Shown: in pieces, positions 1 through 64,000 of the stretch
How the letters are laid out: each line of letters begins with the position of its first letter
Numbering within the stretch: the stretch's first letter is position 1
Virus record (IMG/VR): IMGVR_UViG_3300037067_025869
Coordinates: 1-64,000 of that record
Strand: one strand, 5' to 3'
Length of the DNA: 64,000 nucleotides
DNA from: a virus
Lineage: Duplodnaviria > Caudoviricetes
Program-made: the position numbers and the translations under genes
The notes under the pieces: model-generated
What the model saw: only the letters and a program-made list of their open reading frames with translations
Database searches by the model: none
Told to the model about the DNA's origin: nothing

Positions 1-266
1 ACATAACCGCCATCCCATCCTGTGTGAAGTTCAACTTGTAATTGATCGCTCCTCCGAAGTTCTGAACATTTTCCGCTATTAACAGCTCCCTCATATTCCC
101 AATTTGTTCTTTGCTTCCAGTGTGCACAGGTTTTGCATCGCAATATACACATTTTTTCTTTATCTTTTTCAAAATCATCAAAAATTTTGTCGATTTTGTG
201 CATAATAGCCTTAGGTTTCCCATAGGAATCCGTGCGGAATATTTCTTTAGCTTCTTCCCTTGTCAT
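1..266 (-). CDS. Hypothetical protein, 3' end beyond window edge
   Basis: ATG at 266 overlaps the upstream stop (TAATG); open frame MTREEAKEIFRTDSYGKPK...CKTCAHW...GWDGGY runs off position 1; absent from the ORF track. Confidence 0.6.
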   Translation of the reverse strand, partial: MTREEAKEIFRTDSYGKPKAIMHKIDKIFDDFEKDKEKMCILRCKTCAHWKQRTNWEYEGAVNSGKCSELRRSDQLQVELHTGWDGGY

Positions 267-469
267 TACTTTTCTGTTCCTGTAAGAGTTATATTGTCCA
301 ACTTATATGTTGGAGGAAATTCAGAACGCCAATCATTTGGATCATTATGCGCACCAATATTAAAATTAATTGAATCCACTTTAATCCCCTTTTTTTCAAC
401 AAACTCTACTAAAATTTGTTCTACCTCTTTAGGATTTAAGGTAACGGTAACTTCTTTCTTTATTTCCAT
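266..469 (-). CDS. Hypothetical protein (67 aa)
   Basis: ORF in a tightly packed minus-strand run. Confidence 0.7.
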   Translation of the reverse strand: MEIKKEVTVTLNPKEVEQILVEFVEKKGIKVDSINFNIGAHNDPNDWRSEFPPTYKLDNITLTGTEK

Positions 470-482
470 GATTTCAAATTCT

Positions 483-863
483 TTAATATAGATATAATTC
501 CGCTCTCAGTTTTGAACAGATTAATATCACTAAATTACCATTACCATTAATAAACTTCACAACGCCATAGTCCGGTGTTGTCCATATCTGATTTTTAGAT
601 ATTGTTGTTGGTTCAAATCCTAGATGACTGTTTATTAAGGTTTCTAATTTTTTATTTGTCTCCATATCATTACTTAATCTTATCCTCGGATAAGTTTCAA
701 ATTCATCAGCAACTCTAAACTGCTGTTCAGTTGTTTCCATATCAACATATGCTGTTGGAAATTCCTTTTTAATTTTTTTCAATAATCCCTCTTTTGATTT
801 ATCGATAGTACATGAGGATAAAACAAATAAAACGGATACGATTATTAGAATTGTCTTTTTCAT
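483..863 (-). CDS. Putative lipoprotein
   Basis: MKK + hydrophobic stretch + lipobox-like LSSC. Confidence 0.7.
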   Translation of the reverse strand: MKKTILIIVSVLFVLSSCTIDKSKEGLLKKIKKEFPTAYVDMETTEQQFRVADEFETYPRIRLSNDMETNKKLETLINSHLGFEPTTISKNQIWTTPDYGVVKFINGNGNLVILICSKLRAELYLY

Positions 864-877
864 ATTTTTCTGAGTTA

Positions 878-1528
878 TTATATTCTTGTAAATTTTTTTG
901 CTTTAAATGGAATTTCAAAACACTTTTTTGCTTCGGGAATATGAACATCTCTCAATCCATGATGATGCCCTTTTATTCCATGAACACAATACTCATCAAG
1001 CCATGGACTAATGTCAAAAAGAGAATCATCAAGAATACAAAATCCTTTTATTTTGGAATGGTTATCTCGTATCCACATCCATATTTCTTCTCCTCGTGTA
1101 GAGCTCATTTTCTTTGGAGTTACCCCGATGACCTCGCACTTAGCTCCCCATGAATCTAAAATATTCTGTAGCTCTCTAACACTTCTTCCCAGTCTCCACG
1201 AGGAACAAATAACTACCTTTGCTTCATTTTCTTCAACAATTTTATTTAAATTTTGAATCGCAATTTCATCATGAGGGTAGAATTCTCCAGACAAATTTGG
1301 CTTTTCCCATTCTGGATCTTTTTGTTTTAATCCATAGGCTTCTTGGACATTCTTAGTAAATTCCGGATTCATTTCGTCAATGTTCCCTTGACCCCAATAT
1401 TTAGGGTCAAAATCTTCTTCTTTCCATTCAACCCCAACAGCTTCAGAAAATTTCTTATAAACTGCTCTTACTGAATTGAGAACATCATCAAAATCTAAAA
1501 ATAAAATGTTGAATTTTTCTTGAGTCAT
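878..1528 (-). CDS. HAD-superfamily phosphatase (HAD_SAK_2-like)
   Basis: FLDFDDVLNS motif I, VVICSSWR motif II, RGEEI, FCILDD motif IV. Confidence 0.8.
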   Translation of the reverse strand: MTQEKFNILFLDFDDVLNSVRAVYKKFSEAVGVEWKEEDFDPKYWGQGNIDEMNPEFTKNVQEAYGLKQKDPEWEKPNLSGEFYPHDEIAIQNLNKIVEENEAKVVICSSWRLGRSVRELQNILDSWGAKCEVIGVTPKKMSSTRGEEIWMWIRDNHSKIKGFCILDDSLFDISPWLDEYCVHGIKGHHHGLRDVHIPEAKKCFEIPFKAKKFTRI

Positions 1529-1793
1529 TTTTTGTTACAGTATATTTTTCAAATATTTTAGGATCTAACTTTCGAAAATCATCTTCTCGCTCCATTTGAG
1601 CATTAATAAATTCCGAAATTAATTCTCTAACTGGCCCCTTACCTCCCTTACCTTTTTTATAAACAACGTATCTGTCCCCAATAAATTTTTCTAAGGAATC
1701 ATAAATTTCTGTATGTTTTTCCCAGAAAATAACTGTTTCGATTAATTCTAACGTTGTTTCTTTCATTATTAAGATTTGTTTGCTAAAAATCAC
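1488..1793 (-). CDS. Hypothetical protein
   Basis: ORF track; likely start MKETT at 1766. Confidence 0.6.
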   Translation of the reverse strand: MIFSKQILIMKETTLELIETVIFWEKHTEIYDSLEKFIGDRYVVYKKGKGGKGPVRELISEFINAQMEREDDFRKLDPKIFEKYTVTKNDSRKIQHFIFRF

Positions 1794-1854
1794 ATATTGC
1801 TACATAAAAGTTTTAAACTCGGAATTTTGCGGATTCATTCAATAAGGGTTTATT

Positions 1855-2427
1855 TTAGTGTGCAATTCTTAATAACCCTTGTTCTTTACAAAATTTACAT
1901 CTGCAAGGAGCTGAGGCATCTTCGTTATAATTACCATTTTCATCAGCACCCCTCCATCTCCAACGATCCTCAGCACCCATAAGAGGAATTCCTTCCATTT
2001 CTGGTTTTCCCCTATTCTCATCTTCAACCCTGGAAACATATTCTTCAAAACTTTGAAGAGCTTCTTCATCAGTTTGTCCAATATCAAAGGTCTCGTGCTG
2101 AAACCAGGTAAGGACCCATGTATCATGTTTTTTGTATTCAGCTTTAAGATAATCCAATTCGGGATTTATAATTTTGAATTTAGATTCTTCTTTGTTTTTT
2201 GTAGTAATAAATTTTTTCCACCAGACCTGGATAAAAGCATCAAGTTGTTCTTGAGTTTGTTCTTCGCGAAACATCTTTTGAAACCCTGTGGCATTCCAAA
2301 TCCGACCTTCGGATAATCCTTCATGCCATTTGGGATAATTTGGATCCTGTGTTCCATCTTGAGACCAGCGAGCACAAAAAGAATAGATAGGAAATTTTTG
2401 TTCTTTCATATTTTTGATTTTTTCCAA
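1855..2427 (-). CDS. Hypothetical protein with C-terminal CxCxxC...H motif
   Basis: 190-aa ORF ending APCRCKFCKEQGLLRIAH. Confidence 0.7.
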   Translation of the reverse strand: MEKIKNMKEQKFPIYSFCARWSQDGTQDPNYPKWHEGLSEGRIWNATGFQKMFREEQTQEQLDAFIQVWWKKFITTKNKEESKFKIINPELDYLKAEYKKHDTWVLTWFQHETFDIGQTDEEALQSFEEYVSRVEDENRGKPEMEGIPLMGAEDRWRWRGADENGNYNEDASAPCRCKFCKEQGLLRIAH

Positions 2428-2693
2428 AGAACTAGATCTTTGGGATTAGTAGCTTGAGATGCTGGCGAAAGTTCTCCTTTATTCCAATACTTAACAAAAA
2501 CATAAGTATCGTTTTTTGAGGAGACAATTCCTTCATTGAAATTCATATTACTCATTTTGGGATCAAAAAAATCTCCATCAGAATAATCCCCTCCACCAAT
2601 CCAATTTCCATAATCTCTTATGGCACGGGGGGGAACATAAAAAACTATATCCCCAACATTAAAATAATCTACAGTATAATTTGGATTGATCAT
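2406..2693 (-). CDS. Hypothetical protein
   Basis: 95-aa ORF overlapping the next gene start. Confidence 0.65.
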   Translation of the reverse strand: MINPNYTVDYFNVGDIVFYVPPRAIRDYGNWIGGGDYSDGDFFDPKMSNMNFNEGIVSSKNDTYVFVKYWNKGELSPASQATNPKDLVLWKKSKI

Positions 2694-2839
2694 TATTTTT
2701 CTTTTACAATGGTTAAAGCTTGCGGATACTACCGATAAAATTAAAAACTGGGCTATTTAAAAAATTAACATATAAGTTATTCATAATACTTTTAATGGAT
2801 TAAATATAAGAATAATTTCCCAGATAAAAAATATTTTAG

Positions 2840-3135
2840 CACTTATTTAATGAATATATAATAAAAGATGGTAAGCTTGTAAGAGCAAGCAATGAAAAGG
2901 TGAATAACCGCTGTCCCATCTTTAAATATTTATCTAATTACCACATTATTGCTTTCAAGATTTTTATATTCCGTCCCTGAATCTCATTGTTGAAATAAAA
3001 ACATCATTTTTTTATAATAAATTTAAAAACTCCTGTGAAGCAAAGAAAAAAGCCACTATTGCTAATGGCTTTAAATATCCTATGATTTTAGATAAAAATT
3101 ATGATAAATTAAATTTATTAGCAAAATTTTCATAA
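2840..3135 (+). pseudogene. Decayed PD-(D/E)XK homing endonuclease fragment
   Basis: Frame 2938-3135 reads HYCFQDFYIPSLNLIVEIKTS...KKKATIANGFKYPMILDKNYD (PDFY..L.VEIK-type core with P>Q); no start codon; the upstream part is in another frame. Confidence 0.7.
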
Positions 3136-3914
3136 GTTATAATCTTAACCCCTTTCTTTTCAGCATTTTTCATTTTACTTGTCATTGAATCTAATGAATT
3201 GGCTATAAGATAATTACATCTAGCATCCGTTACCGATACTTGTTCAATATTATTAAATTGAGAAATGAATTCTTCTTTTGATTTAGAAATTGGGGAAGGA
3301 CTACCGGTCATGCAGACATAAATAGTTCCTGAGGAAACTTTTGCCTTTGGCCTATCGATTGTAATTCCTAAGTTTTCAAGAACTATAACAACCTTTTTAA
3401 TACAATCGCTAACTTCTTGGCTTCTTAATTTGGCTACCAGAGCTCTTTCAAGATTTGCATAATCAAAATCAAGACCTGCATGTTCACGTGCAAGCTGGGT
3501 TGAAAGTTTTTCCCCAACATTATCGTATCCCAACATTTGAATAACCTGGGTATAGGTAAGAGATTTGATATTGAAGAAAGCTTGAACAAATAATTCATGT
3601 GATCTTGAATTCCATTTCATACCATATTTTTCTATCGCATTTGTCACTCCAGCTGCTCCAAGAACCCAAACTATAAGTTCATACATGTTCTTGAAATCTT
3701 TTGCAAAAGGCTCGATGGTTTTTTCTCCAATTCCTTTTATTTCAAGAATTTTAACGGCATAAGAAAGCTGCTTAGCAATTCTTCCAACACAATTTTCGTT
3801 TGTGCAAGTAAGATGAATTCCATCGAATTCTGTGGGTGAATTACAAGCTGGACAATATTTCGGTAAAACATTATTTACGTCCAATGCTCCACCCATTATT
3901 TCTATATTTTTCAT
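3099..3914 (-). CDS. ligA: NAD-dependent DNA ligase, C-terminal half (Zn finger, HhH, BRCT)
   Basis: PKYCPAC...LTCTNENC Zn finger, IKGIGEK and LGYDNVGEK HhH motifs, VCMTG-type BRCT. Confidence 0.85.
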   Translation of the reverse strand: MKNIEIMGGALDVNNVLPKYCPACNSPTEFDGIHLTCTNENCVGRIAKQLSYAVKILEIKGIGEKTIEPFAKDFKNMYELIVWVLGAAGVTNAIEKYGMKWNSRSHELFVQAFFNIKSLTYTQVIQMLGYDNVGEKLSTQLAREHAGLDFDYANLERALVAKLRSQEVSDCIKKVVIVLENLGITIDRPKAKVSSGTIYVCMTGSPSPISKSKEEFISQFNNIEQVSVTDARCNYLIANSLDSMTSKMKNAEKKGVKIITYENFANKFNLS

Positions 3915-4659
3915 ATTCTTCTTTTTTTATAGCTTTCGTAATACGATTCTTGTTTACCCACATTCTGCCATTCATTCCATTATTGTGATTATGATGCATT
4001 TTATATTTTTCCTGACCTATTTTTTCACCATATTTTTTTTCATACCAAATTAAAGAATATCTTCCTTTGGTCTTAGACCTCATCAATTCTTTGGTTTTTT
4101 CAGTATGATGTCTATTTAACCACAAAATCGAAAGTTTATCTTTTGCAGAATCAGATAAAGTTATACCCAAATGGCTTTCTTTCAATTCTTTTATATGTTC
4201 TTCTGAGAATTTAGGTCTTCCTCTAATCCATCCTTCTTTCAAATATTTTTCTATTTCATCTCTATAAACAGATTTTTGAATATTATCTTTAAAAATCCAG
4301 GTTCTTCTTGAAGCCTTTTCGCTTAAATTTTTCTTTATATTTGCTAGATTAGGATTAAAAGAAATTGAATTATATCCAGAAGAAACATTATATCCTTCTT
4401 CTATACTATTATATTTTTTTATCCACTCTATTTCTCGGCTTTCCAGCAAATTTTGAGAAACCAATTCAAGTATTTCTTTATCAAAATTATCTTCTCCAAA
4501 TTTCCTTATTGCTTGATGAAATTTATAATTAGATCCACTTTTGGCTGTTTGGATATGCTGTTTCCATCTTTTTTTAATATTATCACTCGATCCAATATAA
4601 ACTTTTCCATTTAATTTATTTTTCCAAATATAGATACCTACTAATTTTTCTTTTTTCAT
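3871..4659 (-). mobile_element. GIY-YIG homing endonuclease (NUMOD3-like) inserted in ligA
   Basis: GIYIWKNKLNGKVYIGSS, catalytic R (KRW) and E (ESRE), HTEKTKELM repeat. Confidence 0.9.
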
Positions 4660-4702
4660 AGTTTATTTTATCTATATACCATTCAAAAAGCTGGCAATAT
4701 TA

Positions 4703-5869
4703 TCAAATTATAACTCTTTGAATGGCAGGAATAATATCTCCTCGTTTACAAATACTGACCAAAGTTCCTGATTTAATATTATTATCCAAAATATATTTCG
4801 CATTATACCCGGATGCTCTTCTAACTGTTGATCCATCAAGAAGAACAGGCTTAAGAAGAAGTGTTGGAATAAGTTCCCCCATTTTACTTAAATTCCATTC
4901 AATACCTTCTACAGTCGTGACAGCTTCGACCGGAACAAATTTGATAGCTAAAGCCCATTCAGGATCGTGATCGTTTTCCCCCAGCATTTCTCTGTATTCT
5001 ACCGGGAAAGATATAACAACCCCGTCTAATTGATATTTGTAGATCTTTCTTAAATTTTCATAGGATTTAATAGCATCAATATAATTCTCTGCAAAAAAAG
5101 GGATATTATAATCCTTTGAAAAAGCAAGATTCTTTCCAAATATAGTCTGAGAAACATGTTTTCCATTAATTAAATAATGGAGGGGAATAATATCGAGTTC
5201 TGACATTTTTTCAGAATTCTCTTCATCTTTCCCAATAACTCCGGCTACATAATTTCTGGGATTAGCAAATTCGCCAGAATATTTTTCTTCAAAGAGTTTT
5301 GCTTCAATAACAACTTCGCAACGAATTTCAATAGCATCGTTAGCTGAAAAAGTTGAAAATTCATCAATATATGGCAAATCAATTTTCGCAGGAATCTTAT
5401 CTGCGGATATAAATCTTTTTGTAACATCTTTCCCTGTAAAGCCATCCCCTCTTGTAAGTATGTTTGCAAGTTCATTACCCCGATATATTATATTGATAGC
5501 GTTTCCATCAAATTTCGGGGAGGATAAAAGAATAGGATTAACAGCCTTAATTTCAGATTTTCTCTTCTGAAACCATCTTTGAAATAAATCTTCAGCATAA
5601 TTAGTTCCCTGCTCTGTAGCTTCAGTCTGAATTTTAGAAAGAGAAAGCATTTTTGTTGGATGAGAAAAATCGAAATCTTTTCTTTTTGAACCAACTTGTT
5701 CAATAACTTTAGAACCTTCGTCTCTTAAAAGTGATTCCAGAGCATCAAATTCGGCGTCTGTAAGAAATGGGGTTCCCTCATAATAAGCTATTTTTGCTTT
5801 GAGATATTTTTCTTCGAGTAAATCAATATTATCCATAGTTAAATTTTTATCGGTACAAATATACAACAA
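4703..5869 (-). CDS. ligA: NAD-dependent DNA ligase, N-terminal half (Ia, adenylation, OB fold)
   Basis: AYYEG..TDAEFD, KFDG adenylation motif, LTRGDG, NPRN, LDGVV, ALAIKF, GDIIP; real start probably 5836. Confidence 0.95.
   Translation of the reverse strand: MLYICTDKNLTMDNIDLLEEKYLKAKIAYYEGTPFLTDAEFDALESLLRDEGSKVIEQVGSKRKDFDFSHPTKMLSLSKIQTEATEQGTNYAEDLFQRWFQKRKSEIKAVNPILLSSPKFDGNAINIIYRGNELANILTRGDGFTGKDVTKRFISADKIPAKIDLPYIDEFSTFSANDAIEIRCEVVIEAKLFEEKYSGEFANPRNYVAGVIGKDEENSEKMSELDIIPLHYLINGKHVSQTIFGKNLAFSKDYNIPFFAENYIDAIKSYENLRKIYKYQLDGVVISFPVEYREMLGENDHDPEWALAIKFVPVEAVTTVEGIEWNLSKMGELIPTLLLKPVLLDGSTVRRASGYNAKYILDNNIKSGTLVSICKRGDIIPAIQRVII
5856..5863 (-). promoter_or_regulatory. Bacteroidota-type -7 promoter element (TAnnTTTG)
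   Basis: TATATTTG about 20 nt before the ligA ATG; same octamer at 5999-6006, 6460-6467, 43623-43630 (minus) and 30388-30395 (plus). Confidence 0.6.
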
Positions 5870-5902
5870 AATCCCCAGAAGAAAAAATCTTCTGGGGGAT
5901 TT
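5868..5902 (-). terminator. Intrinsic terminator-like hairpin
   Basis: AATCCCC(C)AGAAGA inverted repeat followed by TTTTG on the minus strand. Confidence 0.6.
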
Positions 5903-6020
5903 AAAACGTTAAGGAAACGTTAATTTATTTACTTTAATTCAAATATCCCTAAAAAAATATTTTTAAAATAAATTCCGCCATCTCTTCTTATGATATTACA
6001 AATATAAGTATTGCCAGATA

Positions 6021-6590
6021 TTATCCCCATTGATTTTCAATTTTACGAGATTTTATGACATTCTCCAAAGTTTTTTTAATCAAATCGTTGATTTCAGAAA
6101 TATGATCTATAATAACTGTGAAGAATTTTTGTGCATAATAGTAAAAATCTTCCCAATACATTTGTTTATCATAGGGATATCCAATAACTTCATCCATTCT
6201 ATCCGTAAGAATATCTGCTAGGTAATCATGAACTTTCATCCTACACTCCATTACGTTATAGGTATCTTCATCTCTTGGAGTTCCTTCACATAGAATAAAA
6301 TTACAGAGTGCAGTAGAAAGAGCTATATGAATATCGGCTTTTTCAGAACCATCTTTTCTACCTTTGGCGTTGCACATCATGTATCTCACACAATAAAAAT
6401 CCAAGATATAGTGGAGCATCCAAATTTCTCTTTTTGTCAATTTTATCTGTTTCATGATGCAAATATACAAAAAGGTTTTTAATAAAAAAATATTTTTAGG
6501 GAAATCTAATAATGAGTTTATGCTCTTTGGTAAGATCGCAAGTACTATTTTCAAGAATTTGGAATTCAATGGTAGGAGTTCCCGTTTCAA
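6021..6590 (-). CDS. Hypothetical protein
   Basis: Likely start MKQIKL at 6455, just after a TATATTTG element. Confidence 0.7.
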   Translation of the reverse strand: MKRELLPLNSKFLKIVLAILPKSINSLLDFPKNIFLLKTFLYICIMKQIKLTKREIWMLHYILDFYCVRYMMCNAKGRKDGSEKADIHIALSTALCNFILCEGTPRDEDTYNVMECRMKVHDYLADILTDRMDEVIGYPYDKQMYWEDFYYYAQKFFTVIIDHISEINDLIKKTLENVIKSRKIENQWG

Positions 6591-6984
6591 TCTCTATTTC
6601 TATATCGATAATAACTTTTTCCACAACAACATCGGTAAGATAAACGATATATTCTTTAACCTTAGAAAAGTATTCAATATATTTCTCAAGAAGTTTTTGT
6701 CTTGGATAATTGGGAACTGAATAAAAAATCCTAACCATTGACTTAAACTCCTGGTCCGAATAAAACTTAAACAATAAGGGAAAATTAATAAAGTATCGAT
6801 GCTTTTTTTCCACCAAAATCATAAAAGAAACCTTCTTTTTATTGCCATCAATACTATATTGAGGCTGTAATATTTTAAAACGGCAGGGATTTCGCGGTGT
6901 ATAGTCAAAGGGTTTTTTAAATATTGAAACTAATAAAAGAATGCATAGAATTACTAGTGCTATTAGGATAAAACTTTGGATCAT
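6496..6984 (-). CDS. Membrane-anchored hypothetical protein
   Basis: N-terminal hydrophobic helix IQSFILIALVILCILLLVSIF. Confidence 0.65.
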   Translation of the reverse strand: MIQSFILIALVILCILLLVSIFKKPFDYTPRNPCRFKILQPQYSIDGNKKKVSFMILVEKKHRYFINFPLLFKFYSDQEFKSMVRIFYSVPNYPRQKLLEKYIEYFSKVKEYIVYLTDVVVEKVIIDIEIEIETGTPTIEFQILENSTCDLTKEHKLIIRFP

Positions 6985-7733
6985 TCACTTTTGTTATTTT
7001 CTTTCTGTTCTTTGAGAACTTTAATTTCGTTTTTTAACTGTTCGATTTCACCTCTATATTCTTGAATAATCTCTGCAATACTTATGCCTTTTATAATAAA
7101 ATCGGCAGCCCCGATCTTTCCATTAACTTCCATTCTATATATTTCGGGTTTTTTCCCTATACCTACGTTCCCATTTTGATCGATAACTAATTTATAGTTT
7201 CTATAATCTGCACTAGTAATCCCTAAAATAGGCCGGTTTTTTAACTCCTCATCGGCTGAATTTCGACCATCAATAATTATTAATGGGATATCAGAGGAAA
7301 GGGAATTTCCAGCTCTTCCTATAAAATATAGTCCAGCATCGTTTTCTCCTTCCCCCATTCCAATAATTTCCGGAAGGAATCCATCATTAGTTCCATTCCC
7401 CATAGAAAATCCATATCTCCCATCCCCGATATGAAAAGCAGTTTCGATAGAATTTTCCGAAACTGCAATATCAAATTTATATGTATAAAGAGGTTCTCTT
7501 CCTATACCTATTCGCTCATCTTTATAAAATAACCCACTATGCACATCCCGAAATTCAACAATAGATTCAGTCTCATTTTTAGAAGACCAAAATAGCCTTC
7601 CACTAGAATCCATACATAATGATAAAGGAAACTTTGGCGCTCCGGGAAAAATGGGGGAGTCCTCAATAAAAGAAAAATCCGAATCGCTTTTTGAAACTCT
7701 ATTAAAAATGATATTATGATTTTGATATATCAT
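6981..7733 (-). CDS. Tail-fibre-like protein
   Basis: RIGIG and GNVGIG repeats, MEVNGKI, C-terminal coiled coil EIEQLKNEIKVLKE. Confidence 0.55.
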   Translation of the reverse strand: MIYQNHNIIFNRVSKSDSDFSFIEDSPIFPGAPKFPLSLCMDSSGRLFWSSKNETESIVEFRDVHSGLFYKDERIGIGREPLYTYKFDIAVSENSIETAFHIGDGRYGFSMGNGTNDGFLPEIIGMGEGENDAGLYFIGRAGNSLSSDIPLIIIDGRNSADEELKNRPILGITSADYRNYKLVIDQNGNVGIGKKPEIYRMEVNGKIGAADFIIKGISIAEIIQEYRGEIEQLKNEIKVLKEQKENNKSE

Positions 7734-8514
7734 TGGAATTATCTAATTTTTTCTTTGGCCTCCCTCTTTTTTTGGAGGATATTTTTTTTGTCTTCTCTTT
7801 ATATTCTATCCAGCTTTGATAAATGCCATTTATTCTAGCACATTTTAGATAATCCTCCTGCTCTTTAAAAAAATCTATAAGAAAATCTATATATTGTTTT
7901 ACTTGGAAGTCATCCAATATAACAATCATTTTTTTATCAGCATATATTGGAAGGTTATCCCCATTTTTATAAAATTTATCTAAAAAATTAAAGGATTTAT
8001 TAGCAAATTCATTGAATTGGGAGATATGGAAAAAATCGGGTTGTTGTTTATCCGGATTAAATTTAAAAATAACTCTTTTATCATCAGAAATACCTACGGG
8101 ATCTAAAACTATTGATTTCGGCTTCTCCGAAGTATTTCTCGTTTCGCCCATTTCTCTAATAGTTTCGGCTGCTACTATATCAATAAATTCAAGTATTTTC
8201 CGTTTAAATATATTATAATTATCATAAATTATGGAATCCGTTAGATTCCATGAAGGATCAACCTCTGTATCATGAAGTAAAAATAATTTTGAATAACAAT
8301 GCTCTTGTATAATTTCAGAAGCTAATTTATTATAATCCTCCTCATCTGGGTTTTTTAATTCCCCCCAAACACACCAGGTATTTGGAATCTCAATCAATCT
8401 TTTTGTTTGAATATTATTAAAGCCCTTGAAAAACTCCAGTATCTCCTGATCGGAAAAAAATAATTTCAGCGGGGATAACTCTTCAGTGAGCCCATTATTA
8501 TAAAGACAAAGCAT
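7714..8514 (-). CDS. Hypothetical protein with C-terminal AT-hook-like motif
   Basis: KKRGRPKK near the C-terminus. Confidence 0.7.
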   Translation of the reverse strand: MLCLYNNGLTEELSPLKLFFSDQEILEFFKGFNNIQTKRLIEIPNTWCVWGELKNPDEEDYNKLASEIIQEHCYSKLFLLHDTEVDPSWNLTDSIIYDNYNIFKRKILEFIDIVAAETIREMGETRNTSEKPKSIVLDPVGISDDKRVIFKFNPDKQQPDFFHISQFNEFANKSFNFLDKFYKNGDNLPIYADKKMIVILDDFQVKQYIDFLIDFFKEQEDYLKCARINGIYQSWIEYKEKTKKISSKKRGRPKKKLDNSNDISKS

Positions 8515-8598
8515 TTTATAGAATTTATATGTTATATGTTTAAAATATAAAAAAGTTTATGACATTAGAAAAGAGCATTCTCGTAATTTATCATCTTT

Positions 8599-9726
8599 TT
8601 ATTTTTCAAATCGTTTTCTAGCATTTTCCGTAATAAAAATATATTCCACCTCTCCAATAAATTCCTGCAAATTTCTTACGCCGCAATAACTCATATTGGA
8701 TCGAAGATAATCCTGAAAATTTTCTACCCACTGGGAAAGATTATATTCAACTTTTTGATATTTTGTAATTCCTTCTGCGGTTATTAATTTGGCCTTCCCC
8801 CAGCTCCTTTGCACAGCTTTTGTACTCATTCCTCTATATTTCTTTTTAATGGGGAATCCCCATTTCCATAATTTTTTAGCTATAGAATATGATTTTATTC
8901 TGATTCCCCAAAGATAATTATACCCAGCACTTTGCATAGCTTTATTAAATAATGATCCGATCATTATTTGGTCCGCTCCTAGAGCTAAAGCTTTTATAAT
9001 ATCATCGTATCCTTGCATTCCCCCATCTGCAACTATTTTAGCTTCAAGTTCTGACTCCCTTTTAATGTGGTAGCACTCGCTAATTAATGAACCTAATGGA
9101 TAATTGATTGCAACGTTAGAAGAGGTAGTACACCCGCATCCCGAGCCTATAGACACCCTTACATAGTCTGCTCCTGCCATAGCAAGATTTTTATATGTAA
9201 GAGGATTAGCTACATTACCAACCATCAATTTTATATTAGGCCAATATTTTTTTATATCTATAATGATTGAAATAAGTTTAGCCATGTGACCATTCGCTAT
9301 ATCAATGAGGACATTTGGGAAATAATAAAATTCATCTTTTGTTTCATCCGAAAGCTCAAAGAGTTTATTATGAATCTGTTTTTTATAATTCTCAAGTTGG
9401 GTTTCAATTTCACATAGGCCAAAAGCCTGAAAATAATAAGGACTTCCAACCAGATGTTTCACATTTAATCCTCTTGGTAAGCAAGGGATAATTCCACGAT
9501 CAATAAATGCAGAATAATTCTTTTCACAAACAACCGTATCCATCGGAGAAGCTATTAGAGGAAGCATCATCTTTAAACCTCCGGGTCTCGGAAAATCTGT
9601 TTCCGTCTCGCATTCTTTTCGGCTAGATATATCGCTCTCTATTATTGGAACAATTGCAATATCTTTTAGATCAAACTTTTTATCCATTTTTATAATTTTA
9701 TATACATTATAAAAGAAAAAACTCAT
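8599..9726 (-). CDS. guaC: GMP reductase / IMPDH-family protein
   Basis: ASPMDTV, IDIANGH, GNVA, IGSGCGCTT catalytic loop, VADGG, YRGM, LRSNMSYCG; no CBS domains. Confidence 0.8.
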   Translation of the reverse strand: MSFFFYNVYKIIKMDKKFDLKDIAIVPIIESDISSRKECETETDFPRPGGLKMMLPLIASPMDTVVCEKNYSAFIDRGIIPCLPRGLNVKHLVGSPYYFQAFGLCEIETQLENYKKQIHNKLFELSDETKDEFYYFPNVLIDIANGHMAKLISIIIDIKKYWPNIKLMVGNVANPLTYKNLAMAGADYVRVSIGSGCGCTTSSNVAINYPLGSLISECYHIKRESELEAKIVADGGMQGYDDIIKALALGADQIMIGSLFNKAMQSAGYNYLWGIRIKSYSIAKKLWKWGFPIKKKYRGMSTKAVQRSWGKAKLITAEGITKYQKVEYNLSQWVENFQDYLRSNMSYCGVRNLQEFIGEVEYIFITENARKRFEK

Positions 9727-9743
9727 AAAGTTTTATGAGTTTT
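9716..9743 (-). terminator. Intrinsic terminator
   Basis: AAAACTCATAA/TTATGAGTTTT inverted repeat with a T tract. Confidence 0.55.
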
Positions 9744-9760
9744 CTGAAAGTTAAATAGAA

Positions 9761-12331
9761 TCATGGTTTTATTATAACAAGCTTTTGAGCAAAAAATGTT
9801 TTATTTCCAAATCCCATTTGTATAATATAAAAACCTGTTTTGAAATCTATAGGGATTCTAAACTCTTTTATATTGGGATCTAACTTTTTATCATACATTA
9901 TTTTGCCAGTTACCGAAATTATTTTTATGTAATTATAAATTGATTCAGAATTTTCTATTTTAACATTAAAGTACTCATCAGCTGGATTAGGGTAAATCCT
10001 AATTTTTTCATAAACCACAACCGGAATATCATCAATTATAGCTACGTTGTTTGTAACAATTTTTAGAGTTAAAGACTCAGCTATACCACCCTCCGGGGTT
10101 TGTATCGGATTTGACAAGGGCGAAGTATATGAAATAGTGATAACGTCTCCAAAAACAACTGCGGAGGATAGGGTTAAAATAACTTTCGTGTCTATTATAG
10201 CTATATTATTTACGCTTACCGGATTTGAATTTACGAGTATTGTGAATGCTAAAGATATAGGAGGTATATTAGCTAAAGACACGTTATAAGTCATCTCAAT
10301 TTTATCCGGTGCTTCATTTAGAATTTCAGAACTGATATATATAGGAGCTTCAACAATTGGGGGTAGGGAGCTAGAAAAAATCAATATTGCTGAGGAGTAT
10401 GGAGCAAGAGTTATGCTGCCTGAATAGGTGTTCCCTTTAACGTCGATATAACTGCCATCAAGAGAGACCACTTTATTTGAATTTGAAGCATTATACTCAA
10501 ACCGGATCCTGTTAAGGTCTGTAAAAGAGACCGGCGATTCATATGAGTTATTGTCCTGGCCGCTGAACGATTGCCAGTCATCAAGCGAACGGGCTATTGC
10601 ACTGCCTGACCATCCTGCACTCCAGGTTCTGACAACTTTACCGTTATCTGCTGGTTTTACATAACCGTTATTATCAGCTGTGCCAAAACTTGAAATATCA
10701 TTATCGGGAGTCACGAAACACAAATTATACTGAGAGGCCTCCCTTGCAAAGAAGATATTGTTGTTCATCGTTATGTTTCTGATGGGGTCATCAGGGCTGT
10801 AACCGTCATGGATGCAGAGCATCTGAGTACCCCAGTCATCACGTCCGTTTCCGTTATTATAAAGAGTGTTTCCTGTAATTCCGATCTCATGTGCATTATG
10901 CAGATATATTCCGGCGGTATTGCAGTTTGCCAATGTATTATTTTGTAAAAGAACATTTTCTGTACGGTCATCCAAATAGATTCCAAATGTCAAAATATCA
11001 TCACCCGGAGAAGCCTCTGGATATCCCATTCCATTTAATACTATATTGCTAGTTACTTTCTGGCCGGTGCATGCAGTGCCTGTCCCGACATATGTATAAA
11101 TACCACCGCCATCATCCTTAATAAGATTAAAACCATTGACGAAGTTATTGGATACAATAGTGTTATCACCAGCAAAATGAATACCGATATATCCAGTTTC
11201 CTCGATTATGTTATATTGTATTAGACTATTGTCCCCTCCGATATTTATTGCATTATATGTTCCATCACCGCTATCTCCCATACCGATAAGAACCCCTGAT
11301 TTCCTGATTGTATTTGATGTTACCGCGGCATAGGTGTGATCCCCCCTAAGCGAGATCGCATTGCTGTTGCTGTTTGTGATTGTGTTGGAGGTAATTTTGC
11401 AATACGGTGATGTACCCCACCAAGGTCCGTAGATGGCAGTTCCTCCGGTAAAGTTGATATTGCAGTTCTGGATGGTAATATAATCGGAGTTACGTACCTG
11501 AATCGCATTAACATTGGCCCCTTCAATTGTAAGGTTGTCGAAGGTGATATAGTTTTTATCGTCAAGGTAGGCAATCTCATCAATGGTGCTGACCTTTACA
11601 GTATAATTTGAAGGACTTGCGCTTCCAAAGTACATGTAAAAGTTTGAACCGTCGTAATACCATTCACCAGTTTGGTCGAGTGTTGAGAGGCTATTCTGTA
11701 TGAAATATCCATATCCGTCGCTGGCACCGTAATATGAGCCGCTGGTGTAATATACAGTACTGCCCGAATGGGACGTAATGGCATTTCTGTCCCATATATA
11801 TAAATTCTTTCTTATAACAATCTCAGCTCCTGTCCAATCAGGACTCGATGACAATTGAGCATCATAAATGGAAGTATTCGAAGAATGGGAATCGATCGAC
11901 ATGTATCCCGAATTTGGCCATCTGCCCATAGGAGTATTTGCCCCGTTTACGGTAATCATATTCGGATCAGATTCACATGAAAGCGATTTATAATAAATCC
12001 CTCCGCCATAATTAACCCAGCCGCTGATAGTCGTGAACCCGGTGATAACCGGATTGTTCCCGGAGCCATAGGCACTTATTGTAATAGGACTCCCGGCTGA
12101 TCCGGACCGGGAAATTGACAAAGAACCGTAAAAAGTTTCTCCGCGTTTAAAGAGAATCCTGTCGCCTGCGTTAAGATTTGCAAATTCTGAATTTACTTTG
12201 GAAATGCTTTCCCACGGAGTAGAGGATGAAAGCCCGGTTGAAGAATCATTCCCTGCTGAGCTGACATAATAATCCGTAGCTGAAGCAACCATGGAAATGT
12301 AGAATAATAGCATCATCAATAATTTTCTCAT
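9761..12331 (-). CDS. Secreted right-handed beta-helix protein with SwmB-like domain and T9SS C-terminal sorting domain
   Basis: Signal peptide MRKLLMMLLFYISMVASA; DYYVSSAGNDS, GDRILFKRG; many beta-helix repeats (DDGGGIY, GIYLDD); IYPNPA...GFYII...KLVI CTD. Confidence 0.85.
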   Translation of the reverse strand: MRKLLMMLLFYISMVASATDYYVSSAGNDSSTGLSSSTPWESISKVNSEFANLNAGDRILFKRGETFYGSLSISRSGSAGSPITISAYGSGNNPVITGFTTISGWVNYGGGIYYKSLSCESDPNMITVNGANTPMGRWPNSGYMSIDSHSSNTSIYDAQLSSSPDWTGAEIVIRKNLYIWDRNAITSHSGSTVYYTSGSYYGASDGYGYFIQNSLSTLDQTGEWYYDGSNFYMYFGSASPSNYTVKVSTIDEIAYLDDKNYITFDNLTIEGANVNAIQVRNSDYITIQNCNINFTGGTAIYGPWWGTSPYCKITSNTITNSNSNAISLRGDHTYAAVTSNTIRKSGVLIGMGDSGDGTYNAINIGGDNSLIQYNIIEETGYIGIHFAGDNTIVSNNFVNGFNLIKDDGGGIYTYVGTGTACTGQKVTSNIVLNGMGYPEASPGDDILTFGIYLDDRTENVLLQNNTLANCNTAGIYLHNAHEIGITGNTLYNNGNGRDDWGTQMLCIHDGYSPDDPIRNITMNNNIFFAREASQYNLCFVTPDNDISSFGTADNNGYVKPADNGKVVRTWSAGWSGSAIARSLDDWQSFSGQDNNSYESPVSFTDLNRIRFEYNASNSNKVVSLDGSYIDVKGNTYSGSITLAPYSSAILIFSSSLPPIVEAPIYISSEILNEAPDKIEMTYNVSLANIPPISLAFTILVNSNPVSVNNIAIIDTKVILTLSSAVVFGDVITISYTSPLSNPIQTPEGGIAESLTLKIVTNNVAIIDDIPVVVYEKIRIYPNPADEYFNVKIENSESIYNYIKIISVTGKIMYDKKLDPNIKEFRIPIDFKTGFYIIQMGFGNKTFFAQKLVIIKP

Positions 12332-12373
12332 AGATCATATCATCGTGATTTTAAATTCTAATGAAAAATTATT

Positions 12374-13231
12374 TTAAAGTTCTTCAGCTCCCGGTTCTTC
12401 TTCTGGTGGTAATGGTTCTGGTGGTTTTTTAGATTCTACCTCTTCCTGAGGTAGTAAAATAGTCGTTGGTTCTTCTTCTGTTTTAGGAACCGGAGCTCCA
12501 ATAGGTTTAGTAATAAATATCTTCTTTCTTCCTCTTTGTATTTCTTCCTTGGGAACTATTTCTCCTATGTTTCGAAGTCTAGCTTCCGGGACTTTGAATA
12601 AAGCATTATCTGCTGTAGTTCGAGCATAAACTGATCCGTCATCCCCTATTCTAATAATTTCAATCTGTATATTTTTACCATATCTATTGAGGTAATTTCT
12701 GACATCGCCAACCTGGAGCTCATCGATTGGTTCTTCATATTCGGGTTTAATCGCGGTAACATCAATTGGCTTTGTCGGTTTTTCTTCTCTGCGAACTTTC
12801 TTAGCTTCCTTATCTTTGTCCTGAACAACTACAATAGGTCTTCCCTTCTCCTCATCTTTCTTGAGAACAATTTCTTTGCTTCTTTGAGAAACACTCCTCC
12901 AAGCCATTTTATCTAAATCAAAGAAAGTAGCTACTTTTGTAGAAGAAGGGCGTATTCCTTTTGGATGATCTTCTCGAGGAATATATTTCATCATAGTTGT
13001 TCCAGTAGCTGGACGGACTTCTCCATCCAACTTAATAAACTCAAAATTAATAATTTTTTGGCGTAAAAGCTTTCTTAATTCCGGAATTGTGATGGGTTCT
13101 CCATATAAAAATTTCTCACATAAAAATTCTTTATAAAAAAAATCTACTATTTCTTTATCCTCTAGGTTTTCACAAATTTTATTTCCGAAAAGCTCTTCAG
13201 TTAATATATTTTTTATAAGAAATTCTGTCAT
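12374..13231 (-). CDS. SH3-fold (WYL_2/DUF2693-like) protein with Pro/Glu-rich tail
   Basis: FEFIKLDGEVRPATGT...FFDLDKMAWRS pattern. Confidence 0.65.
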   Translation of the reverse strand: MTEFLIKNILTEELFGNKICENLEDKEIVDFFYKEFLCEKFLYGEPITIPELRKLLRQKIINFEFIKLDGEVRPATGTTMMKYIPREDHPKGIRPSSTKVATFFDLDKMAWRSVSQRSKEIVLKKDEEKGRPIVVVQDKDKEAKKVRREEKPTKPIDVTAIKPEYEEPIDELQVGDVRNYLNRYGKNIQIEIIRIGDDGSVYARTTADNALFKVPEARLRNIGEIVPKEEIQRGRKKIFITKPIGAPVPKTEEEPTTILLPQEEVESKKPPEPLPPEEEPGAEEL

Positions 13232-13306
13232 CCGTTTATAAACGTTTTATTATTTATTCAAGTTCGGGATTTAACCCTCTTCCGAAATTTGAACTTTATT
13301 TTACTA

Positions 13307-14107
13307 TCATACAAATAATTTAGCCCCTATTTTTTCTTCAGCTCTTTCAATATATTTTTGATAGTTTGGGTTCTTTAAAGATTTTTGTATTGCAATAATT
13401 TCTTCTTCAGAAGGAATTTTTAATTGATCTTTTTCCTTTAATACTGTATCAGTTACAATTCCTAAGTGAAAATATGCTATTTTAGGATGCCCAGCAACCT
13501 GCCCAATTTCTAGGCATCTAATAACCCGCACGTCATTTCCTATCAAAAGAGGTTTATCCGTAATGCCCTTAAATGCAAGAATACGATGAAAATTATCATT
13601 ATCATTTATAACTAGTATTTGGCCGGGCCTCCATCCAAATAATTTTTCCTTAATCTCTCTTTCTGATGATGATCTTTTAAATTCCATCGCTTCATTGAGT
13701 GAAGGAACTAATCCAGTCTCCTCTGCTATTTTTTCCAGATATTTAGGCAATTCGGAAAGGGCTTTTCGAACTTTGTCAATTTCTTCATTAGTCAATCCTC
13801 TTTTTCCCTCAGCCCAGAGATCAGTTATTCCAAAAACTTTCGCACTTCGAACTAAAAAATGGTTTAATTTTCCATCCTTTCGAAAAAGCGCCCCAATATA
13901 GCAAACAGCAATTGGAATCCCATCCCCCTCTAAATCATCCTCTCTTGCTCTTTTGATAAACATATAAACTTCTTTATATGGTTTATTCTTTGCCCAGGGT
14001 TCATCATAAGTAATTAATTGGCCTGGTCTAAATCCTACTAATCTGTCTTTAATCTCTCTAGAAGAAAGACCTCGTTGGAAGTTGATACTTTCTCGAACCA
14101 TTCCCAT
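13307..14107 (-). CDS. Protein of two tandem related domains, putative virion internal protein
   Basis: RESINFQRGLSSREIKDRLVGFRPGQ repeated as LNEAMEFKRSSSEREIKEKLFGWRPGQ. Confidence 0.75.
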   Translation of the reverse strand: MGMVRESINFQRGLSSREIKDRLVGFRPGQLITYDEPWAKNKPYKEVYMFIKRAREDDLEGDGIPIAVCYIGALFRKDGKLNHFLVRSAKVFGITDLWAEGKRGLTNEEIDKVRKALSELPKYLEKIAEETGLVPSLNEAMEFKRSSSEREIKEKLFGWRPGQILVINDNDNFHRILAFKGITDKPLLIGNDVRVIRCLEIGQVAGHPKIAYFHLGIVTDTVLKEKDQLKIPSEEEIIAIQKSLKNPNYQKYIERAEEKIGAKLFV

Positions 14108-14108
14108 T

Positions 14109-14804
14109 TTATTCTGTTGTTTCCCCGCCGAATTTTTCCGAACTTTCTTCAGCTTCTTCTTTGGTTTTAAAACTTATTCCATCCTGATGATTTGGAGGGG
14201 AATAAAGAGTATATAATTTTAAAGCTCCTTCGCCGGTATTAATAATATTATGCTTAGAACCTGCAGGAACGATTATACCACTTCCATCTTCAACATCATA
14301 TTCTTCATCATTAATAATGACTGTTCCTTCTCCCTCTTCAAATCTAAAAAATTGATCAATATCAGAATGAACTTCTTCCCCGATGTCTTCTCCTGGTTGT
14401 AAGATCATCAATACAAGCTGAAGATTCCCACTTGTATACAATACTCTTCGAAAATCTTCATTTTCTAGGGTAGCTTCTTCGATATTTTCGTGGAATCCTT
14501 TTTTAGCTGATCCGTCTTTTGATGTTTTATCTTCAGTAGGTTCATCCTCGCTAGATTCTTCTCTAGCCATATTATAAATATATTCTTCTACTTCTTCTGC
14601 TTCAATACCCATTTCATCTGCAAGATTATGAATATCTTCGTCTTCAAAACCCCCCTGATATTCGGAAACAAAAGCTTCGATTGCTTTCTTTTGCGCTGAA
14701 GTAAATTTGATTTCATCTACTTCGGGTTTTCCATCTATTTGTTCATCCTCGACAAATACCTCCGATAGAAATTCTTGCAAATTTTCATTGACAATTTTTT
14801 TCAT
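14109..14804 (-). CDS. Cupin-domain protein with acidic N-terminal extension
   Basis: NEDFRRVLYT, GEEVH..DQFF..EEG, IVPAGSKHNIIN, LYTLYSPPNH. Confidence 0.85.
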   Translation of the reverse strand: MKKIVNENLQEFLSEVFVEDEQIDGKPEVDEIKFTSAQKKAIEAFVSEYQGGFEDEDIHNLADEMGIEAEEVEEYIYNMAREESSEDEPTEDKTSKDGSAKKGFHENIEEATLENEDFRRVLYTSGNLQLVLMILQPGEDIGEEVHSDIDQFFRFEEGEGTVIINDEEYDVEDGSGIIVPAGSKHNIINTGEGALKLYTLYSPPNHQDGISFKTKEEAEESSEKFGGETTE

Positions 14805-14823
14805 AATTATGCTATATTTTATT

Positions 14824-14832
14824 TATATATTC
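14824..14832 (-). promoter_or_regulatory. Putative phage late promoter (RATAWATA)
   Basis: GAATATATA; the same motif precedes many genes (e.g. 13251-13259, 24372-24380, 26988-26996, 32977-32985, 35863-35871, 58321-58328 minus; 49432-49440, 51915-51923 plus). Confidence 0.6.
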
Positions 14833-14836
14833 CAAT

Positions 14837-14864
14837 AAAAAAACGGGTGTTTATCCCGTTTTTT
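14837..14864. terminator. Intrinsic terminator (symmetrical)
   Basis: AAAAAAACGGG-loop-CCCGTTTTTT downstream of nrdJ. Confidence 0.75.
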
Positions 14865-14888
14865 AATAGATCCCTTTTATAAAGAGCA

Positions 14889-17480
14889 TTAATTGCATTT
14901 TGAATATCCGCAATTTTTACATGAGCTACATCCAGACTCTTTTATTAGAGGTTTTCCACATTCCGGGCATACCTCTCCAATAATTTCTTCTATAATATAC
15001 TTAGAAAGGCATCTTCTAATAACTGATGAAAAAGAAGTAATATTTTCATCTATTTTAGTAATAATATGATTAACATATCGAATTGGAGCACCGTGTCTTA
15101 AAAGCATCGAAGCAGATAGTGTTAATGTTTTTTCTTCAATCCTACTTGAAGTTAAATTGATATCTCCTATTTCAAATTCTCCATTAATAAATTTATATTG
15201 CCCCTTTTTGAGTTTAATTATTTTTCCGCGGGTATTTTTTAACACAGGGGGGTTTTCAAAAGCAAATACTTCATAAGGGCGATTAGTTCCCGGCCATAAT
15301 CCAACTATGACAGCAAATTTTATTCCTTTTGCAGTTACGGCATAATAATCTGCTTCAAGAACACGCGGTCTCTTGGGAGCAGTAGTTTCTTTAAATTCGG
15401 ATTCATCTTTTTCTTTCTTTGATAAAAGAACACCTGCTCTTGACCCCTCCCTGTAGATTGTTAATCCTTTGCAGCCTGCTTTCCATCCCTGAAAATAAAT
15501 ATCATTAACCTCTTTTATACTTATCTTTTCAGGAAGATTGTGTGTTACTGAGATCGAATGATCTATCCACTTTTGAATAGCCCCCTGCATGTGAACTTTT
15601 TCAAGATAATCAATATTATGCGATTCAGCTCCGGCCCAAGGGGATTCTTTTATTAATTCATTAAGAGTTTCTTCTGGAAGGGATTTAAATTTTGCTAATA
15701 CCTCTTCAAATGACAAATTCTCAGAAACTTGTCCCCCCCTATCCATTAATTCCTGCAAATTTTTAATCTTATGCTGAATATACCAATCAATAAATGGATA
15801 ATGAATGACATTGTATTCTTCAAAGGAATCCCCGTTATCGTCAACAAATGAAACTTTAACCCCCTTCTCACCGGGATTAACTTTTCTTCTTCTACGATAA
15901 TAAACCTTGAAAACAGGTTCTATACCTGATGTTGTTTGCGATAAAATAGCTAATGATCCTGTAGGAGCAACAGTTAAATTAGCAATATTTCTACGCCCGA
16001 ATTTTAAATAATCATCATATTCTTTATTATCGAAATTTTGACCAATGACTCTCCTAATAAATGGGTTTAAAGATTCTTTATCAACATTCCAGATCGGGAA
16101 ACATCCCCTTTCTTTAGCAAGATTTATACTTTCCCTATAAGAATTAATAGCTATAACCTTATGAATTTGTTCGGCTAATTCCGTAGCCTCTGAGGTTCCG
16201 TACTTAATTCCGAGAGCTGCAAACATATCGCCAAGCCCCAAAATACCTACTCCTGTACGTCTTCCATTGCGAAGAAATTTAAGTATTTTTGTCCATACTT
16301 CTTTTTCGGTTCTTTTAAATTCTTCAGGCTCCTTATCATTAGTGATTTTATTTAATATTTGAAGTATTTTCTCTTCCTCTGCATCAATAACATCATCCAT
16401 AAATCTTTGAGCATATTTTGCCCTCTTTGCAAGTTCTGCCCAATCGATTCTTGCATCTTTTGTAAATGGATTTTCAACGATGGTATAAAGATTAATACTG
16501 CCTAACCTGCAGCTATCGTAGGGGGATAATGGTAATTCTCCGCAAGGGTTGGTTCCCAATGTTCTGAAACCCATGTCATTATACATATCGGCTGGGGATT
16601 CTTTCAATATATTATCCCAAAATAATACCCCCGGCTCTGCGTTCTTGTGTGCTTGTTTTATTATAGCATTCCAAATCTCCCTTGCTTTTACCCTACGAAC
16701 ATAGCATCCTTCTTCGGTTCTATAAAGTTTATTGTAAATATATTTTTCAAAAACTTTTGGCTGAATAGATTCTGCTGGCCACCGAAGAAGATAATCTTCA
16801 TCTCGTTCGACAGCGGTCATAAATTCATCTGTAATCTTTACTGAAACATTAGCTCCGGTTACTTTTGTAAGATCCTCCTTTTTCATGATAAAATCCATGA
16901 TATCTGGGTGGTTGACATGACAAGTTATCATAAGGGCCCCCCTTCTACCATCTTGAGCAACCTCTCTTGTAGAATTAGAATACCGCTCCATAAAAGAGGT
17001 AGCTCCAGTTGAAGATTGAGCAGCATTGTTTACAGAAGCGGTTGCAGGGCGAAGATGTTCAAGAGTTATTCCGACCCCTCCTCTTCTTTTCATAAGTTGG
17101 ACAATGGATTCGTCAATATTGAATATGCCTCCATATGAATCTGAGCCATTATCAATAAAAAAACAATTTCCTAATGAAGATATTTGCCCGGTATTTCCTA
17201 ATCCAAATTGGATTGACCCGCCAAATATAAATTTCTTAAAGTTTTTTAAAGAGTCATATATTTCTTCATAGGGTAGGGGGTTGGGATATTTTTGTTCGAT
17301 CCTGTAGATTTCTTTTGCTAATCTTCGAATCGTATCATCCGGGGTTAATTCTAGGTAATAATTTTCATTTTTTAATTTTAATGCGTATTTTTTTATCCAT
17401 ACATTCGTTGCTAACAAATCCTGCTGAAAATATTTTAATCCAGCCTCCTTTAATTGATCCTCCGTATACTTATTTTCCAT
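14889..17480 (-). CDS. nrdJ: Class II (adenosylcobalamin-dependent) ribonucleotide reductase
   Basis: GNCF, GGVGI, TNPCGE, CRLGSINL, APTG, Q..IDHSIS, C-terminal CPECG...CxxC zinc ribbon; no ATP cone. Confidence 0.9.
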   Translation of the reverse strand: MENKYTEDQLKEAGLKYFQQDLLATNVWIKKYALKLKNENYYLELTPDDTIRRLAKEIYRIEQKYPNPLPYEEIYDSLKNFKKFIFGGSIQFGLGNTGQISSLGNCFFIDNGSDSYGGIFNIDESIVQLMKRRGGVGITLEHLRPATASVNNAAQSSTGATSFMERYSNSTREVAQDGRRGALMITCHVNHPDIMDFIMKKEDLTKVTGANVSVKITDEFMTAVERDEDYLLRWPAESIQPKVFEKYIYNKLYRTEEGCYVRRVKAREIWNAIIKQAHKNAEPGVLFWDNILKESPADMYNDMGFRTLGTNPCGELPLSPYDSCRLGSINLYTIVENPFTKDARIDWAELAKRAKYAQRFMDDVIDAEEEKILQILNKITNDKEPEEFKRTEKEVWTKILKFLRNGRRTGVGILGLGDMFAALGIKYGTSEATELAEQIHKVIAINSYRESINLAKERGCFPIWNVDKESLNPFIRRVIGQNFDNKEYDDYLKFGRRNIANLTVAPTGSLAILSQTTSGIEPVFKVYYRRRRKVNPGEKGVKVSFVDDNGDSFEEYNVIHYPFIDWYIQHKIKNLQELMDRGGQVSENLSFEEVLAKFKSLPEETLNELIKESPWAGAESHNIDYLEKVHMQGAIQKWIDHSISVTHNLPEKISIKEVNDIYFQGWKAGCKGLTIYREGSRAGVLLSKKEKDESEFKETTAPKRPRVLEADYYAVTAKGIKFAVIVGLWPGTNRPYEVFAFENPPVLKNTRGKIIKLKKGQYKFINGEFEIGDINLTSSRIEEKTLTLSASMLLRHGAPIRYVNHIITKIDENITSFSSVIRRCLSKYIIEEIIGEVCPECGKPLIKESGCSSCKNCGYSKCN

Positions 17481-17554
17481 TAAACATATTTTATTTTTAT
17501 TATTTTTATCTCATTTTAAGCAAGTTATATATCCATTTTTAACGGTTTTCGATA

Positions 17555-19207
17555 TTAAGAAGAAAAATTATAATTTTTTTTATATTTTAAATTGCCAGAG
17601 TCAAAAGCTCTAATGAATCCTTTTTCGTGCATTATTTCTATCTCAGTTTTCTGTTTATTTGATTCATTTATAATTTTATCTTTCCTATAAGAAAACCTAT
17701 GCTTTCTACATCCATTTATAATCCAGTAATAGCCTGGGTCACATTCTTTTTCCTTTTTAAATCCTATTTTCTCATAAAATTTTCCATTAGAATAATCTCT
17801 TTTAGCATAAGTTATAATACAATTTGGTTTATAAGTTTTTTCAAAATATGTTAATATTTTTGAAGCACCCCCGACAATTACGGTATTTAGAGCAGAACAA
17901 AATCGATGAAGTTCGTAATTTCCTTCCGCATATTTTGAACCTAAAGAAATTCTATTTTTTCCGAATCCCATTACCGAAACCAATTGATCTGAATAGAAAA
18001 GCCCGATTTTAATAGAAGAATTTATAGCTCCTTGTAAATGGTTTTTTATTAAAAATTCTTTATATTCATAAGACCCTATTTCTCTAATATAAGTTTTCCT
18101 TGCGAAAATTATATTTTCAGTTTTATTTAATTTATTAGAAATTAAAGATTTAATTATTTCTTTTTTATTATAAAAATCGTCTTCCCATATTTGAATTAAC
18201 TGTATTCCCCTTTCCTCGCATTTTTTTAATTTATTTAAATGATATTTTTTATTTTTATAAATTTCAGAATGCCAGTAAATGCCATTTAGTTCAATAGCTA
18301 AATTAAATTCCGGAATAAAAAAATCTATTTCTTCTGGCTTTATAATTAATCTGTCATTTTTAAGATAATTTATTTTTAGATCTCTTAAAATTTCTTCAAA
18401 TTCGCTTTCAAACGAAGAAAATGAATTTAAAGGATTACATATAGGACAAATTACGCCATTTCTGTTTCGAGCAGCTCTATTATAAAAAGTTATAGCATCT
18501 ATTTTGAACTCAGGATGCTTTTCACATGCATTAAAAATTTTCAAAGAATTTGTATCCAAATACTCTACTTTATAACCCTTTACACACCACTGATTAATAG
18601 AGTTTTCTTTTTTATTTTTCCCGTTATCTCTATATTCTTTTAATGAAAATATATTTCTTACCCCATATTTTACTAATAACGTATTTTCGGCTTTTTCTTT
18701 TATCTCCTTTATTTCGAATGGAGATTTAACATTTATCCCATACTTTTTATAGAGAGTTTTATTTCTTTTCTTTTTAATGAAATCCCCATTTTCTGAATAA
18801 ATTTTTTTTAAGGATTTAGAAACCGATAAACTATTTTTATTTATAATCTCTGGATCTTTATTAGCGCATGATCGGGAACAATAAATCCCATAATTATATT
18901 TAAATTTTAGAGGGGTTTTACAAATTTTACAAAGAGGGCGTGTTGATAAGTCATGGGTTAAACAATATATTTTCTCCTGTAAAGAAAAAGATGAATCAAA
19001 AGAGGAATTTATGAAATCCCATAAATCATATTTCAAGAGAAATTTTTTATTTGTTCTAGAAGGAATAATTAATTTTTTTCCATTTAATAGCAAAGACTTA
19101 ATTCTATCAATCATACGAGCATTTTCTCTATATATCCCTTTACTATGAGAGGGATTTAGATATTTTATTTTCTCTTTCCTTAAGTATTTTTTGTAATTCA
19201 ATAGCAT
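17555..19207 (-). mobile_element. Free-standing endonuclease: Zn finger + PD-(D/E)XK (Vsr/Hef-like) + GNAT-like domain
   Basis: CKIC/CSRSC, EIDFFIPEFNLAIELNGIYWHS, IQIWEDD, NHLQG, YELHRFC, GGASK, YEKIGF. Confidence 0.8.
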
Positions 19208-20591
19208 CTAATTCAGCATCCTTAGCCTTTTTCTGAGCTTTCTTCCTCTGAGCATAATAATCTGTTAAGATCTCTGGGAGCAATGGTTCATAAGACGCAT
19301 CAAAAACTGCGCCAGAAGAACACTTTACCCGCTTATCATTCGCTTTATAATTTTTATCTTTTGTAATAAAATTCTCAATAGAAATTTTAAATTGTCTCAT
19401 TATAGTAGGATACAGAGAATTAAAATCAAAGGATCCTACCCATCCATATAAATCTGGAGTGGGATTAAATACAAAAGCTCCTTCATAAGATTCTCTCGTT
19501 CTCTCTCTCCTTTCTTGGGGAAATACCAAATTTCTACCATAAGCATATCTAGCTGCAATAGCTTCAAGCATGTATATCGGGGAAAAAGCATTCATGGCTT
19601 CAACCCTTGTAATATTGCTTAATCCTAGAAAGATACCAAGAGTTTTAAGTTTATAATGAATCTGTTCTACAAGTATAGAATCTATTGCATTATAAAAAAC
19701 ATATTGATCAAAATCCTTATTATATTGTTCGGAAAAAGATCCAGGGTATTTAACTTTAGTAACCCCAAGAGTTGCTTCAGCTGTAAAATCTAAAGACATG
19801 TTTTCTTTTGGATCAATTACTCGATCCCATTTTTTATAGATCTCCATATAGTCTACAATAAGCTTATGCTGGGGGAGAAGAATATCAACCCTTTCATTTT
19901 TATCCATAATCTTATGTTTATACCATTGTTTGGTCGGGCTCATCCAAGAAATGTCTATATGTAATAGATGACAACGATTAGAGATGTATCTCCAGTCATA
20001 ATTCCAAAAATTCCATCCAATAATAAGGGGGGCATGACGTGCATAATTATAAAGGAAATCATAAAGCATATCTGCTTCGTTATTGAATTGCTTATAAACA
20101 AAAGAATATCGGATACCCAATTTTTCTAAGTGTTTATTGATATTTGATTCAATTTTATCAATCTCAGGAGCCGATAAAGGTTTTAATCCAAAAACAATGA
20201 CTTGATCTTTATGACTCCATGAAATGGTATTAATTCGACTCATTGCATCTCTTGGCTCAGCAAATCCGCTATCTTCATCAACATCTACTTCAATATCACA
20301 TGAATAAGCATTGGGTTTGTTCATCTCAAATAATGGGCCAACCAATTCTTCCCCTGCATCTACAAAAAATTCCTGTATTCTGTATCGGGAAAGAAACTCA
20401 CTCGGAGTTTTTCTGACTGGACGATTATCCCAAGACCTCACTTTTGGGTCAGATCCGGATTGTGATCTAGAATAAGTATAAATATATTGATGAGATGGAG
20501 GAATATTTAACTGCATAAAAGAAATATTTCCTTCCTTGTTGATATAAGAAACAATTAATTTTCCGTGTCTTTGTTCGATATTAATTATCAT
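19143..20591 (-). CDS. gp43: Family B DNA polymerase, N-terminal half (exonuclease + motif A)
   Basis: DIEVD ExoI, GWNFWNYD ExoII, YNAID ExoIII, YEGAFV, SFDFNSLYPTIM; ends in the fingers after QRKK; no KxxxNSxYG or YGDTDS. Confidence 0.9.
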   Translation of the reverse strand: MIINIEQRHGKLIVSYINKEGNISFMQLNIPPSHQYIYTYSRSQSGSDPKVRSWDNRPVRKTPSEFLSRYRIQEFFVDAGEELVGPLFEMNKPNAYSCDIEVDVDEDSGFAEPRDAMSRINTISWSHKDQVIVFGLKPLSAPEIDKIESNINKHLEKLGIRYSFVYKQFNNEADMLYDFLYNYARHAPLIIGWNFWNYDWRYISNRCHLLHIDISWMSPTKQWYKHKIMDKNERVDILLPQHKLIVDYMEIYKKWDRVIDPKENMSLDFTAEATLGVTKVKYPGSFSEQYNKDFDQYVFYNAIDSILVEQIHYKLKTLGIFLGLSNITRVEAMNAFSPIYMLEAIAARYAYGRNLVFPQERRERTRESYEGAFVFNPTPDLYGWVGSFDFNSLYPTIMRQFKISIENFITKDKNYKANDKRVKCSSGAVFDASYEPLLPEILTDYYAQRKKAQKKAKDAELDAIELQKILKERENKISKSLS

Positions 20592-21030
20592 TTTTATTTT
20601 TTATTTTATTTCGATTTTTATAAGCTCCATTTTCCCAAGCTTTATGAATTTTATTTGTATTTCCTATTTTAGATATTGATATATTTTTCTTGGCTTCTTC
20701 TGACAAAATCATTCCTAATCCGCCATCTCCTCCTTTTGTCATATTATATCCATATTCTGATAAATTCGTTTTGTCTTTATCAATCCAATAAGTTTCTCTT
20801 TCGCATAAAATTTTATGTAACTCTATTTTATTATCTGCTATATGTTCTTCAATAAGCTCCCATAAAATCTTTTCCCATCCATATTTTTTGATTGCGGAAT
20901 AAAAACTGCATTTTCTTCCTTTCAAAAAAGAATATCTATGTTTGATTTTTCGTTCCTCGAATCCCAAAGATGAATATCCATAATATTTTTTACCTGAAGG
21001 CGATGTAGCACAATAAATTATACCTTTCAT
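20581..21030 (-). mobile_element. GIY-YIG homing endonuclease
   Basis: GIIYCATSPSGKKYYG, ERETYWI, GYNMTKGGDG, SEEAKKNIS. Confidence 0.85.
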
Positions 21031-21084
21031 CTTAATTATTTTATATGCGGGGGGAGGGGAAGAGTTTATATAAAAACGTTAAAT

Positions 21085-21106
21085 AAAAAAGACCCCTCGC
21101 GGAGCC
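21085..21106 (-). terminator. Intrinsic terminator with GNRA loop
   Basis: GGCTCC-GCGA-GGGGTC-TTTTTT on the minus strand. Confidence 0.6.
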
Positions 21107-21124
21107 AGTTTTGCATGGAGATTT

Positions 21125-21535
21125 TTATACTCGTTCGAGATTTGGATTCCAGAATAAACACTGAAGCCTAAGCCTATCAGTAGTTTCCAGAAAATATTTT
21201 AATTGTTCAATACTAATAAATTCCAAAAATGGAATATTCAATCTTATAGCTTCTTCTTGTTCCATATCCGCTCCCAGAGAAGGGATTTCAGCTCCAAAAT
21301 TATCTCTTGGACGAATGCGAATAATTCCCTGACACATCTTAAGAATTTCAAAATCATACTCAAGCCATTCGGAAGCAGATCTTTCCCTGATTTCGTTTAT
21401 ATAATGAGTTAGAAGAGGAGCAATTGGAATATAGCCAAAATCTTTTAATACATTCCACACGTCAATTTGTAATTTGACCATTTTTAATTTATCCCCATTT
21501 GTATACGGTGAAGCAATATAGATCTTTTCTTTCAT
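21125..21535 (-). CDS. Nucleoside deoxyribosyltransferase-like protein (DUF1937/DUF4406-like)
   Basis: KIYIASPYT, PIAP, WLEYD, SLGADME. Confidence 0.7.
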   Translation of the reverse strand: MKEKIYIASPYTNGDKLKMVKLQIDVWNVLKDFGYIPIAPLLTHYINEIRERSASEWLEYDFEILKMCQGIIRIRPRDNFGAEIPSLGADMEQEEAIRLNIPFLEFISIEQLKYFLETTDRLRLQCLFWNPNLERV

Positions 21536-21894
21536 TTAGGTAAAACCCCAATTTTTCTAAAAATTTTTGTTAATATGGATTTATCGTCTAAAAGAAATTC
21601 CGAATGATTTTTACTGACTTTTTCTTGTTTTGATTTGATCTTAGATTTCTCATGAAACGATCTCATTTTAGACTCTATTATATCCTTAAGCTCTTGATAA
21701 TGGATTTCTTCGAAATCCTTGTCATAAAAAACCTGAATATTTGAATCCATAGTTACAGGGAGAAGAAATGTATAATATTCATCGTTAGCATTGGATTCAT
21801 TAACTACTCGTTGAAGCTCATTCAGATTTTTTATAATTATATCCATTGACATTCCTTCAACACAATAATTTATAACAAGAATTGGCTTTGCCAT
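21532..21894 (-). CDS. Hypothetical protein
   Basis: ORF coupled to its neighbours. Confidence 0.7.
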   Translation of the reverse strand: MAKPILVINYCVEGMSMDIIIKNLNELQRVVNESNANDEYYTFLLPVTMDSNIQVFYDKDFEEIHYQELKDIIESKMRSFHEKSKIKSKQEKVSKNHSEFLLDDKSILTKIFRKIGVLPK

Positions 21895-21896
21895 TT

Positions 21897-22127
21897 TTAT
21901 GAATTTAATTTCTGATATTTTATTTCTTTTTTACCTTCATCCATCTCTAAAATGCCTAGTTCTTTTAAAGTACTAATCGATAGGATAATGTTATTTGGTG
22001 CTAAAGTAAATGGCGCTTCTTTAAAAGCAATTACTTGTTGAAGCATAAGATGAAGGGTATAGTTGGGCAAGCCCTGCTCCCTATACTGTTCTTCAACCTC
22101 TTTAAGTTTTTCTAAATTGAGTCTCAT
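21897..22127 (-). CDS. Hypothetical protein
   Basis: 76-aa ORF. Confidence 0.7.
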   Translation of the reverse strand: MRLNLEKLKEVEEQYREQGLPNYTLHLMLQQVIAFKEAPFTLAPNNIILSISTLKELGILEMDEGKKEIKYQKLNS

Positions 22128-22351
22128 ATATTTTCAATAATTTTATTTAATCTCTTTACCATTTCTTCCATGCCCCATGTTTTTTCTTCTGATCCATTTA
22201 ATTTTTAACTATTAATCGAGGTGTCATAAAATCTCTTATCATTATTTCTTGAATAAGTGTTATGGATTTAACCCCGATTTTTTCAAGATTCTCTTGGGTA
22301 GCTTTCTCCAAAAATATTAATATAGTTAATATATTTCTGCTTGCTTATCAT
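22124..22351 (-). pseudogene. Frameshifted small gene (compensating +1/-1 lesions)
   Basis: 228-nt slot with ATGA overlaps at both ends; the middle is open only in the +1 frame. Confidence 0.5.
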
Positions 22352-22875
22352 TTTTTGTCTGTGCTTCCGAATCCATCAGCTCCTCTTGTAGTAGTTTTTT
22401 CTTCATAGAATTTTTCGAGAGTTTTTCCTTCTTCAACTTCTATATCTGAATTGTATATTGGGATTTCGAGAAATTGGATGGCTTTCATCCCAGGGGTAAT
22501 CATAGCTGGAATTGGAATATTACTAGTATTAATAAGACTAATATGTATTTCCCCCTGATACTCATAATCTACTACACAAGCACCCACAATTAATCCTGTT
22601 TTTGTAGCAACGCCAGATTTATTAGCAGCAATTAATGCTCTTCCAGAATGTGCCATTTGGCAATGAATCCCCGAAGGAATAAGAATTCTATCTCCTTGTC
22701 TGAGATAAATTCCATCTTTTGAAATTTCGTTATTGTTCGGATTTTTTGCCTTTAGATCTCTAATGAATTCGGGGGTAAATTCAGGAACATAAAAATCTAT
22801 TCCTGCATCATATTTATTAGCACGGCTGGGTGATTTAACGTCTCTTGTTTTAAGAAATTTTATTGATTCGATCAT
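22348..22875 (-). CDS. dut: Trimeric dUTPase
   Basis: DAGIDF, RILIPSGI, NKSG, GACVVDYEYQGEI, RGADGFGST. Confidence 0.92.
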   Translation of the reverse strand: MIESIKFLKTRDVKSPSRANKYDAGIDFYVPEFTPEFIRDLKAKNPNNNEISKDGIYLRQGDRILIPSGIHCQMAHSGRALIAANKSGVATKTGLIVGACVVDYEYQGEIHISLINTSNIPIPAMITPGMKAIQFLEIPIYNSDIEVEEGKTLEKFYEEKTTTRGADGFGSTDKK

Positions 22876-22916
22876 AATATATTTTTTATATTATAATCCT
22901 TAAAGAAGGAAAAGTT

Positions 22917-23123
22917 TTACTTAACGCCTATTTTTTGCATAAGTTTTTTTACAATATCCCAAGATATGAGGGTTCCATCTTTTCCTAATAGACCTTCTTT
23001 GCCAGCAAAAACCCTTGAAATTCCATCAATTTTGAAACCCTCATAATTATGACCACCCATTTGAATAGTTTCATTAACGGGTTCGTCAATAGATTCTTTT
23101 ACTAGTTTAACGGATTTTTTCAT
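22917..23123 (-). CDS. Small putative virion internal protein
   Basis: N-terminus MKKSVKLVKESIDEPVNE. Confidence 0.7.
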   Translation of the reverse strand: MKKSVKLVKESIDEPVNETIQMGGHNYEGFKIDGISRVFAGKEGLLGKDGTLISWDIVKKLMQKIGVK

Positions 23124-23890
23124 TTTATAGTCTGTTTCATCGAATTTTGATTTTCCTTGGCTTTTTTCTTCTTAAATGGAAGTTTTACCCCCATTTTTTT
23201 AGCTATTGCCACCCCCAATTTATCGTATGGCGAAATATTTGTTTCATTAAGCGATTCTTTAACCAGTTTTACTTTTTTTCTTTTCCTTTTCTTTTTCTGT
23301 TTCTGATTACCGCTTCCCCAGATATCTCCGGATCCTTTAACCCCCGATTGATAAAATTGATTCCCAGTAGTAGCAACTTGCTGAGCTGGTACAGCATTAC
23401 TCATTCCTGGGACACTTCCCGCCCCGGTCATAGGAGCTCCCGTATCTTCATTTATTGGATTTCCTTTTTCGTCATACCCCCAAGCTTTTCTCCGATATTT
23501 TTCTTCATATGGCTGAGAATAAATTTCTCTATTTAGAAAATCATCAATAGCTGATTTATAAGGAGGACTAAAATAATAAGGTCTCCCATTATAATTGATG
23601 AAATCTTCTAATGTAGCCCATGGTTTATTTGTATCCGTACTATAATCCCCTGAATTATCAGCAGTACAACGCATAAGTTTGCTTCTAAGGATATTTTCAA
23701 TATCAAATGGGGTGTATTTTTCTTTTAAAAGCCATCGAATAATCCTCATCCATTCATTATCACTATAGTAAAGACCATAAGAATAAGCCCGATTATCTCC
23801 AGATGTAGTTTTTTTAAAAATAACATTAGCAATACCAATACCCATGGTTTTTTTAGGGTCCTGACCCCGTAAGAATCCTGCTTTAGACAT
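23120..23890 (-). CDS. Hypothetical protein with FxRGxDP leader
   Basis: GFLRGQDPKKTMGIG; internal INE and LVKESLNE sites. Confidence 0.75.
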   Translation of the reverse strand: MSKAGFLRGQDPKKTMGIGIANVIFKKTTSGDNRAYSYGLYYSDNEWMRIIRWLLKEKYTPFDIENILRSKLMRCTADNSGDYSTDTNKPWATLEDFINYNGRPYYFSPPYKSAIDDFLNREIYSQPYEEKYRRKAWGYDEKGNPINEDTGAPMTGAGSVPGMSNAVPAQQVATTGNQFYQSGVKGSGDIWGSGNQKQKKKRKRKKVKLVKESLNETNISPYDKLGVAIAKKMGVKLPFKKKKAKENQNSMKQTIK

Positions 23891-23901
23891 GAGAGCTAAT
23901 T

Positions 23902-24354
23902 TTATGCTCCTCCAAAGGTTGTATGACCGCTGGTTCCACCGCTAGCAAATGCAGTTTTAAGATTTACGGCTTCCATATTTTTCCATGCAACTTGAAGTTT
24001 TCCTTGAACATAGGTAGGGCTAGTTCTCCCATAGAATTTTGCAGAAGCTGCTTTTTCGAGATATTTCTGAAGCATTTCCAATGGAGCTTTTTCCGCCCAT
24101 ACCTTAAGTGTTTTTCTTCCAGCTTCGGGTGAATCAGCAACATAAGTTTTGAGAGCTACCCCCCAGGCAAATTTTCTAACGGATTTTTCATCATCTTTAT
24201 TAAGACTCTCATATTCCTTATTTAAACCCTGAAATGCTTTTTTAAGCCCGGCAACAAAATCATTTACGATTGATTCGGAAACAGCATTCATTTCTTCGTT
24301 TAATTTTGCATAAGCACTCTCATTGAGAGATTCTGCTACTAATTGGATTTTCAT
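23902..24354 (-). CDS. Putative virion internal protein
   Basis: MKIQLVAESLNES leader; late-type motif upstream. Confidence 0.75.
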   Translation of the reverse strand: MKIQLVAESLNESAYAKLNEEMNAVSESIVNDFVAGLKKAFQGLNKEYESLNKDDEKSVRKFAWGVALKTYVADSPEAGRKTLKVWAEKAPLEMLQKYLEKAASAKFYGRTSPTYVQGKLQVAWKNMEAVNLKTAFASGGTSGHTTFGGA

Positions 24355-24415
24355 AATAATTATTTTTATTTTATATATTCATTATTTTACAAAACTCTTA
24401 ATATAAAGATAATTT

Positions 24416-25393
24416 TTATAGATTAAGAGAATCTATTAAGCGAGTTCTAATTTTGCTAATTTTTTGAGCTATTTTAATATTTTCAGGATTATCGTCAAAA
24501 AATGTTATATCATCATATTTGTCTGCTAAGCTTTGTAGAATCTTTCTTTTCTCCTCCGGTATATTAATTTCCCCTTTATCATCACCAATAGTTATAATAT
24601 GATCCTCAGGAATATCAATTCCATTTCTTCTAAAAAAAGTCCAAATAGGTATTTTAGCAATAGCTGATCTAGCTGTAAGTATAAAAATTTCTGAAGTGCT
24701 TCTTCCCTGTTTAATAGCTGCATCCATATTTTGAAGAGCAGGCCACATTTTATATGGTTTTGCTTTTAAAATTATTCTGGGGTCCTTAAATTCAGAAACA
24801 TCTATTTCTTCATCTTCAGCTTTCTGATAAAAATTAAATTCTTCCGGGGTTAATGATTTTAGGAACTTACCTGCTTTATAAACATGAACTTTTGCATCAG
24901 TTTTTACCAAAGTATCATCAAAATCCCAGATATACGCCTTGGTCTTTCTATTTACTGTTTTTGCTCTCATTCTATTTTCTTTAAGAGGAAAAGATTTAAT
25001 TTTTTCTATTTGTTCTTTAATTTTTTCAAGTCTTCGAACAGTTCTCCATTCATGATTAGCATCAGCATTTTTAATTGCCCCCTCAAGGTCTGCTCCTCTT
25101 TTTTGAATTATATGTATTGCTACCTCGTCATTTTTTTCCCAAGCTAAAACTTTCAATATTTCATGCTCCTGAGAATTTATATCAAGGCCTTGCGATAAAA
25201 GATAATCCATAAGATCAGATCTTTTTGCTGTAGCACAACTAATGAAATATCCTATTTCGTCCATGCTTTCAGTATTTTTCTCTTGAGATTTAGCCAATTG
25301 TTTAATTTGACCCATCATTCCTATGCCAATAGCATTTTTTGGATCTATGTCTCGGCTAAAATTCAATACTTCGCTGATAATTATAGCTCTCAT
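24416..25393 (-). CDS. FxRGxDP-leader, ankyrin-like + HAD phosphatase fusion
   Basis: NFSRDIDPKNAIGIG; LLSQGLDIN and KRGADL ankyrin-like turns; WDFDDTL, ILTAR, FFDDN HAD motifs. Confidence 0.75.
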   Translation of the reverse strand: MRAIIISEVLNFSRDIDPKNAIGIGMMGQIKQLAKSQEKNTESMDEIGYFISCATAKRSDLMDYLLSQGLDINSQEHEILKVLAWEKNDEVAIHIIQKRGADLEGAIKNADANHEWRTVRRLEKIKEQIEKIKSFPLKENRMRAKTVNRKTKAYIWDFDDTLVKTDAKVHVYKAGKFLKSLTPEEFNFYQKAEDEEIDVSEFKDPRIILKAKPYKMWPALQNMDAAIKQGRSTSEIFILTARSAIAKIPIWTFFRRNGIDIPEDHIITIGDDKGEINIPEEKRKILQSLADKYDDITFFDDNPENIKIAQKISKIRTRLIDSLNL

Positions 25394-25427
25394 ATTTTAT
25401 ATATTTCAACTCTAAATGCGGGAAAAC

Positions 25428-25456
25428 AAAAAACCCTCTAAAAAAGAGGGTTTTTC
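25428..25456. terminator. Intrinsic terminator
   Basis: AAAAACCCTCT/AGAGGGTTTTT inverted repeat. Confidence 0.75.
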
Positions 25457-25475
25457 TATATTTTAATTTTATAGT

Positions 25476-26918
25476 TTATAGTTTATCAACGATCTTCTGA
25501 GCAACTTTATCAGCAATTTTATCTGCTAAAGTATCAGCTGGAGCATCCATTACATCTGCCGGGCCTTCTGTAGCCTCTTCAAGATCAAGTGAGAAATCAT
25601 CGGATTTTTCCCCCGCTTCTTCGCCATCTCCAAGATCAAGGTCAAAATCCTCTGTTCCTTCTTCGTCTTCTCCCTCCTCGCCTTCGGGTTTTTCTTCATC
25701 TTCTACTTCAATTTCACCGCCAAACATTTCTTCAACGTCTACGCCTTTTTCCTCAAGCCACCCTTTGAGTTTTTCCCAGTAGTCAACAGAAACTTTAATC
25801 TTTTCTTCTGTGGTAGGTTCCTCTTCACCTTCGGCTGCTTCTCCTAAATCGGGACTTTCTGTATGTTTTTCTTCGTCTTCGTCTTCTTTTTCTTCGCTTT
25901 CTGTATTTTCTTCTTTTTCTTTTTCATCTTCAACTTTTTCAGCAGGAACTCCAAGTTCATCGAGTTCTTTGACTGCTTCTTCAGCATTAGTTACAGTGAT
26001 AATGAACTCTGTAATTTCTACCTTTTCGTCTTCAGATTCTTCACCTTCTGGTTTTTCTTCTTTTTCTTCGCCCTCTTCACCTTTAGATTCTTCTTCTTTT
26101 TCTTCTTCACCGCCGAGATCTAAATCATCAAATGAGAGTTCGTCCTCCTCTTTCTTTTCTTCTTCAGCTTCATTTATCTTTTTACCACCTTTTTCTTCTG
26201 GAAATTTGGAAAATTCATTTTCGTCTTTATCCTGTTCTGGCTCTAATTGATTATGAAGATTTTTATCAAGTTTACCATCTAATTTATCTTTTCTTTTTTC
26301 AGTTCTAGCAATAGGATCTTTTCCCATAATTTCAGCTTTTTCAGTAAGTTCTTGAGCTCTCTTAGCCTTTATTCTTTCAATGATAGCTTCAATTTTAGCT
26401 TTTCTAAATTCGATGATAGATTCTTTACATTCGCATTTTTCTTTTTCCTTTCCGCATGTTTCGCATTCTTCTTCCCCTTCGGTACCATCATAAATGCCTT
26501 TTCTAGGATAACCTTTCTTAGTATCTACAAAATCATAATCATCTTTGATCTCTGTTTTCTTTTCCGTAAGAGGGGTGGAGACAAAACGATCAGCTAATCT
26601 TTTACCTACTGGTGATAATTTGAAGAATGCTTGCCCTTCTTTAGATTCAGCTACAAAGAACTGAGAATTTCTTTTTAACCACATAATAGCAGAAGCATTT
26701 GGATTTTTACTACATTCATTTAAGTCAGCAATAAATCTTTTTAATTTCCCCTTAGATACACGCTGATTTTCAGCTACATAAGCGAGAACCTGATTCCTAA
26801 TTGGAGCATTAACTCCAACTACTACTGGTTTTTTTTCACCATATCCCCTTTTAAGTGTTATAGATTTTGACTCATTTAAATATTGATCAAGAGTCATTGG
26901 AACATAATTCATTTTCAT
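25476..26918 (-). CDS. Highly acidic protein, scaffold or internal-protein-like
   Basis: MTLDQYLNES leader; Glu/Asp-rich C-terminal half; several LxE sites. Confidence 0.75.
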   Translation of the reverse strand: MKMNYVPMTLDQYLNESKSITLKRGYGEKKPVVVGVNAPIRNQVLAYVAENQRVSKGKLKRFIADLNECSKNPNASAIMWLKRNSQFFVAESKEGQAFFKLSPVGKRLADRFVSTPLTEKKTEIKDDYDFVDTKKGYPRKGIYDGTEGEEECETCGKEKEKCECKESIIEFRKAKIEAIIERIKAKRAQELTEKAEIMGKDPIARTEKRKDKLDGKLDKNLHNQLEPEQDKDENEFSKFPEEKGGKKINEAEEEKKEEDELSFDDLDLGGEEEKEEESKGEEGEEKEEKPEGEESEDEKVEITEFIITVTNAEEAVKELDELGVPAEKVEDEKEKEENTESEEKEDEDEEKHTESPDLGEAAEGEEEPTTEEKIKVSVDYWEKLKGWLEEKGVDVEEMFGGEIEVEDEEKPEGEEGEDEEGTEDFDLDLGDGEEAGEKSDDFSLDLEEATEGPADVMDAPADTLADKIADKVAQKIVDKL

Positions 26919-27041
26919 AATTTTAATATTTTATTTTATAATATTTTTTAATTTAGAATAATCCAACATTAATTCTTTAGATATATTTATATATTCACAC
27001 TTATTTATAATGATTTGTGACTTTTAATTAACATTAAAGTT

Positions 27042-27854
27042 TTAAAATTTCCCCTCTTCCCAATCATATTTAGAATCATTCTCTGCTTTATCGTCTAGTA
27101 GATCCTTATATTCTTCCATCGATATTTCTTCAACATCATCATATATTTCACCAATTTTTTCAATAACATCTACAAATTCCATATCTGGATCAAATTGCAT
27201 GGTTTCGAGAGGTTCTTCATCCCCTTGAACAACTCTTATCTTCCAAAATGAGTCTTCTTTATTTCTATAAACCTTTGCAATAATTTCATCTTCTTCATCG
27301 GCATTAATTCTAATTGCAAAAACATAATCAGGATTTAGATCCTCATCTGTAGCTTGTTGTTCATCTTCGATATCTCTATAATCTAAAAAATCCTCTTCAT
27401 CTGCACTGTCCTCAAATTCTTCATTCATTTTAAGAAGCCAATTCCGATCCATTTCATTTAGTTCGTTAAATAAATCCGATATTTTTTCTGATTCCACTGT
27501 TGTCGAAGTTCCAGCTGATACTGGCTCTTTATTTTCAGGTTTGGTTGTTTCCCCTGATTGAACCTGAGCATCTTTTCCCTGCAGTTGAGCTGCTTTGGTT
27601 TCAATAGCAATGAGATTTTTGGTGAGAATATTTATTTCATTATCTTTTTGATTCATTTGTTTCATAAGAAGATCTTTTTGTGTTTGTTTATCAGCTATTT
27701 GTTTTTTAACTGCTAAATACTGATTCGATAGGGAAGCTGGAATAACAACATCTTCATTTAGCCCTTCCAATATTTCTTCCCCCAACATTATCATATGATC
27801 ATTTTCCCAAGCTTCCCCATTCATTTCTTCTATGATTTTATCAAGATTTATCAT
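27042..27854 (-). CDS. Acidic coiled-coil protein
   Basis: LNED, LNE and MNEE sites; heptad-like segment. Confidence 0.75.
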   Translation of the reverse strand: MINLDKIIEEMNGEAWENDHMIMLGEEILEGLNEDVVIPASLSNQYLAVKKQIADKQTQKDLLMKQMNQKDNEINILTKNLIAIETKAAQLQGKDAQVQSGETTKPENKEPVSAGTSTTVESEKISDLFNELNEMDRNWLLKMNEEFEDSADEEDFLDYRDIEDEQQATDEDLNPDYVFAIRINADEEDEIIAKVYRNKEDSFWKIRVVQGDEEPLETMQFDPDMEFVDVIEKIGEIYDDVEEISMEEYKDLLDDKAENDSKYDWEEGKF

Positions 27855-27872
27855 AATAATTCTTTATTTTAT

Positions 27873-29663
27873 TTATTTTCGAAGTATCTTGCCATTCCAG
27901 GTCTTCCATTCACTTTGAAAGGAATCCCATAATCCCCATATACTTTGGGGGGTTACTGTCTTAAAAGTAACAAAATCCATATCTTCAATAGCTCTAAATG
28001 CATGAAATTGATCCTTATTTTCCAATTCCCCAATATTTAGATTCTTTTCCACAGCAATTCTTTCATCCATAACTTCTTCTTCAAAATAAAGTTGCAAAGA
28101 TAATTCGCTTTTCTTTGTTGAATCCGTTATAATTACAATAGGTTCATATTTAGGCCGGACAGTATCAAAAATACTATATAAATCCCAGTCATTTAATAGA
28201 AAGAATGCGGGGACAACATCTTTGTTAGAATTAGCAAATGCTTTCATTTGAGCCCGGACAAGACCATCCGTAAAGAAAAAATTCTCTCCCCTAACTCTTC
28301 TGGAATTGCCTACGGAAACAATAATTACAGGACATTTCCACATATTTTGAATTGAGCGTATATTATCCTCCTGAGATTTTGTAAATGGTTTGAAATCTGT
28401 AATATAAATAGCACATTTTTCTAATCCGGGTTTTCCTTTTTTCCCTTTAGGCTCAAAAGTTTTCTGGATAGAAGCAATAACTCTCATATTATCAACATCA
28501 GAAGCGACCTTTCTAGCTATAGCATCTACAACAATATTATCAGATTTTTCAGTAATCATTTGGGTATCAGCAAATGGGCTCTCCCGAATAGGGTTAAGAA
28601 TTTTCTCGCTTATTAGATAAACATAACTATTAAATTTATTAATGGCTGATTCATTAAGAAGACCATATTCTTTTTTATACTTTCGAAGAGAGGAAAGTAT
28701 AACTCTAAATATAGACTCATAAAGTTTTCCCCCGCTTTCAAGAAGTTCAAGGGTTTTTTTATTTTTGATTAATAATAGATTTAATCCTCCAGCATATCCA
28801 AAATTAGGAGGGGTAAGATATTCCGGCTTCATCCCTTCCGTAACAGAAGGACTTTCACAATAATGATTAAATATATCACACACTATTTCTAGATACATAT
28901 CATCGGGATTTTTGCCTTCCAATATGGGAAACGGGTATCTTTCTAGAAAATTATTAAGGCTTAATATTGTAAGATCATAAAAATCCCTAGAGAATTCAGC
29001 TTTTTGATAAGACTCATTCAAAAGTTCAAATTCATAAGAAACAATTTGAGCTAATCTTTCCCCGTCTGAAATTATAATTCCTTCAATAATATTTTGTTTA
29101 GAATAAGTTCCATTGAATCTATTGATTAGAAGTTCGCTTAAATTATCTTCGATATTATCATAGTCCCCATTAGCATATTCCAATAGAGCTTTCTTTTGTT
29201 CCTTGGATAATTTGCCCTTAAATATTACAGGGGGTCTTCCTAGTTGAAGTATTTCAGCCCACTGTTGTAATTCATTATAATCAAAAGATTCAACAACTTT
29301 ATTATTTTTTCTACGAGTTATATCTGTAATAAGATATTTTGGCAGTTTAGTATAGGGAATTCTTATTGGCCTTTCAACCGGTGTATAAGCTAATCCGAAA
29401 CAAATTCCTTCTGGTATCTTTGCTTCATTCAAAATAATGGAAAGCTCTATAATAGCATCCTCCCAAACATTGGTGAGAACTCTTGAAATTAATCCTAACT
29501 CTGTATTATCTTTCTTATAGAATTTAATTTCCCCATTTACATTTTCAAAAAGAATTCTATAAGTATCGAGTTTTTCAGTAATGATTAGTTCTTCATTTAG
29601 AAATTCATCAACGTACTTAGATCCATTTTTTTGTAAAATCTTCTGTAACGTATTTAATGCCAT
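27873..29663 (-). CDS. RNA-ligase-like domain fused to degenerate HIGH-type nucleotidyltransferase domain
   Basis: TEKLDT (motif I variant), EGIII, AQIV; C-terminal YITDFKPFTKSQ. Confidence 0.6.
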   Translation of the reverse strand: MALNTLQKILQKNGSKYVDEFLNEELIITEKLDTYRILFENVNGEIKFYKKDNTELGLISRVLTNVWEDAIIELSIILNEAKIPEGICFGLAYTPVERPIRIPYTKLPKYLITDITRRKNNKVVESFDYNELQQWAEILQLGRPPVIFKGKLSKEQKKALLEYANGDYDNIEDNLSELLINRFNGTYSKQNIIEGIIISDGERLAQIVSYEFELLNESYQKAEFSRDFYDLTILSLNNFLERYPFPILEGKNPDDMYLEIVCDIFNHYCESPSVTEGMKPEYLTPPNFGYAGGLNLLLIKNKKTLELLESGGKLYESIFRVILSSLRKYKKEYGLLNESAINKFNSYVYLISEKILNPIRESPFADTQMITEKSDNIVVDAIARKVASDVDNMRVIASIQKTFEPKGKKGKPGLEKCAIYITDFKPFTKSQEDNIRSIQNMWKCPVIIVSVGNSRRVRGENFFFTDGLVRAQMKAFANSNKDVVPAFFLLNDWDLYSIFDTVRPKYEPIVIITDSTKKSELSLQLYFEEEVMDERIAVEKNLNIGELENKDQFHAFRAIEDMDFVTFKTVTPQSIWGLWDSFQSEWKTWNGKILRK

Positions 29664-29695
29664 AATTTAAATTTATTTGTTATAATTTATATATT

Positions 29696-29722
29696 AAAAA
29701 AAGGGATGCTCTGCGTCCCTTT
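29696..29722 (-). terminator. Intrinsic terminator
   Basis: AAAGGGACGC/GCATCCCTTT stem with T tract on the minus strand. Confidence 0.7.
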
Positions 29723-29728
29723 ATATCT

Positions 29729-29851
29729 TTAACCCCCACAGCATTTACGTTTTCTGGGTAGAATAAACCTGAAATTTTTTAAGAGAGGTTTTTGTCTTTC
29801 CGGCGGTTTTGGCCCTGGTTTTTTATGAAGTTTTGGCCCCAGTATTTTCAT
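29729..29851 (-). CDS. 40-aa basic, proline-rich peptide
   Basis: MKILGPKLHKKPGPKPPERQKPLLKNFRFILPRKRKCCGG; TAATG-coupled to the upstream ORF; not in the ORF track. Confidence 0.55.
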   Translation of the reverse strand: MKILGPKLHKKPGPKPPERQKPLLKNFRFILPRKRKCCGG

Positions 29852-30360
29852 TACTTGCTTTCTTTAAGTTCACAATTAATTTCATGCAATAATTCTTTAA
29901 TGTTTTTAACAAAAGATTCTTTAAATGTTTCGAAAATAACTTCAGAAGGGAGAACACCAGATAAATCCGAAGCTTTTACTTCGTTATATATTTCATCTAC
30001 CACATTGTATAATTTATATTTTAACTCACTTTGACGAAGGGTTTCACTAATAACAATGTTGGCTTTTTCTTTCAAAAAATTCTTTTTTTGATCTGCAGAA
30101 GAATGCTCATTAAGAGCACGTCCTCTCGTATTTAAAAACTTAATTCCCATTTCACTTATGCCTTCAGATTCGGACCAGTAGGAATTAAGTTCCAATAAAA
30201 ATATATTCTGAGCTTTTTCAGAAAGCTGTTTAAATTCTGGTATTCCATACTTTTCTAAGAGAGTATTATAAACCTTTGTAAACTGCCCAAGAACCTTACT
30301 TTCAACAAGATTATCTTCTTTAGTTTGCTTCTCCTTCAGTATAGTATTGAATTTTCTCAT
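29851..30360 (-). CDS. Hypothetical protein, putative internal protein
   Basis: MRKFNTILKE leader; LVES and LNE sites. Confidence 0.75.
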   Translation of the reverse strand: MRKFNTILKEKQTKEDNLVESKVLGQFTKVYNTLLEKYGIPEFKQLSEKAQNIFLLELNSYWSESEGISEMGIKFLNTRGRALNEHSSADQKKNFLKEKANIVISETLRQSELKYKLYNVVDEIYNEVKASDLSGVLPSEVIFETFKESFVKNIKELLHEINCELKESK

Positions 30361-30441
30361 AACAAGAGGATTTTATTTTATATATTATATATTTGTTCAT
30401 TTTTTTATAAATTGCGATTTTTTTGCTTTAAATGAAAATAT

Positions 30442-31491
30442 ATGACTATTTTTAAATTTCGGCATAATATTCTCATATATTATAGTAAAAACCCAAATAA
30501 TATTTTAACTATGAAAAAACTAATATCAATTTTAATAGGGTTTCTCTTTTCTTATATATCTTTCTCTCAGATTGAGAGATCAACCCCCACCCAGCAGAGG
30601 TCTAATTATGAAATATATGTTATAAATAAGGATAAAGGTATTTCCCAAAATACTATAGATCCGCAAAAAAAGGAATGGGATGATCTATATTATATTCCTT
30701 CAAGAGATGAATTAAAACGTAAAGCAAAGAATATTAACCTTCGAAAAAAAGGGATAAGAATAGAACATGATTCTTTATATTACGATGCAAAAAAAGAAGT
30801 TTATGAGGATCTTTCTTTTACAGCACAGATTTATAGATTTCATCGTCCTTATTATGGATTTGGTTATTATAATTATTATTGGGATCCATTTTGCAATCTG
30901 ACGTTCTTAAAGTCATGGTATTATGGGTATTATCCTTATTGGGGATTTAGATTTGATTATAATAATTGGTATAGCTGGGGGTATACATATGATTCATATT
31001 ATCCAAATTGCTATTTTGGTAGAAATACTTATTACAGCCATTACTATAATTCCAAGATCCAATACGGAAGGCGAGAAAAGCCTTCAAATTTATCTTCTTC
31101 TTTTAATACAAATATTAAAAGACAACCTTCTAAAATTGATAGAACCCCGATCAGACCCTCTGCAATCCAAGAAAATAGAAGGGTTAATAATTTGCAAAAA
31201 ATAAATTCATCTAATGAAAGAAGAGTAACTACAAATCGATCTAACTATAATCCGGCGAGAAATAATCAAATACGAAGTTATACTCCAAATTACTCACAGC
31301 CTCACTCTCGTTCTCAGTATAACAATACGAATATAAATAGAAGTTATTCACCCGTAGAACATAGAAGTTATTCTACCCCTTCTGGGAATTATAACTCCGG
31401 GTCTTCTTATTCTGGGGGATCGAGCGGATCTAGATCAGGAGGGGCTTCAGGCAGATCAGGTTCTTCCAGAACTACATCACGAAGGAATTAG
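30442..31491 (+). CDS. Bacteroidota-like secreted Tyr/Trp/Gly-rich protein with Arg/Ser tail
   Basis: Likely start MKKLISILIGFLFSYISFSQ at 30511 (signal peptide); DDLYY, YYWDP, SRSGGASGRS tail. Confidence 0.7.
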   Translation: MTIFKFRHNILIYYSKNPNNILTMKKLISILIGFLFSYISFSQIERSTPTQQRSNYEIYVINKDKGISQNTIDPQKKEWDDLYYIPSRDELKRKAKNINLRKKGIRIEHDSLYYDAKKEVYEDLSFTAQIYRFHRPYYGFGYYNYYWDPFCNLTFLKSWYYGYYPYWGFRFDYNNWYSWGYTYDSYYPNCYFGRNTYYSHYYNSKIQYGRREKPSNLSSSFNTNIKRQPSKIDRTPIRPSAIQENRRVNNLQKINSSNERRVTTNRSNYNPARNNQIRSYTPNYSQPHSRSQYNNTNINRSYSPVEHRSYSTPSGNYNSGSSYSGGSSGSRSGGASGRSGSSRTTSRRN

Positions 31492-31519
31492 CAGAAAGGA
31501 GCTTAAAAAACTACTTTTT

Positions 31520-32962
31520 TTATTTCTCAGTCAAAAGTTCAGCAACTTTATTCTTAAATCCTTTATATGATCCCCAGTCGGATCCAAATCTTAGACCTTT
31601 TGTAGGTTTGTTTGGGTCTACGATCCAGGGTTCAATATCTTCTCCCGACATGCCAAGTCTTTTTATATCTCGAACTAAAATATTTAAGGGGCCAATAGCA
31701 TAATATCTTTCAATAATTTTTTTACCGATAGATTCTACTCTGCTTACTCTTCCCACTTTAAAATCTACTTCTAAATCTTCAGCAAGAGGTTTAAGTATTT
31801 CTTCCTCAAAGCGTTTAAAGTTTATTCTATGGGAAACCCCTTCATTCAAAGATTCATATATATTTCCTAATTTACTGAGTTCTTCCTCCTTTTGATCAAT
31901 TTGATGCTGCAATTCTTCTTCTTTATCTTTTTCCCCGGGGGTGTAATATTCATGGTCGTTTAAAACAGATTCGGGATTTCGAATTTCCTTAGATTTTTCA
32001 TCTTGATGTAAATTCCATTCTTTAATGGCCTTAAGTTTTTCTTCTTTAGAAAGCCCGGAATTTAACATATCTAAGAAATCCCACCCATATCTTTCAATTA
32101 TATCTGAGCTATATTGTTCTGATTCATTGTATTTATTTCTGCTATCACTTTGAATATCTCTTAAATGCTGTCTTAGGTCCCGAATTTCATCTTCTAAATT
32201 TTTCATTTCTTCAATGGCTTTCTTTGTAGGCTTTTTCTTTTTAGGAGATCTTACTTTTTCTTCTTTATATCCAGGTTGAGCTTCTGGCTTTTGATACCAA
32301 TTTCGTAAATGCATAGGAATATGAGTATATTTGTCTTCAAAAGCTTCATCAATTTCCCCCTCCATTTTTCCTTCAACGACTGTCATTACTAAATGATCCA
32401 ATATTTCCATTTCTTCATCTGTAGCATCCTCCATATAAATGGTAGCCAAATCTTGTAATTCTGATAATGTCATGTCATTTTTTTTAGCATAATCGCTAAG
32501 AGTCGAAAAGGTTAATGGGGTATTCTTAACAATCCATCTGATAAAAGATTCTTCTCCGGGTCCTTTTAATATAAGTTCTTTAACAGCTCCTTCGTTGAGG
32601 GATTCATCCATTTTTCCATAAGCAATTTCCTCTGCCTCTTCAAGAACTGCTATCATATTGCCTACTATCCAATGAGATACATAATCTATATAAATAGAAT
32701 CGCTTTTTAATCTGCTTCCATAATCATCATATCCTAAAAGGGTGTCTAAGTACCAGCTGCCAGCGGTTATGCTGAGGCCATTATCATCGATTAATACGAT
32801 TTTAAGAATCCAAGCACCATCAAATCCTTTTTCATAAGATTTCTCGGTATCTGAATGCTTTCTTTGAAGAATCGCTTTATATTGATATTTTCCTCTTGGG
32901 TCTGATGGCTCGGTATCTAACACAATAACACCAGGGGTTTTTAATGGATTATCTAGTTTCAT
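31520..32962 (-). CDS. Multi-segment protein punctuated by ESLNE sites
   Basis: DESLNEG, EIDEAF and YESLNEG separate unrelated-looking blocks. Confidence 0.75.
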   Translation of the reverse strand: MKLDNPLKTPGVIVLDTEPSDPRGKYQYKAILQRKHSDTEKSYEKGFDGAWILKIVLIDDNGLSITAGSWYLDTLLGYDDYGSRLKSDSIYIDYVSHWIVGNMIAVLEEAEEIAYGKMDESLNEGAVKELILKGPGEESFIRWIVKNTPLTFSTLSDYAKKNDMTLSELQDLATIYMEDATDEEMEILDHLVMTVVEGKMEGEIDEAFEDKYTHIPMHLRNWYQKPEAQPGYKEEKVRSPKKKKPTKKAIEEMKNLEDEIRDLRQHLRDIQSDSRNKYNESEQYSSDIIERYGWDFLDMLNSGLSKEEKLKAIKEWNLHQDEKSKEIRNPESVLNDHEYYTPGEKDKEEELQHQIDQKEEELSKLGNIYESLNEGVSHRINFKRFEEEILKPLAEDLEVDFKVGRVSRVESIGKKIIERYYAIGPLNILVRDIKRLGMSGEDIEPWIVDPNKPTKGLRFGSDWGSYKGFKNKVAELLTEK

Positions 32963-33059
32963 CTAGTCTTTTTATTTATTTATTCAAATAAAAAAGCGAA
33001 GCTGTTTGAAAGAATTTGACCCCGGAATTATGGGTATTATCATGATGAAAAATGCAAAT

Positions 33060-34601
33060 CTAAAGTTTAATTTTAAATTTTTTAAAAGGGAATTTTTTAT
33101 CTTTATAAACTCGCTCTCTTTCCGAAGCATGCCGCATAAGATAGTTTTTTCTCTGGAAATGATTTGGACCATTCCAAAAATAGCTATCGCTAAAATCCAC
33201 AACAACTACCTGGGTTTTTCCTTCTTTTAAACGCATAGGCCTTCCTAAAATTTGTCTTATAATTATCTCAGAGGCATGACTTTCCGTTATGAAAAGATTG
33301 TGGATATTAGGTAAGTCAATTCCTTCCGAGAATGTTCCGGTGGAAGCAACAAGCACGGTATCTTCTTCTTCCTCCATCTTTCGTTTGAAGAAGTCTCTGT
33401 TGTCCACTTTCGTATTACCATCAATATAATAAACATTTTTTTGTGTGTTTTCTCTTAACCAATCATAAATTTTTCGGCCATATTCATGTTTAACGTCAGC
33501 AAATAAAACTAATGAATTCTTTTTCGTCTTATTTATCATCTCGCAAATATATACAAGTCTTCTTCTGTCATTTCTAGCAATTTCTTTTTCCGTATTCAAG
33601 AGTTTTACCCCATCTTTTTCATCTGCTTTAACATCTCTTAATAGATAAAGATCTTTTTTCTTATCTGAGGAAAGATAATCCAGTTCAATGCAAATAACAT
33701 TTACTGGGGTGGCTTTCCCTCTTTCTATCAGTTCTACAGATTCAAGGGTAAAAACTTTTGGTCCTAAATACGCCTGTATTGTAAAAGAATTGCATGTTCC
33801 TTCTTTAGGAAGAGTTCCCGTTAATCCTATTTTATAATAGAGAGCATTATAACACTTAACTACAATATTTTTAATTGAATTGGATTTTGAATGGTGACAT
33901 TCATCTATTAAAACCGAATCAAATTGGGAAAAGTATTCTCCAGATCTTTTTGTTAAGCTTTGATAAGTTCCAAAAACAATATCAGCATTTTCTTTTTCCT
34001 TTCCCGCTCCTGAATAAACGCATTGGCTTTTCCATGGTGGGGTGCCATCATTTACTTTACTCTCGTATTCATAAAATTTTTCCTGGGTCTGAGTTACCAA
34101 ATCAATATTTGGAACAACATAAAGCATCTTATTTATTTTCTTCCTATCGAAAAGATAGCGAAAAAGAGCAAAGGCGATGATAGTTTTTCCTCCTGAAGTA
34201 GATATTTCTTCTGTGCAAAAACGAAATTTAAGAGCTTTTAAACAAGCTTCTATTTGATAATCTCTTAATGTAAATTCTTCTGGATCTGGAAAGAATTCAT
34301 TCATCCAATTCGTAAAATCCTCTTTGACAAATTCTTTATCTATAAGAGTTTCTGTATCATCAATAAAAAAAGGAAAATTGTATTTTTTTGCAAGAGCTCT
34401 GACTTCTCCCCAAAGTCCAATTGGAATCCGCTGATATCTATCAATAAATTTAATCTCTCCGTCCCAGTGAGGGATTTTCTTTTTGATAATAAACCAGTTG
34501 TCCACACGCTTAGTAAATGAAGATTCCAGCTGAGAGTATTCCAATTCCGTACAATCATCTAAAATCAAAAATTTTTTATCTTCTGAAACTTTTAGTTGCA
34601 T
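33060..34601 (-). CDS. uvsW: UvsW-like SF2 DNA helicase
   Basis: LRDYQ, STSGGKT Walker A, DECHH, GLTGT, TFSEGID, QILGR. Confidence 0.92.
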   Translation of the reverse strand: MQLKVSEDKKFLILDDCTELEYSQLESSFTKRVDNWFIIKKKIPHWDGEIKFIDRYQRIPIGLWGEVRALAKKYNFPFFIDDTETLIDKEFVKEDFTNWMNEFFPDPEEFTLRDYQIEACLKALKFRFCTEEISTSGGKTIIAFALFRYLFDRKKINKMLYVVPNIDLVTQTQEKFYEYESKVNDGTPPWKSQCVYSGAGKEKENADIVFGTYQSLTKRSGEYFSQFDSVLIDECHHSKSNSIKNIVVKCYNALYYKIGLTGTLPKEGTCNSFTIQAYLGPKVFTLESVELIERGKATPVNVICIELDYLSSDKKKDLYLLRDVKADEKDGVKLLNTEKEIARNDRRRLVYICEMINKTKKNSLVLFADVKHEYGRKIYDWLRENTQKNVYYIDGNTKVDNRDFFKRKMEEEEDTVLVASTGTFSEGIDLPNIHNLFITESHASEIIIRQILGRPMRLKEGKTQVVVVDFSDSYFWNGPNHFQRKNYLMRHASERERVYKDKKFPFKKFKIKL

Positions 34602-34672
34602 GCAATTTGTTCTATTTTATATTTTTGAAGATCTTTGAAGAAGGGTTTTTTTAGTCATAATATCTTTCTCTT

Positions 34673-34973
34673 TTACTCAGCTCTGACCAATGCAATATGA
34701 TGTTCCAAATCCGTAATAACAGCTTCTTGACTTACTAGGACAAATTCCAATGGTGTTTTTCCCTAAATAAATACCTAATCTAAATTCTTCCTTTCCCCAT
34801 TTTTTATCAAATAGGCGATATTTATCGTTCAATTTAAAATTTATTCTTTGTCCAATCTCATATCTTTTTGGAATAAAAATAAGAAGAATTTTATTCCATC
34901 TTAAGATGATTGTAATAATTGTAGTAATTCCTACGATGCTGGAAATAATTCAATAAAGAATCTATATTTTCAT
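34673..34973 (-). pseudogene. Disrupted membrane-anchored protein gene
   Basis: ATG overlaps the upstream stop (ATGA); in-frame TAG and TGA at codons 4 and 8, then a hydrophobic helix; apparent late frameshift. Confidence 0.55.
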
Positions 34974-35855
34974 ATTTTTTGTTTACAGTCATAAAACCCT
35001 CTTAAAATTCTAGCTATACATGATATGGAAAATTTGTATAAATTTGCTATTTCTTTTTGAGTTTTTCCCCCATGATATAAAAATTTTATATCTAAAATAA
35101 TTTTTTCATTAATATTCAAAGAGGTTTTGTTCTTATTCCATACATCATAGTTTTTTGGTTTTCCTATTGCCGACAAAGACATTTTGATTTTTGTTTCCTC
35201 TGAATTTTTTCTCCCTTTGTGTTTTGCAGCTCTTTTATTTTTCGTTTTTTCGGATTGTTTGTGTCCCAATAAAGCTATTTTATTTTTTTCCCCTATTTTT
35301 CTTTTTGTCTCTTCTGTTCTTATTTTTCCTTTATTAGCTTTACTTATTTTTATTTTTACCTCCTCATTAAGAGAAGCACATTTTTCTCTCATTAATCTTT
35401 TAGTTTCTTCTGAATGCTTTCTTCCCTTGATTTTTTCCAAAATTAATTTTTGCCATTCAAAATATTTAATTTTTCCATTATCTTCCCCATATTTTTTAAT
35501 ATAGTAATTTATTTTTGTAATTCCTTTTTGCTTATTTTTTATTTTTTCTATAGTTTCTAAAGAAGGGCTAGCTCCATTAAATCCCAATCCTCCTAGTGGA
35601 GCTAAATTATATCCTGATGGAATTAATGTATTATATTGAATAATATATTTTTCTTCTAATCCTCTTGCATCTTTAATTGTTTCACATGTTTCCAATATTT
35701 CTCTTTTGAAATTCCCCTTTCCATATTTTTTTATAGCTTTTAAAAAATATCTCCCACTTCCAATATATCCATCATTTATATTTTCTGTTTTGTGAGATCC
35801 AGCATATTTTTTCCCATTTATCAAATTAGTAGTTGATATAAACAAAATTTTGCAT
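34970..35855 (-). pseudogene. GIY-YIG/NUMOD3 homing endonuclease with a +1 frameshift in the GIY motif
   Basis: ATG 35855 MQNFVYI, an extra A at 35833-35834, then TTNLINGKKYAG; repeated HSEETK-type motifs. Confidence 0.75.
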
Positions 35856-35895
35856 TTTATCTTATATATTCATGCAAAATTTATTGAAATACCTA

Positions 35896-36402
35896 TTATT
35901 TACCATTTAATAAGTTTTCTATATCAATTCTATTTTTTATCCCAAATATTATAGAATCCAAGGATTTTATTGTTTCAGATATAAACTTGGAATGGTTTTC
36001 GATTTGCTCTTTTAAGAAAACAGTTGGAGATAAATCAGCTAAAATTTGAATTTCTTTTACCTTTTCATTAGGAAATCTCTTTTGAGATTTGTAAGTATAA
36101 AAATCATATTTTTCGGTAAATTGCTTACGATAAGTTTTTCCTATTTTATACAGGAGAGACATTAAATAATGATAATATTCAACAGCACGTTGACGCTCTG
36201 TATAAATGTTTGTCATTAATTCAGCAACGTCAGGAAGTCTCTTCATCATAGTTGACATATTCTTTACTTTTTCAGTCCACTCTACTCTTTCCTTAGCAAA
36301 GCGAACTTCCATAGTATCTTCCCTCTCTTTATTTTCGGGAGGATTCTCTTTTATAAATTCGTCAAAAGAGTCCGGAATTATAGGTTGAAGTATCTCGTCC
36401 AT
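35896..36402 (-). CDS. uvsY: UvsY-like recombination mediator
   Basis: Helical protein ending TIKSLDSIIFGIKNRIDIE; lies between primase and uvsW. Confidence 0.55.
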   Translation of the reverse strand: MDEILQPIIPDSFDEFIKENPPENKEREDTMEVRFAKERVEWTEKVKNMSTMMKRLPDVAELMTNIYTERQRAVEYYHYLMSLLYKIGKTYRKQFTEKYDFYTYKSQKRFPNEKVKEIQILADLSPTVFLKEQIENHSKFISETIKSLDSIIFGIKNRIDIENLLNGK

Positions 36403-36538
36403 TTTTCACCTTTTTATGAATAACAATTTTAGTTTTCTTACTTTCTTTTTTTTCCAAAGGAATCTCAATATTCAAATTGGGGATTTCCCCATCAAATTCA
36501 AATTTGAATTTTAAACCAGGGGCAATTTTTCCTTTCAT
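36362..36538 (-). CDS. Small hypothetical protein (58 aa)
   Basis: MKGKIAPGLKFKFEFDGEIP...; ATGA-coupled to the primase stop. Confidence 0.45.
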   Translation of the reverse strand: MKGKIAPGLKFKFEFDGEIPNLNIEIPLEKKESKKTKIVIHKKVKNGRDTSTYNSGLF

Positions 36539-37671
36539 AAATCTATTACATCCATTGGGTCATCACTAAAGTATTTATCCCATAATGGAACGGGAATGTT
36601 TTTATTATTAAACCAAATAATCACATTATTAAGATCCCATTTTTTATCATTTTCTGGTTTATATGGAAGACCATACTCATGCTTAAATCTTTCCCATAAA
36701 AATATAGGATATCCTTCATTTATTCTTTTTATAGCATTTTGGCTTCCCGCCTCATCATCATCATAAAAATATCTTCTCGGTATCTCTAATGGGAATTGTT
36801 TATTTGCTCCCCCGTTTCCAATGGAATTGCGAAAGAGAAAAGAATCAAGTGGTCCTTCGAAGACTGTTATCAACTGATTAAAATTAAGCGCACAAATGCC
36901 AAAAAGTTGGGAAAGAGTATCGATTTCATCAGGGACTTTTTCTTCCTTTTTTAACAGATTATAAATTCCAGATAAACTATATGTAAGGTATTTAGAACTT
37001 CCTCTAAATGTTTGAAATGGTCTTTTCTGAAATCCAAGTATTTTACCGGATGGAGTTAGATTTAATATTAAAAGATAATTTCCAGTTGGATGGTAAAGAA
37101 ATTTTATTGCATCAAATTGTAATCTTTTATTTAACCATAGCCAAGCAGAGGACTCTTTAGCCTCTATCAAGCCAAAAGAATTTTTGAGTTCCTGCCTTTC
37201 GATAGCATATTTTTCAATAGTGATAGCATCTAATAAAAGAGATATATCATAAGCACCCCTGCTTGATGTAAAATCCCCTTTATTATTTGAGATATAAGAA
37301 ATAGCGTCTAGACTTAAATCGATTTTGAAATCTTTAAAAAAATGGTCTGCTCTTTTGAATTCACCACAATTAAAGCATTTCATATAATACTTATGCTTTC
37401 CCTCCAATATAATATTTCCCCTCTGCTTCCAAGAATTTTGCATAGAATCACCACAAACTGGGCAGCTAAAAGTAATTCTTTTATTTTTATGAATTCTAAC
37501 CTTCCTTTTTATTGGATTTTCGGGAAATCTTTGATCTACGATTTTTTGAACATAAGAAACCAATATTCTCTCAAAATCTTCTTGAGACAAATTATTTAAA
37601 CCAAAAAAATCAAAATCCGTATTATCAATTTTTACCGAACTATCTTTTATAATTTCTAATTGCTGCTGCAT
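36535..37671 (-). CDS. gp61: T4 gp61-like DNA primase
   Basis: FSCPVCGDS...CFNC zinc domain; VFEGPLDS and YDDD Toprim motifs. Confidence 0.9.
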   Translation of the reverse strand: MQQQLEIIKDSSVKIDNTDFDFFGLNNLSQEDFERILVSYVQKIVDQRFPENPIKRKVRIHKNKRITFSCPVCGDSMQNSWKQRGNIILEGKHKYYMKCFNCGEFKRADHFFKDFKIDLSLDAISYISNNKGDFTSSRGAYDISLLLDAITIEKYAIERQELKNSFGLIEAKESSAWLWLNKRLQFDAIKFLYHPTGNYLLILNLTPSGKILGFQKRPFQTFRGSSKYLTYSLSGIYNLLKKEEKVPDEIDTLSQLFGICALNFNQLITVFEGPLDSFLFRNSIGNGGANKQFPLEIPRRYFYDDDEAGSQNAIKRINEGYPIFLWERFKHEYGLPYKPENDKKWDLNNVIIWFNNKNIPVPLWDKYFSDDPMDVIDL

Positions 37672-37701
37672 TTATATTTTATGATTTGAACTCGGAATTA
37701 T

Positions 37702-37738
37702 AAAAAAATCAGGAGGAATAAATCACTTTACCCCTCCT
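37702..37738 (-). terminator. Intrinsic terminator after SSB
   Basis: AGGAGGGGTAAA-GTGA-TTTATTCCTCCT then GATTTTTTT. Confidence 0.75.
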
Positions 37739-37760
37739 AAAAAAATTTTTTGGGCTTTAG

Positions 37761-38744
37761 TTACATTGTCCCGATAATATCATCTAAATTTCCAGGAATT
37801 CCTGGGGATCCTGCTATATTTCCTAAATCAAGATCCGGAATATTAAGCACTTCATCCGATCCACCCACGCCGAGATCAAGGTTGTCTATAGAAATATCTG
37901 ATGATGTTATGCCTGTATTAGAGGACTGTTGAGACTTAGCATTATCCTTGGTAACAACATTTGCATATTTGGCTGAAACCTGGCCTTCTCCGGTAACTGC
38001 TACAATTACATGGTTAACGTAATCATATGTATCCTGATCCCATTCTTTATAAGCATATCTAGAAAGATCCGGGGAATTAGTTTTAACCCATTCAAAAACC
38101 TCTTTCTTATTACTTTGAGGTGTAATTGGTATAAGTTTGCCATCAGCATTTGGCAAGCAAAGGGGAATTCTCTTGTCAACGAATTTAGATTGATCGTAGT
38201 TATTGTAACCAGAAACCTTGGTAATAACAAGAGCAAAAGCCTTCCCCCCTATTATATCAAATGGATCATGAGGTTCGCCAATAACAGGTTTAAGTTCAGC
38301 ATTAATTTTTTCCCAGATTTTAACGCCATAGCGGAAGACCATAATTTTTCCTTCTGCTTCTGGATTGTTTTCATCGCGAATAATCTGAACAAGAGAAGCA
38401 TAAGAATGTCTTCGTGAGAAGTTTTGCGCAAGTTTCTGCATTTGAACGCTTTCGCTCTTACGGAGTTTCCAGTAAATATCCTGAAGAGGAGAGGGTTTAC
38501 CCACAGAAGATGGGCAATCGATATATCGACCTCGCTGTGTTATCGGATCCATCAAATAGGAAACCCATTTTTCCTGGATTGAACCGTGTTTTGGATCTGC
38601 ATGCCAAGGTATAAGTCTAATGATAGACTGATAAATTCCGCCCTTCCCCTTATCAGAAGTTGGATTATACTCTTCAGTTTGTTTTGCTGAAACTACAGGA
38701 GCTTCTACCCCCGGATTAAAAAATGCGTCATAATTTTCACTCAT
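37761..38744 (-). CDS. gp32: T4 gp32-like single-stranded DNA-binding protein
   Basis: IIRLIP, CPSSVGKPSP, GKIMVFRYGVKIWEKI, PFD..GG, NYDQSKF, acidic DDII tail. Confidence 0.9.
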   Translation of the reverse strand: MSENYDAFFNPGVEAPVVSAKQTEEYNPTSDKGKGGIYQSIIRLIPWHADPKHGSIQEKWVSYLMDPITQRGRYIDCPSSVGKPSPLQDIYWKLRKSESVQMQKLAQNFSRRHSYASLVQIIRDENNPEAEGKIMVFRYGVKIWEKINAELKPVIGEPHDPFDIIGGKAFALVITKVSGYNNYDQSKFVDKRIPLCLPNADGKLIPITPQSNKKEVFEWVKTNSPDLSRYAYKEWDQDTYDYVNHVIVAVTGEGQVSAKYANVVTKDNAKSQQSSNTGITSSDISIDNLDLGVGGSDEVLNIPDLDLGNIAGSPGIPGNLDDIIGTM

Positions 38745-38777
38745 AGTTTTTAGTCTTTTTAGTTATTTTAGTTATTT
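38745..38777 (-). repeat. ACTAAAA repeats directly upstream of the SSB start
   Basis: AACTAAAAT AACTAAAAA GACTAAAA ACT ATG. Confidence 0.7.
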
Positions 38778-38812
38778 AATTATTCTCTATACTATTAGTT
38801 CTTTCTTTAGTT

Positions 38813-39200
38813 TTATAATATCTCGTTAAAAATTCTTTCATATATAAGATTTCCCGTATTGAAGATTTTAAAATAACCTCTTTCATACATTATTTGATTC
38901 CCAGATTTATTCTTATCCTCTTCATTTTTTATTATTTTCTATTTTTAAATTTATATATTTTTTATCCCCACAAGTAGAATATAAATATTTTTTATATTTT
39001 AATGGTTTCCCGCAGGAACACAATGGCATTTCTAAAATATTATTCTTTAGACAAAAAATACGAAGAGATAAAGAAGAATCCGATGATAAAAAGGAGGTTT
39101 TGTCCAAAACCTCTTTATATAATTCAGGTTTAGATTTAACGAAGTTAAATATTCCTAAATTTTTTCCATTTAATATTTTTAATAAATCTTCTTTAGACAT
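38813..39200 (-). pseudogene. Internally deleted Hef-like endonuclease remnant
   Basis: N-terminal LRIFCLKNNILEMPLCSCGK joined out of frame to KNKSGNQIMYERGYFKIFNTGN, the C-terminal tail of the three intact paralogs. Confidence 0.75.
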
Positions 39201-39260
39201 TTTAGATAGTAAGACAATTTAGCTTTTTAGATATCTTTAATATATTCTATATATCTACGA

Positions 39261-39291
39261 AAAAAGGTAAAGTTTTTGACTTTACCTTTTT
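39261..39291. terminator. Intrinsic terminator
   Basis: AAAAAGGTAAAGT/ACTTTACCTTTTT perfect inverted repeat. Confidence 0.75.
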
Positions 39292-39315
39292 ATTTTATTA
39301 ATATTTTATTAAAAA

Positions 39316-39654
39316 TTACATTGATAAATATTCCTCCATTTTTCTTTTTGCTTGCCCCAGTTTAGGAAAAGTATTCTGAGCTCCCCTTTCCCCTTCTTTA
39401 CTCCAAGCTGCAATATAATATTCTAAACCCGAATCTACCCATGCTAAGTGATATCCTGTTGCATCTAATGATATAGATACCACTACTATTTCAAGGTCAG
39501 GATCTTTTTCTGTTTTATCATCAGTTATTCGAGGATTTAGATTTGGGTTAATTTCTTTAAAAGCTGCTATAAGTTTTTGTGCTTCTCTAGCATGTTTATT
39601 CCCAATATTCATCGAATCTTTAGGATCTACCCCCCTTACAAACTGCGCTCTCAT
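39316..39654 (-). CDS. Hypothetical protein with FxRGxDP leader
   Basis: MRAQFVRGVDPKDSMNIG. Confidence 0.75.
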   Translation of the reverse strand: MRAQFVRGVDPKDSMNIGNKHAREAQKLIAAFKEINPNLNPRITDDKTEKDPDLEIVVVSISLDATGYHLAWVDSGLEYYIAAWSKEGERGAQNTFPKLGQAKRKMEEYLSM

Positions 39655-39968
39655 TATAATAAAAGAAGTTCTATTTTTTTAACGAAAGATTGTTTATTTC
39701 CAGCGCCAATTTTAGTATCAAATACTTCTCCTTTTTTTATAAAAAAAACAGAAGGTATACTTTTTATTTTGTATTTTTCGCATAATTCAGGATTTTCATC
39801 TACATTACATCTAACTATTTTTACTTCATTTCTATATTCTTTTGATAAATCCTCTAAAATGGGGGAAATAATTCTGCAAGGGCCGCACCAGTCAGCTTCG
39901 AATTTAATGATTAAGTTTGGAGCATTTTTTATGATTTCATCGTAATTTTTATTGGTTAATTCTTCCAT
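39654..39968 (-). CDS. trxA: Thioredoxin
   Basis: FEADWCGPC, NVDENP, IKSIPS. Confidence 0.95.
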   Translation of the reverse strand: MEELTNKNYDEIIKNAPNLIIKFEADWCGPCRIISPILEDLSKEYRNEVKIVRCNVDENPELCEKYKIKSIPSVFFIKKGEVFDTKIGAGNKQSFVKKIELLLL

Positions 39969-40059
39969 ATTTCTTCATTTTTATTTTATATTCCAAATAA
40001 TTTTCCCTCTTTATTAATTTATCTGCATTTTGAACCCCTTATTTTCCCCCATTGAGCGA

Positions 40060-40296
40060 TCATTTCATTTGCATTCCATATCCGTATTTAGAAGATTCGG
40101 GTGTCCAAGTAGCCTTAACCCCGGTTTCTAGGGAGCTAAGAGCTTTATAAACTCTTGACCTTCCCCCATACTCTTTGACTATTCTGTCAAAAATTGATTT
40201 AAGCTGAGCTTTAGCTTGATCAAGTTGTCTTTCGTGAAATCTTCCGAGTTCCATAGAATCCATTGGATCTACTCCTCTTACAAAGCGAGCATTCAT
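40060..40296 (-). CDS. Small protein with FxRGxDP leader
   Basis: MNARFVRGVDPMDSMELG. Confidence 0.7.
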   Translation of the reverse strand: MNARFVRGVDPMDSMELGRFHERQLDQAKAQLKSIFDRIVKEYGGRSRVYKALSSLETGVKATWTPESSKYGYGMQMK

Positions 40297-41510
40297 TCTT
40301 TGTCTCTTCCAAAGCGGAAGAAGCTGATTATTTTAAGTAGAGGAAGATAACTTCCAGTAAGTTTAAATAATTTTCCTTCATAATTGAAAACAACCCCCTC
40401 TATTGGTGCTATCGAGTCGAATCCCCCCGCTCTAAGAAATCTTTCATATTGAGCTTTTAGAAACTTGGATTTTTCTCCACGGTATTCACTCATCTTATTT
40501 ATCGCATCATCAGTTTTATCTATTATGGATTTTTGGGCTTTTGAAGGGTCGGAAGAAGCTATATTCTCCGAATTTAATAGTACTTTTGATCCAACTCTAG
40601 AAAATATTTCAATTATTTGTTCCAAAAATACTGTTCGGATACTATCTATATTTTTATCTGTTTCTTTTACCCATTTAACGGTTTGCTGATTTTTTCCAGC
40701 TAAAAGTTTAGTAATAGATGTTGATTTATCCAGATATGCCCATCTTCGAATAAGACTTTTTATTAGGTTAAAATCCCTTTCCCTAATTTTTGAAAATTCG
40801 AAATCGATAAAATCCCAGAATTCAATTGCTAAAAAATCTTCAATAGTATTTCTTTCTGCCAGATTAAAATTTTCCATCAGGGAATCCAGATCTTTTAAAA
40901 ATTCTGTAGGATCCATAAATTTAAGTGAAACCTTATTAGTCTTATCGATTTCAAAAGTTTTTGAAATTCCCTCTTGAGCAACTTTTATTAGTTTCAATAA
41001 TGGGTCAAAATTAATATCTATAACCCCATTTTCAGTTTGCACATTATGAATTCGGAGTTGATTTTTATTATATGGAATAATATTTTCCATTAAAGGTGTC
41101 AACAATTCCATATTCAGCCAATATTTTCCATTTAGAAAGAAATTTTGAAGAATTTCTTCATCTATAGTAAATAAAACGTTTTGTAAATCCTTTGCGGCGG
41201 TTGAATAAGCTTCTCGGGATTCTAGAGTTTTCATATATTCTCCCACCAGATCCCAGCGCATCGCTTCAGCACCGTTATCCCGGACTTGTTTTAGGGAACG
41301 AGCAATATAGACATGACCGCTCTTATAAGTTGCTAGAATATTTACCCCATCCAATTTTTCTTTTGCATTCTCTAAAGTACCTAAACACGATTTAATGATA
41401 ATCTCTCTAATCTGTCCAAATGTTAAATCCATATTCTCCCATGGAGATTGGATATGTCCTGCTGCACCGCTCATATATTTTTTCCGATTAATTTTTCCAT
41501 TATTTTTCAA
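40293..41510 (-). CDS. RNA-ligase-like nucleotidyltransferase
   Basis: GAAGHI, EKLDG motif I, LNMEL, IEGVV motif IV, FKLTG motif V. Confidence 0.7.
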   Translation of the reverse strand: MKNNGKINRKKYMSGAAGHIQSPWENMDLTFGQIREIIIKSCLGTLENAKEKLDGVNILATYKSGHVYIARSLKQVRDNGAEAMRWDLVGEYMKTLESREAYSTAAKDLQNVLFTIDEEILQNFFLNGKYWLNMELLTPLMENIIPYNKNQLRIHNVQTENGVIDINFDPLLKLIKVAQEGISKTFEIDKTNKVSLKFMDPTEFLKDLDSLMENFNLAERNTIEDFLAIEFWDFIDFEFSKIRERDFNLIKSLIRRWAYLDKSTSITKLLAGKNQQTVKWVKETDKNIDSIRTVFLEQIIEIFSRVGSKVLLNSENIASSDPSKAQKSIIDKTDDAINKMSEYRGEKSKFLKAQYERFLRAGGFDSIAPIEGVVFNYEGKLFKLTGSYLPLLKIISFFRFGRDKE

Positions 41511-41555
41511 TGATATATTGACAAATTTGGATTGTCGCCGCCATTATGGTTCCTG

Positions 41556-41876
41556 CTAAATAAGCCGCAGCGATCTAAACCAATTTAAAATCCTATTTTT
41601 TTTAGTCTGAGGATAAAACCAGCTTCCTGTAATTAAAAACACAATTGGCAATCCGATGAGCATTAGCAACATTAAAATAATTGCAAAGGGTAGTGTAAAT
41701 CTCAGCCATGTTTTTACAGGGGTTTCATTTTCGGTATAAAAATCAATACCTAATAAAATCCATCTATCACACATTTCTTCGCTTGAAACTTTCTTAAGCT
41801 CTGGAAATGTTTCTTTGAATTTTGGTATGTAGTTCATATCATTATGAGACCATACTCGTTTTAATTTCCTGTACAT
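41556..41876 (-). CDS. Membrane protein
   Basis: Hydrophobic helix FAIILMLLMLIGLPIVFLITG. Confidence 0.7.
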   Translation of the reverse strand: MYRKLKRVWSHNDMNYIPKFKETFPELKKVSSEEMCDRWILLGIDFYTENETPVKTWLRFTLPFAIILMLLMLIGLPIVFLITGSWFYPQTKKNRILNWFRSLRLI

Positions 41877-41926
41877 TTTTATCTAATTTTAGGTTAACAA
41901 TTTAATTAAAAAACACGAAACCAAAG

Positions 41927-42766
41927 TTATTTTTTACGTGTCCAAGTTTTCTTTGTCTCATTCCATTCCCAATCTTTGAGAGGTTCTTCATCCTCGTCTT
42001 CATCTTCTTCCTCCGTAATAGGAAATTGGGATTTATAATTATATCCTGCTTGATAGCGATCATATCCTAATGGGGAACTTTCTGATGGGGTTCCAGATGT
42101 ATGTAAAGCTTCGGTAACTTGATCCGCAGCAACGTCAGATTCTGGTAAACTAATATTTTGTTCCAGAGTATCCCAAACGAATGAAACTTGTTCTTCTGTT
42201 GAGTCAGGGTATCCTGTCATAAAATTTTCTAAATCGCCATTAATTAAATCTTGTCTTAGAACACTTGCAGAGATAGGTTCGCCTTCATGTTCATCTGTTC
42301 TACCTTTGAATCTTAAAGGCTCAATATTGACAGGCAATTCAACTATATTGATTCCCCTTCTATAAAATTTGCCTTCTAAAGAATGTTTCCAAGCAAAATC
42401 TGAAATTCTTTTAGCATTTTCTTCTTCCTTGCTGGAAGCTGCTAAAGTATATTGACCCGGATCTGCTTCTTGAACAATCTTATAAGCTGCTAATATTGGA
42501 GAAGCCCAAGGAACTGCTTCGATTGTTGCTTTTTTAATATTTTCAGTTAGTTTTTCAATCATTTTTACAGCTATATTTTGGGTGATTCCCCCTCGAACAC
42601 CTGGCCCAACAAGAATTCTGATTTCTTCAACTTCAGGAAGTTCGGCATATTTTTTAATAAGGTCAATATGCCCGCCGCTACACGGTTTAAAACTCCCCGG
42701 AAATAAAACTATTACGTTTTTAACTTCTGATTTTTTATTCATAAATTTGAATTTTTTATATCGCAT
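41927..42766 (-). CDS. HIGH-type (cytidylyltransferase/NMNAT-like) nucleotidyltransferase
   Basis: LFPGSFKPCSGGH, ISASVLR; acidic tail. Confidence 0.75.
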   Translation of the reverse strand: MRYKKFKFMNKKSEVKNVIVLFPGSFKPCSGGHIDLIKKYAELPEVEEIRILVGPGVRGGITQNIAVKMIEKLTENIKKATIEAVPWASPILAAYKIVQEADPGQYTLAASSKEEENAKRISDFAWKHSLEGKFYRRGINIVELPVNIEPLRFKGRTDEHEGEPISASVLRQDLINGDLENFMTGYPDSTEEQVSFVWDTLEQNISLPESDVAADQVTEALHTSGTPSESSPLGYDRYQAGYNYKSQFPITEEEDEDEDEEPLKDWEWNETKKTWTRKK

Positions 42767-43635
42767 TTTTTTAAAACTTCATTTGGTAGGGGAAGATTTT
42801 GCTCCTCTATGCACTCGATAAATCTATTAATGATATCTGCTCGTTTATTTATCCATTTAAAATTAGGGGACATAACTATATGCCATAGCTTTTCAAATGT
42901 ATCAATATCTGATGGAATAAACTGGCTTCCCACAGTCAGATCTAAAATTTCCATAGGTTGATCTGTAACAAAATATTCGGATCCATTGACATTCGTTCCA
43001 CCCTTAACCAATTTTCCTTTCTTCCCCATAAAATTTTTGCGAACCCTCCAAACCCCCCACGGAAATTTAAGTATGTTTACTTCGATTTCTTCTATTCCCC
43101 CTATATCAGTAAACTTAATTATTTCTTTTTTTGATTCTGTAATAATAGCCATTAAAAGAATATTTCGATAAAATCCTTTGTATTCAGATTCCCCTTTGCG
43201 AAAATCCGGAGAATGATAAATGAATTCTGACCACTCGAGATTGTGTGTTATCATAAAATCCACTTGAACAATCCCCATTTCATGATTCCCTGCAATAGGA
43301 CAGCCGAAGGAAACAATTCTAAATCCATAATTAATAGCTGAATCAAATCCCAGTGTTTCTAATTGATGCTGCAGCATATTTAATTCAGTATTTTTAGGAA
43401 AAGAATTGGGGTCTGGTTTAAGAAGAACGGCAATATCAATATCCCCATAAATTTCCCCGTCTTTTTTCTTTCCATAAGAACCCAATAATTCAATATCCTG
43501 TTCTCTGATTAGTAAATGCCGAAGAACATTTTCTTTTAGCCATTTAACTGTTTCTTGAGCTTCGTCAAAAGTAACCGGACGAGAAGTTTTAATTGCATTC
43601 CCTCCCATGATAATATTTTTTACAAATATACACAA
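42739..43635 (-). CDS. Pol-beta-superfamily nucleotidyltransferase
   Basis: LLGSYGKK...GDIDIAV, third Asp in VQVDFM; likely start MGGNA at 43608. Confidence 0.75.
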   Translation of the reverse strand: MCIFVKNIIMGGNAIKTSRPVTFDEAQETVKWLKENVLRHLLIREQDIELLGSYGKKKDGEIYGDIDIAVLLKPDPNSFPKNTELNMLQHQLETLGFDSAINYGFRIVSFGCPIAGNHEMGIVQVDFMITHNLEWSEFIYHSPDFRKGESEYKGFYRNILLMAIITESKKEIIKFTDIGGIEEIEVNILKFPWGVWRVRKNFMGKKGKLVKGGTNVNGSEYFVTDQPMEILDLTVGSQFIPSDIDTFEKLWHIVMSPNFKWINKRADIINRFIECIEEQNLPLPNEVLKKCDIKNSNL

Positions 43636-43655
43636 AAATGGGATAAGTTTTATTC

Positions 43656-43937
43656 TTATCCCGTTATGATTTCGTTAAACCCCCATTCTTGAAAGCTTTC
43701 GAATGCTTGTTTTTGGGTGGGTTGTAAATCCCTTTGGAGAATACTGATTAATTTCATGGAAGGCTTTCGAACTAATTCCCCTTGCGTCTGATATATCTTA
43801 GGATCTACTTTACCTAAATATTTCCAACGCATAAGTTGATTAGGAGTAATGTGAACTTGATAAAGATCCTCTCCTTTTAAAACAGTATGGGAATAAATGT
43901 AATTTCCCCTATTTTTGTATATTTGGAGGTAAGGCAT
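43656..43937 (-). CDS. Hypothetical protein
   Basis: 93-aa ORF overlapping the upstream gene. Confidence 0.6.
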   Translation of the reverse strand: MPYLQIYKNRGNYIYSHTVLKGEDLYQVHITPNQLMRWKYLGKVDPKIYQTQGELVRKPSMKLISILQRDLQPTQKQAFESFQEWGFNEIITG

Positions 43938-44538
43938 CTTCTTTTGGAGCTTCTTTTTTAACTAGATTAACTACCTTTCGAGAGGTTTTGTCTGGATCTT
44001 TATCTTTATTGGGATGCCAGGAATAAACCCCTTTCGTAAATGTAATCTGGAAAGGCTCCCGAAGCTCCCTTTTATATTTTCCCCCCTTACCTGATAAAAC
44101 ATAGGCAAGAGTGAGATGAGGATGAAATTCAGGGAAAGTCTGGGTATTTGGAATTTGCATAAAAAGATCCCGATATTTTTGTAATTGACCGGTTAGAGGA
44201 ACATTATATTTTACAACATCATATTCTTTTCCGGGAAAAACATCAACTTCCTTGATTGTAACGGTTACCGGTTTCATATAGTATTCAATTAGATCGGCCA
44301 TCCTCTGAGGATCAACTTCTTTTTCGTGGATGCCATAAAGAATTGTTACGTGGGGTTGTTCTTCCAACCCATAGGAATCATCATAAGGTTTTAAATAAAT
44401 ATCTTCCCTTTCAATTCCTGCTGTATGAAATTCTGTCCAATTTTTTATATCGGCATCCATCATAACACAGCCAAATTTTTCATCATTAGCTGAAGTGTCG
44501 GATTCATTTAACCATTGCAAAAAACTTTGAAATTTCAT
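43909..44538 (-). CDS. 2H phosphoesterase, Acb1/gp57B-like
   Basis: Two HxT motifs: PHVTILYG and PHLTLAY; leader MKFQSFLQWLNE. Confidence 0.8.
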   Translation of the reverse strand: MKFQSFLQWLNESDTSANDEKFGCVMMDADIKNWTEFHTAGIEREDIYLKPYDDSYGLEEQPHVTILYGIHEKEVDPQRMADLIEYYMKPVTVTIKEVDVFPGKEYDVVKYNVPLTGQLQKYRDLFMQIPNTQTFPEFHPHLTLAYVLSGKGGKYKRELREPFQITFTKGVYSWHPNKDKDPDKTSRKVVNLVKKEAPKEDALPPNIQK

Positions 44539-44567
44539 CTTTTAAATATTTTTAATTTTATTTTAAA

Positions 44568-45347
44568 TTATATGGTTTTTAACATCCCGATTAAAGATGG
44601 ATCCGGGTGGCAATCAGATTTATCCTTACGATATGATACATGAGTCCATACTCCAGGCATACCAGATAGAGCATCCTGGGAAAGATCCCACATTTTCTCA
44701 TGATACATGAGAGTAATATTATATTTCTGTTTCCAAAATAATAAAAGTTCCCCTATAGTTTGTATCTGTTCATTTGTATATTTTTCATAGTAGTTATATC
44801 CGCGAAATCCGCTTGGATAATATTGCATTGCAACATCAACGGCATTACCATAGTAGGTATAAAATTTTCCTACTTCAGTATGAATATTTTTAGAGGGATT
44901 TCCAAATTTTTTAATGGTTCCATCACCAGGAATTAATCCCCCCCAGTTATCAATCTCAATACCAATTGATTGAGAATCTCTAAGTTTGTTTCCTATTCCT
45001 AAATGCCAAGCCCAGTATTTTGAAGAGAATAACTGATGCGGAATTCCATTTCGATCGATAATCATAGCGGTTCCTACAACTGTTGGATCGTCTTCCCAAG
45101 TTGCAATATCTCCGGTAACACCATTGCCACTTATTGTATGATGCAAGCAAATTTGTTTTTTCAGACACTCCTCATGAAAATATTGATCTTCTGGAAAATC
45201 AATAACTTTGATTTTGTGAAGTTCAATGGGTTTTAAATCTGACCGCATATTAGAAATTATTTTAGTTGCAGAAGCATCTTCTTCTGGCGTATGCTCATAA
45301 AACTTCCAATCTTTGATCCAAGACCAATAAAAAGGAAATGATAGCAT
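44568..45347 (-). CDS. N-acetylmuramoyl-L-alanine amidase (Amidase_2), putative endolysin
   Basis: ICLHHT, AWHLG, SIGIEIDN, YTNEQI, THVSYRKDKSDCHP. Confidence 0.85.
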   Translation of the reverse strand: MLSFPFYWSWIKDWKFYEHTPEEDASATKIISNMRSDLKPIELHKIKVIDFPEDQYFHEECLKKQICLHHTISGNGVTGDIATWEDDPTVVGTAMIIDRNGIPHQLFSSKYWAWHLGIGNKLRDSQSIGIEIDNWGGLIPGDGTIKKFGNPSKNIHTEVGKFYTYYGNAVDVAMQYYPSGFRGYNYYEKYTNEQIQTIGELLLFWKQKYNITLMYHEKMWDLSQDALSGMPGVWTHVSYRKDKSDCHPDPSLIGMLKTI

Positions 45348-45357
45348 AAGTTTTATT

Positions 45358-45852
45358 TTATTTATCCATCATTTCATTTCTTATTAATCTATTGCACTTA
45401 CTTTTCCAATTAGCCCCAATTGAATTAATTGCTTTAGTTTTAGTATATTTGAGTATACATCTATTCTCAATCCAATCATTATCAAGATGCCATAAAAAAT
45501 CATTCCAGAATTTAAAAAATGGCCATTTATCATCCATATCTGTAAAGTGAATCCTTTCTTTGGGAATTCTTAGTCGTTCAGCTATTTCAAAAAGATCTTT
45601 ATTTGTTAAGCCAACAGCAGCTGTATTTTGGAAAAAAGATTTATATCTTTCATCATCTCCAAATCGAGAGGTTACAATCCACACTTCAATTCCCTCATCA
45701 ACAAGTTCTTGAGCATATTTTTGAACTGATTCCCTCGATAGGGTTTCATCGAAACCAAAGCTTACACGGATTGTTTTTTCCTTTTCCATGTTTTTAGAAA
45801 AAATTAAGAAGCTTAGGCCTGTTTTTAATATGTCTAAGCTCCTTAGATCCAA
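45358..45852 (-). CDS. HAD-like protein with nucleophile Asp replaced by Gly
   Basis: VSFGFDETL, VWIVTSR, WHLDND; likely start MEKEK. Confidence 0.7.
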   Translation of the reverse strand: MDLRSLDILKTGLSFLIFSKNMEKEKTIRVSFGFDETLSRESVQKYAQELVDEGIEVWIVTSRFGDDERYKSFFQNTAAVGLTNKDLFEIAERLRIPKERIHFTDMDDKWPFFKFWNDFLWHLDNDWIENRCILKYTKTKAINSIGANWKSKCNRLIRNEMMDK

Positions 45853-45857
45853 AAAAA

Positions 45858-46184
45858 TTAATAGGGTTTAATATGGGGGAGAAGTTTTTCCCCTCTAGGA
45901 GTAACTGCCCAACCAGATTCTGTTTTTTCTACTATTCCGACTTTTGAAAATAAAGCTAAAGATATTGCTGCTACTTCTTTAGCATCGTGAATAGCATTTT
46001 TTATTTCTGATTCTGTTAAAACAGGAGTTCCCCCTGTTTCGAGTTTCTTTACTACACGAGCCTTCATAGACGCATAAATTGATTCTCTTTTCATAAAAGG
46101 AACGGTTATTTCCTTATCATATTCCCCCTTATCAATTTTATCCTTCATTTTATTTAGAAAGACATGTGATGATTCTGCATTCAT
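45858..46184 (-). CDS. Hypothetical protein, possible winged helix
   Basis: C-terminal KVGIVEK...WAVTPRGEK. Confidence 0.65.
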   Translation of the reverse strand: MNAESSHVFLNKMKDKIDKGEYDKEITVPFMKRESIYASMKARVVKKLETGGTPVLTESEIKNAIHDAKEVAAISLALFSKVGIVEKTESGWAVTPRGEKLLPHIKPY

Positions 46185-46420
46185 AATTTATCAGGTTTTT
46201 CGTATTTATTTCTTATTATACCCGAAAAAGCTACGATAATTTTCTATTAACGAAGATTTAACACTAAAATTATAGCTCAAAAAAGAATTTAACTAATTTT
46301 TAACGAAAAAATAAAAACTATCATTAGAGAAGTCATACAATAAGTGTCCAAGAGAAAAAGAAAGAATTTACTCTAATAGAAAGAAAAGAAAAAAGAAAGA
46401 TAAATAAATAAAAATATATT

Positions 46421-46795
46421 ATGAATCTAATCCCCGAATCTTTAGAAGAATCTCTAAATTTTGAAAGAGGGCAAGATCCCAAGAAAAGTATAAGGATCGG
46501 TTTAAAATATCCAAGAAGATTTGAGACTATTGACGAATTTGTTGATTATATCATATCTGCTATGCCCTTAATTTTTAATGGTGAAATCCCTGATGATATT
46601 TTAAACTCCGAAGAACATTTATGGCTTCCCATAGCATATTTCCAAAAAATAGCTACTTGGTTGAAGAAAGAAAAATTTGAAATGCCCAATGGAAATACTA
46701 ATTGGGACTATACATTTGGCATGTCCGATGAATTCGCGCATTGGCCTAAATCAATTGCTTTAAGATTAGAACAAATGCTTGATCAGAAGAGGTGA
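46421..46795 (+). CDS. Hypothetical protein with ESLEES + FxRGxDP leader
   Basis: MNLIPESLEESLNFERGQDPKKSIRIG. Confidence 0.75.
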   Translation: MNLIPESLEESLNFERGQDPKKSIRIGLKYPRRFETIDEFVDYIISAMPLIFNGEIPDDILNSEEHLWLPIAYFQKIATWLKKEKFEMPNGNTNWDYTFGMSDEFAHWPKSIALRLEQMLDQKR

Positions 46796-46820
46796 AATGA
46801 TAGAATTAATTGTTTAAATA

Positions 46821-47441
46821 TTAATTTTTAGCTAAATAAGTTTCAACTGCCCAGTAACTATCAACTAAATCATCAAGGTGCTCTATCCAAGTCCCTGTTT
46901 TCTTTTGAAATAAAGAAGAGTTTGAAGATATAGTCTTTGCTAAATCGCAAGATGAGGATTGGACAAAAGCATCAATCATATCTTTTTTATTTTTGCCTTT
47001 TTGAGAGCATCCGGCAGTTTTTTTTATTGTAATCGGAGAATAAGTAGTCATATTTTCAAAAGGAACACATTTATCAAATAAATCCCTCATTATCATATAC
47101 TTATATGATCCTAGCTGAATTCCCATATTCCCAGATGAATTAAAAGAAAGACCTTCAAAAACTATTTGCCATTTGCTTATATCCCCATCGGGTAGGCTAG
47201 TAATAATTAAATTTGAAAGATACATGGAGTTGGATACTTCCCATCGCATTTTTTCAGAAGAATCTTTTCCTTTATATTTTTTATCATCTCTATCTATAAG
47301 ATTAACGCCCGCGTCGCGATAAATTTTTTTAAGTTTTTCACTTAAATCAAAAGGCCAAGAATAAAAGATATATTTATTATTTTGGTAAAAACATGCAGCG
47401 GGTTTATTAATTGAAAAGTCAAACCCAAATATTGGATTCAT
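46821..47441 (-). CDS. RuvC-like Holliday junction resolvase
   Basis: FGFDFSINKPA, IVFEG, YSPITIKK, DDLVDSYW. Confidence 0.7.
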   Translation of the reverse strand: MNPIFGFDFSINKPAACFYQNNKYIFYSWPFDLSEKLKKIYRDAGVNLIDRDDKKYKGKDSSEKMRWEVSNSMYLSNLIITSLPDGDISKWQIVFEGLSFNSSGNMGIQLGSYKYMIMRDLFDKCVPFENMTTYSPITIKKTAGCSQKGKNKKDMIDAFVQSSSCDLAKTISSNSSLFQKKTGTWIEHLDDLVDSYWAVETYLAKN

Positions 47442-47484
47442 TAATTTAGTTTTAAATGATTATTAATATGGTGGTTTTTATAAA

Positions 47485-47868
47485 TTATCTAAGAGCTGTA
47501 TAAGTTATAGCAGATAGGACTAATTTGCTGGTTAGCAATTTACCGAGGGTTCCATTTTCATCTATTCCCAATGCTTTACACAATGCTTTCATAATACTGG
47601 GTCCTACTAAAGCCGAAGCTCCCGCACCAGCTATAGCTCCTAGAAACCCCTCATCCATATCTTCTCCTTTATTAAGTTTTTCCAAAATTTGATAATAAGT
47701 TTTTTCAGCTTCTTGTATTTGATCCGGGGTCATATCCTTTATCTCCTCGGATTCAAAAATCTTTGATGATTGCGAATATTTAATATCGTAGTAAGTAGGA
47801 AAATCAAATTTTTTTGATTCTTCTAAACGGATTCTGGATTTAATTTCTTTTTCCATAAGAAAGCTCAT
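47485..47868 (-). CDS. Hypothetical protein with Gly/Ala-rich C-terminal helices
   Basis: DEGFLGAIAGAGASALVGP...KALGI...LLTSKL. Confidence 0.7.
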   Translation of the reverse strand: MSFLMEKEIKSRIRLEESKKFDFPTYYDIKYSQSSKIFESEEIKDMTPDQIQEAEKTYYQILEKLNKGEDMDEGFLGAIAGAGASALVGPSIMKALCKALGIDENGTLGKLLTSKLVLSAITYTALR

Positions 47869-47879
47869 TTATTTATATA

Positions 47880-48440
47880 TTAAAGTCCTTCTGGGGTGTC
47901 TGTTCTTCTTTTAATTGTATATCTATTATATTTTATATTCATTGAAAAAGTATTAAATTCTGCTGCAGTTGTAGCATATGAAATTTCAAATTGGGATAAA
48001 CTCGTAGGAATAAGTTTTGTAAAGGTAAATTCCACTAATTCAAATCCATGATGATCTAAAAAGGAAACAAACATAGGGGGCCAAAAAGGAACTCTATCTG
48101 AGTATTCCACAAATTTTTCAATTTGCTCAAAGAGAATCCAATAAGAAATAAATCCCTCTGATAATTTAAAAGTAATACTTAAATTTTTATCTAAGACTGC
48201 TTCAAGCTCTTTTCCCCCTCGATAAGCAATTTTATATTGAGATTGCTGCTGCTCTGCTGTTGGAAGATCAACGGCAGGAAATGTGATATTTTGAACCGAA
48301 GCATTAATAAAATCCTCAACACTTTCGTAAGGGAGTTTTAGCCTTTTGATAATAGGAGTCCACCTGGTATGAATTTCTGGATAAAAGAAATTCTTAGGAA
48401 AAACTACGACGAATTGGTTAGACAAACTGTTAATTAGCAT
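47880..48440 (-). CDS. Tail-tube-fold (gp19-like) protein
   Basis: SVQNITFPAV, LSITFKL, FTFTKLIPTSLS, MNIKYNRY pattern. Confidence 0.55.
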   Translation of the reverse strand: MLINSLSNQFVVVFPKNFFYPEIHTRWTPIIKRLKLPYESVEDFINASVQNITFPAVDLPTAEQQQSQYKIAYRGGKELEAVLDKNLSITFKLSEGFISYWILFEQIEKFVEYSDRVPFWPPMFVSFLDHHGFELVEFTFTKLIPTSLSQFEISYATTAAEFNTFSMNIKYNRYTIKRRTDTPEGL

Positions 48441-48469
48441 TTCGAATATAATTTAAATATATATTCATT

Positions 48470-48675
48470 ATGAAAAAAGAAAAATTTATTTGCAAAATTT
48501 ATTCAAAAGAATATCTCTCTTTATCCATCTATCTAGGCATGTTAGTATTCACAATATTTCTATAATAGATCCATTAAAGAAAAAAACTGTATTAAATACA
48601 GAATTTCAATTTATAATGATTATAGATAAAAAATATGATGAATTTGAAAAACTTATTTCCCCCTCTATACTATAA
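48470..48675 (+). pseudogene. Internally deleted homing endonuclease remnant
   Basis: MKKEKFICKIYSKEY (broken C2H2 finger), frameshift to LSRHVSIH, then KKKTVLNTEFQFIMIIDKKYDEF resembling the 2938-3135 remnant tail. Confidence 0.6.
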
Positions 48676-48696
48676 TTTAAAAATAATGTAAAAAAT

Positions 48697-49335
48697 ATGG
48701 CAGAACTTGAAATTAATAATGCAGAGGATCTTAAAAAAGAGCTTAAAAAAGCCGTTGAAAATAATCCAAATAAACCAACTGAGGAGGAGATTAAAGCTGC
48801 AGCAGCTGAATTCGAATCTGCTTCTAAAACTTTCCCTTCTAAATTATGGGAAATAGGCAAGGTTAAAGATGCTAGAACTTTTTGTGACTATCTCAAACAC
48901 TATGTAAGAAATAGATTATTTTGGACTAAAAATGGCTGGATGGGAGTCGTAAAATTAAACGAGGAGCTTCAAGCAGCTGAAAATCTATTAAATGGGAAAG
49001 AACCTCTTAAATTGGGATATCAAGCACTGGAGTTTGTTTATTATTCCTTAATGAATCCCGGAGGGATTGGTCTTCAAACAGCACAGGATTTTGAATCGGA
49101 AAGTGAAAATTATCTTCCTCTTATGGAATCGGTTTCTATCTCTCTAGAAAAAGCTAGAATTGAGCTTAAACAAATTCAATTCTTGCAAGATAAGTATGCA
49201 GCTATGCAGCAAGGTTTTTATCTTGAGCTTGAACCTACAGAAGGAGATCCTGCATCGGAGTTAGAAACACCCCTTAATTTAGACGAACCCATTGCTGTAG
49301 ATCCCGGGGATCTTGCTATTCATCCTGCTGAATAG
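48697..49335 (+). CDS. Hypothetical protein
   Basis: 212-aa ORF followed by a terminator. Confidence 0.8.
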   Translation: MAELEINNAEDLKKELKKAVENNPNKPTEEEIKAAAAEFESASKTFPSKLWEIGKVKDARTFCDYLKHYVRNRLFWTKNGWMGVVKLNEELQAAENLLNGKEPLKLGYQALEFVYYSLMNPGGIGLQTAQDFESESENYLPLMESVSISLEKARIELKQIQFLQDKYAAMQQGFYLELEPTEGDPASELETPLNLDEPIAVDPGDLAIHPAE

Positions 49336-49359
49336 TTACTTTTCCTTTAATAAAACTAT

Positions 49360-49383
49360 AAGGATCCTAAAACTAGGATCCTT
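49360..49383 (+). terminator. Hairpin, probable terminator
   Basis: AAGGATCCTA-AAAC-TAGGATCCTT. Confidence 0.6.
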
Positions 49384-49461
49384 TGTTCTGATATAAAGTA
49401 TAATAAAAAGTTTACATCTACTTTAAAATAAGAATATATAAAAATAAAATGATCAATTATT

Positions 49462-49818
49462 ATGACAACAACTCCAGATCAATTTTTCTCTAAAAACATG
49501 AAATGGATTACTTTAATCCTATTCTTTCTTCTTTTATTCAGTTCGGTAAGAAGCTGTAATAGGAAAATGCAATTAGATATAGGAACAAAACAATATATTG
49601 AACAAATAGATTCTTTAAAAACCCTTATCAATAAAACTAGACAAGAGGGCCAAGACAGCATCAAAAAGCTAAATTTTGAATTAAAATTTACTTCTGAACA
49701 AACAAGAGCTGCAAATGATCGAGCTCAAGCAGTTCAAAATGCTGTTGAAAAGATTAAAACAAATACCACTATTACAGTAAAGGGTGTGGAAGAAATAAAG
49801 GATGCATTTAAAAAATGA
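49462..49818 (+). CDS. Membrane-anchored coiled-coil protein (spanin-like)
   Basis: N-terminal TM, SVRSC, long coiled coil. Confidence 0.55.
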   Translation: MTTTPDQFFSKNMKWITLILFFLLLFSSVRSCNRKMQLDIGTKQYIEQIDSLKTLINKTRQEGQDSIKKLNFELKFTSEQTRAANDRAQAVQNAVEKIKTNTTITVKGVEEIKDAFKK

Positions 49819-50042
49819 AAAGCAAAGTTTATAAGCACATTACCATCTCTGAAGCAGATGAGACTCATAACGATAAACTTGTTTATATAGTAGTTAATAC
49901 TAAAAAGGGTGATCCGCTTGAATATATCTATTATGAGCCTAGCTGGAAACAATATGTTCTTACTACTATAAATGATATAATTTTTAGCGTATCCTGTTTA
50001 GAAAATATTATTGATTTTATCAAAAATGAAATTAAAAAGTAA
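49815..50042 (+). CDS. Hypothetical protein
   Basis: ATGA-coupled ORF. Confidence 0.7.
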   Translation: MKSKVYKHITISEADETHNDKLVYIVVNTKKGDPLEYIYYEPSWKQYVLTTINDIIFSVSCLENIIDFIKNEIKK

Positions 50043-50197
50043 TGGAATCAACAGTTAAAAAATCAGAAAAGGAAAGATGCATTCATTGTGGAGCAAAAAC
50101 CCCTTATTTTATAGATACCCCTGTTAATCTTAGAAATTACTATATTGATGGAGCAGGTCAATTATGCAAAAAATGTTTTGAAAAAATATATAATTAA
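50042..50197 (+). CDS. Small CxxC...CxxC zinc-finger protein (51 aa)
   Basis: ERCIHCGAKTPY...NYYIDGAGQLCKKC; TAATG-coupled; not in the ORF track. Confidence 0.75.
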   Translation: MESTVKKSEKERCIHCGAKTPYFIDTPVNLRNYYIDGAGQLCKKCFEKIYN

Positions 50198-51464
50198 AAA
50201 AATGAATTTTAAAAATTTTAAAATAACTAATAAAGGGTTATATTGGGGGTTGATTGCAACATTTGCAATTTTATATTTATGCGTTGGATTTGTAAGTACT
50301 TTACATAGCATAACTTTTTTTCATCTTGCTAATAGTTTAGGTCTTGCTATATTGCTTGGATTAACCTATGAATTAGGCCAAGCTAGTGTGCTATTCGGAC
50401 TTCTAATGACAAAAAACTCGAATAAATTTTTGCCATGGGCGTTAATGATTTTATTGACTGCTCTTCAAGTCACGGCAAACGTATATGCTTCATTTAAATT
50501 TATGGCCAATTCAGGAAGTAATGATTGGCAGTATTGGCAAAAATCTATATTGATTGGTGTTCAAGCAGCAAATCCCGAAATGTATCAAGTTATTATCTCT
50601 TGGATTGCCGGTGCTTTACTTCCTGTAGTTGCATTAGGTATGACAGCTTTAGTTGCTCAAAATATGAGATTTATTGCTGAAGAAGGGGAGGAAGAGGAAA
50701 AACCTAAAGATGTTGTAAAAGAATTTCTAAATCATGAATTTAAAAAATCTGAGGAAATTAAAGATGAAGAATCCAAACCTGTTGAAATGCCTTCAGTAGA
50801 AGAACAATTAGATAAATTTAAAAATAAACTTCTTTCGAATGCTAGTCCCCAAACTGAATTAGAAGAAAATTCAATTATAGGGGAAGGCGGTGTCGAAGTT
50901 ATTAAACCGGAATTTCAAACTTCCTTACAAGGTAAAAAATTCGTTGATGGCAAAGGAGTAGAATGGGAAGCTGGGGAACACCCCAAAGTAGATTTTCCCC
51001 CATTTAAATTTGTCCCCGAAAATATAGAAATGACAGCTGAAAATCCGGATGCAATTGTTGGAGATGAGATAAAAAGAAGAATTAAAGAATCTGCGGATAA
51101 GAAAAATCTCGAGGATCTGAAAAAGGATGTACAAGATGCTAAAGATTATCTGGATGAAGAAATAGAAAGACCTGTTCCCGAAATAAATCTTCCTAGAGAG
51201 ACAAAGCATGTTGAAGCAGAAGTAGCTCAAATTCCAACCTCTATTATAACTGAAATAGGAGAACCTGAAGTTGTTATCTCTAAGAAAACTCTAAAAGAAG
51301 CAGAAGATGCTACAAGAAGAGAACTTGGAGAAAAAATTCCATTTATTAAAACTAGGGGATGGCATTTGAAAAAGACTTATATCGATTCAAATGGTGATAT
51401 TTATCATTATGGCAAATTCTGCCCTCCAGAAAAGGAACAATCCAAGAAATCAAAAAAAGTTTAG
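50145..51464 (+). CDS. Multi-TM membrane protein with long acidic tail (short isoform)
   Basis: About four hydrophobic helices in the N-terminal third; likely start 50202. Confidence 0.8.
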   Translation: MMEQVNYAKNVLKKYIIKKMNFKNFKITNKGLYWGLIATFAILYLCVGFVSTLHSITFFHLANSLGLAILLGLTYELGQASVLFGLLMTKNSNKFLPWALMILLTALQVTANVYASFKFMANSGSNDWQYWQKSILIGVQAANPEMYQVIISWIAGALLPVVALGMTALVAQNMRFIAEEGEEEEKPKDVVKEFLNHEFKKSEEIKDEESKPVEMPSVEEQLDKFKNKLLSNASPQTELEENSIIGEGGVEVIKPEFQTSLQGKKFVDGKGVEWEAGEHPKVDFPPFKFVPENIEMTAENPDAIVGDEIKRRIKESADKKNLEDLKKDVQDAKDYLDEEIERPVPEINLPRETKHVEAEVAQIPTSIITEIGEPEVVISKKTLKEAEDATRRELGEKIPFIKTRGWHLKKTYIDSNGDIYHYGKFCPPEKEQSKKSKKV

Positions 51465-51507
51465 GAGCGAGCACTGGAAACAGGGGTAAAAATGAGCCCG
51501 CTCCTAA
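51452..51507 (+). promoter_or_regulatory. Candidate -1 ribosomal frameshift signal
   Basis: A AAA AAA (51452-51458) two codons before TAG; TTAGGAGCG/CGCTCCTAA 9-bp stem. Confidence 0.65.
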
Positions 51508-51757
51508 TAATCAAGAGATAAACCCTATTGAAGAACTTAACAAGCCTTCTCCGGGAAAAGAACTTATCGAAAGAATTAAAAAAGAAGATTCTGAAAGAAA
51601 AGCTAAGAAAGAAACCAAAATTGAAGAATATGTCCCATCTACAATTATTGATGGGGTTGAAATTATTGATGCAAAAGCAGTTCCTAAAGAAAAAAGAAAA
51701 ACCGATAAATTCGGAATCCCCGCATCTGAAACCAGATTAAATTGGGATAGGATCTAA
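51458..51757 (+). CDS. -1-frame C-terminal extension of the membrane protein (99 aa)
   Basis: SLGASTGNRGKNEPAP...TRLNWDRI; no ATG, GTG or TTG codon; composition matches the upstream tail. Confidence 0.7.
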   Translation, partial: SLGASTGNRGKNEPAPNNQEINPIEELNKPSPGKELIERIKKEDSERKAKKETKIEEYVPSTIIDGVEIIDAKAVPKEKRKTDKFGIPASETRLNWDRI

Positions 51758-51816
51758 CTATATTGAAATGCTTAAGACTCCTTGCTAGAACTTATAGGGA
51801 TACGCCTGTTAAGCTT

Positions 51817-51860
51817 AAATCCCCTAGACATATTAACCTATGTCTAGGGGATTTTCTTTT
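51817..51860 (+). terminator. Intrinsic terminator
   Basis: 16-bp perfect stem AAATCCCCTAGACATA/TATGTCTAGGGGATTT followed by TCTTTT. Confidence 0.85.
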
Positions 51861-51946
51861 TAAAAATGAATCTAATAAGTTTCTTCAAAAATTTATTCCC
51901 TCCGATTTAATCTTGAATAAATAGATAAAATAATAAGCTAATTATA

Positions 51947-53494
51947 ATGGCTACAACTGACGTATTCAATAACAGCAACAATAACTATGTAAATCCCGGT
52001 TTTTCCCCATGCGTAGGAACTGGGGATGATTCTTTTTTGGAATTTCTTCCAAATAAATCTATTGCAGTCATAAATGGAAGTAATACTCTTGCAGGGATTT
52101 CTTTTTCAGATATACAAATTCCGGTTTCAGCTTATAGTTCTCAGAAAAAAATTCTCGAACCAGGCGAAGTATCTTTTATCCCCGGATTATCAAAGGGATT
52201 AAATTATAGATCACAATATTTTACATTACCTGAATTTGATGAGGATCCTGGGGGTCTTCAGCCATATTATATGACTATTGATCTTTCCATTGCATTTTAT
52301 AAAAATTTCGGGTATAAAACTTATAATTTGTATGCTACAGCAGATGCTTCAAATAACGTCAATATAAATGAAGCTCTTGATATAGCTCTTTCAAATATTC
52401 AAGCAAAAATAACATCTGTTTATGATCCAAGCGATATGGGATTTATCGGAACTCAGTTAGGATGGGATTTTAATATATCCAATGTCAAATTAACCCTTAT
52501 TGATGCTTCGGAGAATTCGGACTCCCCATTTCCTTCTATTATCATAGACGGGGTAAATGTCCCTCAATCTTTTTCTTTAGAAGAGGATTTAGAAAAAATG
52601 ATTCTTTATGCTAAATATCCTAATTCAGCAATGCAGGGAATTATACTTAAAGCAACCTATCCAGAAACAGAATCAGATTATAATAAATGGTTTGAAATTA
52701 ATCACGTTCCGGATATAGTAGCAATTTATGAACCAATTGAAATAAATAATTTCATTAGTTCATTGGACCTTGCAATTAATTTTGATCCTTCTATTTATTT
52801 TGGACCTTTTATTACGGACTTTTCTGGCGCAACTTATGGGTTGGATGCAAGTAATGGTTCTGGATCATATATTGCTGGAGTTGTAGATTCATCTTTTGCA
52901 ACTTATAATCTTTCAAATTCATTAGTTTACAGCTCTAATTTAACGTTAAGCTCTACCCTGATGAACGGAATACTGGAAAAATCCTGGACAAATAAGGATT
53001 ATCCTTTGCTTCCATATGGGGATCCTTCTGCTAGAGTAGAAATTAATTTATCAACAATAAATGAATGTTCAATTTATAACACTTTTATTAGAGATACTTC
53101 GATATATAAATCTCTTTTAACCGATGTTTCTTTATCAAACTGTACACTTTATAATTGCTTTTATGATTCTAGCTTAATTGGATTAGAAAATTGTACGATT
53201 ATAAGAATAAATGAAAATATAGAACCATCAGCTGCCTATGATTCTTCAACTTATTATCGCCCAATTATTAAAACCATTGAGGTAGGTATGAGCGGCTGTT
53301 CAAATTCATCCCAAATGAGCGCGGGGGATTATCTTGAATGGATAACTACTAATGATGCTTGGGAAAAAGTCGGAGATATGTATATTCGAACATCTGCTCC
53401 GGATGCTGAAGATACAAGAAATTTAATCGACGGCTTCTATGCTTTTAATCCTCAGGTATTTTCAATTCAGCTTGAATATTTAATATTTGTATGA
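51947..53494 (+). CDS. Putative virion structural protein rich in D-x-S motifs
   Basis: Late-type motif upstream; Ser/Asn/Ile-rich, beta-structure-like sequence. Confidence 0.65.
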   Translation: MATTDVFNNSNNNYVNPGFSPCVGTGDDSFLEFLPNKSIAVINGSNTLAGISFSDIQIPVSAYSSQKKILEPGEVSFIPGLSKGLNYRSQYFTLPEFDEDPGGLQPYYMTIDLSIAFYKNFGYKTYNLYATADASNNVNINEALDIALSNIQAKITSVYDPSDMGFIGTQLGWDFNISNVKLTLIDASENSDSPFPSIIIDGVNVPQSFSLEEDLEKMILYAKYPNSAMQGIILKATYPETESDYNKWFEINHVPDIVAIYEPIEINNFISSLDLAINFDPSIYFGPFITDFSGATYGLDASNGSGSYIAGVVDSSFATYNLSNSLVYSSNLTLSSTLMNGILEKSWTNKDYPLLPYGDPSARVEINLSTINECSIYNTFIRDTSIYKSLLTDVSLSNCTLYNCFYDSSLIGLENCTIIRINENIEPSAAYDSSTYYRPIIKTIEVGMSGCSNSSQMSAGDYLEWITTNDAWEKVGDMYIRTSAPDAEDTRNLIDGFYAFNPQVFSIQLEYLIFV

Positions 53495-53522
53495 GAACCA
53501 TATAATTAATGATAAATAAAAT

Positions 53523-54023
53523 ATGAAAGCAAAGACTATACAAGAAGCACTTAATGAATTTGGGGGAGCAGGTTATGCAGTATACGGCGGCGCTGCTAAT
53601 TATGGCAATCCCGGACGAGGAATTGGTTTTGGCCAAAGCTCCCAGAATAAAGGAGGTCCAAATTTAATGTACACCTATGATGTTAAGGATTTAAATCAAG
53701 CATTGCAACCCCCTCCAACTACTCAAGGAGAAGAAAAATACATACATATTGGTTCTCATGTTAAAGCTAAATCATTGGAATCAGAAAAATGGGTAGAAGG
53801 AAATATACTTTCTACTAAATTTGATGCGGATGGAAATATCCTTCATTATGAGGTTTTAAATCCTGCATCAGGACAATCTGAAAAAGTAGATCCTACCTCA
53901 ATTGAACTTATTGAAAATGATCTGCTTCCCGGGTTAGCAACTTTAGATAGAGATATCGTGGGAGAATCTCTTTTTGTCTCCGAATCCATAGAGCAATTAT
54001 ATGAAAATAAAAAAAGAGGCTAA
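53523..54023 (+). CDS. Putative internal protein
   Basis: MKAKTIQEALNEFGG leader; SH3-like middle. Confidence 0.7.
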   Translation: MKAKTIQEALNEFGGAGYAVYGGAANYGNPGRGIGFGQSSQNKGGPNLMYTYDVKDLNQALQPPPTTQGEEKYIHIGSHVKAKSLESEKWVEGNILSTKFDADGNILHYEVLNPASGQSEKVDPTSIELIENDLLPGLATLDRDIVGESLFVSESIEQLYENKKRG

Positions 54024-54038
54024 ATAACCTCTTTTTTT
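54009..54038. terminator. Bidirectional terminator between convergent genes
   Basis: AAAAAAAGAGG/CCTCTTTTTTT. Confidence 0.75.
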
Positions 54039-54889
54039 ACATTCTCTGGTTGTTTCAATCTCCATTGCTCCATTTCTTCTTCTACCCATGGAATTTTTAT
54101 GGATGTTATTCTTTTTTCTAACTTTTTAACTATCACTGAATTCTCTGGAACATTAAATAGCATAATTGCTGGGTCACCTTCGTGCCAATTTTCAAACTGT
54201 TTAACAGCTTTGTTAATTAGATTTTGATCAAAATGATCTTTAGCTGACCAGTTATCTAATTTCTTACGAATGTTTTTTCTAACCCACGCAAGATGTTGCA
54301 TTCTGATTTCATCATCTTCAAAAACATAAGTTCCTATATTTAATGGGTTTAAAATTCTTCTTGTCGGATCTGTTGGGCCGGGAGCAGGACCGTTAAATGT
54401 GTATGTAAAGAATGTTGAATGGATACCAGGAACAAAAGGTCTAAATGGATATACCAAATAATGTTCTAGGTCTCTAAAATAATTTACATAACTCCAGTAT
54501 GTGATTGGACAACCTTTTTTATTTATTATATCTTTGGCATTTCTGAATTGATCAGCATCATAAAATTCATCTGCATCGATATTTAAAATATGAGAGCATC
54601 CTCGTTGTTTTGCTAGCTCGATACCCATATTTCTTTTATCCGTTTCCTGCTCTCTTGAATATTTGAGATAATTTGGTTTAAATTCTATTAACTCATCAAT
54701 AAGCCCGATTTTTTTTAATCTATTCAACTCTTCCATATCAGCTGGATCCATTGGATTTTTCCAATAAGATTTTTTCTGATAAAATCCTGCAACCCAATCC
54801 ACTTGATCCCTTATCTGAGAAATTAAGTCAAATAAAAGTTCACTCGAGTCAAAGCAGTTTACAGTAACACCTAATCGCTTTATCTTCAT
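54020..54889 (-). CDS. GT-A fold glycosyltransferase (GT2-like)
   Basis: ETDKRNMG, SHILNIDADEFY (DxD), MQHLAWVR. Confidence 0.8.
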   Translation of the reverse strand: MKIKRLGVTVNCFDSSELLFDLISQIRDQVDWVAGFYQKKSYWKNPMDPADMEELNRLKKIGLIDELIEFKPNYLKYSREQETDKRNMGIELAKQRGCSHILNIDADEFYDADQFRNAKDIINKKGCPITYWSYVNYFRDLEHYLVYPFRPFVPGIHSTFFTYTFNGPAPGPTDPTRRILNPLNIGTYVFEDDEIRMQHLAWVRKNIRKKLDNWSAKDHFDQNLINKAVKQFENWHEGDPAIMLFNVPENSVIVKKLEKRITSIKIPWVEEEMEQWRLKQPENVKKEVI

Positions 54890-54937
54890 ATACTTATATC
54901 CTTATTTATATCTTTTTATTTCTCTAAATATATTGTG

Positions 54938-55174
54938 CTATTTATCAATCTCCTCTTTATTAAATAAACTTATCCATTCCCTTTCAAAACGAATCCATCT
55001 TTTTTCCCTTTCCTTTCTCTCTTTTTTATTTTGAATAATAATTTTAATAATATAAATAAAAAATAAAATTAAAGCTATGTATGTTAAAGCTGTAATCGCA
55101 TTTGAATAAAAAGCATCCTGTATATTTAATATTCCTTTTACAAGATCATCTCTAAATTGCGAAAATGGATTCAT
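54938..55174 (-). CDS. Small membrane protein
   Basis: One TM segment followed by a basic tail. Confidence 0.65.
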   Translation of the reverse strand: MNPFSQFRDDLVKGILNIQDAFYSNAITALTYIALILFFIYIIKIIIQNKKERKEREKRWIRFEREWISLFNKEEIDK

Positions 55175-55189
55175 TTCATATTTAATATT

Positions 55190-55891
55190 TTAATATGACA
55201 AATCATCGAAAATGATTGGGATCTTTGATTTAAAATCCGCTAATAAAGGAATCGTTATTTCTCTCATCTGCGGGTGAGCAGGTGCATCGCATCTCATGCG
55301 AAAGAAATGTCTCCATTCGCGAAGATTATATTTACAATTGATCTCTGTTTTAACAGAATTAGGCAGCACACTACGAGCTAATTGAGCCGGACAATATGCG
55401 TTAGTAAGATTATGATAATGCCTTTCGGAATCTTCCATTGCTTTATACCATTCATCATACCAATATAGAATGTCTTCTTCAGCTATTTCTTTTGTATTTC
55501 CAGAAATAGGATGACTAAATTCCTTCCCAATTTGTAATTTAAATATATTATTAATATCAATGAATGTAATTCCATGATCATATTTGTCCTTAGAATAATT
55601 ACAATATCGAGTACTTTCTTGAGCATAAGATGCAAGTCGATGACGTACAATTTCATGGGAAATTCCTCTGTCGCAAGTAAATTTAACAATGATATCGTAA
55701 AATTCAATCATTGCTTCATGTTTTCTCTTAATAAGATTATTAATCATTTTTTCGGCAGAATCCTCTGCTATTTTATCTTCTGATTTATAGCAGGTTCTTG
55801 CGACTCTTTCGATAGTTCGCATTAGACATTTTACTTCTTCCGGATCGTCAATTGGTGTGATGATCTCATAGGAGGGTTTAATTAAATTCAT
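55190..55891 (-). CDS. thyX: FAD-dependent thymidylate synthase
   Basis: ARTCYKS, HEAMIE, SHEIVRHRLASYAQESTRY, ARSVLP, NLREWRHF. Confidence 0.95.
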   Translation of the reverse strand: MNLIKPSYEIITPIDDPEEVKCLMRTIERVARTCYKSEDKIAEDSAEKMINNLIKRKHEAMIEFYDIIVKFTCDRGISHEIVRHRLASYAQESTRYCNYSKDKYDHGITFIDINNIFKLQIGKEFSHPISGNTKEIAEEDILYWYDEWYKAMEDSERHYHNLTNAYCPAQLARSVLPNSVKTEINCKYNLREWRHFFRMRCDAPAHPQMREITIPLLADFKSKIPIIFDDLSY

Positions 55892-55943
55892 AAAAATAAT
55901 ATATAATTTTTTATTATACAGTTTTTATCCTTTATAGTTTTAA

Positions 55944-58304
55944 TTAATCAAAACTTAAAACTCCTTTTCCTGGGGATGACGGGCTAAATTCAAATTTAAC
56001 TTGGCCTTTTTTCATAGCATCTAATAATTGGGAACCAACAGCAACTCCTATTTGAGCAGAGATTACATCCCAATTTGTTGTTGGAATAGAGGATTCATTG
56101 ACAACTTTGGAGGTTGTTTGAATTTTTTCAGCAGTAGTTCCTCTCGTAGTTCCATCGGAAATTCCGCTAGTTACCCCAGCACTCACAGAAATAGCAGCAA
56201 GTTTTGAAAGTTTTGCCGTATCAAATCCATCGAGACTTACAGAAAGATCATTGAGAGATTTAGCTAAATTTGAAATGGTATCATTAGTTTTTTCTAAAGC
56301 TGATAATGATTCTGAAAATTTAGAAAGTTCTTCTATAACCCCGCTATATTTTTGGATGGCTTTTTTAGCATCTTTTGCACTAGATTTTTCTAATTTTGTT
56401 GCGAGAGTATCCGAAAAAGTTGTAAGAGCGGAAACAATATTTTGAGCAATAATGCCCATCGAAAGTATTTTGGGTTTTCCGTTTTCCATTACAGGTTTAC
56501 CCTCTGCATCCAGAATCGGAATTTCATTATTAGGGCCAAATTCAGCAAACATTTTTAAAGTATCGGCGAATTGCATAACTGCTCCAAGAATACCATTTCT
56601 TCCAACAAGAGCTTTAGACATTCTTTTCATTCTTCTTTTTTGCTTACCCGAAATTCCCTTCCCCTCAGGCTCACCATCCCCAAACTCGCTTTCTGATTTC
56701 GAAAATAGTTGTTCTGTAAAATATAAGAAACTACTAATCATATTTTTAACAACAGTCTTGGCTGCAACCTTTTTCCTTATCTCGTTTCCTTTATCGTCAT
56801 AATCAATATATCCTATTTCATTTTTTTCCCCAAATTCGGCATATATTTTCATCGCATCTGCAAATTGAATAACTGCCGAAAGAATACCTCTTCTTCCGGT
56901 AAGCGCTCTACCCATTTTTCGAATGGCAATAGCTTTTTGCTTTGTAAGTCCTTCTGTAGATTCAAGAAGAGCAGTTAAAAAAGTACTAATTGAATAAGAT
57001 ATGTTATCGGCAACTTTTGATAAATTAACTTTTTCGCCGAATATTGGCTTTCCGTTCTTATCATATCCTTCAATAATTCTCATACTATTTAGTTCGGCAA
57101 AAGCAGATACCGCTCTTGCAAACATCGAAAGTGCAACAGACATTGCCATTAATACCACTATTCCAGCAAATATCTTAGCACTATTTTTTATAAATTCCCC
57201 AATACCTGCGAATCCTTTCTTCCCCCCGGAAAGAACTGAAATACCGTCAATCATGCCGCCAAGAACCCCTCCGATTAAATGCCCGAGCGTTTCCCTAATA
57301 TCTACATCTTTTAATTCATTCGAAATGCCAACAATTTTTTTAATCATTACTGCAAGTAAAAAGAAAGTTCCTCCAAGCATTAAAATAGTCAAAGCACCAA
57401 GAGCTACTTCAACAATCATAGTTCCTAATAAAGCAAATATAAGAGCAGATCCAACGATAACTCCTCCGATAACTAGCATAGATTTTAATAATCCCCCGCC
57501 GGTTTCCTTCCCCAATATTTTAGGAATTAAACTAACTGCTAAAGCAAAAGAAACTAATCCAAGTGCCAATGCAGCCATCCCGATACCCATTTCAACAAGG
57601 GTGGAGCTTCCTTTTTTAATGAACTTATTAGCTAAAGCAAGAGCTCCAAATACTACTAATAATCCTAATATAGCAACCCCAAGGAAAATAAAAACATCTT
57701 TTGGGCTAGCTAATTTCATGATCATTGCAGTTAATAGTAATGACCCGGCAAAGGCAAGTATTCCTATACCTAAATATGCAAAGCTAAGAGAAATATCTTT
57801 AATTGGTTTAGCTATTTTTTGAAGAGATTTAGCTATCTTATCAAATGTTTTAACAGCTTTATCTACTTTTCTAGTACTTGAAGCATCCCCTTTTTCCTCC
57901 ATAAAATTATAAAGAGATTCTAAAGTAGTAAGAGCCATATGAACTTGTCTCTGCTTGATCCTACCTAAAGCATCTAACCCTGTAGCTAATCCAGGCAGAC
58001 CTTGACCTAAAAGATTTAACGATTCTGCTAGATTTTTTAAACCTTTTGCCCCCTTCTGACTTTTGGCGCCAATAGCTACAAATTGCTCAATAAAAGTAAA
58101 AAAATCTTTTATTGTTTTGGGCTTAACCCTGCCAAATGATAATAGAGAAGGTCCTAAATTAGATAGTACTGAAATTTTATTTTTTATTTGCGATCCTACT
58201 TCTTGAGGAGCAGGACCACCTGACCCTTTAGCAGATCGGGTATTCTCCTCAATTTTTCCGAGGGTTTTTAAAATACCATATAAAAGTTCATTAGCTTGAA
58301 GCAT
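55944..58304 (-). CDS. Tape-measure-like protein
   Basis: 786 aa, Ala/Leu/Gly-rich helical with a central hydrophobic block and internal repeats; downstream of tube and gp26-like genes. Confidence 0.65.
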   Translation of the reverse strand: MLQANELLYGILKTLGKIEENTRSAKGSGGPAPQEVGSQIKNKISVLSNLGPSLLSFGRVKPKTIKDFFTFIEQFVAIGAKSQKGAKGLKNLAESLNLLGQGLPGLATGLDALGRIKQRQVHMALTTLESLYNFMEEKGDASSTRKVDKAVKTFDKIAKSLQKIAKPIKDISLSFAYLGIGILAFAGSLLLTAMIMKLASPKDVFIFLGVAILGLLVVFGALALANKFIKKGSSTLVEMGIGMAALALGLVSFALAVSLIPKILGKETGGGLLKSMLVIGGVIVGSALIFALLGTMIVEVALGALTILMLGGTFFLLAVMIKKIVGISNELKDVDIRETLGHLIGGVLGGMIDGISVLSGGKKGFAGIGEFIKNSAKIFAGIVVLMAMSVALSMFARAVSAFAELNSMRIIEGYDKNGKPIFGEKVNLSKVADNISYSISTFLTALLESTEGLTKQKAIAIRKMGRALTGRRGILSAVIQFADAMKIYAEFGEKNEIGYIDYDDKGNEIRKKVAAKTVVKNMISSFLYFTEQLFSKSESEFGDGEPEGKGISGKQKRRMKRMSKALVGRNGILGAVMQFADTLKMFAEFGPNNEIPILDAEGKPVMENGKPKILSMGIIAQNIVSALTTFSDTLATKLEKSSAKDAKKAIQKYSGVIEELSKFSESLSALEKTNDTISNLAKSLNDLSVSLDGFDTAKLSKLAAISVSAGVTSGISDGTTRGTTAEKIQTTSKVVNESSIPTTNWDVISAQIGVAVGSQLLDAMKKGQVKFEFSPSSPGKGVLSFD

Positions 58305-58328
58305 CTGTAAGGGTTTTATTTATATATC

Positions 58329-59897
58329 TTATGCTTCAATATATTCCCATTTTATATTTCCCGAATTCCATATTTTATGAAAATCCCTTTCCCCCATTAA
58401 TTCATCCCCTGTTTTTTCTGAATTCTTGCAAATTTTCCATTTTTGAAAATTTCTTCTATTGTATTTATGATGATTATCACTCCACCAAAAACCAGGACCA
58501 GTTTCCCCTAAATTTTTAAATCCTAATTTTCCATAAATATCACCAGAAAATATATCTAAATCCGAATATGATATTATTTTATTTGGTTGAAAATTTTTTA
58601 TAAAATATTTAAATAATTTTTGTGCTCCCCCAATAATGGATATATTTTTTTTATTACAAAATCTTAATAATTCCCACCCCTCAGAATTTCCCCTGTTTTT
58701 TGAAAAATTCATCACAGAAATTAAATTATCATTAAAAAATAGTCCCAGATTTACAGATCCATATATTTTTCCTTGCAGATGATTGTCATCCAAAAACTGC
58801 ACTATATCAGAGGATTTTAATTCTTTTATTATTGTTTGTCGTGCATATATTCTTTCAGTTTTGCCAAATTTATTTTTTATGAGGGATTTTATAATTTCTC
58901 TCTTAAAATTCCAATTATCTTCCCATATATAAAAAAGATCTATACCTTGTTTTTCAAAAAAAGCTTTTTTATCTCGATGATATTTTCTATTTTTAAATAC
59001 ATCACTATGCCAATATAAACCATTAAATTCAAACCCCATTTTATATTCGGGAATAAAAACATCGATTTCAGCATTATTAACTCTATAATTTCTAATAATT
59101 TCTATATCCGGAATGGTGTCTTTTATAAAATTATATAATTCTATCTCTCCAGAAGAAGTTCTATGTAAGTTTGCATGATAATCACAATATAAATTATAAA
59201 TTTTTTTTGACTTACAAAATTTTACTTCATTGGAACATTCTAAACATTTTGGCCTACTTGAAATATTATTTTTAAAAGCAAATACTTTTTCCTGAAAATC
59301 TCCAAACGGTATATTTAGTATAGATTTGTATAAGGAAGGAAAATAAGTAGATATATATTTTTCTTCTAATTGCTTTGGATATAAGATTTTTTTAATATTT
59401 TCTTTGTCTAACGACGTATTTTCCAGAATGCTTCCGCGACAGATGGGGCAAAATTCCCCATTTAAGCTATAAATTTTTTTAAATAAGATCTTTCTGATAG
59501 TAAAACTTCCATGGGAACAATAATTAGAAATTTCATAAAAATATCTATCCTTTATTTTTATATTTCCTTTAAAATTAATATATTTTTCATTAATTTTATT
59601 TTCCTTGCCTATTTTCATATTTTTCCGCTTTTCTTCGGATATATTATATCTATAATAATAAGAAAGCGGGTTCATAATATATTTTTCTTTGTAATATTTG
59701 TATTTAACAATTAACTCCTCCTTATCATTAATTTTTTCAACTATCTCTGTAGAAAAATTTTTATATCCAATTTTTTTTATATCTTCTTTTAATAATTTAT
59801 TAGAAGAATATCCGATTTTAATTCTATTATCAGAATTATTTCTGGCATATAAAAATCTTCCCGATATATTATTGGTTACTTTATAAATATAATACAT
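58329..59897 (-). mobile_element. Endonuclease: degenerate GIY-YIG + PD-(D/E)XK + GNAT-like domains
   Basis: MYYIYKVTNNISG; EIDVFIPEYKMGFEFNGLYWHS; NHLQG, WELLRFC, GGAQK, YGKLGF. Confidence 0.8.
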
Positions 59898-59938
59898 GTA
59901 TCAAATCTTTATTATCATATATATCGCAAAAAAGTTTG

Positions 59939-59968
59939 AAAAAAAAGAGGATAATAATTTATCCTCTT
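59939..59968 (-). terminator. Intrinsic terminator
   Basis: AAGAGGATAA/TTATCCTCTT with T8 on the minus strand. Confidence 0.75.
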
Positions 59969-60173
59969 AAAATTTAGACTTTGAAATATTAGGTAAACCC
60001 ATCTTCGGGATTTTAAACCCCCCATAGTCCGTTTTTTGGGAAGGCTTCTGAGCTTGAGCTTTTTTCATCTCTTGCTCTTCTTTCTTATATCTTTTCTCCT
60101 CCTCCTTATCGTGTTCTTCTAATTCCTGAAGAATATATTCGATTTCATAAAAATCCATTTGATATAAATCCAT
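59967..60173 (-). CDS. gp51-like tail/baseplate assembly chaperone, possibly a frameshift partner
   Basis: FHISPMDLYQMDFYEIEYILQEL pattern; frame open upstream to 60275 without a canonical start. Confidence 0.55.
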   Translation of the reverse strand: MDLYQMDFYEIEYILQELEEHDKEEEKRYKKEEQEMKKAQAQKPSQKTDYGGFKIPKMGLPNISKSKF

Positions 60174-60213
60174 CGGGGAAATATGGAATCTATTAGCAAA
60201 TATAAATTCTATT

Positions 60214-61143
60214 TTAATCCAGTTGAGAAAACGGATCTGAAATAAGGAAAATAGATTTAATCCCTCCTTGAAAGTTTAGCGGGATAACCCGCTCACCTCC
60301 GTTTTCATCTTTATATTTAAGTACAGGATTAATAGCTTCAGAGAAGATCTTTTTTACTTCTGTTAGCATTGAAATTTCTCCAGCAGACCAATTGTTGGAA
60401 TCCATGACGAATTTTTCGTAAGAAGCATCATTTAACCCTCTCCAGTCGCCTATTACGAAGGGTGCATAGCTAATAAAATCCTCATCGAACATTTCACCAG
60501 CATTTCTTTTTCTATTGATATATTGTTTTAGCCAGTTTGTAACACCAGCTGTTGGCAGATGAACTCTGATTTTCTTTCCAGACTTAAAAGGAAGAACTAT
60601 ACATCTTTCATCAGGGGAATAGTATTTCATAACTCTATCATCAAAAGTGATATAGTTTACCATATCCTTAACAACATCTATTTTTGCCGTTTCGGATACC
60701 TTTGCTTGAAGCTTGTTATCCCCCTTAAGAAAGGTTCTTTCCCTGATTGCAAGAATAATATAGAAACGATCTACTTCTTTAATATCCCTCCAGGAAGATA
60801 ATTTATTATCTGGATATTTTACATTGCAGCATCTTTCCAAAACATAATTCAACATATCATCAAGAACAAAAACATCATCTTCATTTAATGTTGACCAGTG
60901 TCTTATTTCAGCTGCCGTTGCTGAACGAATTATAATTTCAGTTTGCTCCGGGTAAAACAATCCCTGGGTAGGAAGATCTGTTGTTTTTAATTTTTCCCAT
61001 CCCAATTCATTTTGAGGATCCTTTGACTGTGCAAATGGAAATGGAACAGCTCCAACGGGTATCGGAGTTATTAAAGGGCCGATTTGTCCTTCTTTTGACT
61101 CTGCAAATTCTCTTAATTTTTCTTCATTAGCATTTTCTGACAT
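60214..61143 (-). CDS. gp26: T4 gp26-like baseplate hub assembly protein
   Basis: LPTQGLFYP, IIIRSAT, DRFYIILAIRE. Confidence 0.65.
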   Translation of the reverse strand: MSENANEEKLREFAESKEGQIGPLITPIPVGAVPFPFAQSKDPQNELGWEKLKTTDLPTQGLFYPEQTEIIIRSATAAEIRHWSTLNEDDVFVLDDMLNYVLERCCNVKYPDNKLSSWRDIKEVDRFYIILAIRERTFLKGDNKLQAKVSETAKIDVVKDMVNYITFDDRVMKYYSPDERCIVLPFKSGKKIRVHLPTAGVTNWLKQYINRKRNAGEMFDEDFISYAPFVIGDWRGLNDASYEKFVMDSNNWSAGEISMLTEVKKIFSEAINPVLKYKDENGGERVIPLNFQGGIKSIFLISDPFSQLD

Positions 61144-61220
61144 AGTTTATATAATTTTATACAATTTATCTATATATTATTATATGTCAAAAAGCTCGTT
61201 AGTTTCGAATAAATATTCAT

Positions 61221-62726
61221 TTATCCTCTTTTTTCAAATTTTATATTGCCATTCCCCCATAATTTGATAAACCCTCTTTCTCTCATAATTTGATCTTCCG
61301 ATTTATTTTTGTCAAACCCTTCTTTGACTAATTTATGCTTCATAAAATTACTTCTATGATATTTTTTCCCATCTTTTATCCACCAATAATTTGGATCAGT
61401 ATCTTTAATGTGGGAGAATCCTAATCTATAGTATAAATCCCCTTGAGATATATCTCTATTTGCAAATGAAATAATGTTTTCTGAATTATATTTTTTTACA
61501 AAAACCGAGAATAATTTACTGGCTCCACCAACGATACTTGTATCCAATTTATTACAGAATCTTAATAGCTCATAGCCTCTGGCATTTCCTTTGAAAATCA
61601 TTCTTTTTTTGCCAAAGGTCATTATAGAAACTAGTTCATTATTATTATATAATCCTATATTTATGGAAGAGAGGCAATCCCCCTGTATATGATTTTTTAA
61701 CAAGAAATTTTTTTTGTTTATAGCATTAACATATTTAATTTCGCAATTTCTTGCGAATATTCTAAAGATATTTTGTTTTAATTTATTTCGCAAAATTGAT
61801 TTAATAATTCCGTTTTTATATTTCCAGTCATCCTCCCAAATAGTTATAATATGAATGCCTCTTTCCTTAAAAAAATTCGTTTTTCTAACATGATCTTTTT
61901 TATTTTTAAATTTTTCACTATGCCAATAAAGCCCATTATATTCTATTCCTAACTTTTGATCCGGTAAATAAATATCCAATTCGATATTTTGAAATCCCCT
62001 AAAATTTTGCAGAATTTCCCCTTTATAAATTTCTCTCAAAAAATTAAAAACTTCTTTCTCACCATCACTTGAAAAGTCAAGATATTTATGTTTTTTACAA
62101 TATTTCGTAAATCCAAATGAAGAAGTAGATACTAGCAATTCTTTATTTTCAGTGCATCCATTTTTTTCACAGATAGGTATTTTAGAAATATTATTTTTTA
62201 TAAAATATATTTTATCTGAAAAACGTAGATTCAAATGGGGTAAAGAAAAATTATTAACTATTTTAAAAAATTGAGGCATATATTTTTTAAAATATAATGG
62301 AGTTTGCTGGCTAGAAGAAACAAAAATAATTTTTTTTAAGGCTTTTTTACATGCCTCAATCTCTTTGATTGATGGAATGTACTGATCACTCAGATAAAAA
62401 TCACGGCATTTAGGACATAGGATTTTAAATTCTTCCGGGATTTTAGCACTTCTTAATCTTTTTTGATTTTCTACTATTTGTTTCCCATGTAAATTACAAT
62501 TGAAAAAATGCTTTGCTTGAGCTACAAATAATTCTTGGGAAAATAATCGGGGATCATCCTTGAAAACCGTAAATTTATTATTATTGAAATCTTTTACAAC
62601 CACTTGATATTTAGAAGACTTAATGATATCCTCTGATTTTTTTTCATATTCTTCTTTAGAAAGATGGATGATTTCTTTCTTTTTAAGATCGTAGCATCGA
62701 ATTTTTCCGGGTATATATTTTGGCAT
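61221..62726 (-). mobile_element. Endonuclease: PD-(D/E)XK (Vsr/Hef-like) + GNAT-like domain
   Basis: ELDIYLPDQKLGIEYNGLYWHS, ITIWEDD, NHIQG, YELLRFC, GGASK, YYRLGF. Confidence 0.8.
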
Positions 62727-62782
62727 TTTTTAATTATTTTAATTATACGCCCAAATGGTTTAAAAGTTTTATTTTAGACAAC

Positions 62783-62814
62783 AAAAAAGGCTTAACCGTT
62801 AGAGTTAAACCTTT
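62783..62814 (-). terminator. Intrinsic terminator after tail tube gene
   Basis: AAAGG.TTAAC/GTTAA.CCTTT with T tract. Confidence 0.6.
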
Positions 62815-62841
62815 AGCTTATATAGACTTTATATCTTATTA

Positions 62842-63441
62842 TTATACAATAGTCTCATCCCAGGAATCACATGCTAAAACGTAACCTTCGATTCTGTAAA
62901 TTTCTTCACTCATGTAAGCAATTTCAGGAACATTAAGGGGGGTTATGGGAAATACGTTATATAATTTCCATTGCCAATAAGGATTATTAGCTCTATCATA
63001 AAGAGTTATTAAAACCCATGGAGCGACATAATCGGCTTTAATACCGGTTCTACCAGTTAACGGATCATAAACTAAATCATTCCATTTTCTAAGGGTTTTT
63101 AGAACATAAGCACTTGGTGTACGATTCAAGTTAACTTCAAATGAAAGCGCAACATCCATCGTGGTCTTATCGGGTTTAGCTCCTGCAAATCTTCTTGCAG
63201 CCCATTTATAATTCTGTTGCTGCGGGGTTGTTGGAAATGAGTTTGATTCAAGACCGCCGATACTTATAATATTTTCAAGAAGAAGATTCGTGTTCTCTTC
63301 TGTAGAGCCGACGCCAACAGGAAGAGAGATCTGAACTGTAAATAAATTAAGGTATAAGGGTTCATATAATTCGGCTGCAGCTCTTGAACTTCTCCAATGA
63401 GGTATTCCGAATGTTCCTTGCGATTTTGAAAATTCTGCCAT
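62842..63441 (-). CDS. gp19: Tail tube protein
   Basis: EPLYLNLF, RRFAG, LRKWNDLVYDPLTG, KADY, WKLYNVFP; follows the sheath gene. Confidence 0.85.
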   Translation of the reverse strand: MAEFSKSQGTFGIPHWRSSRAAAELYEPLYLNLFTVQISLPVGVGSTEENTNLLLENIISIGGLESNSFPTTPQQQNYKWAARRFAGAKPDKTTMDVALSFEVNLNRTPSAYVLKTLRKWNDLVYDPLTGRTGIKADYVAPWVLITLYDRANNPYWQWKLYNVFPITPLNVPEIAYMSEEIYRIEGYVLACDSWDETIV

Positions 63442-63460
63442 TTTTATTTATTTATTTTTT

Positions 63461-63559
63461 CTAATTTTCTTTATTTAAATTTTTATAGCAAACTCTACTG
63501 CCAACATATTTTTTATCATTTAATGTATTGGTTATTATGTATGTATAAATATGCTTTAT
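63461..63559 (-). pseudogene. GIY-YIG N-terminal remnant between sheath and tube genes
   Basis: (ATA)KHIYTYIITNTLNDKKYVGSRVCYKN*; start codon apparently lost. Confidence 0.7.
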
Positions 63560-63580
63560 CCCTCTCGTATTTATTATTTA

Positions 63581-64000
63581 TTAAAGTGAACTAAAACTAC
63601 CTGAACTGGATCCTCCTGTTTTGTATACTGTAATTCTCTGAATAATCTTTTCCATGCCTTTAGTAATCCAAACACCAATATCGATAATAGCAAATCCTTC
63701 ATCGATAATATCGGAGGTATTGTTTGTTTCATCCATCACGATTTCGTATTGGGTAAGAGCTCCAGCATCCTGAATACTTTGAAGGATCGGGGTAATTGTA
63801 TTAACAATAGTAAGTCTAGTTACAGCATTATTGAAATCAAATACAAAGTTTTTAAGAACTTCTTCCACCTGTAATTCAATTGTATTCAAAAGTTCCCTAA
63901 CATGTAAGTAGTTATAATCACTTTTTACAGTTTGAAAAGCAGTTCTGTTAGAATAGATAAGTATTTCACCGGTTGATGTTCTTTCGACTATTGAATTGTA
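63581..64000 (-). CDS. gp18: Tail sheath protein, C-terminal part (5' end outside window)
   Basis: Frame open to 64000: RTAFQTVKSDYNYLHVRELL...FVFDFN...MDETNNT..IIDEG. Confidence 0.85.
   Translation of the reverse strand, partial: YNSIVERTSTGEILIYSNRTAFQTVKSDYNYLHVRELLNTIELQVEEVLKNFVFDFNNAVTRLTIVNTITPILQSIQDAGALTQYEIVMDETNNTSDIIDEGFAIIDIGVWITKGMEKIIQRITVYKTGGSSSGSFSSL

Follow-up and report, generated by a model that had tools for sequence, protein, structure and literature searches.

A candidate programmed -1 ribosomal frameshift with two predicted isoforms of a phage membrane protein

The last gene of a plus-strand operon (48697-51757) in an uncultured giant phage (Duplodnaviria; Caudoviricetes) probably contains a programmed -1 ribosomal frameshift of the dnaX/IS type, with predicted products of 420 and 518 aa; judging from sequence, we put the probability of this reading at about 0.78. 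The slip site lies inside a membrane-protein gene of the window, by which we mean the whole stretch analysed, 64,000 nucleotides of record IMGVR_UViG_3300037067_025869. A first-pass annotation had proposed just such a frameshift in a multi-TM protein, and it stands up well: both product sizes are correct from sequence, relatives keep the A7 run, the spacer and the covarying stem, and the extension reads as coding and has homologous counterparts. The elements of the locus are as follows.

50202-51464, plus strand: 0-frame open reading frame (P0001), the short isoform, 420 aa by translation
50229-50684, plus strand: N-terminal four-helix membrane domain, about residues 10-161 (AF2 helices 10-42, 46-71, 76-104 and 125-161)
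51354-51416, plus strand: motif M2 (Arg-Gly-Trp-His ... Phe-Gly-Lys), close to the short form's C-terminus (alignment A1)
51452-51458, plus strand: slippery heptamer A_AAA_AAA, in X_XXY_YYZ phase with the 0 frame; Lys418-Lys419 would occupy the A and P sites
51459-51463, plus strand: 5-nt spacer, from the sequence; the 0-frame stop TAG is at 51462-51464
51458-51757, plus strand: -1 frame extension of 99 codons and a stop, giving the predicted 518-aa long isoform (open frame and coding selection)
51462-51506, plus strand: predicted stimulatory hairpin, 5' arm 51462-51472 and 3' arm 51496-51506 (fold and covariation)
51483-51525, plus strand: possible pseudoknot partners, a loop G-run (51483-51486) and a C-run (51523-51525), as a hypothesis only
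51527-51583, plus strand: extension motif M3 (Lys-Pro-Ser-x-Gly-x-Glu-Leu-Ile helix), conserved in alignment A6
51644-51688, plus strand: extension motif M4 (Asp-Gly-Val-Glu-Val/Ile ... Ala-Ile/Val-Pro-Lys), from A6
51704-51754, plus strand: extension motif M5 at the extreme C-terminus (Asp-Lys-Phe-Gly-Ile-Pro ... Trp/Phe-Asp-Arg/Lys-Ile), from A6
51817-51864, plus strand: intrinsic terminator with a 16-bp stem and T-run, closing the operon 3' of the -1 ORF (terminator scan)

Under the mechanism that we propose, most ribosomes would read Lys418-Lys419-Val-stop and release a 420-aa protein consisting of a membrane anchor with four helices, a disordered acidic linker and M2. Some would be held up with two Lys tRNAs on A_AAA_AAA, perhaps by the hairpin, which begins 5 nt further on and would lie at the mRNA entrance; the tRNAs could then both re-pair perfectly one base back (AAA to AAA), and translation would continue for 99 codons in the -1 frame to yield a 518-aa protein carrying M3, M4 and the C-terminal M5. 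We infer that the slippage is ribosomal rather than transcriptional.

Slip site, hairpin and open -1 frame

The 420-aa ORF ends Ser-Lys-Lys-Val-stop, one codon past a heptamer that lies in phase near the end of the frame, as the earlier annotation had it, and on which both tRNAs are able to re-pair in the -1 frame. A run of seven A is unremarkable by itself, the window (32% GC) holding about 95 A7/T7-or-longer runs. The combination at the slip site does exceed chance, because an open frame of 98 codons has a probability of about 4e-4 (an estimate from base composition) and the whole cassette is kept in 34 distinct homologous sequences. These come from a comparison set of 127 homologous loci on viral and metagenome contigs, 52 of which (the 34 distinct sequences) keep the exact A7, the 5-nt spacer and the hairpin of what we call site 1. 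The conservation check that had been suggested at the outset gave a clear answer for the run: its length is exactly seven in every one of the 34, with a pyrimidine on one side and a G on the other. The TAG follows the run at 3 nt in 47 of the site-1 loci and at 9 nt in the other 5, and in one relative (L013) the 0-frame stop is lost, with A7, stem and -1 ORF all kept. The aligned site-1 sequences show no conserved Shine-Dalgarno-like element upstream of the heptamer. When the window was scanned with a covariance model of the cassette, the slip site was the only hit, at 71.5 bits; the next matches (25.6 and 23.6 bits) proved on reading to have no A7-plus-stem at an ORF end and were treated as chance.

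The conserved core of the hairpin pairs 51464-51470 with 51498-51504, hence the 5-nt spacer, and matches the stem core previously described at that distance; ViennaRNA places the outer helix at 51461/2-51468 with 51500-51506/7. The fold has a minimum free energy of -19.1 kcal/mol (z -3.1; 1 of 200 shuffles was as good), and the same hairpin folds in 34 of 34 distinct sequences with a median of -14.7 kcal/mol. RNAalifold, unaided, recovered the seven core pairs, five of them with compensatory changes on both sides, so that a stable and covarying structure stands within the range of about 5-9 nt 3' of the heptamer where a stimulator is expected. Along the 11-bp stem, 84.3% of cells are paired, against 33.6-48.5% for controls slid along the alignment, and the covariation score is 0.501, against 0.175 or less in the slid controls; none of 500 shuffles reaches 0.501, a control that overstates significance since the sequences share ancestry, the slid control and the count of distinct stems being sounder. 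That count gives at least 10 different arm sequences, every one still complementary. The inner CTG-GAAA-CAG hairpin of the first-pass annotation is present in the window's own fold, but relatives' loops differ and most of their folds are without an inner helix there. A loop G-run and a C-run 11-20 nt past the stem occur together in 19 of the 34 distinct sequences, although the encoded residues differ; both runs hardly vary among sequences, and they may pair as a pseudoknot. No Rfam frameshift-element family matched 51350-51900 in cmscan at E up to 10, and the best matches, all below gathering score, fall on the terminator region (51736-51865).

Downstream of the heptamer, the -1 frame fits what had been predicted for it. 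It stays open between 51398 and its stop (51755-51757), 99 codons of it past the slip, and holds no ATG, GTG or TTG anywhere, while the +1 frame closes after 8 codons. Its composition matches that of the upstream frame, with an AT skew of about +0.3 to +0.4 that carries on through the extension and falls after 51750, and the strong terminator comes only beyond it, the scan's hit at 51817-51854 being the sole terminator-like site on the plus strand within 48300-52100. Among relatives, the -1 frame is open for 89-138 codons past the slip in the 52 site-1 loci, which come from many samples, and in the 46 loci on viral contigs the +1 frame meets a stop within 21 codons.

Substitutions in the -1 frame show a third-position excess (1469/1121/2716 by codon position), and 39% of them are synonymous, against 13% and 11% in the other two frames; to judge by this pattern, the -1 frame is coding and under purifying selection. 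Conservation of its amino acids begins right at the slip site (Lys-Lys-Ser-Leu/Ile-Gly). The extension also matches the in-frame C-terminus of a one-ORF relative (BLASTP E 3e-11, the alignment reaching both C-termini), and in alignment A6 it lines up with the in-frame C-termini of natural one-ORF relatives in general. An ORF with no start of its own, under coding selection and conserved from the slip site onward is what a recoded extension should look like. Within A6, G68, V69, E70, V71, D73 and K75 of M4 are invariant or nearly so, and G88, I89, P90 and D99 of M5 are invariant; of the 107 loci in which no contig end cuts the gene, 93 have the M5 end, whatever the recoding layout.

The upstream part of the protein is conserved as well. 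The membrane domain is the family's most conserved part and holds most of the invariant columns of alignment A1; by the positive-inside rule it would adopt an N-in/C-in topology. The M2 region has six invariant positions in A1 (G386, W387, H388, K391, D395 and G404), and M2 is present in 25 of 39 distinct site-1 proteins, 13-28 aa upstream of the ORF end. AF2 models of the window protein (mean pLDDT 46) and of a natural one-ORF relative (mean pLDDT 62) both show four membrane helices and a tail of mostly low confidence, in which M3 is the sole confident element in the relative's model (helix 291-310, pLDDT 71-85).

Other explanations for the split frame

Transcriptional slippage is the main rival to a ribosomal frameshift. 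RNA polymerase would add one non-templated A, a subset of A8 mRNAs would encode the 518 aa in a single frame, and some other role would fall to the hairpin. Polymerase slips on homopolymeric A runs (PMC1088944), and one of seven A can allow some slippage too; according to a large 2016 review, the two mechanisms may operate together at a single site (PMC5009743). A second site in this family, with A9 runs, shows a varied frame relation, as slippage would give. At site 1, by contrast, the frame relation is uniformly -1, and the run is held at exactly seven, whereas counter-selection in bacteria and the length of slippage sites typically start from about 9 (PMC1088944), a difference that leaves room for low-level slippage. 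Since the family uses A9 elsewhere, the short run here looks deliberate, and a covarying hairpin at 5 nt is the canonical ribosomal stimulator. We know of no role in polymerase slippage for a 3' hairpin 5 nt downstream. Transcriptional slippage as the source of the long form at this site strikes us as improbable.

Might the cassette be real and the long form still a negligible by-product, the hairpin being kept, for example, for mRNA stability or for processing where the short ORF ends? A_AAA_AAA shifts only modestly in E. coli, far less readily than A_AAA_AAG (PMC5009743), and efficiency at the site may therefore be low or host-dependent. The strong coding selection on 99 codons that can be reached only through recoding, together with a C-terminal motif conserved across the family, leaves only a small chance for this explanation. 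A lower chance again attaches to two separate genes, the downstream frame being translated alone, through either a non-canonical start or reinitiation following termination at the TAG. Gene callers do split the locus, and all database proteins of close relatives stop at the TAG, but the -1 ORF is without any of the three start codons, its conservation begins directly at the slip site, it corresponds to the C-terminus of one-ORF relatives, and a profile search with the extension, restricted to proteins longer than the extension, returned only one-ORF family members. Finally, we give hardly any credence to an artefact of assembly or sequencing that dropped one base from a single 518-aa gene, or to a pseudogene of recent origin: errors are common in homopolymers, and one continuous ORF does occur in some relatives, a finding that the first-pass annotation had named as speaking for a deletion, but those relatives have no A7 site and a different tail, all the closest relatives keep the split, the same A7 split recurs in 52 loci from many independent samples and assemblies with flanks diverged below 50% protein identity, and the -1 frame is under purifying selection.

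Reassignment of TAG was also considered and rejected. The stop of 7 of the 49 long ORFs is TAG, the window encodes no tRNAs, and readthrough of this TAG would hit a further stop 20 codons on, short of the conserved end.

Known recoding systems and possible functions

The -1 frameshift is in itself of a textbook type. E. coli dnaX (tau/gamma) shares with the present gene an all-A/Lys heptamer, a short spacer and a stable 3' stem-loop, and likewise makes from one gene a full and a C-terminally different product that differ in distal interaction modules. However, dnaX uses A_AAA_AAG with an upstream SD-like element, whereas here the last base is A and no SD-like element is conserved; the dnaX shift ends the protein early, whereas this one would add 99 residues; and dnaX is an unrelated protein, whereas this is a membrane protein whose cassette matches no Rfam frameshift element. 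OrfA/OrfAB genes of the IS3/IS911/IS1 type have the same heptamer class, a 0-frame stop soon after the slip and a startless -1 frame that gives a fusion product, and an IS cluster with A_AAA_AAA has been described as a proven example of a -1 frameshift with a stimulating stem-loop (PMC4066793). There the extension is a catalytic domain of a mobile element's transposase; here it consists of short motifs on a phage membrane protein. The lambda tail chaperone gpG/gpGT resembles our case in being a late-region gene, conserved across many phages, whose product gains a C-terminal extension from a minority -1 shift close to the end of the ORF, the likely purpose being a fixed ratio of two forms. Its heptamer is G_GGA_AAG rather than A_AAA_AAA, and it needs no stimulatory structure (PMC5009743).

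Tail chaperones, moreover, are encoded between the tube and tape measure genes and bind the tail tube through their extension, whereas the frameshift gene lies on the opposite strand to both, encodes four TM helices and has no Pfam or PHROG match.

47880-48440, strand opposite to the frameshift gene: tail tube
55944-58304, strand opposite to the frameshift gene: tape measure

In tailed phages, most known programmed frameshifts concern tail chaperones and capsid genes, plus a few enzymes. The available portion of the 2016 review names no membrane-protein class (PMC5009743), and the PRFect paper never mentions membranes (PMC10885494). We found no published description of the gene family or of its recoding layout. 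What we have, then, is a large uncharacterised family (at least 313 homologs of the 420-aa ORF; 601 clusters at 50% identity in a representative library) with an unusually well-supported cassette. Gene callers split or truncate the family's genes, and annotation pipelines therefore miss the long isoform. The many natural stem variants amount to a ready-made mutational series for hairpin-stimulated frameshifting, and the C-terminal motifs are marked as the functionally titrated part of an abundant phage membrane protein.

Why give one membrane protein two ends? We offer a doubtful suggestion: the protein may be a membrane-anchored scaffold whose cytoplasmic tail, largely disordered, recruits partners through its motifs, and the frameshift may set what proportion of anchors carry the distal binding motifs. 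Scans against Pfam, PHROGs, NCBIfam and PADLOC found no meaningful family for both gene parts, 65 family members and the neighbours; the ESM Atlas returned viral hypotheticals only, and Foldseek against BFVD and the PDB with the AF2 models was uninformative. The idea that the frameshift tunes lysis or exclusion, raised in the first-pass annotation, found no backing: no gene of the module matched a holin, endolysin or defence family in Pfam, PHROG, NCBIfam or PADLOC, the scanned neighbours gave no lysis-family or otherwise informative match, and the upstream gene called spanin-like has an Rz-like match to PHROG 214 at E 0.006 only. No lipobox was seen in the 75-aa ORF. NCBIfam rows for the 118-aa neighbour, far below cut-off and covering only residues 16-59, an N-terminal hydrophobic stretch, were discarded. 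PDB profile searches with the family and two syntenic neighbours gave nothing except a weak pentapeptide/beta-helix-like signal in the 515-aa neighbour.

Relatives and a second recoding site

In all 23 full-length protein homologs, at identities down to 47%, the ending is Lys-Lys-Ala/Val; two of them are without the immediate stop, and there the 0 frame runs about 52 residues further. A second site of recoding, consisting of an A9 run, is present in many relatives, in some of them in series with the first; the window has no long run at the corresponding position. The frame relation at the A9 site may be -1, +1 or in frame, and the distal C-terminal motif is joined or lost there. Transcriptional slippage in Thermus thermophilus dnaX (A9) and Shigella mxiE (T9) is the closest match for this second site; it does not apply to the window's site, with its A7 and hairpin.

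A broader picture, to which we would give somewhat less than even odds, is that one gene, for a largely disordered scaffold anchored in the membrane, carries two mechanistically different switches, a hairpin-stimulated (possibly pseudoknot-stimulated) ribosomal -1 site and an A9 polymerase-slippage site. The sites would be single, in series or absent according to the phage, yielding nested isoforms, three at most, that carry one, two or three sets of C-terminal binding motifs and are made in fixed ratios, and evolution would toggle the default form. Ribosomal-type and slippage-type sites in one gene family parallel the dnaX story, here within a single protein.

In a provisional tree of the N-domain, the site states appear interspersed. 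The phage collection holds one distant relative only, with 33% identity in the N-domain and no recoding, in a 462-kb uncultured phage. Several homolog contigs measure 137-405 kb and the window's own record, 74.8 kb long, is rated 18% complete; some of the family, at least, therefore resides in giant phages.

Probable frameshift site and hairpin

The membrane-protein gene of the window ends in a layout that the first-pass annotation proposed as a programmed -1 frameshift, and every feature it named there (ORF end, heptamer, stem, an open -1 frame lacking start codons, a later terminator) is found in the sequence.

Features at the probable frameshift site of the window (+ strand)
50202-51464: 0-frame ORF, 420 residues, translated C-terminus Ser-Lys-Lys-Val-stop
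51398 to stop 51755-51757: open -1 frame; slipping adds 99 codons, giving 518 residues
51452-51458: A7 run (last base of the Ser codon plus two Lys codons), heptamer A_AAA_AAA in phase with the 0 frame
51462-51464: 0-frame TAG stop
from 51461/2, closing on 51500-51507: hairpin helix, 8-9 pairs
51483-51486 and 51523-51525: loop G-run and downstream C-run, candidate pseudoknot partners
51817-51854: terminator-like site 3' of the -1 ORF, the sole + strand one in the region

There is no ATG, GTG or TTG in the window's -1 frame, and in the +1 frame a stop comes after 8 codons. Across the extension the AT skew holds at +0.3 to +0.4, dropping beyond 51750. Because the window, at 32% GC, holds about 95 A/T runs of at least 7, the A7 run is weak evidence by itself; the case for frameshifting depends on the combination of features and on comparison with relatives.

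The 69-nt hairpin stretch has a predicted folding energy of -19.1 kcal/mol (z -3.1), equalled by 1 of 200 dinucleotide shuffles, and its counterparts were compared in a MAFFT alignment of 34 distinct site-1 regions (site 1 being the A7 run with its hairpin). The A7, the G after it and an AGG at the stem foot are invariant. Without any hint, RNAalifold returned a 7-pair helix starting at the G of TAG, five pairs of which show pairing-preserving changes on both sides. In an 11-pair version 84.3% of cells are paired and the covariation score is 0.501; shifting the 3' arm by 1-3 columns lowers these to 33.6-48.5% and at most 0.175, and none of 500 shuffles attains either the real pairing fraction or the real score. 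The arms come in at least 10 versions, every one able to pair with its partner arm, and the same outer hairpin appears in all 34 sequences folded singly (median -14.7 kcal/mol), its first paired base mostly the sixth after A7. Covariation of this kind argues that the site-1 hairpin is real. The stem first proposed is kept in relatives as the outer helix; its small inner hairpin is peculiar to the window. Both arms lie inside -1-frame coding sequence and the residues they encode vary in step, from which it follows that RNA pairing constrains the protein there.

In 19 of the 34 sequences the loop holds a G-run and a C-run follows 11-20 nt 3' of the stem, although the residues encoded there differ; together the two runs would permit a 3-4 bp pseudoknot helix as a putative extra layer. 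At one locus (L013) both runs are changed (GAGG with TCCT), and they would pair only after a one-base register shift.

The -1 frame and its relatives

In a collection of 5.8 billion proteins the 0-frame protein has more than 313 relatives, none of them named in its source as anything but 'hypothetical protein', and an exhaustive search gave 601 clusters at 50% identity. All 23 aligned full-length relatives, at identities down to 47%, finish in Lys-Lys-Ala/Val with both lysines invariant; two aligned relatives lacking the immediate stop continue for about 52 Lys-rich residues that match no other relative. We retrieved 127 homologous loci, of which 46 lie on viral contigs, 80 on metagenome contigs and one on a mis-binned 'archaeal' MAG contig, and walked the gene layout at each by script, finding four layouts that involve site 1, a second recoding site nearer the C-terminus (site 2), both or neither.

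Gene layouts among the fetched loci
Site 1: 52 loci, 34 distinct sequences; exactly A7, then TAG (3 nt on in 47 loci, 9 nt in 5) and a -1 frame that stays open for 89-138 codons
Site 2 only: 30 loci; A9 just 3' of extension motif M4, then about 17-27 codons of -1 frame with the C-terminal motif
Sites 1 and 2 in series: 9 loci; L075:957-1400 (= L015), L022, L105 (= L033), L102, L111, L115, L116
One continuous ORF: 15 loci; same C-terminal motif at the end
Odd: 10 loci; gene running off the contig: 21 loci

Among 12 close relatives, substitutions at -1-frame codon positions 1, 2 and 3 number 1469, 1121 and 2716; read in this frame, 39% of the codon differences are synonymous, whereas the two other frames give 13% and 11%. 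Amino-acid conservation of the -1 product sets in right at the slip site. The extension can be aligned to the final ~110 residues of natural one-ORF relatives, with which it shares motifs M3, M4 and M5 and its end position; in BLASTP the window extension matches one of these proteins at E 3e-11 and 40% identity up to both C-termini, and a profile search with the extension among longer proteins matches solely one-ORF members of the same family. At L013:5221-5390 the 0-frame TAG has mutated to a sense codon while A7, stem and conserved -1 ORF are all retained, the 0 frame running on for about 52 Lys-rich codons that align to no other relative. On this comparative evidence, the -1 frame is coding and part of the same protein. 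Together these lines of evidence rule out three other readings: assembly error, pseudogene and separate gene downstream. Reassignment of TAG is excluded as a reading of the 0-frame stop.

Mechanism at the two sites

Since the all-A heptamer is in phase and is followed, after a 5-nt spacer, by a stem-loop that covaries, site 1 reads, from its sequence, as a canonical bacterial -1 ribosomal frameshift signal, a layout with precedents in E. coli dnaX and in IS elements; one IS cluster with heptamer A_AAA_AAA is described as a proven, stem-loop-stimulated case (PMC4066793). High efficiency is disfavoured, because in E. coli A_AAA_AAA slips far less readily than A_AAA_AAG (PMC5009743), and no conserved upstream SD-like element appears in the 34 regions. 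Could the polymerase slip at A7 instead? This main rival would also yield a longer product, but we rate it lower because the run is fixed at exactly 7 although the family has 9 elsewhere (slippage becomes significant in bacteria at about 9; PMC1088944), downstream hairpins are not known to take part in polymerase slippage, and the frame relation is uniform.

Site 2 behaves in a manner that fits something other than a ribosomal -1 site. Its runs span A9 to A11, and no downstream stem was evident by eye (example L065:2500-2610; also L006, L016, L034, L072-L074, L082, L085, L094, L097, L108, L119). The frame that follows is -1 in most loci and +1 in L079 (= L017; A9, about 3918) and L005 (A10, about 5304), and several one-ORF relatives retain an A9 or A11 in frame (gene ends of L067, L077, L059, L069, L071). 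This variation is in keeping with transcriptional slippage or with a hypervariable tract. The window has no long run at this position; genes with both sites could make up to three nested isoforms.

The -1 mechanism itself is textbook. As far as could be found, neither the gene family nor its mosaic of two unlike recoding sites within a single gene has been described before, nor has the strength of its natural covariation series, and no Rfam family matches the frameshift cassette. A covariance model of the cassette also gave weak matches at 29795-29880 (-) and 30650-30728 (+), with 25.6 and 23.6 bits (rough E 0.03-0.07), which we take as chance, neither showing on reading an A7-plus-stem at an ORF end.

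Protein and genomic setting

The window lies within a 74.8-kb fragment of an IMG/VR virus record (18% complete by CheckV) carrying ribonucleotide reductase, DNA polymerase, helicase and tail-tube genes; relatives' contigs reach 405 kb. The frameshifted gene is the last in a five-gene + strand operon, and the module at 48697-54023, which includes it, is kept in about 100 loci.

Other proteins of the module
212 aa: acidic, helical
118 aa: TM plus coiled coil
515 aa: weak pentapeptide/beta-helix-like repeats
166 aa

No module protein belongs to a known family. A 51-aa ORF directly upstream of the membrane-protein gene (50042-50197), with two zinc-ribbon-like Cys-x-x-Cys pairs, is conserved in only 5 fetched loci. 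PHROGs contain no family member, and the GenBank phage collection a single, distant relative, L129:2974-3894 (LR756500.1, a 462-kb uncultured phage). Its 306-aa product is 33% identical across the four-TM domain and has a charged, coiled-coil-like tail; the gene shows no recoding signal.

The frameshifted protein has no family, fold or defence-model match. The lysis role first suggested finds no support: the PHROG match of the 'spanin-like' neighbour reaches only E 0.006, and no lysis cassette can be recognised around the gene. AF2 predicts four long membrane helices and a mostly low-confidence tail, except for a helix at M3; by the positive-inside rule, both ends would be cytoplasmic. In site-1 proteins motif M2 lies 13-28 residues ahead of the short-form end. 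We tentatively picture a membrane-anchored scaffold whose distal motifs might recruit partners; the frameshift would then set how much of the protein is made with these motifs and how much lacks them. An AT-hook-like Arg-Gly-Arg-Pro occurs in 15 of 40 distinct non-site-1 proteins versus 0 of 39 site-1 proteins and, together with a basic stretch, suggests that the tail of the former may bind DNA; the two elements lie in the cytoplasmic tails of L067, L059, L069, L077, L027 and others.
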